Origin: a virus
Lineage: Duplodnaviria > Caudoviricetes
Length of the DNA stretch: 33,210 nucleotides
Virus record (IMG/VR): IMGVR_UViG_3300031922_000057
Location: 1-33,210 of that record
Direction: 5' to 3' (one strand)
Under the pieces are notes generated by a model. The model made no database searches and had not been told where the DNA came from. It worked only from the letters and a program-made list of their open reading frames with translations. Position numbers and translations under genes: made by a program. This document shows, in pieces, positions 1 to 33,210 of the stretch (positions are counted from its first letter, which is position 1; each line of letters starts with the position of its first letter).

Positions 1-146
1 TCCGTGGCGTCATACGCAGGAATGGCGCAAAAGCTGGCTGTGAGTTTGTACGATAAATGCAAAATAGTAATAAAACGTAAAAACCCGAAAAAGCTAGTAT
101 TTAAGCATATTTGAATGTGATTTTAAAAAAACAACGTGCAAATAAT

Positions 147-188
147 AATAACTCCTTGAAGCAGTTTTTTAGGAGTTATTTGTTTTTT
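147..188 (+). terminator. Intrinsic terminator near the left end, possibly bidirectional
   Basis: Perfect 10-bp inverted repeat AATAACTCCT (147-156) / AGGAGTTATT (171-180), followed by TGTTTTTT. Confidence 0.65.
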
Positions 189-278
189 ATAACTAGTTTA
201 TAATAACCTTATAACTCCCTTTCAATAGGCGTTTAAATGCGTTTTTTATGTTTCGGAAATGGCATCAAAAACAGTGAT

Positions 279-405
279 TACTAACGAAATTTTTCACACA
301 TACAAACGAAGTTTTCGTTAGTCCTAAAATGGCGTTATTACGGCATTCCTGCAAAAAAGCCTTCAAAACGTACAAACGAAATTTTATTAAAACTACTAAC
401 GAAAC
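279..405 (+). repeat. TAC(A/T)AACGAA repeats, candidate transposase-binding sites
   Basis: Direct copies at 279, 301, 371 and 394 (two pairs, 22-23 bp apart). Inverted partial copies at 314-322 and 44-52. The CGAA(A) core resembles MuA sites. Confidence 0.6.
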
Positions 406-411
406 GCTTCA

Positions 412-846
412 TTAATATATGCTGTTTTTGATTTTATACTCCACCAGCCTTTCCTGAACTCCAAAAGTGCAAGCCACCTGTTGAATTGAATAACCTTCAC
501 ATTGGAAAAGTTCGCTATCTCCGATGAGTAGTTCGGCGGCAAACATATTCGCCTCCATTTCAAGCTTATCGGTACACAAAAAGGTATGTGTATCCCAGAA
601 AACCGTATTGATCTTCTTATGAAGCAAAGCATGTCCAAGTTCATGGGCGCATATTTGACGCTGTACATGAGGTTCTAAACTATTGTTAATATGTACTATC
701 TTCTTGCGCAGCTCGTGTTGATACATTCCTCTGATGTTTACTAAGTCACTAAATCTCACTGTTATATCTAAGAAACCGCAGAGGGCAAAAGGGTCATTTG
801 TTACGAATTTTTTCACTAACCTTTTTATAAGTTTTTTAGCATTCAA
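412..846 (-). CDS. immA: ImmA/IrrE-family metallopeptidase (anti-repressor)
   Basis: CAHELGHALLH HExxH motif, E-x-EAN-x-FAAELL motif, N-terminal NDPFAL. TTG start with AGGGGTGA RBS. Adjacent to an XRE repressor. Confidence 0.9.
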   Translation of the reverse strand: MNAKKLIKRLVKKFVTNDPFALCGFLDITVRFSDLVNIRGMYQHELRKKIVHINNSLEPHVQRQICAHELGHALLHKKINTVFWDTHTFLCTDKLEMEANMFAAELLIGDSELFQCEGYSIQQVACTFGVQERLVEYKIKNSIY

Positions 847-996
847 TCAGCATCACCCCTTATACCGTTGCTTTTAGGGGCATATCATTAATACCTGATT
901 CTCCTTTTGGACAAGGAATATATCAGTATATGAAAATCTGATAGCTGCCTTATATACTCCCTAAATCCGGTCAAAATTTGTAATAAAATCTCTTTA

Positions 997-1005
997 ATTA
1001 TAACA
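997..1005 (-). promoter_or_regulatory. Extended -10 promoter (TGnTATAAT) for immA
   Basis: Minus strand reads TGTTATAAT, just after the repressor terminator and about 150 nt before the immA start. Confidence 0.5.
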
Positions 1006-1035
1006 TTTCTTGAAGAATTTTCTTCTGATAAAGAG

Positions 1036-1073
1036 AAAAAAATAGCATAGTTACGCCTGATGTATCATATGCC
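1036..1073 (-). terminator. Terminator after the repressor gene
   Basis: Minus strand GGCATA...TATGCT stem directly after the stop codon, followed by ATTTTTTT. Confidence 0.5.
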
Positions 1074-1519
1074 TATTTACGATATTTTTTAGGTGTATAT
1101 TTTTCTTTAGCTTCTTTCTTAGCGAGGATCATGCCTTCCTCCAGCGCAGCCATTATTGCTCTTAAAGTATCTTCATCATCAGGCTTTCCATCAAAAGCCA
1201 GACCCACAGCAGCCATCATGCCTACTTTTATACCTTCGGCCTTACGCTTTATTTCCTCCATTTCTTTTTCAGACAGCTCAACTTCTTTCTTGCCTTGGGA
1301 AATGTTTTGTGAAGCATCTTCACGCCCAAGCAAAAAATCAACACTTACTCCATAAAAATCAGCTAACTTCTTCACATTTTCAAAGTCGGGTTCACTGTCG
1401 CCAGTCTCATATTTAGAGTATGTAGTTCTGTCAACTCCAATCGTTTTGGCTACTATAGTTTGGCTTGTCTTTTGTGGCCGATTTGCCCTCAGTTCTTTTA
1501 TCTTGTCTTTAAATTCCAT
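1073..1519 (-). CDS. XRE-family phage repressor (ImmR/cI-like)
   Basis: HTH SQTIVAKTIGVDRTTYSKYETGDSEP...LADFYGVSVDFLLGR. Start moved to ATG 1519 (GAGGTG RBS); the longer ORF start lies inside the operators. Confidence 0.92.
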   Translation of the reverse strand: MEFKDKIKELRANRPQKTSQTIVAKTIGVDRTTYSKYETGDSEPDFENVKKLADFYGVSVDFLLGREDASQNISQGKKEVELSEKEMEEIKRKAEGIKVGMMAAVGLAFDGKPDDEDTLRAIMAALEEGMILAKKEAKEKYTPKKYRK

Positions 1520-1567
1520 ATAAAACACCTCGCAAATACATTTTATGTGAAAATATTTCACATTTCA

Positions 1568-1596
1568 ATTATAGTGAAGATAATTCACATTGTCTA
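1568..1596 (-). promoter_or_regulatory. Sigma-A promoter for the repressor
   Basis: Minus strand TAGACA (1596-1591), 17-bp spacer, TATAAT (1573-1568). Operator 2 lies in the spacer. Confidence 0.75.
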
Positions 1597-1625
1597 TTGA
1601 CTTGTGCATTATCTTCACATATAAT
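1597..1625 (+). promoter_or_regulatory. Sigma-A early (lytic) promoter
   Basis: TTGACT (1597-1602), 17-bp spacer, TATAAT (1620-1625). Operator 3 lies in the spacer. Confidence 0.85.
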
Positions 1626-1693
1626 AATAGTGAAGATAATGCACATATAACGAAGAAACAGTGATATAAGTTCACTTTCGAGGAGGTGCTCTG

Positions 1694-1912
1694 ATGGAAA
1701 TAATGAAAGCGAAGCGAGAGGGAAAAAAACTCACGCAAGAGCAACTGGCAGAAATCGTAGGCGTTAATAGGTCTACAATAACGAAAATAGAAAATGGTGG
1801 AAGGCCATCGGTAAAGACATCCCAAAAAATAGCTGAAGCTCTTGAATTTGACTGGACTGAATTTTATAGCGACTGCCAAAAGCATAGTGTCTTAAAGGAG
1901 TTGATAACATGA
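1694..1912 (+). CDS. Cro-like XRE HTH protein
   Basis: LTQEQLAEIVGVNRSTITKIENG HTH; GAGGAGG RBS; divergent from the repressor. Confidence 0.9.
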   Translation: MEIMKAKREGKKLTQEQLAEIVGVNRSTITKIENGGRPSVKTSQKIAEALEFDWTEFYSDCQKHSVLKELIT

Positions 1913-2136
1913 CTAAGGTAGAGTTACTGAAAAAATATCATGGCATGGCCTGCTATAACCTGTTCTGTTACTCAAGGAATTATGCAATGACAGAGCCTAA
2001 AGAGGGTTCAGAGGCAGAGTGGAAACAAGCTGGTGGGGAAGTCGAACTGCTTGAGGAGATGATAAAGGAGCAGCAGCTGATAGAAAAAAATATCAATAAA
2101 GCTCATCGGTACTTAGATAAAAGACCCAGGATATAA
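1909..2136 (+). CDS. Hypothetical phage protein
   Basis: AAGGAG RBS; ATGA overlap with the cro stop. Confidence 0.75.
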   Translation: MTKVELLKKYHGMACYNLFCYSRNYAMTEPKEGSEAEWKQAGGEVELLEEMIKEQQLIEKNINKAHRYLDKRPRI

Positions 2137-2144
2137 CGATTAAA

Positions 2145-2207
2145 GTCGAAACGGAGCCAGCAGCTCCGTATGCCGGGGACGGCCTCCCGGTACTGATGAG
2201 ACAGGCT
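2145..2207 (+). ncRNA. Type II hammerhead ribozyme
   Basis: GTC-GAAA-[CGGAGC/GCTCCG]-TA^-[TGCCGGG/CCCGGTA]-CTGATGA-GAC. Complete core with open stem II (GTC/GAC). Loop I GGCCT pairs with 3' AGGCT as a pseudoknot. Predicted cut after A2170. Confidence 0.93.
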
Positions 2208-2236
2208 AGTAATTATGTGAGGAGGTGCAAATCCTG

Positions 2237-2536
2237 ATGACAAAAGATGCGGAAAACAAAATGAGTATGTACAATGCTTTTGGCACAGCACTTGTCAAGA
2301 TCAAAGATAGAGTTGGTGAAAAATTTGAGAAGTTGCATAATGAAGCTTTCAAGGCAGAACTTGAAAAACGCCGTGATGAGTGCCAGACACAACTAACTGA
2401 GCTGGTAAACGGTATTTTAGGCGAGTTAAGCCAGATAAAGGTTCTGAACGATGAGCTAGAAATAATAGAGATAAAGCTGCAAGCACAAGAAGAATGCTGT
2501 AAAGCGACACTGGGGGTGATAATGTGGAAGCAATGA
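2237..2536 (+). CDS. Hypothetical coiled-coil protein
   Basis: GGAGG at 2221-2225 supports ATG 2237; helical E/K/L-rich sequence. Confidence 0.7.
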   Translation: MTKDAENKMSMYNAFGTALVKIKDRVGEKFEKLHNEAFKAELEKRRDECQTQLTELVNGILGELSQIKVLNDELEIIEIKLQAQEECCKATLGVIMWKQ

Positions 2537-4509
2537 AATTAGAAAACAATCAAATATTACTTACAACAGGTCAGATAGCCGAACTTTACAGCATCACACA
2601 AAGGACAGTTCAGCTGTGGATCGAGTCAGGCAAGCTGCAGGCAGTACAGCAGGTATCCAACAAAGGGAAAGGCGGAGTAAGCCACATGATTCCCCTCTCT
2701 GCTTTGGATAATAAGCGTCAAATCCAGTATTGGAAGAAGAAAGACGTTGCTCCGATTGTTCCTGCAGAGAGCATCAAGGATGTTGCGGTGTCAAAGCAGT
2801 TTGATGAATTCACCGGAGATGAGCGTAAAGTAATTCAACAGTGGATTAAGGCAATCAATGAGTGGACGATGTACAGGTTAAGATATAAAGGTCAAATGGG
2901 TAATGCTGATCAGGAGTGGATAAGGTTAAATCAACGAAAGTATAAGGAAATAGGCCTGTCGGTTGACACTTTATACCGAAAGCTTAAGGCGCTTAAAAGC
3001 AATGATTATGATGGATTGATAGACAAGCGCGGAAAATGGGCTAAGGGCAAGAATAGCATACCTGAGACCGCATGGGAAGTATTTAAGTACATATATCTGG
3101 ATGAGAACCAAATATCCATAACTGAATGCCATAAGTATACGCTGATTTATTTTGAAAAGGAAATGCCGGGGATGTTGGCTGATATCCCCGGGTATGATGC
3201 GTTTTACAGAGCAGTAAAGACGATCCCGCATGCGGTGGTTAAATATTTTCGTGAGGGGGACAAGGTCTTTGAGGATGAAGCTTCGCCATATATAACTAGG
3301 CTGTATGACGATATCGAGGTCGGTGAAATATGGGTGGCGGACTATCATACATTTGACATCATGAGTATTGACGATGAAACACAAAGAGTTCATAGGTTGT
3401 CGATTATAGTTTTTATGGATGTACGTAGCCGCCTTGTAACAGGCTGGCATATTACGGATAATCCATCCAGCGATGGCGTACTGTATGCGTTGAGAAAAGG
3501 CATTCTTGATTATGGCATCCCGCGGTTTATATACGTGGATAACGGTTCTGAGTTTCTTTGCTTTGATATTGGAGGCAGAGGTCACCGAACGAAAAAGTCG
3601 GACAAACAGGTGCATGTGCCCCCGGGAGTATTTGAGCGATTGGGAATAAAAATGTGGAATGCTCAGGTGCGAAACGCAAAGGCCAAAATTATTGAGAGGA
3701 CTTTCCGGGAGTTTAAAGAGAAATTCAGCAGGCTTATTAAGGGTTTCTGTGGGGGTAACCCTCTAGAGAAGCCTGAGAATTTGAAAAAAACATTAAAATC
3801 GCGGAAAGGGATGTTGTTTGATTCCGAATTGAATGAAAATTTTCGTTTGTATGTTGAAGGTATGTACAACGAAACTAAGAGTAAAGGCATAGGCATGTAC
3901 GAGCGATCACCCAACGAAGTGTTTGCTGAAGAGCGTTTTGTTAAGCGTACAGCTACTCTTGAGGACTTGAACTTGATGTTAATGAGATCGAGTAAGATGC
4001 AAACGGTGGGACGTAAGGGTGTACATCTTGAAATCAGCGGCGAGAAGTTATTTTACTGGTCAAAAGACTTTCTGATAGAACATCAGGAGCAAAAGGTTTA
4101 TCTGCGTTACGATCCGGAAGATTTGCGAGAAGTAAGGGCATATGATGCGGAGGATAAATATTTGTGTACAGTACCGGTTGATAGCGACACCATACTTAAG
4201 TACGGTAGCAATAAGGAAGATGTTAAGAAGGCTATCAGCCAGATTAGGAGTTTCAAAAAAGCTGTCAAGGAATATAACGAAAACAGCATACTTGAGACAA
4301 TGCCCAAGATTGACAGGCTTGATCTTATGCTCTGGAAGTCCAAAAAGAATATTAAAGACCGGCAAGAGCAGGGTCATGCACAAGCCAAGATACTTGAAGT
4401 GGTCAGGGCTACCGAACCTATCACGCCGGAGCAGGAAACGATAGAAGATGGGATTATTAATATCCAGAGAACGATTACTAATGCAAATTTTAAAATGAAT
4501 GCCATGTAG
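2524..4509 (+). CDS. Mu-type DDE transposase (MuA-like)
   Basis: N-terminal HTH; catalytic WVADYHTFD, YVDNGSEF and KIIERTF motifs; C-terminal YLRYDPEDL Mu-transposase domain. Confidence 0.95.
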   Translation: MEAMKLENNQILLTTGQIAELYSITQRTVQLWIESGKLQAVQQVSNKGKGGVSHMIPLSALDNKRQIQYWKKKDVAPIVPAESIKDVAVSKQFDEFTGDERKVIQQWIKAINEWTMYRLRYKGQMGNADQEWIRLNQRKYKEIGLSVDTLYRKLKALKSNDYDGLIDKRGKWAKGKNSIPETAWEVFKYIYLDENQISITECHKYTLIYFEKEMPGMLADIPGYDAFYRAVKTIPHAVVKYFREGDKVFEDEASPYITRLYDDIEVGEIWVADYHTFDIMSIDDETQRVHRLSIIVFMDVRSRLVTGWHITDNPSSDGVLYALRKGILDYGIPRFIYVDNGSEFLCFDIGGRGHRTKKSDKQVHVPPGVFERLGIKMWNAQVRNAKAKIIERTFREFKEKFSRLIKGFCGGNPLEKPENLKKTLKSRKGMLFDSELNENFRLYVEGMYNETKSKGIGMYERSPNEVFAEERFVKRTATLEDLNLMLMRSSKMQTVGRKGVHLEISGEKLFYWSKDFLIEHQEQKVYLRYDPEDLREVRAYDAEDKYLCTVPVDSDTILKYGSNKEDVKKAISQIRSFKKAVKEYNENSILETMPKIDRLDLMLWKSKKNIKDRQEQGHAQAKILEVVRATEPITPEQETIEDGIINIQRTITNANFKMNAM

Positions 4510-4526
4510 GGAAGCTTATCGCCTTC

Positions 4527-4592
4527 CCTCCTGTAATGCGGCCCCGGAGATCGGGAGCGTTTCAAGCCGCAAATAACGCAGAGGACAGGGGG
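4527..4592 (+). ncRNA. Twister ribozyme (type P1) between MuA and MuB
   Basis: P1 CCTCCTG/CAGGGGG; T^AA; P2 TGCG/CGCA; GC; P3 CCCG/CGGG; P4 GCG/CGC closing loop TTTCAAGC; GAG-GA. Predicted cut between 4534 and 4535. Confidence 0.9.
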
Positions 4593-4600
4593 AGAAATTA

Positions 4601-5521
4601 ATGAACACATCGATAAGAGACAGAATTTTGCAGTATATCAAGGAAAGCGGGAAAAGCCAAACAAAGATTGCGCAGGAGTTTGGGGTATCGACTCCGATGT
4701 TTAATCAGTATTTAAGCGGCAAGTATCCTAATCCGGAGTCAGTTGAAGCAAAGGCAGAGGAGTTTTTCAGATTACGTGACAAGAGCGTGGGATTTGCGAA
4801 GGCTCCTGACTATGTTGAGACTTCTATTTCAACTGAGGTGTACCTCACGATTCAGTATTGTCATGTGAGCAGAGGTATCGGAGTGATAAGCGGGGATGCC
4901 GGGATTGGCAAGAGCAAAGCGGCTCTCAAGTATGCCCAGGATTACAGTGAGGCGATATATATAACCGCATCGAAAGCGTGTAAAAGCCTTAAGGATCTGT
5001 ATCGCATGGTAGCGAGGAAGCTTAGGATTAATGAGAATCGCAACTTGTTTGACATGCAGATCGATATACGCTCAAGGCTTGATGGATCCAATAAGGTGAT
5101 CATTATTGATGAGGCGCAGCATTTATCCGTAACGGCTATAGACGGCATCAGGTACTTTAATGATGAGGATAACGAAAACGGGTTGCAACCGGTCGGAATT
5201 GTATTTATAGGGAATCACGAGCTCAGGAATAAGATGATGGGTAAGTTTGAGCAGTCACTGGCACAGCTTTACAATAGGATTCAGATTCAACGAGTGATTT
5301 TTACCGGGAATGTTGCGGAAGAAGATATAAAGAAGCTCTTCCCTGTTTACGAAGAGAAGAGCTTTGCTGAGGAAGTTAAATTCCTCTTAGGGATCTCTCA
5401 GAGCAAGTGGGGAATTCGCGGTGCCATGAAACTTTTTATAAACGCATCAAACAACGAGAACATCACCATCAAGGGACTGAGAGCCATGGCTAAATATATG
5501 GGTATCGGAATGACAAGCTGA
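4601..5521 (+). CDS. MuB-like AAA+ transposition ATPase
   Basis: N-terminal HTH; Walker A GDAGIGKS; Walker B IIIDEAQHL; follows MuA. Confidence 0.95.
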   Translation: MNTSIRDRILQYIKESGKSQTKIAQEFGVSTPMFNQYLSGKYPNPESVEAKAEEFFRLRDKSVGFAKAPDYVETSISTEVYLTIQYCHVSRGIGVISGDAGIGKSKAALKYAQDYSEAIYITASKACKSLKDLYRMVARKLRINENRNLFDMQIDIRSRLDGSNKVIIIDEAQHLSVTAIDGIRYFNDEDNENGLQPVGIVFIGNHELRNKMMGKFEQSLAQLYNRIQIQRVIFTGNVAEEDIKKLFPVYEEKSFAEEVKFLLGISQSKWGIRGAMKLFINASNNENITIKGLRAMAKYMGIGMTS

Positions 5522-5609
5522 AACCCATAAGTTAAGTATAGCAATTTTTAAGTGTTATTTAAAGAGCATTATATGACCATTATAAGAACTTTAATTCAAG
5601 GAGGGAATT

Positions 5610-5732
5610 ATGCTGAAGCGGTTGATACATTTTATCCGGTATAGGACTGACGGCAGATACAGGTTGGCATATGACTGCCAGAAGCTTTGGGTACAAGTGA
5701 TGATTGCATCGGGTAGCATAACTGAAGTTTAA
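5610..5732 (+). CDS. Small 40-aa protein (MLKRLIHFIRYRTDGRYRLAYDCQKLWVQVMIASGSITEV), not in ORF track
   Basis: AAGGAGGG RBS before ATG 5610; open to TAA 5730-5732. Confidence 0.6.
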   Translation: MLKRLIHFIRYRTDGRYRLAYDCQKLWVQVMIASGSITEV

Positions 5733-5767
5733 GGAACATCTCAGGCCATATGAAAGGGGGCTAAGAA

Positions 5768-6238
5768 ATGATAGAGATAGAATTTATGAAACATTTTACA
5801 AAGATCGAAATCTTAGAAGCACTTGAGAGCTACGCAAATTCCAAGCTTTTATACCGAAAGATTTGCGCAATGCTCTATGAGACAAAATCAGACATGCTGT
5901 TTGGAAAATTGGAGCAACTTAATGATCGGTCAAGAAAAGTAATAAATGAACCATTAGAGTACGAGAAGCTCCATATAGAATGGATCAAAACATACGATGC
6001 TGTGAAAAGGCTTGATGAGCACTTTGAGTGCATATGCCGAAGCAGAGATAAGGCATCCGATGTCACAAACAAACTGCCGGACAAGGGTATCGATACCATA
6101 CAAAAAACTCAGATAACATATGTGGTTAACGACATGGATCGGTGCTTGATGTGTAGTACTTACGTTCCTGAAGGACGACAGGTTTGTCTTGCTTGCGAAA
6201 ATGGAACAACAAATATAATTGGATATCCTAATATGTAA
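5768..6238 (+). CDS. Hypothetical protein with C-terminal CxxC...CxxC zinc-finger-like motif
   Basis: AAAGGGGG RBS; CLMC-x10-CLAC. Confidence 0.7.
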   Translation: MIEIEFMKHFTKIEILEALESYANSKLLYRKICAMLYETKSDMLFGKLEQLNDRSRKVINEPLEYEKLHIEWIKTYDAVKRLDEHFECICRSRDKASDVTNKLPDKGIDTIQKTQITYVVNDMDRCLMCSTYVPEGRQVCLACENGTTNIIGYPNM

Positions 6239-6264
6239 AATCCGTTTGACCGCAAGGTCAGCGG

Positions 6265-6322
6265 TCTTAATGCAGCTTCCTGATGGGGAACCGTCCCAAG
6301 CCGGTATAGATGCAGAGGGGGA
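6265..6322 (+). ncRNA. Second twister ribozyme (type P1, short P1)
   Basis: T^AA; P2 TGCA/TGCA; GC; P3 TTCC/GGGA; P4 ACCG/CGGT closing loop TCCCAAGC; GAG-GG; P1 only TCT/GGA. Preceded by a GCAA-tetraloop hairpin (6242-6264). Predicted cut between 6268 and 6269. Confidence 0.85.
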
Positions 6323-6347
6323 ATAAAATACGATGGGGGGAATTAAG

Positions 6348-6590
6348 ATGAGTATCAGGCATAAGGTAATTTCAAAAGGCGGCAGCCTGACAATCCCTGC
6401 GGATATCAGGCGGGAGTACAACTCTTTCCTAGGGGGCGAAGCTGTGGACATTACAGTAGAGGATGGTAAAGTTGTAATTGCGCCGCATACTCCACGGTGT
6501 ATTTTTTGCGGGGATACAACTGAAGTTGGTAGGTATAGAGGCAAAAACGTTTGCAAAAAATGTGTAAGCGAAATGACGGAGGTGATTTAA
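6348..6590 (+). CDS. AbrB/MazE/SpoVT-family DNA-binding protein, clostridial AbrB-like
   Basis: GSLTIPADIRRE...GEAVDITVEDGKVVI fold motif plus CIFCG...VCKKC tail; start set by GGGGGG RBS. Confidence 0.85.
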   Translation: MSIRHKVISKGGSLTIPADIRREYNSFLGGEAVDITVEDGKVVIAPHTPRCIFCGDTTEVGRYRGKNVCKKCVSEMTEVI

Positions 6591-6592
6591 CA

Positions 6593-7267
6593 ATGCTGAA
6601 CGGTGAAATTATTGCAAAGGTTGACAATTTATCAAAATGGATGAAATTAGCTGAAGAAGCAAGAAAAGAGATTGAAAGAATCAAGGGTGAGTTTCAGAAG
6701 CTTGGTGTTGAAGCGTTGAATGACAAGAAGGTTAAACAGGTTGAGTTTTGGGGCAGCGATAATGCAAAGGTTGTTATTACATGCAGCGAAAGCCTAAAGG
6801 TGGTATCGCATTCGTTTCTGTCGCAAACTCTTGGCTATATATTAAGCGATTTTGTCAAAGAGGAGCGCATATACAAGTATACGGAGCCTTTTAAGCGCAT
6901 ATTGACTGCGGTATTCCAAGGGACTTACGTAGAGCAGTCTGTGGATGATGTGATTGCACAAGTTGCGACAGACGATAAGACTGCGACTGCTCTTAAGAAG
7001 AAATTAAAGGGTAATTGGGAAAAGGATGTGGAGACTCTTAAAAATCTTGCGGGGCTACGTCAAATGGATGCGGAGCATTATGCGTACTTTGTACAGGAAG
7101 CCGCAAATTATGAACGAATCGTTCAGCTTCTGGAGACAGCCGGGTATAGAAAGAATACGATTGAGTTTGAGGTGGCGCTTCGTGCAATCAGAAATGCTGT
7201 TGTAGTGGAGGAAGGCATTAAGGTCGGAGTCGAGTATGACGAGAGCGGGGATATGTTGCCGTTTTAA
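6593..7267 (+). CDS. Hypothetical early protein (occupies the position of Mu Gam; homology not established)
   Basis: GGAGGTG RBS before ATG 6593; N-terminal coiled coil. Confidence 0.7.
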   Translation: MLNGEIIAKVDNLSKWMKLAEEARKEIERIKGEFQKLGVEALNDKKVKQVEFWGSDNAKVVITCSESLKVVSHSFLSQTLGYILSDFVKEERIYKYTEPFKRILTAVFQGTYVEQSVDDVIAQVATDDKTATALKKKLKGNWEKDVETLKNLAGLRQMDAEHYAYFVQEAANYERIVQLLETAGYRKNTIEFEVALRAIRNAVVVEEGIKVGVEYDESGDMLPF

Positions 7268-7294
7268 AAATCCAAAGCGATGAAGGTGTTTTAG

Positions 7295-7768
7295 ATGTCA
7301 AAAATAACAAACGAACAAAGGCGCTCAATATATGGAATTGCATCGCAGTTGGGGATTTATGAAAAAGGAAACCCGGATGACAATTTGCATGTGCTGGTCG
7401 GTAGAGTGACCGAAAAAAAATCAATTGCGGATCTGGATGCCGCAGATGCAGCCAAGGTGATATACGAGCTGATTAAACTTAAGGATGGGCAAAGAATATC
7501 GAGGGCTGGTATGATTACGCCTGCGCAGGAAAAAAAGATCTGGTTTTTCATGTACAAGCTTAGTAGTTTTGACAAGGAGCCATCAAAGGTTAAATTGGCA
7601 TATCGGCTTTGTAAAATAATAAAAAAGGAGCTTAAAATTTCAGCTTGTGAACGGAAACCGTTTCAGTTTGTGTCTTTTGAAAATGGCAACACCTTAATTG
7701 AAGTAATTAAAAAGTACGTCCAGTACGAAGAACGGAGGAATGGAGTCAATGGAAAAATGGATAAATGA
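7295..7768 (+). CDS. GemA/Mu gp16-like (DUF1018) protein
   Basis: IYGIASQLG...LHVLVGRVTEKKSIADL..A.KVI..L pattern; directly upstream of Mor. Confidence 0.75.
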   Translation: MSKITNEQRRSIYGIASQLGIYEKGNPDDNLHVLVGRVTEKKSIADLDAADAAKVIYELIKLKDGQRISRAGMITPAQEKKIWFFMYKLSSFDKEPSKVKLAYRLCKIIKKELKISACERKPFQFVSFENGNTLIEVIKKYVQYEERRNGVNGKMDK

Positions 7769-8045
7769 AATAACCGTTGATGAAGTGCCGGATAGGTATA
7801 AGCCTCTGGTAGATGTTATCGGCATTGATAACATTATACGGATGTCGATCATATTTGGCGGCACAACTATGTATTTTCCGAAGAGTAACATGCTGGTAAA
7901 GTCCATCCGGGACAAAATAATAAAACGAGAATTCAACGGTGGGAACTATAAAGAACTGGCAAGAAAATATAATTTGTCCGAATCGCAGGTTAGAAATATA
8001 ATTAATTACAGCAAAGCGAATGCGCGTCCAACTATACCGGGATAA
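7740..8045 (+). CDS. mor: Mor/C-family transcription activator
   Basis: FGGTTMYFPK...RDKIIKREFNGGNYKELARKYNLSESQVRNII. Start may be 7749. Confidence 0.9.
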   Translation: MESMEKWINEITVDEVPDRYKPLVDVIGIDNIIRMSIIFGGTTMYFPKSNMLVKSIRDKIIKREFNGGNYKELARKYNLSESQVRNIINYSKANARPTIPG

Positions 8046-8109
8046 ATTATTAGATTCGACAAATTATTTGCTCAAATTCCATAAATAGAATAATATGCCA
8101 TAAAAGATT

Positions 8110-8151
8110 AAGATATCATTGAAACTCTAGATTCGATGGTATCTTTTATTT
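8110..8151 (+). terminator. Intrinsic terminator between mor and the late genes
   Basis: 14-bp stem AAGATATCATTGAA/TTCGATGGTATCTT with two G-U pairs, followed by TTATTT. Confidence 0.6.
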
Positions 8152-8183
8152 AATTCTAAAAATAAAAGAAGCGAGGTGAAAGA

Positions 8184-8540
8184 ATGGTTAACGGACTTAC
8201 TATAACTGCAATATTCCAGGTTGTATCCACTCTTGTAATTGCAATCATCGGTGGGATTTTTAAAAGAGAATTATCAAGGCTTGAAAAAGCGGATGAAGAA
8301 AACAAGAGTCGTATGTCAAGTATTGAAAAAGAGCTTTCCAGTAGAATTGAAAATGTACGTGTTGAAAATGAGAAATGTAATTACGAAGTGTCGGGGCGTC
8401 TTAACGAGGTTAAGGAGGATATCAATAAAGAGTTTGTACGGAAAGAAGACTATTTACAGACAACCGGTGAGATTTTAAAACGGCTTGAGAAAATTTATGA
8501 CATGCTCTACGAAATGAAAGGCACTGTGAGGGGAGGATAA
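8184..8540 (+). CDS. Membrane-anchored coiled-coil protein (Mu gp25-like position)
   Basis: N-terminal hydrophobic helix then coiled coil; GAGGTG RBS. Confidence 0.7.
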   Translation: MVNGLTITAIFQVVSTLVIAIIGGIFKRELSRLEKADEENKSRMSSIEKELSSRIENVRVENEKCNYEVSGRLNEVKEDINKEFVRKEDYLQTTGEILKRLEKIYDMLYEMKGTVRGG

Positions 8541-8545
8541 TTTTA

Positions 8546-8890
8546 ATGGACAAGAATATTGCCAATAAAAGAAAAGTTATTGACGAAATAGTTGCGAATG
8601 ATTTTGCGAAGCTAAACGGAGCTATCGTAAGGGCAATGGGTAATATATTTCATTCAACATGGTTCAAGGCGTGTGATCTGCAGGTTGTTTTCAGAGATAG
8701 AGCTGAATCCGATATATACTTTAGCTTGGATTATCTTCAGCAATGCGGGATGATTGCGGCGCGGCATATAGAAACAAAGGATGCGGTTGATATTGCTGAT
8801 TTTGATTTGGATGAGGTTGAAGTACGGCTTACTGCTGATGGCATCAAGCTATTGATGGTCAGGAAGAAGGATGAGCTGATTGAAGTTTAG
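8546..8890 (+). CDS. Hypothetical protein, Mu gp26-like by position
   Basis: GGAGG RBS; LDYLQQCGMI...VRLTADGI winged-helix-like pattern; upstream of gp27-like gene. Confidence 0.65.
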   Translation: MDKNIANKRKVIDEIVANDFAKLNGAIVRAMGNIFHSTWFKACDLQVVFRDRAESDIYFSLDYLQQCGMIAARHIETKDAVDIADFDLDEVEVRLTADGIKLLMVRKKDELIEV

Positions 8891-8901
8891 GAGCTGATGA
8901 T

Positions 8902-9492
8902 ATGGGAAAGCGAACAAGGGTAAGGTCGAAAATTGGGAGCCTTCCCCCGGAGCTGCGGACATCGGTTGAACAGATGATCATGATACCGCAGGAGTACACA
9001 TATCAGGACATCAGTGAATTCCTAATGGAGCATGGATATGAAATATCATATGGTGCAGTTTTCCGTTATGCCAGGAGAATAAATGCCGATCTGCAGATGG
9101 CGGTGATGAACCAGGAGAATCTGCGCAGGATTACGGATGCAATGAACAAGTACCCTGATCTTGATTATGTGGAAGTGCTGATGGTCATAGCCGCTCAAAA
9201 GCTTATGGAAAGAATCATGGCAGCACCTGAGGAACAATGGGATGCAATGGAGATTGAGGATGTTGTTAAAGGTGTGGTCAGTCTAGCCAGAACTAAAACG
9301 TATAAAAGGCGAACTGACAGCGTTTTAAGGTCCAAAGAGGAAAGCGGCATGCAGGCGGCGCTGAATAAATTGTTTGATGCTTTAGGACGAGAGCATCCGG
9401 ATTTATACAACAAGGTTTACGATGTAGCTAAAAAGCAACTTGATGCTGTGGCGGATACAGAAAAAGCTTTGAAAGCCGAAGGTGCTTCATGA
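8902..9492 (+). CDS. Mu gp27-like (DUF3486) putative small terminase
   Basis: RSKIGSLPPELR..VEQM...TYQDISEFL...GYEISYGAVFRY. Confidence 0.8.
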   Translation: MGKRTRVRSKIGSLPPELRTSVEQMIMIPQEYTYQDISEFLMEHGYEISYGAVFRYARRINADLQMAVMNQENLRRITDAMNKYPDLDYVEVLMVIAAQKLMERIMAAPEEQWDAMEIEDVVKGVVSLARTKTYKRRTDSVLRSKEESGMQAALNKLFDALGREHPDLYNKVYDVAKKQLDAVADTEKALKAEGAS

Positions 9493-9992
9493 ACTGGTAT
9501 GTAGCGCAAGTGATGACCGGAAAAGAAGAAGAGATTAAGGTGCGTATTTGTGAGTGCGGTATAACCGCCGTTGTACCCCAAAAACGTATGTTAGAGCAAA
9601 ACTGCGGTAAATGGCGCAGTGTAGTGCGAGTTATTTTTCCCGGTTATGTTTTTATCGTAATCTCCGTAATGGGAACAGAAACGTATTACAAGATACGGTC
9701 AGTGACGGGAGTGATTAAGCTCCTTGGTGATGAGCTAGGGCCTATTGCTATTTTAGATGCTGAAGTTGGCGCTATATTGAGACTGACGCAAAACGGCGAC
9801 CTACTGGGTTTATCTGAAATATTTGTTGAAGGCGGGAAAATAAACGTGGTGTCAGGGCCTCTGAAGGGGCTTGAAGGCAAGATTGTTAAGCTTGATGCTC
9901 GAAGATACAGGGCGAAGGTAATCATAAGCCTCATAGGAGAATCACGAATTGTAGATCTGCCGGTGAATGTTATAAAAAAATCCGAAGCTTGA
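9489..9992 (+). CDS. loaP: NusG-paralogue antiterminator, LoaP-like
   Basis: NGN domain WYVAQVMTGKE...IFPGYVFI; KOW domain VVSGPLKGLEGKIVKLDARRYRAKV with the basic patch typical of LoaP. Confidence 0.85.
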   Translation: MNWYVAQVMTGKEEEIKVRICECGITAVVPQKRMLEQNCGKWRSVVRVIFPGYVFIVISVMGTETYYKIRSVTGVIKLLGDELGPIAILDAEVGAILRLTQNGDLLGLSEIFVEGGKINVVSGPLKGLEGKIVKLDARRYRAKVIISLIGESRIVDLPVNVIKKSEA

Positions 9993-10340
9993 AATGCTGA
10001 CTCGTCGCATATCAGGTTCAGGAGGTTATAAGCGATAAGATGCTAAACCGAAAAAGCATTTAAGAGGGGTCCGATCAGATGTGCGAAACCATTTAAAACC
10101 CTTTTAACTCCTTATAAAAACCATTTAAAAAGAATCGGCAATACAATCATGCTAAAGAGGTATTAAAATTGATTGTGGACCGTTTAAATGCGTTTGGCGG
10201 GTATCTGCCAAAACCATCGGAAGCATAAATCATAAATTTCTTATAAAAAGTGTTTATAAAAAAACAAAAAGCTTATAAAAGACGTTTAAATGCACAAAAA
10301 TCGAATTCGATAATTCATTCCCCCCAATAAGGAGGAATTC

Positions 10341-12011
10341 ATGATAAAAGACCAATATAAAAAAAGCATCCTTGAGATAAAAAAGACCATGGATGAACGA
10401 GAAAAACAAAAAAGAAAACTAGTTGATTTTGTTCAATATTGTAGAGATAACCTTACATTGGACAACGGACAGGCATATGATCCGCTGAGCAGACCATTTA
10501 TGGAGGAAATAGTAAGTGTATATAACAGTCATCCTCACATCACTATTGAAAAAGGAGCTCAGACAGGATTTTCAACTTTGGCAATAGCTCATGTTTTGTA
10601 TATGGTCGATGTAATGAAGCGAAATGTCATATATTATCTGCCTACTGACAGGATGGCGGTAAGATTTGGGCAGACACGATTTGATCCGTATATAAACCGC
10701 AGTCAGTATCTAAAGAGCAGGTTGACCGGTACTGATCAGCCGGGACTAAAGGAAATAGATTCATATTTTCTGTATATTCTCGGCCTAGTATCAAAGACAG
10801 GAGCGATTTCCATACCTGCCGATGAAATTGTATTCGATGAAGTTGCCTTAATTAACCAAGAAAATATGGATTTGGCTCAAGATCGCATTTCTGCTCCGGG
10901 TTCGCTTGGCTGGCAGAAATATTTTTCTGTCGCACTTTATGAAGAAGACGGCATTGATGATTTGTTCCAGCTTAGCGATATGCGGAAATGGCATATAAAG
11001 TGTTCTGGATGCGGGCGTTATTCAGCGGTTGAAGATGAATTTCCGGAATGTTTTGTAGTAAAAGACAGAGATGTGCGGCTTGTGTGTATAAAATGTGGCA
11101 AAGCGATTGATGTTGCCGGAGGCAGATGGGTAGCTGAGCATCCGGACAGGAGCAAAGACCGGCTGGGGTATCGGGTGCCACAGCTGATTGTGCCGGGTGC
11201 AAATCTTCAGCTCATATGGAATCGATGGGGGCGTGTGCAGGATAAGCCGAGCAAAAGAGCGCAATTTCGGCGCAGCGTTCTGGCCCTGCCTGATAGTGGT
11301 AACATGCAGCCGGTATCTGGCGAGGTGTTAAAACGTATAGAGGTCGCAAGCGATTATTTCTTTACGGACTACAGCGGCAGAGTTACAGGTGTAGGCATTG
11401 ATATGGGCGATCAAGCTCACGTAGCAGTTGCGGAACCTTATGAAGATGGTATAAGGATTTTGCACTTTTGGGTAGTGGATGTGGAAGAACTGGAAGTATT
11501 GATTGAGCAGATAGAAGAAAAGTTTAATGTCGGTTGCTTGATTATAGATGCAATGCCATACAAAACTGAAAGCAAAAAGATTGTCCGAAGGCTGAAAAAG
11601 GCTATTGGATACATTCAGTATTTCAGCGGTTTGGAGCTGAAGGAAGGGATTGAAGGCAAGGATGAAAAGGAAGTCAGAAAGATCACGGTTGACAGGGATG
11701 AATCTTTGGACGAAACTACAGACCTTTTCGCATGTACCCCTCCCCTCGCCTTAATGCCCAAACCACGAAATCCAACAGAGGAAAAAGTCATAAATACAGT
11801 AAAATCCCACTTAAAAAAGCTGGTAAAGGAGGAAATTGGCGAGGGTGAGGATAAGAAGATACGGTATAAAAAAAACGTGCCAAATCACTTTGGTATGGCG
11901 ATAAACTCTGCCAGAATGGCTGTTGATTTTGTCAGCAAGGGCACGGGCAAGGGTATCATTTTTGATGAAAGCCAGCTGAAGATTTTTAAAAGCATAAAAA
12001 TATATCAGTAA
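10341..12011 (+). CDS. Terminase large subunit, lambda gpA-like family
   Basis: KGAQTGFS Walker A, IVFDEV Walker B, CSGC...CIKC zinc site followed by GRWVA, GIDMG nuclease motif. Confidence 0.85.
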   Translation: MIKDQYKKSILEIKKTMDEREKQKRKLVDFVQYCRDNLTLDNGQAYDPLSRPFMEEIVSVYNSHPHITIEKGAQTGFSTLAIAHVLYMVDVMKRNVIYYLPTDRMAVRFGQTRFDPYINRSQYLKSRLTGTDQPGLKEIDSYFLYILGLVSKTGAISIPADEIVFDEVALINQENMDLAQDRISAPGSLGWQKYFSVALYEEDGIDDLFQLSDMRKWHIKCSGCGRYSAVEDEFPECFVVKDRDVRLVCIKCGKAIDVAGGRWVAEHPDRSKDRLGYRVPQLIVPGANLQLIWNRWGRVQDKPSKRAQFRRSVLALPDSGNMQPVSGEVLKRIEVASDYFFTDYSGRVTGVGIDMGDQAHVAVAEPYEDGIRILHFWVVDVEELEVLIEQIEEKFNVGCLIIDAMPYKTESKKIVRRLKKAIGYIQYFSGLELKEGIEGKDEKEVRKITVDRDESLDETTDLFACTPPLALMPKPRNPTEEKVINTVKSHLKKLVKEEIGEGEDKKIRYKKNVPNHFGMAINSARMAVDFVSKGTGKGIIFDESQLKIFKSIKIYQ

Positions 12012-12105
12012 ACACCTTCCTCCTGTTGATATTTTGGTTTGTTGGCACTTCCATTTTACATCAGAGGGAGGTTTATACAATTTATACAAGAAAGCAGGTG
12101 AATCT

Positions 12106-13611
12106 GTGAGTTGGATAAAAAGTGTTGCCGGCGAGATATCGAGGCTTCGAACTTTTTTTACTTCAATCTGGACGCTTCGGACTGGCGGGGTCATGAATGC
12201 CTACAAACTGGATTCAAGCCGTGTTGATTATGTGAAAGCCAGACAGCTATATGAGAATACAAACGATAAATATAAGCTTGGGGCTGGATTTGCGCGGCCT
12301 ATGATAAATACAACAGTAGGTTTTATGGGAGTTCCAAGGCTGCGCAGTAAGGATAACGCTGCACAGCAGGTCCTTGAGGATTTTTTTAGTGATAACACCT
12401 CAAAGATGCAGCGAGTACAAAGGAATGCATTAAGAGACGGTGACTGCTTTGTCTTCATAACCCGTGAAGAGCAAGCGGATGCTGCACTATATCCGGAAGC
12501 TAAGACGCGACTGATGTTGAATATCATTCCTCCGGAGCAAGTGACTCACATTATTAGAGATCCTCTGAGTGGAGATGTAAAGGAGTATGTGCTGCAGTCA
12601 GTCAACAATTGGCTGGATGAAAAAGATATTCCGCGTCAGGTTGTGATCCTCCAGCGGATATCATCAGGGAAAAGAATCATTAAAGTGACCGGAGATGTTC
12701 CGTTGGGCATGATGGGCGGTGAAGAAAATAACCCCTGGAGTTTTGTGCCCATCGTCCATTTTAAAAACGAAGGAGATGAAACAAAGGAGTATGGGCAAAG
12801 TGATTTAGAGCCTATTGAACCTTTTTTGAAGGCTTACCATGATGTATTGCTTCATGCGATACAGGGGAGTAAAATGCATAGTACTCCTAGGCTCAAATTT
12901 AAAATAAAAGATTTGTCTGCATTTTTGCGAAATAATTTTGCAATTACTGATCCACAGGATTTTGCCTCCAAGGGAGGAAGCATCAGTCTGGATGGTCATG
13001 AGTTTTTTATCTTTCAAGATAACGAAGATGTAGATTTTATCGAGGTTAAAAGCAGCACCGGCGATGCTGCTACTCTTTTAAAACTCATTTTTTACTGTAT
13101 TGTAGACACCTCCGAGACACCGGAGTTTGCGTTTGGAGTGCATACACCCAGCTCTCTGAGTTCAGTAAGGGAGCAAATGCCAATTCTTATCCGCAGGATC
13201 GGAAGAAAACGCGAGCAATTTACAGAAAGCTGGCAGCGCTTGGCGCGTATTGTCTTAGCTATGACATCACAAGCGGAAGTCAGAATGTTTTCTACGTATG
13301 CCACAGTGCTTGAGTGGGATGAGGTTGATCCGAGAGATCAAAAAGAATTGGCCGAGGTGCTTGAGAAGGTTACAGCTTCGTTGGATACGGCGCTTAAGGG
13401 TAATTTTATCAGCCTTGAAGCGGCAGTTCAATTCTTGGCTCAGCACATCAATACAATGAACGACTATATAAGCGATGATCCTGAACTACCCGGCGAGCGT
13501 GAGCGTATCATGAAGACTAGGCTCATGCGGATGCGCCTTGAGGACGGACAGTTCTTAGAAAATCAGGCAGATGAAATTGATAAGGAAATCGAAAAGGTTG
13601 ATGCGGAATGA
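12106..13611 (+). CDS. Portal protein
   Basis: About 500 aa after TerL; ALRDGDCFV and NPWSFVPIVHFKNE...YGQSDL portal-like motifs; GTG start at 12106 after AGGTG. Confidence 0.85.
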   Translation: MSWIKSVAGEISRLRTFFTSIWTLRTGGVMNAYKLDSSRVDYVKARQLYENTNDKYKLGAGFARPMINTTVGFMGVPRLRSKDNAAQQVLEDFFSDNTSKMQRVQRNALRDGDCFVFITREEQADAALYPEAKTRLMLNIIPPEQVTHIIRDPLSGDVKEYVLQSVNNWLDEKDIPRQVVILQRISSGKRIIKVTGDVPLGMMGGEENNPWSFVPIVHFKNEGDETKEYGQSDLEPIEPFLKAYHDVLLHAIQGSKMHSTPRLKFKIKDLSAFLRNNFAITDPQDFASKGGSISLDGHEFFIFQDNEDVDFIEVKSSTGDAATLLKLIFYCIVDTSETPEFAFGVHTPSSLSSVREQMPILIRRIGRKREQFTESWQRLARIVLAMTSQAEVRMFSTYATVLEWDEVDPRDQKELAEVLEKVTASLDTALKGNFISLEAAVQFLAQHINTMNDYISDDPELPGERERIMKTRLMRMRLEDGQFLENQADEIDKEIEKVDAE

Positions 13612-15200
13612 GTGATGAAATCGAAAAACTTAAGTCAGCTGCCGGAGAATATAAACTGTACGCACTTCAAGCCCGTAAGGCGTTCATCAATCTTCGGTTA
13701 ACACAGGATGTAGAGATCAGGCAGATGTATACTGCTATGACCGACCGCATTAGCCAAAAGCTACGACAGGTCGCTGCTCTCTCCCCTTCTGGTATGCGCA
13801 AGCGTCAGCTTGAGCAGGTGGAAAGTCATCTAAAATATGAAAAAGAGCTTCTTAAAGGAAATCTTACATCCAAACTAACTGAGTATATCCGGACATCAGT
13901 AGAGGCTGGGACAGGTATATCACAGAATATAACCTTTAAGGTATTTAAAGATGGCGGCTTTGATATCGAAAAAAAACCTGTGCTGGAATCCTTTTCACGA
14001 GTAAATAAACGAGCGGTTGAAGCTGTATGGAATACATACAAAAAGGGTATGAAGCTATCGGATCGCATTTGGAACATAAGCAACAATAACGAGACGGCTT
14101 TACGGAATATAATACAGGACGCAGTGGCAACCGGTCAGGATGCAGTAACAACAGCTAGGTTGCTTGAAAAGTATGTTCGCACAGATATGAATACTTTGGC
14201 AAAAGATTATCCCGACATGATGAAACGGTTGCAAGGACGTATTCCGGGGGATATATCCTACGAAGCCCTCCGGTTGGCAAGGACTGAAACCAGTAATGCG
14301 TTTTGGCGCGGCACGGTTGAAGGCGCCAGAAACTCACCTGCTTATGCTGGTGTGAGATGGGTGCTCAGCCCGAGTCATCCTGTCCGGGATATATGTGATA
14401 CGTATGCCGAACATGATGAAGGCCTTGGCGAAGGGGTATATAGTCCGGGAAATGAGCCTATGGGAGTTCCCCACCCTAATTGCATGTGCACAGTGGTGGC
14501 TGTGCATGACAGCACTGAGGATGTCATAAAGAAGCTGAACGAATGGCAGAAGAATCCGCAAAGCCAGCCTGACATTGAAGCTTGGTATCAGAAAACATAT
14601 AACGGCATCACGACGGATGCAATTATGGGCATTAAAACCGGGAATCTTTCACCGAATTTTAACGATGACGCTGATCGGCAGATGATTGCTGCCGATCTGA
14701 TGCAGTTGCCGTTAAAGCAGCTTGAGTTGCTGCAGAATGAAGGTATTGCATTGTATACTGGTTGGACAGGCAATGCTTCTGGATATCATCATAATGAAAA
14801 AGCAATAAAACTGATAAAGGATGTTGAACCGGGAGAGACTCTCCACGAGATCGGACATTTCCTTGATAACCATCATTCTTTGTATAAAAATGAGGAATTT
14901 ATAAAAATTATTGCAGACGGAATACCGGTTAATAAAATCACTCATGAACACATGGATATATTCTCAGTCCCCTCTGGGATTACTGTTTTGTTGTTAGCTC
15001 ATCCTGAAGTAACTAAATTTATTTCATGGTACCAGTCTGCCATCTACCCTGCAAGTGCGGGAAGTGATATAATTTTTGATGTGACAAGACTTCGCGAGTA
15101 TTTTTCTGAAGGTCTAAGGGAGTTTTATTTTAATCCGCAAAATCTGAATAATAAGGATCGCAAGCTTTTTAAATTCATCGAAAGGATGATGAAAGAATGA
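13608..15200 (+). CDS. MuF/SPP1 gp7-like head morphogenesis protein with C-terminal zincin-like domain
   Basis: RLARTET, HP..DICD and PHPNCMC MuF motifs; extension with LHEIGH and EYFSE. Confidence 0.85.
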   Translation: MSDEIEKLKSAAGEYKLYALQARKAFINLRLTQDVEIRQMYTAMTDRISQKLRQVAALSPSGMRKRQLEQVESHLKYEKELLKGNLTSKLTEYIRTSVEAGTGISQNITFKVFKDGGFDIEKKPVLESFSRVNKRAVEAVWNTYKKGMKLSDRIWNISNNNETALRNIIQDAVATGQDAVTTARLLEKYVRTDMNTLAKDYPDMMKRLQGRIPGDISYEALRLARTETSNAFWRGTVEGARNSPAYAGVRWVLSPSHPVRDICDTYAEHDEGLGEGVYSPGNEPMGVPHPNCMCTVVAVHDSTEDVIKKLNEWQKNPQSQPDIEAWYQKTYNGITTDAIMGIKTGNLSPNFNDDADRQMIAADLMQLPLKQLELLQNEGIALYTGWTGNASGYHHNEKAIKLIKDVEPGETLHEIGHFLDNHHSLYKNEEFIKIIADGIPVNKITHEHMDIFSVPSGITVLLLAHPEVTKFISWYQSAIYPASAGSDIIFDVTRLREYFSEGLREFYFNPQNLNNKDRKLFKFIERMMKE

Positions 15201-15388
15201 TTAATTGGGAGCATCCGGGAAAGCTGACACAGGAGCAGAAGGAAAAATTTCTGGCTACGAAGACCGGCGAGGAATTTACTGCAGTACTGAAAGAATTTTT
15301 TAAGGAAGGCAGGGCTAAATATAGCGATCTTGGAAAAGAAGTTGTTGATCATATGCATGAGTTGAATAGGGATTTCTACTGCGAATAG
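15197..15388 (+). CDS. Small protein, candidate immunity protein
   Basis: 63 aa; ATGA overlap with the MuF stop; AAGGA RBS. Confidence 0.6.
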   Translation: MINWEHPGKLTQEQKEKFLATKTGEEFTAVLKEFFKEGRAKYSDLGKEVVDHMHELNRDFYCE

Positions 15389-15434
15389 GACAACCTTAAT
15401 TTTAAAATCAAAGCAGACTAAAAGTACATAAGAC

Positions 15435-15464
15435 ATAAGAGTTCGGAAGGGCTTTTATTTTTTT
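15435..15464 (+). terminator. Intrinsic terminator inside the late region
   Basis: ATAAGAGTTC-GGAA-GGGCTTTTAT stem (GNRA loop, G-U pairs) followed by a T-tract. Confidence 0.65.
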
Positions 15465-15498
15465 ATGCAAATTTCCTGAAGGGAGGTGAAAAAACGAG

Positions 15499-16635
15499 AT
15501 GAAACGCAAGTGGCTAAAACTCGCAATCGGAGAAATGAATGAGGCGGTCGGCGAGGCTGCATCCATTCATGCCATTATCACCGGATCGATAAAGCCGGAG
15601 GACATTCCTCTCGCGGCCAAAGTTGATGTAAATGTTTTGAAATCAGGAGACGCAGAGCCTATGGAGGTGGTCGTAGAAATACCTGCGGGAAAATCTAAGC
15701 GCGGCTGGAATTATAAGCCTGCAGCATTGCAAAAAATCGTCGGCGAGGTAATGACTCAGGGGTTGCCCGGATTTTTGGGACATCAAAAGGCAGAGGATGT
15801 GGATACACAGTTTCCGCAGCCTGTAACTCATTGGGTTGGAGGAATGTGGAAGGATGGGAAAGCGTACTTCAGAGGGGTTGTTGATAAATCGGCACCTGAT
15901 TTAAAACGATGGATTAAAGCGAAGGTCATTGATACAGTAAGCATTTTTGGAATTCCACGACTCCAGCAAAACGCAGGAGAAACCGAAGTCGTGGACTATA
16001 AGGCACTGAGTATCGATTGGACTCCGCTTGGACGAGCTGGAATGTCTACACGTGTTGTGTCCATCGGTGAGATGGATGAAATTTTAGGAGGTGGAGAAAT
16101 CGTTATGACATGGAAAGAAATCGTTTCAAAACTGAACGCCATGAGGACGAACAAGGAAGTCACCGTGGCGCAAATCATGGGAGAAATGGGGTTGACTGCA
16201 GAACAGGCAGCAGGCGAAATGGATTCGAAATGGCTGGATGAGGTAAAAAAGAATATCGGGATATTGGTCAAGCTCAAAGAGATATTAGCAGTAACGGGTG
16301 AAATGGATGTACTTGTTTTGGCGAAAGAAGCACAGGAGGCGCTTGATGAAAAGCGCAAAGCTACACATAGCAAGGTGGTAGATGAGGCTATCGGAGAAAA
16401 GGTCAACGGAGAGATGGCAAAAGATCTAATTAAAAAGATACTGAGTGTGAGCGTACCCGCCAATGCTACAAAAGAGCAGGTTATAGGTGAAATCGAAAAG
16501 CTTTTAGGTGATGCAAAATTCAAAGAAACCATCAGCAAACTGCATACGGACAAGTATCCATACGTTTATGGAACAAAAAAATCCGAAGCAGATGGACAAA
16601 ACAACATGATTTACACCAAGAGGGTGAGTATATGA
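15499..16635 (+). CDS. Prohead protease/scaffold protein
   Basis: Position before the capsid gene; GFLGHQ, TVSIFG and LSIDWTP protease-like motifs; helical C-terminal half. Confidence 0.7.
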   Translation: MKRKWLKLAIGEMNEAVGEAASIHAIITGSIKPEDIPLAAKVDVNVLKSGDAEPMEVVVEIPAGKSKRGWNYKPAALQKIVGEVMTQGLPGFLGHQKAEDVDTQFPQPVTHWVGGMWKDGKAYFRGVVDKSAPDLKRWIKAKVIDTVSIFGIPRLQQNAGETEVVDYKALSIDWTPLGRAGMSTRVVSIGEMDEILGGGEIVMTWKEIVSKLNAMRTNKEVTVAQIMGEMGLTAEQAAGEMDSKWLDEVKKNIGILVKLKEILAVTGEMDVLVLAKEAQEALDEKRKATHSKVVDEAIGEKVNGEMAKDLIKKILSVSVPANATKEQVIGEIEKLLGDAKFKETISKLHTDKYPYVYGTKKSEADGQNNMIYTKRVSI

Positions 16636-16820
16636 GCTCTATAGTCAGATTTAATCCAAAATCACAGGTGTATGTAGGAAATGGCCGTGATGGCAGATTC
16701 GAGCCAAGGGATAACTTTCGACAAGGAATAATCAGTTATCAGAACGAAAAACTCTCAGGGTTGCAGGTGATTTCACAGTCACCGCTCAAACCGGCAGTAT
16801 GTATCAAAATCATTGAATGA
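16632..16820 (+). CDS. Small hypothetical protein (62 aa)
   Basis: ATGA overlap and GAGGGTG RBS; fills the gap exactly. Confidence 0.5.
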   Translation: MSSIVRFNPKSQVYVGNGRDGRFEPRDNFRQGIISYQNEKLSGLQVISQSPLKPAVCIKIIE

Positions 16821-16833
16821 GGAGGAAATTATC

Positions 16834-17217
16834 ATGGGAAGAAAAATTGGAGGAGCATCTTCCGTAAAGGTGACAGTTCCTGTTAATACATTAATTGAGC
16901 AAGGTAAATTCTATTTGCTCAATGGTTTTATTGGCATGGCTGTTATGTCTGTAACAGCAGACGCAAGCACCACTGCTGAAGTTGTACTTAATATTGAGCA
17001 GGCGCTGTACGAAACAAGTCAAATTATGGTAGCCAATGCGTTTAACAAAGGCGACAAAATTTACTGGGATGATGCGACCGATCTATTCACCACTTCAGCT
17101 AATCCAGATCCAAACGGCAATCCGCAAAACAGGCTTGTCGGCAGGGTAACGGTAGCTAAAGACGCAAATAATGTAATCTGGTTTATACTTGGGCCTCAGG
17201 TCCAAGTATATGCATAA
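16834..17217 (+). CDS. Capsid decoration protein (DUF2190-like)
   Basis: FNKGDKIYWD...LVGRV..AKD motif; GAGGAGG RBS before ATG 16834. Confidence 0.75.
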   Translation: MGRKIGGASSVKVTVPVNTLIEQGKFYLLNGFIGMAVMSVTADASTTAEVVLNIEQALYETSQIMVANAFNKGDKIYWDDATDLFTTSANPDPNGNPQNRLVGRVTVAKDANNVIWFILGPQVQVYA

Positions 17218-17234
17218 TGGAGGTGTAGCATAAT

Positions 17235-18278
17235 ATGAAAATTTTTAGCATTGACTCATTAAAAGCAGCAAGACGCATTGCAAGTATTGAAGAGTATGTA
17301 CCGTATATTTTAAACGGTGAATTAAAGGCCATTAGTAAAAAACTAATCAATGGCGAAATGGAAATCATGGAGTTTAAGGTATCTATTGGTGAAATGCTTA
17401 CAACGGCAGCAGGACTTGAAAACATCATTCAGAAGACGGTCATTGACCTTGAACTTGGCAAAGAGGCGGTACCTCTTTTGTACGCACCCATCTATCGCAG
17501 GATTGAGGATGCGAAATTTACCGAGCATGTTGATGCGTCAGCGTTTATTAATGCTCAGGTGGTATTCCTGGAGCACATGGAGCTTGAGGAAGTGAAGTTT
17601 GGAAGTAGGAAAATCGGAGCCAAGGATACAGTTCCCATCATCACCTATTCCACTGGACTTGAATGGACAGAGGACATGGTGGAATATGACAAGACTTGGG
17701 AAATGGCAGAGGCAAACAGAGCTATCGGAGAAGCATATAATGCTCTGCTAAACCACATACATTTGTATCCTATCGTTAACTTCAACTACCATGCAAAAAA
17801 CAAGACGGCAGCCTCTTCGATAACTGGGGATATGTTAGTGAGGATGAGGAATACAATCAAGCAAGGGCTTAAGGATGCTGCCGAGGATAAGAATACTGAT
17901 ACTAAATCTCCGCGCCGTCCAAATATCCTTCTTGCACACTCAAGTCGGCGCTGGGACATTGAAGAATGCCTGCAGCGTATGCAGATTGGAGGTACGGTTT
18001 ATCCGGCGATTAGCCAGATAAATACAATCATCTATTACGACGGCTGGAGTACGGTTGTAGGAGAAAAAATATACTCGTATTCTGGTGTGAGTGCGGACAA
18101 GGTATACCTCATTGAAGGACAGAAGTACTTCAGGGAGCTGGTAAAGCATGATTTACGTATTGATGCCACTGGCGGAGATTTGAAGAAGCTCATCGAAAAT
18201 GCGGTTGTCGGGAGGGCAAGACGCGGCGTTCTGGCATCCCCTGCCAATGCGGTTCAAGAATTGACTTTGCCTGAATAA
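17235..18278 (+). CDS. Major capsid protein
   Basis: 347 aa after the protease and decoration genes; GGAGG RBS. Confidence 0.75.
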   Translation: MKIFSIDSLKAARRIASIEEYVPYILNGELKAISKKLINGEMEIMEFKVSIGEMLTTAAGLENIIQKTVIDLELGKEAVPLLYAPIYRRIEDAKFTEHVDASAFINAQVVFLEHMELEEVKFGSRKIGAKDTVPIITYSTGLEWTEDMVEYDKTWEMAEANRAIGEAYNALLNHIHLYPIVNFNYHAKNKTAASSITGDMLVRMRNTIKQGLKDAAEDKNTDTKSPRRPNILLAHSSRRWDIEECLQRMQIGGTVYPAISQINTIIYYDGWSTVVGEKIYSYSGVSADKVYLIEGQKYFRELVKHDLRIDATGGDLKKLIENAVVGRARRGVLASPANAVQELTLPE

Positions 18279-18292
18279 GGAAGGTGAAGTTA

Positions 18293-18529
18293 ATGAATAA
18301 ATGTATTAACTGTGCCTGGTTTCCGTGGAAGCCGGGCACAGATTTTAGTATGCTTTCGCTAGTCAAATGCTATCCTGGAGTAAAGGGAAAACGGTGGACA
18401 AACGAATCGGCAGATACGGAAAACCAGTGTCCACATTTTAAGGCGGTGAATGATGATGATTCCAACTCAGCAGCTGCGGGAAAAGCTGCGGAAGCTCCTA
18501 AACGAAGTCATACCGGAAGGAAAAAGTGA
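18293..18529 (+). CDS. Small Cys-rich protein
   Basis: CINC...C...CPHF; AAGGTG RBS; overlaps the next gene. Confidence 0.55.
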   Translation: MNKCINCAWFPWKPGTDFSMLSLVKCYPGVKGKRWTNESADTENQCPHFKAVNDDDSNSAAAGKAAEAPKRSHTGRKK

Positions 18530-18818
18530 TACCGATACCAGATTTACGGATGTGGAGCTTAATGGGCTTCTTGCCGAGTCGACAAATGTCTATGCATCTG
18601 CCTCTATCGGATGGACAATGAAAGCCGGACTTCTGCAGGGACAAATTGAGAGTTATTCTGCAGGACAGGAAAAGTATGACTTAACCTCTTTAAAAGATCA
18701 GCTCTCGCATGCTCTTGTAATGGCAGAGCAATACGCCAAAATGTCAGAAAAGCTACCCGGTGTTTCAAAGATTGAGGGAGGCATAATCCTGAAAATAACT
18801 CCACCGGAGGTATTATGA
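18450..18818 (+). CDS. Putative head-tail adaptor
   Basis: Position; LRKLLNE...RFTDVEL..LL pattern. Confidence 0.65.
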   Translation: MMMIPTQQLREKLRKLLNEVIPEGKSDTDTRFTDVELNGLLAESTNVYASASIGWTMKAGLLQGQIESYSAGQEKYDLTSLKDQLSHALVMAEQYAKMSEKLPGVSKIEGGIILKITPPEVL

Positions 18819-19213
18819 TGGACGATGTAACTGTTTATGTAACTTTGCGCAGGGAAAACACGCTCTGGTCGATTAGGCAAAATCCTACCGAGATAACAAT
18901 AAAAAGGATACAAAAAACAGAAAAAGAGGGCTACTTCGAGGAAAACATTACGTTGGCAGGCCCGTTTATTGTACGAATATTCAAAAAGGGGTTGGGACAA
19001 CCCAGAGGTACAAGTAATTTAGGTGGTACTTTTACCGCAGATTCCGGCTGGGGATTAATCGCAGACTGGCAGACGGATATAAGAGCAGAAACCAATGTAA
19101 GAGACACTTTCGAAGTGCCGAGGCTTGGTTCTTTTAGTGTTATATCTGTTGTACCGCAGAGACTTGACGGACAGGTAGTCGCATATCAGGCTGATTTGGA
19201 GTTGGTGAGTTAA
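18815..19213 (+). CDS. Putative head-closure protein
   Basis: Position; beta-rich 132 aa; GGAGG RBS. Confidence 0.6.
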   Translation: MMDDVTVYVTLRRENTLWSIRQNPTEITIKRIQKTEKEGYFEENITLAGPFIVRIFKKGLGQPRGTSNLGGTFTADSGWGLIADWQTDIRAETNVRDTFEVPRLGSFSVISVVPQRLDGQVVAYQADLELVS

Positions 19214-19629
19214 TGCATGAAATTGAACGGTTGATGCAAGAACAGGTTAAAAGACAGGTTGCCGCACTCCAAATACTACTAACCAGTTATGCGTCGAAAA
19301 TGGAGCGATGGGCAAAGGAAAACAGGCCATGGAAAGATCGAACCGGCCATGCAAAGCAAGGAATCCAAGGCGGATTAGATATTGAGCCGGATAATCTTTT
19401 TATACTGTATCTGGCTCATACAATGCATTACGGCGAGTATCTTGAGACCGGCACCGGTATTCATGGGCCAAAAAAAAGACCTATAGAGCCGGTAAATAAA
19501 AAGGCTTTATATTGGCCGGGTCTTCCCCATCCTGTCAAACAATCCAAGGGCATGAAACCGCAGCCGATTCTAAGGCCTACAGTGGAAAAATTTATACCCT
19601 TGATCATGAGGGATATTAAAAAACTCTGA
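19213..19629 (+). CDS. HK97 gp10-like neck protein
   Basis: PWKDRTGHA, YGEYLETGT and GMKPQPILRP motifs. Confidence 0.8.
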   Translation: MHEIERLMQEQVKRQVAALQILLTSYASKMERWAKENRPWKDRTGHAKQGIQGGLDIEPDNLFILYLAHTMHYGEYLETGTGIHGPKKRPIEPVNKKALYWPGLPHPVKQSKGMKPQPILRPTVEKFIPLIMRDIKKL

Positions 19630-19640
19630 GGAGGCGTATA

Positions 19641-20471
19641 ATGAGAAAAGAAATAAGAGATAAGCTTATCAATGACATCCCTCAAATCGGAGGCAGAGTT
19701 TATGAGCCGCATGCGGCAGGTGTCAAAACTCTCAAGCCGTATTTAATTATCCGTCAAGGCAATGATGATTACGGCGCATGGCTGGGAAATCAGAATGTTA
19801 TTGAAGTGTGGCCATATGTTGCGAGAACCACATTTCGGGAAGTTGATAGTCTGGCTAAATCGGTCATAGAATCATTGGATAAGAGGCTGATACTTACCGA
19901 CGAGTCAGGTGAGGTGTTCACATGTATTTATACAGGTTCACCTGATGAAGACACAGTGGATGATGATTGGGACGCATGCACAAGACTATTGCAGTTCGTA
20001 GTACTCTCATTTCCGTCACATGAAACTACTGAGCCTGATCCTGTGGCGGCATTAAATAGCTGGATGTCGGTAAAGTTTTCGTCGTTACAATTAGATTCAA
20101 ACAGGTGGGTCATAAATGATGATGCTCCTGCGGTTTACTGGAGGCTGCTAGGTTTTAGTGCAACGGAATATTGGAATACAGTAACATGGGTGGAAGCTAC
20201 TCTGATGGGGCATGTGCTTGCGCCGTCACCAATTGGCAGATTGAAGTGGGTAAAAAAAATAGCTGAAACAATAGCATTGACAGAATGTATATATTTGGCC
20301 GATGGTTCTCCGCTGTTCTGTAAATCGGTAGCGGCAGATAGTCAGGCTGACCATATTAAACGAGGACAAATCAAATTGACAGTGAAATATGGTTTGGTGC
20401 CGGAAGCGGAAATCAGTGAAAAATTAAATCACATCTATCATGCGGGAATTATTCCTGGAAAAGGAGGTTAG
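19641..20471 (+). CDS. Putative tail-completion/terminator protein
   Basis: Position before the sheath gene; GAGGAGG RBS. Confidence 0.6.
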   Translation: MRKEIRDKLINDIPQIGGRVYEPHAAGVKTLKPYLIIRQGNDDYGAWLGNQNVIEVWPYVARTTFREVDSLAKSVIESLDKRLILTDESGEVFTCIYTGSPDEDTVDDDWDACTRLLQFVVLSFPSHETTEPDPVAALNSWMSVKFSSLQLDSNRWVINDDAPAVYWRLLGFSATEYWNTVTWVEATLMGHVLAPSPIGRLKWVKKIAETIALTECIYLADGSPLFCKSVAADSQADHIKRGQIKLTVKYGLVPEAEISEKLNHIYHAGIIPGKGG

Positions 20472-20475
20472 TACA

Positions 20476-20679
20476 TTGAAGAAAGAAAAGGAAATCGGCA
20501 AGGTTGACCAAGAAAGCAAATACCTTTTAGAGGAGCTTGTCAGAGGTGCATCGAGTGTGTTCGGCATAAGCTCGAACATTATGAGGGCAGCATTGGTGCA
20601 CGGTGGCAAGACCGAATACACTAAAACTGAAGCCAAAGCCCTCGCAGAGAAATTTGCAAAAAAGGAGGTTAAAATTTAA
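20476..20679 (+). CDS. Small pre-sheath protein
   Basis: AAGGAGG RBS then TTG 20476; TAATG overlap with the sheath gene. Confidence 0.65.
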   Translation: MKKEKEIGKVDQESKYLLEELVRGASSVFGISSNIMRAALVHGGKTEYTKTEAKALAEKFAKKEVKI

Positions 20680-22100
20680 TGGGAGCGTTCTATAAATTGG
20701 GACAGCAGATGATCAGGCCAGGCATCTTTTTTCGCATATCAAACGCCGGAGGTGCCAGTGTGCCTGGAGCAGAACTAGGAAAGTGTGCCGCAGTATTTAG
20801 AAGCAATTGGGGGCCGCTAGGTGCAGTTGTTTACTGTTCGGAAAAGACACAGGTTGAACAACAATATGGGGAGTACAATGGCGCTACAAATTTAAGCGAT
20901 GTAGCAGTGCAGCAGCTTAAAAACGTCACTGAAACAGCTTGCATAAGACTGGGAACAGGAGGCACCAGTGCAACTCTGATTATTAAGGACGGCTCTGTGG
21001 CACCGGGAGTCGATGTGGGTACACTTCGCTTGAAATACCCCGGTACACGTCAAATCACGGTTAGCATTCAGGTAAATCTTTACGATAGTCAGTTGATGGA
21101 CATCATTGCACATGAAGGCACACGGGAGCTCGAAAGACTCACCTTCCCCATTGCTGCTAATGTGGTGGATAATTTACGCGACACAGTAAGCGGTAAATCT
21201 GAGTATTTTGAGTTCACAAAGATAGTAAACGGAAACGGGACATTGAGGATTATTGCTCAAATCGCATTGACGGGAGGAACAGATCCGATACTTACCAGTC
21301 TTGATTATGACAATGCGTTGAATGTGCTGGAACCTTATGAATGGGACGTACTGGCTATTGATAGCGAGGATGCCACCATCTTTACGCTTGTGCAAAGCTA
21401 CATCAACAATATATTTCGGCGGGGAAAGCTGGCCAGGGCTGTTGTCGGTCAAGGCAACTCAGTAGTTTATGCGACACGGCTTACGAACCTGAGAGCTTTA
21501 AATGATTTTCTAATGCATTATTGCATCAATGGTTTCATTGAAAACGGTGAGAGCATTCAGGGCTATCGTGCTGCAGCCAGAATATCCGGGCTGGTAGCAT
21601 CTGTTACCGCTCCGCAGAGTCTTGCGCACTATGTTATCAGAGGCGCTACCGGACTTACTGAAAATCTGGAGAATAAAGCAAATGAAATCATATCTGCCGG
21701 TGGACTCGTATTTACAATGAGTTCCAAGAAACAGGTATGGATTGAGTCTGGTGTCAATGCCCTGGTGCTTCCAGATGCAGGCTTTGATGAAGGCTGGAAA
21801 AAAATACGCAGGGTGACTACCCGATTTGAAGTCATGAAGCGTATCAATGCTGCTACAGAAGGACTTATCGGCAGAGTCAATAACGACAAAAATGGAAGAG
21901 CTACTGTTAGAATGGCAGCGCAGGGCGTAATCAATTCAATGATCAATGAAGAAAAGCTCTTGGAAGGCGCACAGATAATTGAAAATCCTGAGTTCCCGGC
22001 ACAGGGAGACAGTATGTGGTTCAAATTTATCGGAGATGATCCGGACAGTGGTGAGAAGTTCTACTTTGACTTCATGTTCCGGTTTGCGCCGATACAATAA
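20679..22100 (+). CDS. Tail sheath protein (XkdK-like)
   Basis: RPGIFF, NWGP, LTGGTD, WKKIRRV and NNDKNGR sheath motifs. Confidence 0.92.
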   Translation: MGAFYKLGQQMIRPGIFFRISNAGGASVPGAELGKCAAVFRSNWGPLGAVVYCSEKTQVEQQYGEYNGATNLSDVAVQQLKNVTETACIRLGTGGTSATLIIKDGSVAPGVDVGTLRLKYPGTRQITVSIQVNLYDSQLMDIIAHEGTRELERLTFPIAANVVDNLRDTVSGKSEYFEFTKIVNGNGTLRIIAQIALTGGTDPILTSLDYDNALNVLEPYEWDVLAIDSEDATIFTLVQSYINNIFRRGKLARAVVGQGNSVVYATRLTNLRALNDFLMHYCINGFIENGESIQGYRAAARISGLVASVTAPQSLAHYVIRGATGLTENLENKANEIISAGGLVFTMSSKKQVWIESGVNALVLPDAGFDEGWKKIRRVTTRFEVMKRINAATEGLIGRVNNDKNGRATVRMAAQGVINSMINEEKLLEGAQIIENPEFPAQGDSMWFKFIGDDPDSGEKFYFDFMFRFAPIQ

Positions 22101-22114
22101 GGAGGTAACGTAAT

Positions 22115-22552
22115 ATGCTTGATTACAGGAAAATCTTAAACGGAAGGCGCGGAAAACTCTACGATGATGAAGGAAGGTTACTTGCCATGATCAACACATG
22201 GCATGCTCAGGTCAACATAGCAAACACAGACTATAGGCCTGCAGGAGAAGCATTAGCGGTTGCGATTTTTGACTCGTACACCGTAACGTTGACCTTTACA
22301 GAGACAGTTATTGAGGATGAAACGTTCCTTGAGCAGTTCGTAGCTGCCCTTCGCAAAAAAGAGCAATTCGTAATGAATTTTATGGGTGTGATAGAAGGAC
22401 ACGGTAATGGTGAGAGCAGGCTAATATTCCGAAACTGTACTACTGATGCCGCAATTGATCTTGCAAACATTCAGGTTGGCGATATTATTAATCGGGCCTG
22501 GAGTTGGAGGGTTAACTCACCGCCGGAATTGCAGGAATTGCTTTCGGCATAA
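22115..22552 (+). CDS. Tail tube protein (XkdM-like)
   Basis: 145 aa after the sheath gene; ILNGRRGKLY N-terminus. Confidence 0.85.
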   Translation: MLDYRKILNGRRGKLYDDEGRLLAMINTWHAQVNIANTDYRPAGEALAVAIFDSYTVTLTFTETVIEDETFLEQFVAALRKKEQFVMNFMGVIEGHGNGESRLIFRNCTTDAAIDLANIQVGDIINRAWSWRVNSPPELQELLSA

Positions 22553-22585
22553 AAATTACTGCCACAAATTATGGGAGGAATACAA

Positions 22586-23110
22586 ATGGATGTAAAAGAA
22601 CGCAAAATATTCGTTGGCACTGCACCAGATAGAGGTAAACTGGAGGAAAATGAAGAGCAAATTACGCAAGAAGAACTCTTAATGAGTGAAAATGAAATCT
22701 TGCAGGCCATGATAGAAACTGCTGAAGAGAAAGAACAGAATTATAAACAAGTCCAAATTATCCGCGAAAAGGCAGTTAGACTCACCTTTCGAGTCAGAGG
22801 TCTAAGCGAGGATGAAATTCAAACCTGCAGGAAGAAAGCGGTAACAAAGCGCGGCAAAAAATATGGTGTCAGCATGGCTGAGGAAATTGACGGAGTACTC
22901 TTTCGAAATCTGATTATTTACACGGCTACTCATGAAGATGATCGTAAAAAGTTGTGGGATAACAAGGCTTTCTGGAAGAAATACAACCTAGTAACCGGCA
23001 CTGAAACTATCGACAAAATAATGCTTGGCGGCGAAAAAGAACGTGTCACGGATTTGATTGATTCATTGAGTGGTTATGACCTTGAGCTCGACGACATAAT
23101 AAAAAACTAA
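22586..23110 (+). CDS. Tail assembly chaperone (XkdN-like)
   Basis: FRVRGLSEDE...C.KKA and LGGEK...I..LSGY motifs; ends IKN* on a slippery sequence. Confidence 0.85.
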   Translation: MDVKERKIFVGTAPDRGKLEENEEQITQEELLMSENEILQAMIETAEEKEQNYKQVQIIREKAVRLTFRVRGLSEDEIQTCRKKAVTKRGKKYGVSMAEEIDGVLFRNLIIYTATHEDDRKKLWDNKAFWKKYNLVTGTETIDKIMLGGEKERVTDLIDSLSGYDLELDDIIKN

Positions 23111-23313
23111 TTGGTGCCGGGGGGAAATTCACTCTGCTGGACGAAATATTTTGGGAAACGGGCAGAACGCCGGATGAAATCATGGCAAAACCATACTATA
23201 TCCAGAGGTTCTGCCTTAACTCTGCCGAGCGTAGATTAATCCTTAAGGACAAGCAGAGTGAGGCGACGGCAAACGAGAAGCAATTAAATCGAATGATACT
23301 GCCAGGAAGGTGA
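23101..23313 (+). CDS. -1 frameshift extension of the tail chaperone (G-T type), not in ORF track
   Basis: A AAA AAC heptamer at 23101-23107; -1 frame is open (KLIGAGGKFTLLDEIFWETGRTPDEI...) to TGA 23311-23313. Confidence 0.85.
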   Translation, partial: KKLIGAGGKFTLLDEIFWETGRTPDEIMAKPYYIQRFCLNSAERRLILKDKQSEATANEKQLNRMILPGR

Positions 23314-26300
23314 TGATAATGACAGAAGAAGTGTATCGCATAGAGGTTCCCATACATGCATCAGACAACACTGAACCGGCAATTAGTACCGCTAGTAAAA
23401 AGGTTTATGGCTTCGAGAAGGCTATGTGGAAGATGGAGCAAAGGATGAACCAGGTACGACGCTCTAGGCTTGAGATCGTAGCAAGTGCTATAGACAGGGC
23501 TACCAAGGTTATAGCTCTTATCGGAGCAAAGGCAAGGTCGATTGCCGGTAAGACGTATAATATCGCCATTGGAGTAAAAGACATGGTCACAAGGCCATTG
23601 AAATCAATTACGGGATTTGTGACATCCACCATTGGAATGTTGACGGCGGGAGCTGGTATCGCTGGAGGTATTGTAATCCCAATGCGGATATCAGGTGATT
23701 TTGAGCAAACGCAGATTGCGTTTGAAACAATGCTCTCGTCAGGTGAAAGAGCTAGCAGGTTTTTGTCTGAGGCCGAAGACTTTGCAAATAAGACGCCATT
23801 TGAGTTTCCGGAGTTGCTTCAGAGTGCACGGCTTATGAAGGCATTTGGATTTGAGATAGAAAGTGTTTTGCCCATGATGACCGTGATCGGCGACACGGCG
23901 TCTGGTCTTGGAGCAGGGACTGTGGGCATAGAACGAATAACCCGTGCGCTTGGACAAATGAAAACTAAAGGACGGCTTCAAACCGAAGAGCTTCTTCAGC
24001 TGCAGGAGCTTGGAGTACCCGCTGCGGAAATTCTTCAAAAAGAATTAGGCTTAACAGCTGAACAGGTAGGAAATATCGGCAGAGAAGGTATGGAAGCAGG
24101 CAAAGGAATTGATGCGCTTCTCCGAGGTATGGAGAGACGCTTTGGCGGCATGATGGCAAAACAGAGCACATCCGCCATAGGTCTGATCTCCACTATTAAG
24201 GATACGATTCAAAATAAGCTGCTGCGGCGTTGGGGCGAAGGATTATGGAAAGGCATTAAGCCGCAGCTTGGGCGAATTGTGGATTGGATTGATAGGAACA
24301 AAGAACAAATCAGACGCTGGGGAGATGAATTCAAAAAAGCCGGTGCAAACATTAGTGTATGGGTTACGTCTAGTCTTGAGCAGGTTGGGAAAAAAGTTTC
24401 AAGCTTGGTTAACAGTCTGGACTGGAAAAACGCAATAACTCTTGGTGAAAAAATGCAGTTGGCTTGGGACAAAATCATAGCGGAACCGTTTAATGATTGG
24501 TGGAACGGAAAAGGGAAAGTATGGTTGAGTGAAAAAGCTCACAGTATGGGCGAAGGGATAGGCTCGGTATTAAAGATCGGAATCCTAGGACTTCTTGGAG
24601 TTAACGCTAAATCAGCCGTTGAGGAAGGAGCCAATATTGGCTCCTCTTTTGCGGAAGGATTTGTTGAGGGGTTTGACGGTAAACGAGTCAAAGAAGCTAT
24701 TATGAATGCATTAAAAGGTATAGCAAAAGATGCGGCAACCTTGTTGCCGGGCGGTGAAAGTACATCCACGACGGGAGGGCTTTCAGCACTTCTGCTTAGT
24801 GGTGCGTTTTTAAAACTTGGAGGAGGAAAGCTTCTTGGCGGCATTGGCAAACTTGGAGGGAAATTGACTACTGCGGGTGCGGGAATAGAGACAGGGACAG
24901 CTGCAGTTACTGGCATGGGAGCTGCCGGGACAAGCATAGGAGCTGCTGCGGTCACAACAGGAAAGATAGCTACTGTAGGGCTAGCGACACCTGTCGGCTG
25001 GGCTGCCAGTGCATTAGGAGCCTATTCTGCAATCAACGACTTTATACATGCAGCGGATACTAAGAATGTTAAGGAAAACAGGGATGCCGTTGCAAGCGGG
25101 ATTTCTAAAACTGCCATGATGGCGTTAGGTGGCGCAATCGGTACTGCAATACTGCCAGGGTTGGGTACAGCTATCGGAGTCGGCATAGGGGGTATTGGTG
25201 CTCTACTATATGGTGGAAGTCTAGGAAAAACAATATCGGGTTGGATTGATGGCAGCGGAAAAATTGAAAAGACTGCAAATGATTTACGCTCTGCTGCTTA
25301 TGAATACCAGAACATGGCTGACAAAGCAGGCAGCACGAGAATTCTTACTAGGGAATATGAACGACTTAGTAAAATGATCAGTGAAGGTAAAGGCACATCC
25401 GAGGAAATGCTTGAAGCAAAAAGCCAGCTACAAAGGGTAATAGAAAGTTTGTCGGCAATATACCCGGGGCTTATAACTCAATATGACATTGAAAATGGGA
25501 AGCTTAGGGAAAAGCTAGGATTACTCAATGACATCACAGAGGCAGACAAAAAATCCGCAAAGTTGAAGCTGGAACAGGAAGTTGCTTTAGGTGAAAAAAA
25601 TTTTTCTAAAATTGAAGAACGGTTCAAGGCTTCAACAGATAGGACAGACGCACTCTACGAAGAAAAAAATGCACTGGAAAAGGCAATATCACAATTTAAA
25701 ACATATGAGCTTGAAATGATGAAGTTAATCCAAGCCAGAGATGAAGATGGATATGATTGGGGAAAAGATTCAAAAAGAGTTAACTCTTTAGTTGATAGGA
25801 TCAATAAGGTGGCACGGACAGTCGGGTATGATTTCAGCGGCAGCGGTTTGACCGGGTTTGCATTTGCAATGCAAGATAGGACATTTGAGGAAGAACGAAG
25901 AAAAATTATTGATGCACTTATACAAGAAGATGAACAGCTTACACAACTAAGAGATCAATACAGCAGCTTGTACGAAGCACAAAAAAAGCTCATTGAATTC
26001 GACCTTGGAGCTACACTCGAAGATCAGGCGAAAAAATACCATCTATTGACTGAAGCGGAACAAGGACGATTCCTTGATGCCATTGCAAAAGTGTCCGAAC
26101 TGGAATGTAAAATGAATGAACTTCCTACTGATAAGAAAATCAATATTAATGTGCTTGCCAGATACATGAGTGAAAGTAATCCGAAAAGGAACGATCACGA
26201 AGACTATTATCCGCATACATGGAATACATGGAGTTATCCTCACGCCTATGGCGGCATCATGACAAAGCCTCATGTAGGATTAGTTGCTGAAGCCGGGCCT

Positions 26301-26693
26301 GAAGCTATCATTCCCCTATCATCTGCGAAGCGTAATCGTGGCATGAGCCTGTGGGAGAATGTCGGTAGAATATTTGGGATGTCGGCTATGGATAAGCCTT
26401 TTAAAGCATATGACAAAGGAGGTATAGCGGGAAGCGTATCTAAACTGCGGGAAACAAATATGATGGTCGAAAAGCCTGCGATCCCTATATCTGTCCCTAA
26501 CGTCAATAACCAAACAATAAACTTGATCCTGCAGGCTAATCCAACATATAAAATCGAGAGTGCTGCTAATGCACAAGATATTCTCCGAATCATCCGGGAA
26601 AACAACATTGAGCTTGCTGATGAGTTGCTGGATACAATCTCTAAATTTTTGCCTGCAATATTAAGGAATACTGTTATTGTACCGGGGGTGTAA
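23310..26693 (+). CDS. Tape measure protein
   Basis: 1127 aa; FEQTQIAFETML...FANKTPFE tape-measure domain; C-terminal HAYGG...VAEAGPEAIIPL. Start may be 23319. Confidence 0.93.
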   Translation: MMIMTEEVYRIEVPIHASDNTEPAISTASKKVYGFEKAMWKMEQRMNQVRRSRLEIVASAIDRATKVIALIGAKARSIAGKTYNIAIGVKDMVTRPLKSITGFVTSTIGMLTAGAGIAGGIVIPMRISGDFEQTQIAFETMLSSGERASRFLSEAEDFANKTPFEFPELLQSARLMKAFGFEIESVLPMMTVIGDTASGLGAGTVGIERITRALGQMKTKGRLQTEELLQLQELGVPAAEILQKELGLTAEQVGNIGREGMEAGKGIDALLRGMERRFGGMMAKQSTSAIGLISTIKDTIQNKLLRRWGEGLWKGIKPQLGRIVDWIDRNKEQIRRWGDEFKKAGANISVWVTSSLEQVGKKVSSLVNSLDWKNAITLGEKMQLAWDKIIAEPFNDWWNGKGKVWLSEKAHSMGEGIGSVLKIGILGLLGVNAKSAVEEGANIGSSFAEGFVEGFDGKRVKEAIMNALKGIAKDAATLLPGGESTSTTGGLSALLLSGAFLKLGGGKLLGGIGKLGGKLTTAGAGIETGTAAVTGMGAAGTSIGAAAVTTGKIATVGLATPVGWAASALGAYSAINDFIHAADTKNVKENRDAVASGISKTAMMALGGAIGTAILPGLGTAIGVGIGGIGALLYGGSLGKTISGWIDGSGKIEKTANDLRSAAYEYQNMADKAGSTRILTREYERLSKMISEGKGTSEEMLEAKSQLQRVIESLSAIYPGLITQYDIENGKLREKLGLLNDITEADKKSAKLKLEQEVALGEKNFSKIEERFKASTDRTDALYEEKNALEKAISQFKTYELEMMKLIQARDEDGYDWGKDSKRVNSLVDRINKVARTVGYDFSGSGLTGFAFAMQDRTFEEERRKIIDALIQEDEQLTQLRDQYSSLYEAQKKLIEFDLGATLEDQAKKYHLLTEAEQGRFLDAIAKVSELECKMNELPTDKKININVLARYMSESNPKRNDHEDYYPHTWNTWSYPHAYGGIMTKPHVGLVAEAGPEAIIPLSSAKRNRGMSLWENVGRIFGMSAMDKPFKAYDKGGIAGSVSKLRETNMMVEKPAIPISVPNVNNQTINLILQANPTYKIESAANAQDILRIIRENNIELADELLDTISKFLPAILRNTVIVPGV

Positions 26694-26695
26694 AA

Positions 26696-27334
26696 ATGGA
26701 TTTTTATCTGACCGATATTAAAACAAATAATCGCATTCATCTTCCGGTAAACCCTACATTGGTACCTGTGCCGAGAAAAGTTGCAATGATCGAATACAAT
26801 TTCATGGATAAGGGTAAAAGGGTATTTCCCAATGGCAACGATGCAGAAGAGATAACGTTGGAGGGCTTTTTCCCACAGCGAGCCTTGCACAACATGTCGT
26901 ATGTTAAATCATGGAGAAGTCCAAATGAGCTGATTAAGGAATTGGAAAACTATCGAGCAACGGGACAGATGCTGAAGTTTTTAATCACCGAAACACCTGT
27001 CAATTTGCATGTATTCATTAGAGAATTTACGCCGGTATGGGGGTATGTGGACAGAGTTCCCTATACAATTGTGATGGTTCGCGCAGAGGACTGCATTATA
27101 CCGGTGTATGGGAGCAGACAAACCAATCACGACAGCGTATTTGCATCTTCTAGATCGCAACCTCCGACAGCACGCACATATACAGTAAAATCTGGCGATA
27201 CGCTTTGGGGTATAGCTCAAAAACACCTCGGAAACGGTCGCAGGTATACAGAAATCCATACCATAAACAAACCTCCCTTAAGCTCTAATCCAAACCTGAT
27301 TCAACCGGGCCAGGTCCTTAAGCTCCCGGTATAA
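26696..27334 (+). CDS. LysM-domain tail tube initiator (XkdP-like)
   Basis: LPVNP at the N-terminus; YTVKSGDTLWGIA...NPNLIQPGQVLKLP LysM. Confidence 0.92.
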   Translation: MDFYLTDIKTNNRIHLPVNPTLVPVPRKVAMIEYNFMDKGKRVFPNGNDAEEITLEGFFPQRALHNMSYVKSWRSPNELIKELENYRATGQMLKFLITETPVNLHVFIREFTPVWGYVDRVPYTIVMVRAEDCIIPVYGSRQTNHDSVFASSRSQPPTARTYTVKSGDTLWGIAQKHLGNGRRYTEIHTINKPPLSSNPNLIQPGQVLKLPV

Positions 27335-27337
27335 AGT

Positions 27338-28348
27338 ATGCAAGGATGTGGATGTATGATTGATATTCGAAAAATACAATATACCGTTTCAATTTATGAT
27401 AGACATGGACAACTACACAATGTTTATCCTTTGTTACAGAGCACATCATTTGGTGAAACGGATAGCGAGTTGGCATCCAGAATGACGGCAATGTTCAAAA
27501 ACCAAAAATACAATGAGACATACATGACGTCACTAGCTTCGCCGGGCACGGTGCTTCTGATTCATGCTGATTGGGGAGTCGGCAAACAGGAGGTATTCCG
27601 CGGAGACATCAATATATGGCATTACCGGAGCAGCAGCAGAAAAGACCTTGATCTGAATATTTTTGACGACTTGTATAAATTGCAGGAATCCGAAGAGGTA
27701 CACTACTATTCTGCGGGCACCAGCAGTAAAACAATTATTCTGGAGATATTTAAGCGCTGGGGAATACCGTTGTTAACCTATAACGGCCCTGACTTCCCTA
27801 TGCCTGCGTTCCCTATCAAGACGGAAAAACTCGGGAATGTTGTAGCAAAAATACTGAAACTTGCCGAAGAACGTGGATATGGACAGTATATCATTCGAAT
27901 GAATAAAGGTCAGGTTGAGGTTGTTCTGCGTGGGTCAAATACAGTGGTATATCATTTTTCATCTGCCAACAATACTATTCTGACGAGTGACCGGGTCAGT
28001 ATTGAGAATCTGCTCACACGGGTCAAGGTTGTAGGTCGTGAGGATAGTAAAGGCTGGATGCCTGTCGAAGCTGTCCTAGACGGGAAGACTGAATTCGGTA
28101 TCAGGCAACGGATATATCAAAGACCACAGGATGATAGCTTGGCATCCGCACAGGCAGCGGCACAAAAGATTCTTGAGAAGAACGGTTCGCCTGAACGTTC
28201 AATCACAATTGAGGCCCCGGACATCCCTTTCCTTAGGAAAGGCGACAAAATTTACATTACTGCCGGAAATCTGTCAGGCTATTTCTATATCAAAAACATA
28301 CACCATGACTTAATAACGAGAGCTATGCAAGCGGAGGTAGAGACATGA
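27338..28348 (+). CDS. Baseplate hub (XkdQ-like)
   Basis: Position; TRVKVVG, FGIRQRI and LRKGDKI motifs. Start may be 27356. Confidence 0.8.
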   Translation: MQGCGCMIDIRKIQYTVSIYDRHGQLHNVYPLLQSTSFGETDSELASRMTAMFKNQKYNETYMTSLASPGTVLLIHADWGVGKQEVFRGDINIWHYRSSSRKDLDLNIFDDLYKLQESEEVHYYSAGTSSKTIILEIFKRWGIPLLTYNGPDFPMPAFPIKTEKLGNVVAKILKLAEERGYGQYIIRMNKGQVEVVLRGSNTVVYHFSSANNTILTSDRVSIENLLTRVKVVGREDSKGWMPVEAVLDGKTEFGIRQRIYQRPQDDSLASAQAAAQKILEKNGSPERSITIEAPDIPFLRKGDKIYITAGNLSGYFYIKNIHHDLITRAMQAEVET

Positions 28349-28707
28349 AAAATTTAACTGGCTTTAGTGGTTTTGGAGCCATGTTTAAAAGCCAATTAGA
28401 GGAAATCAGAAAAGAGGATATAAAACGGCCTGTTATTGAATTAGCTATTATTCAGGCCGATTACAGTTTAATTACCGACAGTTTTCAGGTACCTATACCA
28501 AAGTCTGATTATTCGGTTTGTCGAGGTCTTACAATAGATGAAGCCTCGCCACTCACTAAAACGCAACCTGCAAATAGCCATATTCATGAAGTCATAGTGC
28601 CAGATACACTACGAAAATTAAAACCGTTAGACCGTGTGCTTGTGGCATGGGTTGGAGGAAATCGGGTTGTGGTGATTGATATAGTACAACCGGGGGAGGT
28701 TTTATAA
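28345..28707 (+). CDS. Baseplate spike-like protein (XkdR-like)
   Basis: HIH motif; LKPLDRVLV...VVIDIV. Confidence 0.65.
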   Translation: MKNLTGFSGFGAMFKSQLEEIRKEDIKRPVIELAIIQADYSLITDSFQVPIPKSDYSVCRGLTIDEASPLTKTQPANSHIHEVIVPDTLRKLKPLDRVLVAWVGGNRVVVIDIVQPGEVL

Positions 28708-28708
28708 G

Positions 28709-29158
28709 ATGATTAGGCAAAATCTCTATCCCGTATTCGCAATACCCGATGTATCCGAACAAACGCAAGGCAGTAAGATTACTAACGGAAAGTCATGGCA
28801 GTTTGATTTTGAAACCGGAACATTTGTAACAAATGGAGGAAATCGCATGATTGAGGCTGACGAAGCCACCGCCTTGATGCAGTGGTGTATCGGAGCATGC
28901 ATGACTCCCAGGGGAGATTATCTTGCCTACAGTAACCAGTATGGCATTGATATTGATGAAGTGCGAAATCAGCCTACAAGAAAGGCCATAGAGCTGGTAC
29001 TTGAACGCACCATTACGGAAGCCATATTGATTAACCCAAAGATAGATTCTGTAAAAGGATTCAGGTTTGAATGGTGTGCTGACGGAGTATACGTCAGTTT
29101 TGAAATTCAACCCAAAGTTGGTGACTCTCAATTCATGGGTATTCCCTATCACATTTGA
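28709..29158 (+). CDS. Baseplate wedge protein (XkdS/DUF2634-like)
   Basis: WQFDFETG.F, YLAYS.QYG and RTITEAILINP.I motifs. Confidence 0.85.
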   Translation: MIRQNLYPVFAIPDVSEQTQGSKITNGKSWQFDFETGTFVTNGGNRMIEADEATALMQWCIGACMTPRGDYLAYSNQYGIDIDEVRNQPTRKAIELVLERTITEAILINPKIDSVKGFRFEWCADGVYVSFEIQPKVGDSQFMGIPYHI

Positions 29159-29174
29159 TTGGAGATAATACGAA

Positions 29175-30305
29175 ATGGTGATAAAACCAAGAACATTTGA
29201 ACTGCCGGAATTTTTGAAAACTGAAAATGCTGATTCAATTTATGAAAGGCTAAGTCAGATGGCCAAAGAAAAAAACATTGATATCACTGAAGGATCATTG
29301 TTTTTTAATGCTGTTAAGCCAATAGCTCTTGACCAAGCGGAGCGAGATCAGTTTAAACGAATTGAATTGTTTAAGCTCATATGGCCTGATTGGTCATACG
29401 GAATTTGGTTGGAGATACTAGGCGAGACTGTGGGTATAACACATAAAAAACAACCAACATATGCAGAAGGTGTTTTAAAAATTCACGGAGTACCGGGTAC
29501 CATTATCCCGATTGACTATGTCTTTGCCACCAGAGCGATGAGCGCAAATCCATCTATTTTATTTAAAGTAAAACAATCCGTTACCATTGATTCAAGCGGA
29601 CTTGCAATCATCAATATCAAAGCTATGGAGGCAGGTGTAAAAGGAAACGTGGGGGCGGGAACCATCAACCTTATGACTGTACCTATGAACGGGATCATAA
29701 GCATCACAAACGAACAACCTACCACAGGTGGGACTGAAATTGAAGACGAAGAAAGCTTCCGGCAGAGAATACTTAATGCCAACCAGCAGGAAAAACTCTC
29801 AGGCGCAGTATCTGATTATATACGTTGGGCAGAAGAAGTAGATGGAGTCGGGAAGGCATATGTCATGCCAGAATGGAACGGAGCCGGTACGGTTAGGGTT
29901 GTTGTTATTGACACCAACGGACTTCCTGCAAACCAGAGCATTCTGAATAGCGTACAGGCATACTTAGCTCCACCGGGACCAAATCGTGAAGGTACAGCTC
30001 CGGTGGGACACCGTGTCACCGTTGTAGCTCCGCAGCAAAAAACTATAAACTATACATTTTCGTGGCAGCTTTCCCATGATGTTAATAAAGACGAAATTAT
30101 AACCAACTTTAAAAAGGCATTAAATGAGTATTATATGGATATTGGTGTCGGCGGCATTATTCACTATAACAAGGTGGGAGCTTTGCTGATTGGCTTGGAA
30201 GGTGTAATTAATTACAACAACCTTGCTATCAATGGCAGTGCATCGGATATCACTCTGGAGGGCGATGAATTCGCAGGAACAGGGACGGTGGTAGTGTATG
30301 ACTGA
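29175..30305 (+). CDS. Baseplate J-like protein (XkdT)
   Basis: GGTEIEDEESFRQR; GAVSDYIRWA.EV.GVGKAYV.PEWNGAGTV. Confidence 0.93.
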   Translation: MVIKPRTFELPEFLKTENADSIYERLSQMAKEKNIDITEGSLFFNAVKPIALDQAERDQFKRIELFKLIWPDWSYGIWLEILGETVGITHKKQPTYAEGVLKIHGVPGTIIPIDYVFATRAMSANPSILFKVKQSVTIDSSGLAIINIKAMEAGVKGNVGAGTINLMTVPMNGIISITNEQPTTGGTEIEDEESFRQRILNANQQEKLSGAVSDYIRWAEEVDGVGKAYVMPEWNGAGTVRVVVIDTNGLPANQSILNSVQAYLAPPGPNREGTAPVGHRVTVVAPQQKTINYTFSWQLSHDVNKDEIITNFKKALNEYYMDIGVGGIIHYNKVGALLIGLEGVINYNNLAINGSASDITLEGDEFAGTGTVVVYD

Positions 30306-31095
30306 TTTTAATAGCCTTACAAGCCAAACCGGAATTAAGATGGCTACATACATCTTGCCGCTATGGCTAAGCAATGAGATATTGTGTATCTTTGATACTG
30401 TTGGCAGAGAGTTCGATATTATTGACAGCATGGATTATGACGTTTTTATTCAGTTTTTCCCGCAGACAGCAACTTGGGGTCTTAAGCATTGGGAACGGCT
30501 TCTAGGACTTTCGGTGAATGAAAGTATCCCTATGCATATTCGCCGTAATAAAGTTATTGCTCGGCGCATTACCCGCAATCCTGTTAATCCTAAAAGGATA
30601 CAAACGGTAGTATCACAGCTTACCGACAGACGTGTGGATGTTGACGATTACTTTATGGACTACACCTTTGGAATAGAAATTCATCAGCAGGACACAGTGC
30701 CTATTATATTGTCTCCGGTTATTCGGGAGGTGAACAGGCTCAAACCATCAGCATGGGCGTATCTTATCAGTTTGAGCCACACGGTAGAAATAACTGTTTT
30801 TCCCTCAATGCTCATCCATTTTGCTGAGTACCCTTTCTGCGGTGAGTTGATTTGCGGGACATATCCGAATGAAAACAAAGCAATCGACCAACAAACAAAT
30901 GTAAACATCCAGACAACTAGCTATCAGGTAAGTCAGCCATTTTTCCAAGTTGGAACTTTTGCATGCGGAAGTGCGGAAAGTGAAATCGAAAACATGGCGG
31001 TTTGGGTAAACACGGAATTTGCTATGAGCCTATTTTCATATGCGGTGAATCAGGAATACCCGATATGTGGTGATTTTGTAAGTGGCGAGGGGTGA
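30298..31095 (+). CDS. Baseplate/tail protein (XkdU/YmfQ, DUF2313-like)
   Basis: QFFPQTATWGL.HWERLLGL...RR..VIA motif. Confidence 0.85.
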   Translation: MTDFNSLTSQTGIKMATYILPLWLSNEILCIFDTVGREFDIIDSMDYDVFIQFFPQTATWGLKHWERLLGLSVNESIPMHIRRNKVIARRITRNPVNPKRIQTVVSQLTDRRVDVDDYFMDYTFGIEIHQQDTVPIILSPVIREVNRLKPSAWAYLISLSHTVEITVFPSMLIHFAEYPFCGELICGTYPNENKAIDQQTNVNIQTTSYQVSQPFFQVGTFACGSAESEIENMAVWVNTEFAMSLFSYAVNQEYPICGDFVSGEG

Positions 31096-31099
31096 GATT

Positions 31100-31399
31100 A
31101 TGAGAACAGACATTGAATTAATTAAAGAGACATTACGTACACGGATTAAGCATGGCATTGTAACTGTCAGCGGTGTTAATCATCAGATACCTATCTTTCG
31201 GTCATTAGCCAATGCACAGGATGAAATCATTATTGATTTATATCTTGATGATACGATTGTTGGCAACATCACTAGGGCAACGCTGGTGCTGGACAATGGT
31301 CAAGTTATTCGGGAAAGGTCAAATCTCGGAACAAAAGACGAGACATATGGATTGTTGATAGGCTTTAAATGGAAGCTGTCTACGGTAGAAATAAACTGA
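31100..31399 (+). CDS. Hypothetical tail protein
   Basis: GAGGGGTG RBS before ATG 31100. Confidence 0.65.
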   Translation: MRTDIELIKETLRTRIKHGIVTVSGVNHQIPIFRSLANAQDEIIIDLYLDDTIVGNITRATLVLDNGQVIRERSNLGTKDETYGLLIGFKWKLSTVEIN

Positions 31400-31414
31400 G
31401 GAGGTGTAAACATA

Positions 31415-31849
31415 GTGTATCAAATGAATCAATGGGTGGATAGGGTCAGGGATGCTAATGGTAACATCATTGTACAGGGCACTCCTTGGACAAAAACGCG
31501 GGGAGACAATATTGAAAAGGGTATTTTTGAAAGTTTTGCAAGCATTAATGTGCTAACACAGGAGATGATGCAACGAAAGCGCGAATTGGGGAATGCCATC
31601 TTTGAGATTGGCACTATTACATTGACCAATAATCAACTATATCCCTTTAATAATTCAAGATTGACGGTAAATTTAAGAACACCTAGAAATACTTTGAATT
31701 ATACAGTGCTGGTTGAGCATAACGCCATAAATGAAGGCAAGGTAATAGTGACGGATAAACAGTTGAATGGCTTCAAACTTGAATATACAGGAAGTGCAGT
31801 CAGTGTTACGGTCAAATATTATGTTCGAGGAGGTATGATGCAACAATGA
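31415..31849 (+). CDS. Tail-fibre-associated protein
   Basis: W.DRV...VQGTP....DNIEKGI anchor-like motif; DKQLNGFKLEYTGSA; GAGGAGG RBS with GTG start. Confidence 0.65.
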   Translation: MYQMNQWVDRVRDANGNIIVQGTPWTKTRGDNIEKGIFESFASINVLTQEMMQRKRELGNAIFEIGTITLTNNQLYPFNNSRLTVNLRTPRNTLNYTVLVEHNAINEGKVIVTDKQLNGFKLEYTGSAVSVTVKYYVRGGMMQQ

Positions 31850-32169
31850 TAATTATTGAAAAGAATGAGGGAACTAAAATCCAATATTCCGTTACGGGTA
31901 CCATGCTCAATCTGAATAATGAAATAATGATGAATGTAAGCAGCTTTGAAAGAGACTTTCCTGTAAATGTAGACATTTGCAGAAATCAATTCAATATGCT
32001 TACATTTGGCTTGAGTGAAAAGTATGTAGCGCAAATAGGTATACCGCCAAGAGAATATGAAATGGTTGAAAACGGAACAGATGAAGAAGACACACCCAAG
32101 TACGACAAGGTAGCGGTGCCTTTCGATATGGCAAAAGTAACATTAACTTTATGGAGCGTGGAGGGATAG
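31846..32169 (+). CDS. Hypothetical tail protein upstream of the receptor-binding protein
   Basis: ATGA overlap; GAGGAGG upstream. Confidence 0.65.
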   Translation: MIIIEKNEGTKIQYSVTGTMLNLNNEIMMNVSSFERDFPVNVDICRNQFNMLTFGLSEKYVAQIGIPPREYEMVENGTDEEDTPKYDKVAVPFDMAKVTLTLWSVEG

Positions 32170-32172
32170 AAA

Positions 32173-33210
32173 ATGCCAGATTTTGATGATTTGAAGCTTG
32201 CGGTCGAAGCATTAAGCGGTGGAAAGAATACAGTATTACTTGATGACCTTGGTATGCCCAGTATAATGGTACGAATACCAAAATTCTATCTGAGTGATGT
32301 AATTACAGGAGCGCCATACACTCCTCATCCTGCTTTTATTGTAAACGGTATAGAGAGAGACGAAATCTATATTTCAAAATTTACAAACATAGTGATGAAT
32401 GGCAGAGCATACAGCTTACCGCATAGAGATCCAGCAACTGCGATAAATTTCGATCAAGCCCTTGCTGCCTGTTATGCAAAAGGTAGTGGATGGCATCTTA
32501 TGTCTAATGCCGAGTGGGCTGCAATAGCGTTATGGTGTAAAAGGAATAATTTTATGCCAAGAGGCAATAACTACGTCGGATCAGACGTGAGTGCTCTCTA
32601 TGAAACGGGAATAAAGACATTTGATTGGATAACCACGTCAAATTGGAACGGCAGGGCATATAAGCAGGAGGGGGTAAATTTCTTTCATGTTGGAAGGATC
32701 GCAACCGGATCGGGAACAGCAGGATGGGCACATGATAACACAAATGAAGGTATATTCGATCTAAATGGAAATACATGGGAGTGGACATCGGGGTTGCGAC
32801 TAAATAATGGCGAAATTCAGATAATAGAAAACAACAATGCCGCTATTTTAAATACAAATCATTTAGCAAGCAGTGAGGTATGGAGAGCAATTCTTCAGGA
32901 TGGCTCCCTGATGGCTCCGGGAAGTTCGAACACATTAAAGTATGATGCAGCGGATGCGGGCGGCAGTGGGGCGGCGCGGCTCAATACAGTTGTTACGAAT
33001 CTAGGCACTGACGCTACTAGCATGTATAACACTTTAGAATCTATGCAAGTTATAAGCGGTGTAACTGTTCCAACATTATTACGAGCACTGGGACTCTTCC
33101 CTGTTGATGCAGCTCATGATAACGATGGATTTTGGGGCAGAAATAATGGAGAAAGATTGCCGTTGCGCGGCGGTGAATGGAATAATGGTGCTGCTGCTGG
33201 GGTTTTTGCG
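32173..33210 (+). CDS. Mtd-like/FGE-type C-type lectin receptor-binding protein, 3'-truncated by the window, not in ORF track
   Basis: 346 codons open to the window edge: HPAFIVNG, GWHLMSNAEW, GIFDLNGNTWEW, LPLRGGEWNNGAAAGVFA. Confidence 0.88.
   Translation, partial: MPDFDDLKLAVEALSGGKNTVLLDDLGMPSIMVRIPKFYLSDVITGAPYTPHPAFIVNGIERDEIYISKFTNIVMNGRAYSLPHRDPATAINFDQALAACYAKGSGWHLMSNAEWAAIALWCKRNNFMPRGNNYVGSDVSALYETGIKTFDWITTSNWNGRAYKQEGVNFFHVGRIATGSGTAGWAHDNTNEGIFDLNGNTWEWTSGLRLNNGEIQIIENNNAAILNTNHLASSEVWRAILQDGSLMAPGSSNTLKYDAADAGGSGAARLNTVVTNLGTDATSMYNTLESMQVISGVTVPTLLRALGLFPVDAAHDNDGFWGRNNGERLPLRGGEWNNGAAAGVFA

Follow-up and report, generated by a model that had tools for sequence, protein, structure and literature searches.

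The early operon of a Mu-like transposable phage carries three predicted self-cutting RNA motifs, and these, with predicted cut sites after positions 2170, 4534 and 6268, are confirmed at the level of sequence in the window, the whole 33,210-nt stretch of viral DNA that was analysed. The motifs likely cut a predicted 6.5-kb early transcript into four mRNAs. In the proposed pathway, with cleavage in the cell presumed, a terminator-like hairpin would remain at the 3' end of each upstream piece, and each downstream piece would gain a new structured 5'-OH end ahead of its own ribosome-binding site. The hairpin preceding a twister cut (P0), or stem III of the hammerhead, may protect the pieces from 3' exonucleases, and the pieces would decay separately, at rates governed by RNase J and by trimming of the 5' end. 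Across the family, the lifetime of the MuA-MuB block would thereby be uncoupled from the upstream regulators and the downstream AbrB-GemA-Mor block. We rate this explanation as a whole, hairpin ends and separate decay included, as somewhat better than an even bet.

The presence of a DDE transposase, an AAA+ MuB, GemA, Mor and gp27 in a Mu-like order (Pfam, PHROGs) identified the phage as Mu-like and transposable, with no close relative among named phage records (best 42%). The same searches confirmed the MuA and MuB assignments of the original prediction, and the two ORFs that it had placed after MuB encode 40 and 156 aa. The GTG start of MuA aligns with the ATG of a related locus, L001, with an alternative ATG at 2533, and the spacer between MuA and MuB measures 91 nt. 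The features of the operon are collected in Table 1.

Table 1 Features of the early operon, with positions in the window.
Feature	Position	Strand	Evidence or remark
Divergent repressor promoter-like site	1596-1568		opposite direction to early promoter-like site
Sigma-70-type promoter-like site, predicted early transcript start	1597..1625	+	11/12 consensus matches
Cro-like HTH gene	1694-1912	+	predicted piece 1
75-aa ORF	1909-2136	+	predicted piece 1
Type II hammerhead (Hammerhead_II, RF02276)	2144-2210	+	Rfam 50.4 bits, gathering score 37
Hammerhead stem III	2152-2168	+	predicted cut after 2170
Hammerhead stem I	2171-2192	+	
Hammerhead core	2193-2199	+	
99-aa ORF	2237..2536	+	matches no known family; overlaps MuA start
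MuA-like DDE transposase	2524..4509	+	PF09299, PF02914, phrog_310
P0 hairpin of twister 1	4508..4529	+	begins within MuA stop codon; predicted 3'-end protector of MuA piece
Twister 1, P1	4527-4533	+	can pair with 4586-4592
Twister 1 (Twister-P1, RF03160)	4530-4589 (Rfam), to 4592 with P1	+	44.1 bits, E 9.8e-7
MuB Shine-Dalgarno-like sequence	4588..4594	+	sequence; within 3' strand of P1
MuB-like AAA+ transposition protein	4601..5521	+	PF13401, phrog_296
40-aa ORF	5610-5732	+	
156-aa accessory ORF	5768-6238	+	no blastn match in L001
P0 hairpin of twister 2	6247..6266	+	two alternative pairings; 9 nt past upstream stop
Twister 2 (Twister-P1, RF03160)	6264-6323	+	54.4 bits, E 1.1e-9
AbrB/MazE-like gene	6348-6590	+	predicted piece 4
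Conserved 224-aa ORF	6593-7267	+	predicted piece 4
GemA	7295-7768	+	predicted piece 4
Mor/C activator	7749-8045	+	predicted piece 4
Terminator-like stem-loop, predicted early transcript end	8110..8145	+	

Rfam matches at E<=1 across the 33,210 nt were limited to one type II hammerhead and two type P1 twisters, with no other ribozyme class matched at that threshold. All three are intergenic and on the same strand as MuA, in the places named by the original prediction (hammerhead upstream of MuA, twister between MuA and MuB, twister after MuB), and the cuts read from the hammerhead and twister sequences, after A2170, U4534 and U6268, coincide with those it gave. Rfam supported the class assignments unevenly: the hammerhead exceeded its gathering score, while both full-length twister matches, significant by E values computed over the whole window, fell below the RF03160 gathering score of 67.2, which is a curation cut-off and not a structural feature. 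Since a twister above this score was found in just one of 37 records of relatives, low twister scores are typical of the lineage.

The hammerhead combines the core CUGAUGA and GAAA with a GUA triplet, consistent with the CUGANGA/GAAA/UH pattern and three stems, and is open at stem II. Compensatory changes were seen in L001. Positions 2182-2185 can pair with 2203-2206 to form a pseudoknot between loop I and the 3' tail, and such a pseudoknot with at least four Watson-Crick pairs was present in 52 of 52 distinct relatives, compared with a mean of 24 when the tails were swapped. Both twisters contain U^AA in L1, stems P1, P2 and P4, and the conserved L4 and GA residues. The pseudoknots T1 and T2, which lie outside the Rfam twister model and were read from the sequence, pair in both copies and show two-sided changes in relatives. 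Twister 1 has a U-G wobble as the middle T1 pair, the sole UUC/GGA among 69 distinct twisters, and the P1 of twister 2 is just 3 bp; P1 has been reported as not needed for twister cleavage (PMC5408937). The three motifs had weak free-energy z-scores (-1.85, -0.70 and -0.77), as is to be expected of RNAs with pseudoknots; these values were left out of the argument.

Related phages were compared as 29 MuA clusters, and a descriptor search was run on 89 MuA loci. The twister descriptor was widened to admit an A-U pair in T2, and two doubtful matches from a looser version were left uncounted. All descriptor matches in the 89 loci were in the sense orientation (232 sense, 0 antisense). Likewise, 97 of 97 Rfam matches in 35 virus records were sense and lay between -2.5 and +5.6 kb from the MuA start, with no Rfam ribozyme match in the remaining 723 kb of these records. 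In a survey of the individual slots, where the clusters are related to each other and the counts are not independent events, 21 of 25 clusters carried a ribozyme in the slot before MuA. The slot separating MuB from the AbrB-like or 224-aa gene was occupied in 23 of 25 clusters, mostly immediately upstream of the AbrB-like gene, but the MuA/MuB slot in only 4 of 28, all of a single clade. Most of the 24 clusters lacking a MuA/MuB ribozyme have MuA and MuB overlapping or almost touching. The original prediction that the cuts serve to separate MuA from MuB thus fails as a family purpose; because the ribozymes flank the block and rarely split it, the family-wide unit appears to be the MuA-MuB block excised whole. 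The class in a slot can change, with a twister replacing the hammerhead before MuA in three loci (L003, L004 and L007) and a hammerhead replacing the twister before the AbrB-like gene in another (L011), so selection appears to act on the cut and not on the motif.

Several related phages carry no ribozyme (L005, L006 and L009, together with six of nine later-added loci, one of which ends at the MuA start; an Rfam search of five of these six found none), and some copies carry core changes. The ribozymes are dispensable in the wider group. These observations would suit neutral or selfish passengers without a phage role, which we nevertheless consider very improbable given the strict sense strand, the confinement to the early operon, the fixed slots with class swaps and the two-sided covariation. 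The strand, slot and covariation evidence shows that these predicted ribozymes are under selection, and RNA-only cutting of the early operon, as originally proposed, is their likely role. A search of 149 genomes from a single phylum with the Rfam twister model gave no match, yet missed a genome with a known variant copy and is therefore uninformative.

The recurring order of elements is stop codon, hairpin, cut, ribozyme body, Shine-Dalgarno (SD) sequence and start codon. A P0 hairpin of <= -6 kcal/mol ending 0-8 nt before the cut was found for 54 of 56 twisters, compared with 7.6% of shuffles and 4.1% of random positions at the same criterion, and a wider descriptor placed P0 before the cut in 75 of 77. 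When twisters were sampled by motif and not by MuA, P0 was present in 24 of 25 with a Mu gene in the locus versus 21 of 60 without. P0 starts a median of 1.5 nt from the upstream stop (<=30 nt in 69 of 74), and the next start lies a median of 76 nt (twister) or 55 nt (hammerhead) past the cut. As P0 precedes the cut, the upstream pieces would gain terminator-like 3' ends. P0 as an intrinsic terminator was rejected: it has no U run, neither P0 in the window was called terminator-like, and it resembles a terminator in place and shape only. It could also be a folding aid only. An additional, optional stem P0 is already part of the published twister consensus (PMC5408937), with which the present hairpin is equated by name and position, and hatchet ribozymes commonly have a P0 upstream of P1 that is described as dispensable for cleavage (PMC4604424, PMC10761166). 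The P0 described here differs in being near-fixed in Mu-like early operons and in starting at the upstream stop codon.

RNase J was present in 11 of 11 host genomes, and 5'-OH ends, including that of glmS, are reported to be trimmed and degraded in Bacillus subtilis, the glmS product by RNase J1 (bioRxiv 2023.03.12.532304), so a structured 5'-OH end may be unstable. Together with the high conservation of the slot directly before MuA, this would fit a glmS-like role in which the cuts mainly shorten the life of the downstream transposase RNA, its 5'-OH end being trimmed and the RNA degraded by RNase J, thereby curbing the MuA and MuB made from early transcription that is leaky or already over. 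We regard this as unlikely, although it can also apply to one piece within the segmentation explanation. Destruction needs no near-fixed hairpin on the upstream product, and repeated cuts around single accessory genes better match segmenting; moreover, 5'-end stem-loops of processed RNAs are described as stabilising products in B. subtilis (bioRxiv 2023.03.12.532304), and the twister 5' end is reported to be buried (PMC8782182). The two systems share self-cleavage upstream of a gene, a 5'-OH RNA and a host group with RNase J (PMC6765202, bioRxiv 2023.03.12.532304), but here no ligand is known or suggested, the cuts fall within an operon, and there is a hairpin on the upstream product.

The number of ribozymes per locus ranged from 0 to 6, with modules flanking accessory ORFs that change between loci; L001, for example, has one hammerhead-plus-ORF unit more than the window. 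Copies were more alike within a locus than between clusters (mean similarity 0.75 versus 0.65 for hammerheads and 0.76 versus 0.66 for twisters), a modest difference that may stem from shared ancestry. Such modules could act as natural insulators, as RiboJ does in E. coli (PMC6206723), supplying the following gene with a constant 5' leader independent of the upstream sequence; accessory genes of the variable early region could then come and go with no effect on MuA, MuB or the late activator. This reading, which we consider rather improbable as the main role, overlaps in mechanism with segmentation and leaves the MuA/MuB slot unexplained, there being no accessory gene there.

Segmentation of polycistrons by such ribozymes is an idea already proposed in 2011 and 2019 (PMC3088659, PMC6765202). 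The prophage type II hammerhead clusters described by Perreault et al. (2011, PMC3088659) likewise flank single genes or short gene blocks and are active in vitro, and processing into operon- or gene-length mRNAs was proposed for them; cleavage of clustered prophage hammerheads both in vitro and in vivo is on record (PMC3088659, PMC8782182). Compared with the 2011 account, the present family combines two classes that interchange in the fixed slots around MuA-MuB, and the frequency of the 3'-hairpin layout has been counted. Mu-like phages are described as the strongest gene association of hammerheads and twisters, which are clustered there; the relevant passages suggest differing stabilities or translation efficiencies and leave the reason unexplained (PMC10085705, PMC6765202), and the role of bacterial self-cleaving ribozymes, glmS excepted, is described as largely unknown (PMC6765202). 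The present family makes this question small in scale, with two fixed class-swapping slots, a hairpin with a predicted job, and relatives with and without ribozymes. For one relative, L016, two RNA runs from one study each yielded a contig that spans the first hammerhead cut. In run X1 the cover falls around the cut before MuA, but elsewhere too, contig depth being about 2-7, and no back-joints were listed for the assembled low-depth contigs. Library DNA being possible, these contigs support nothing.

The original prediction also held that the doubly cut pieces have ends compatible with circularisation, and this part was weakened. RtcB joins 5'-OH and 2',3'-cyclic phosphate ends. Ribozyme cuts leave ends of this chemistry (PMC8782182), and RtcB was found in one of three host genomes of the clade with a MuA/MuB twister (G501), so that ligation into circular MuA and MuB mRNAs might be conceived. 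However, RtcB was absent from the phage record (70% complete) and present in just 2 of 11 host genomes, whose completeness is not given and which do not include an identified host of the window's phage. The ends of each piece stem from different ribozymes unable to rebuild one active site, the MuA piece starting with hammerhead sequence and ending with twister sequence. For the MuB piece, no pairing exists between 6264-6267 and 4586-4589, so that self-ligation would lack a usable helix. The twister 5'-OH ligates poorly (30%, PMC8782182), and Perreault et al. (2011, PMC3088659), who searched for circular products of clustered prophage hammerheads, detected neither these nor spliced ones. Neither a phage-encoded ligase nor self-ligating ends, the marks of a ribozyme/RtcB circular RNA system, were found, and circles are unlikely, to the point of being scarcely credible.

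The MuA/MuB twisters form one clade (SH-aLRT 98, quick tree), in which the motif is kept across 57% MuA identity with 98% of cells paired and with two-sided changes in T1, T2, P3 and P4. A sixth member, L107, has a matching layout and a perfect 7-bp P1 across the SD; a viral pattern scan for further MuA/MuB twisters returned two known members and no new one. The SD overlaps P1 by at least 3 nt in 4 of 5 MuA/MuB twisters versus 2 of 72 others, evidence that represents one evolutionary event; in L010 the SD pairs only with a bulge, the 3' arm of P0 is C-rich, and an in-register SD would also pair in 13 of the 72 other twisters. For the window, the computed binding of P1 over the MuB SD was -14.2 kcal/mol for the lengthened P1 versus -7.5 kcal/mol.

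In this clade, the third cut would have replaced the overlap of MuA stop and MuB start. P1 may hold the MuB SD until the cut, after which P0 would refold and free it. Because P1 would hide the SD until then, MuB translation would hinge on twister 1 cleavage, a step that, taken alone, we place a little short of an even chance. The fuller proposal is doubtful: a natural cleavage-gated translation switch replacing stop/start overlap coupling, in which the terminating MuA ribosome would cover the 5' arm of P0 and so favour the longer P1 over the SD and the active fold, and the cut would let P0 refold, cap the MuA message and free the MuB site. As the ribosome on P0 would favour the active fold, MuB would be made only from transcripts whose MuA frame had been read. 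The setting of the MuA:MuB ratio, a further part of the original prediction, was rejected for the family at large but is plausible in this clade, more through the SD in P1 than through lifetime.

An engineered type P1 twister switch likewise places the SD in the 3' strand of P1; reporter output in E. coli was 5-fold higher with the active ribozyme, at a level reported as far under that of an open-SD control (Felletti et al. 2016, PMC5052635). That device is synthetic, whereas the MuA/MuB twister is natural and intercistronic, with a competing P0 at the upstream stop codon and a predicted effect. The slot map, the clade-limited MuA/MuB twister and the SD-holding P1 were not found in the literature searched; Roth 2014, Weinberg 2015 and their supplements may list them. 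Should the gate work, the clade would provide a natural case of translation control by a twister, for which a counterpart was found only as an engineered device, and the MuA/MuB spacer is small enough for a two-reporter construct.

Our analysis covered the whole window, a 33,210-nt record with an estimated completeness of 70%, whose genes are those of a contractile-tailed, Mu-like phage and whose close relatives lie in Bacillota genomes. A promoter-like site and a terminator-like hairpin suggest a single early transcript of ~6.5 kb between them; weaker terminator-like matches occur inside MuB and GemA. An Rfam scan at E ≤ 1 returned one hammerhead, two twisters and no other RNA. Among related records, only 1 of 37 contains a twister above the Rfam gathering score. 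The catalytic cores and pseudoknots of all three motifs, the latter not scored by Rfam, can be read from the sequence, and the predicted cuts fall after 2170, 4534 and 6268, the same positions as in the original prediction, although four pieces are predicted here rather than the two proposed there. In the relative L001, whose MuA is 91% identical, all three motifs are retained, and stem I and the pseudoknot of its hammerhead show compensatory changes.

Features and predicted transcript pieces of the early region
Feature	Position	Direction	Remarks
Repressor and IrrE-like peptidase		leftward	
Cro-like gene		rightward	first of the rightward genes named
Promoter-like site	1597-1625		consensus matches only
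Predicted piece 1	up to 2170		regulators
Hammerhead_II	2144-2210		Rfam, above gathering score
Predicted piece 2			small ORF and MuA
MuA	2524-4509	rightward	
twister-P1	4530-4589		Rfam 44.1, below gathering score 67.2; full-model match
Predicted piece 3			MuB and two ORFs
MuB	4601-5521	rightward	
twister-P1	6264-6323		Rfam 54.4, below gathering score 67.2; full-model match
Predicted piece 4	from 6269		AbrB-like gene to Mor
AbrB-like gene, GemA, Mor, gp27, structural genes		rightward	in this order after MuB
Terminator-like hairpin	8110-8145		consensus matches only

For comparison, 93 loci were collected by MuA, in part from a list limited to the best 80 of 215. Adding the window gave 94 loci, of which 89 had a usable MuA frame; these formed 29 clusters at 90% identity. 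Across the 89 loci a structural descriptor identified 128 twisters and 104 hammerheads, all of them on the same strand as MuA and none on the opposite one. Rfam models applied to 35 whole virus records gave 97 matches (two under 16 bits left out), all sense and located from 2.5 kb before to 5.6 kb after the MuA start, with no ribozyme match in the remaining 723 kb. Counted per cluster, using only loci long enough to judge, a ribozyme was present ≤500 nt before MuA in 21/25, between MuB and the AbrB-like or 224-aa gene in 23/25, and between MuA and MuB in 4/28; where the middle ribozyme is absent, MuA and MuB mostly overlap or lie within ~25 nt. Both flanking slots show class swaps: L003, L004 and L007 have a twister before MuA, and in L011 the slot preceding the AbrB-like gene is occupied by a hammerhead. 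Counting against universality, L005, L006 and L009 carry no ribozyme, nor do six of nine loci fetched later (the other three do). Insulation of exchangeable accessory genes by the ribozymes is an improbable explanation of this arrangement.

The pattern resembles the clustered hammerheads flanking prophage genes reported by Perreault et al. 2011, who demonstrated cleavage and proposed processing into shorter mRNAs. Ribozymes have been associated with Mu-like phages for reasons described as unknown (PMC10085705), differential stability or translation has been suggested (PMC6765202), and type II hammerheads linked to phages were reported to cleave in vivo in Desulfovibrio vulgaris (PMC8782182). 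The three-ribozyme arrangement is real and under selection, and is one case of an already published pattern of unproven purpose; the slot map with its class swaps is new.

A GC-rich hairpin of 5-9 bp, ending 0-8 nt 5' of the cut, precedes 54/56 twisters, against 7.6% in shuffled sequences (n = 5,600) and 4.1% at random positions (n = 5,340); widening the descriptor to admit an A-U pair in pseudoknot T2 gave 75/77. Its pairing is kept while its sequence varies, and it most likely corresponds to P0, an optional stem in the twister consensus as published (PMC5408937). P0 is reportedly also common in hatchet ribozymes, and dispensable there for catalysis. In a second sample, viral twisters picked by motif alone, with 49 in short loci set aside (29/49 with P0), P0 was present in 24/25 twisters whose locus has a Mu gene versus 21/60 whose locus has none; its near-fixation in the Mu-like early operon is new. 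Type II hammerheads yield the same hairpin end unaided, because stem III and two further nucleotides form the 3' end of their 5' product. P0 starts a median of 1.5 nt from the upstream stop codon (≤30 nt in 69/74) and the hammerhead a median of 4 nt (≤30 nt in 34/42), while the next start codon follows the cut by a median of 76 nt for twisters and 55 nt for hammerheads. The layout is therefore stop, hairpin, cut, ribozyme body, Shine-Dalgarno sequence (SD), start, resembling a terminator in which a ribozyme takes the place of the U run, but with transcription continuing past it. At the sequence level, covariation backs a function for these modules: pseudoknot T1 occurs as CAC/GUG, CCC/GGG, CGC/GCG, UCC/GGA, CUC/GAG and UCU/AGA, and the hammerhead pseudoknot forms in 52/52 distinct hammerheads versus a mean of 24 with swapped tails.

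We lean slightly towards a maturation role, in which the cuts would process the early transcript into separate pieces with protected 3' ends and their own lifetimes, the main effect being to set the MuA-MuB block apart. That the cuts simply shorten the life of the downstream RNA is unlikely. A new 5'-OH end may lengthen or shorten the life of a piece: RNase J was found in 11/11 host genomes searched, and in B. subtilis the glmS product is reported to be trimmed and degraded, while 5' stem-loops stabilise other processed RNAs there (bioRxiv 2023.03.12.532304). Circularisation of the doubly cut pieces, put forward in the original prediction, found no support and is very improbable, as RtcB occurs in only 2/11 of the same host genomes and is absent from the phage record, the piece ends derive from different ribozymes, and the search reported by Perreault et al. 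2011 found no circles.

The five loci with a MuA/MuB twister form a single branch (SH-aLRT 98; quick tree, 30 rows). In the alignment of their twisters 98% of cells are paired, and changes on both sides affect five pairs, T1 and T2 included. The 3' strand of stem P1 covers at least 3 nt of the MuB SD in 4/5, versus 2/72 other twisters; in L010 the SD is paired with a bulge, and the later-fetched L107 is arranged in the same way, its P1 forming a perfect 7-bp helix across the SD. In this clade the extra cut would free MuB from the MuA piece and may gate its translation. P0 begins at or ≤7 nt from the MuA stop and competes for outer P1; when a terminating ribosome was mimicked by masking the 5' arm of P0, the computed binding of the SD strand became stronger in 4/5 copies (an anti-SD motif served for comparison only). 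When the SD was built into P1 of an engineered twister, activity reportedly gave 5-fold more reporter, yet far below an open SD (PMC5052635). The gating reading is limited in that the SD-holding P1 is one evolutionary event, the window's copy has a U-G wobble in pseudoknot T1, and 13/72 other twisters have a pyrimidine run able to pair the SD in the same register, though none has the U completing the match to GGAGG. Our literature search turned up no published MuA/MuB twister and no SD-holding P1 from nature, points on which the Roth 2014 and Weinberg 2015 supplements may bear; this clade-limited, SD-holding twister is new.

Several relatives showed further structures. Three or four tandem hammerheads lie upstream of MuA in L011:4502-5680, L042:3450-5972 and L107:8152-9655. 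Small variable ORFs, singly or a few together, follow each hammerhead, and the whole resembles a cassette array. Hammerheads before MuA with core or triplet changes (CCGAUGA, CUAAUGA, GCC) in L058:5856, L072:4650, L078:5059, L080:5920 and L043 may be slow or dead variants. In the same slot, L038:5915-5975 has a hairpin and, after it, a structured region containing the word CUGAAGA; neither the descriptors nor Rfam recognise this region, which is either a degenerate hammerhead or another motif. The 119-nt MuA/MuB spacer of the distant relative L112 is filled by a branched, GC-rich stem-loop that matches no ribozyme, and viral contig L190 has four twisters on one strand within 3.6 kb, with no Mu gene match in the locus. 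RAGATH-28 matches occur several kb downstream of MuA in the Mu-like loci L080:13440-13524, L113:9947-10035, L109:9362-9463 and L111:10085-10213, two above the gathering score and three in loci without ribozymes.

In the window, a 224-aa ORF (6593-7267) directly 3' of the AbrB-like gene is kept in most relatives, with no convincing family in Pfam or PHROGs. Between a NusG/KOW antiterminator-like gene (9489-9992) and the terminase-like gene after it lie 350 nt of AT-rich non-coding sequence (to 10340), in which Rfam has no match. AT-rich stretches at 95-245, 5521-5610 and 10090-10300 contain repeated TTTAAA-type words and imperfect inverted repeats, and are possible phage sites for protein binding.
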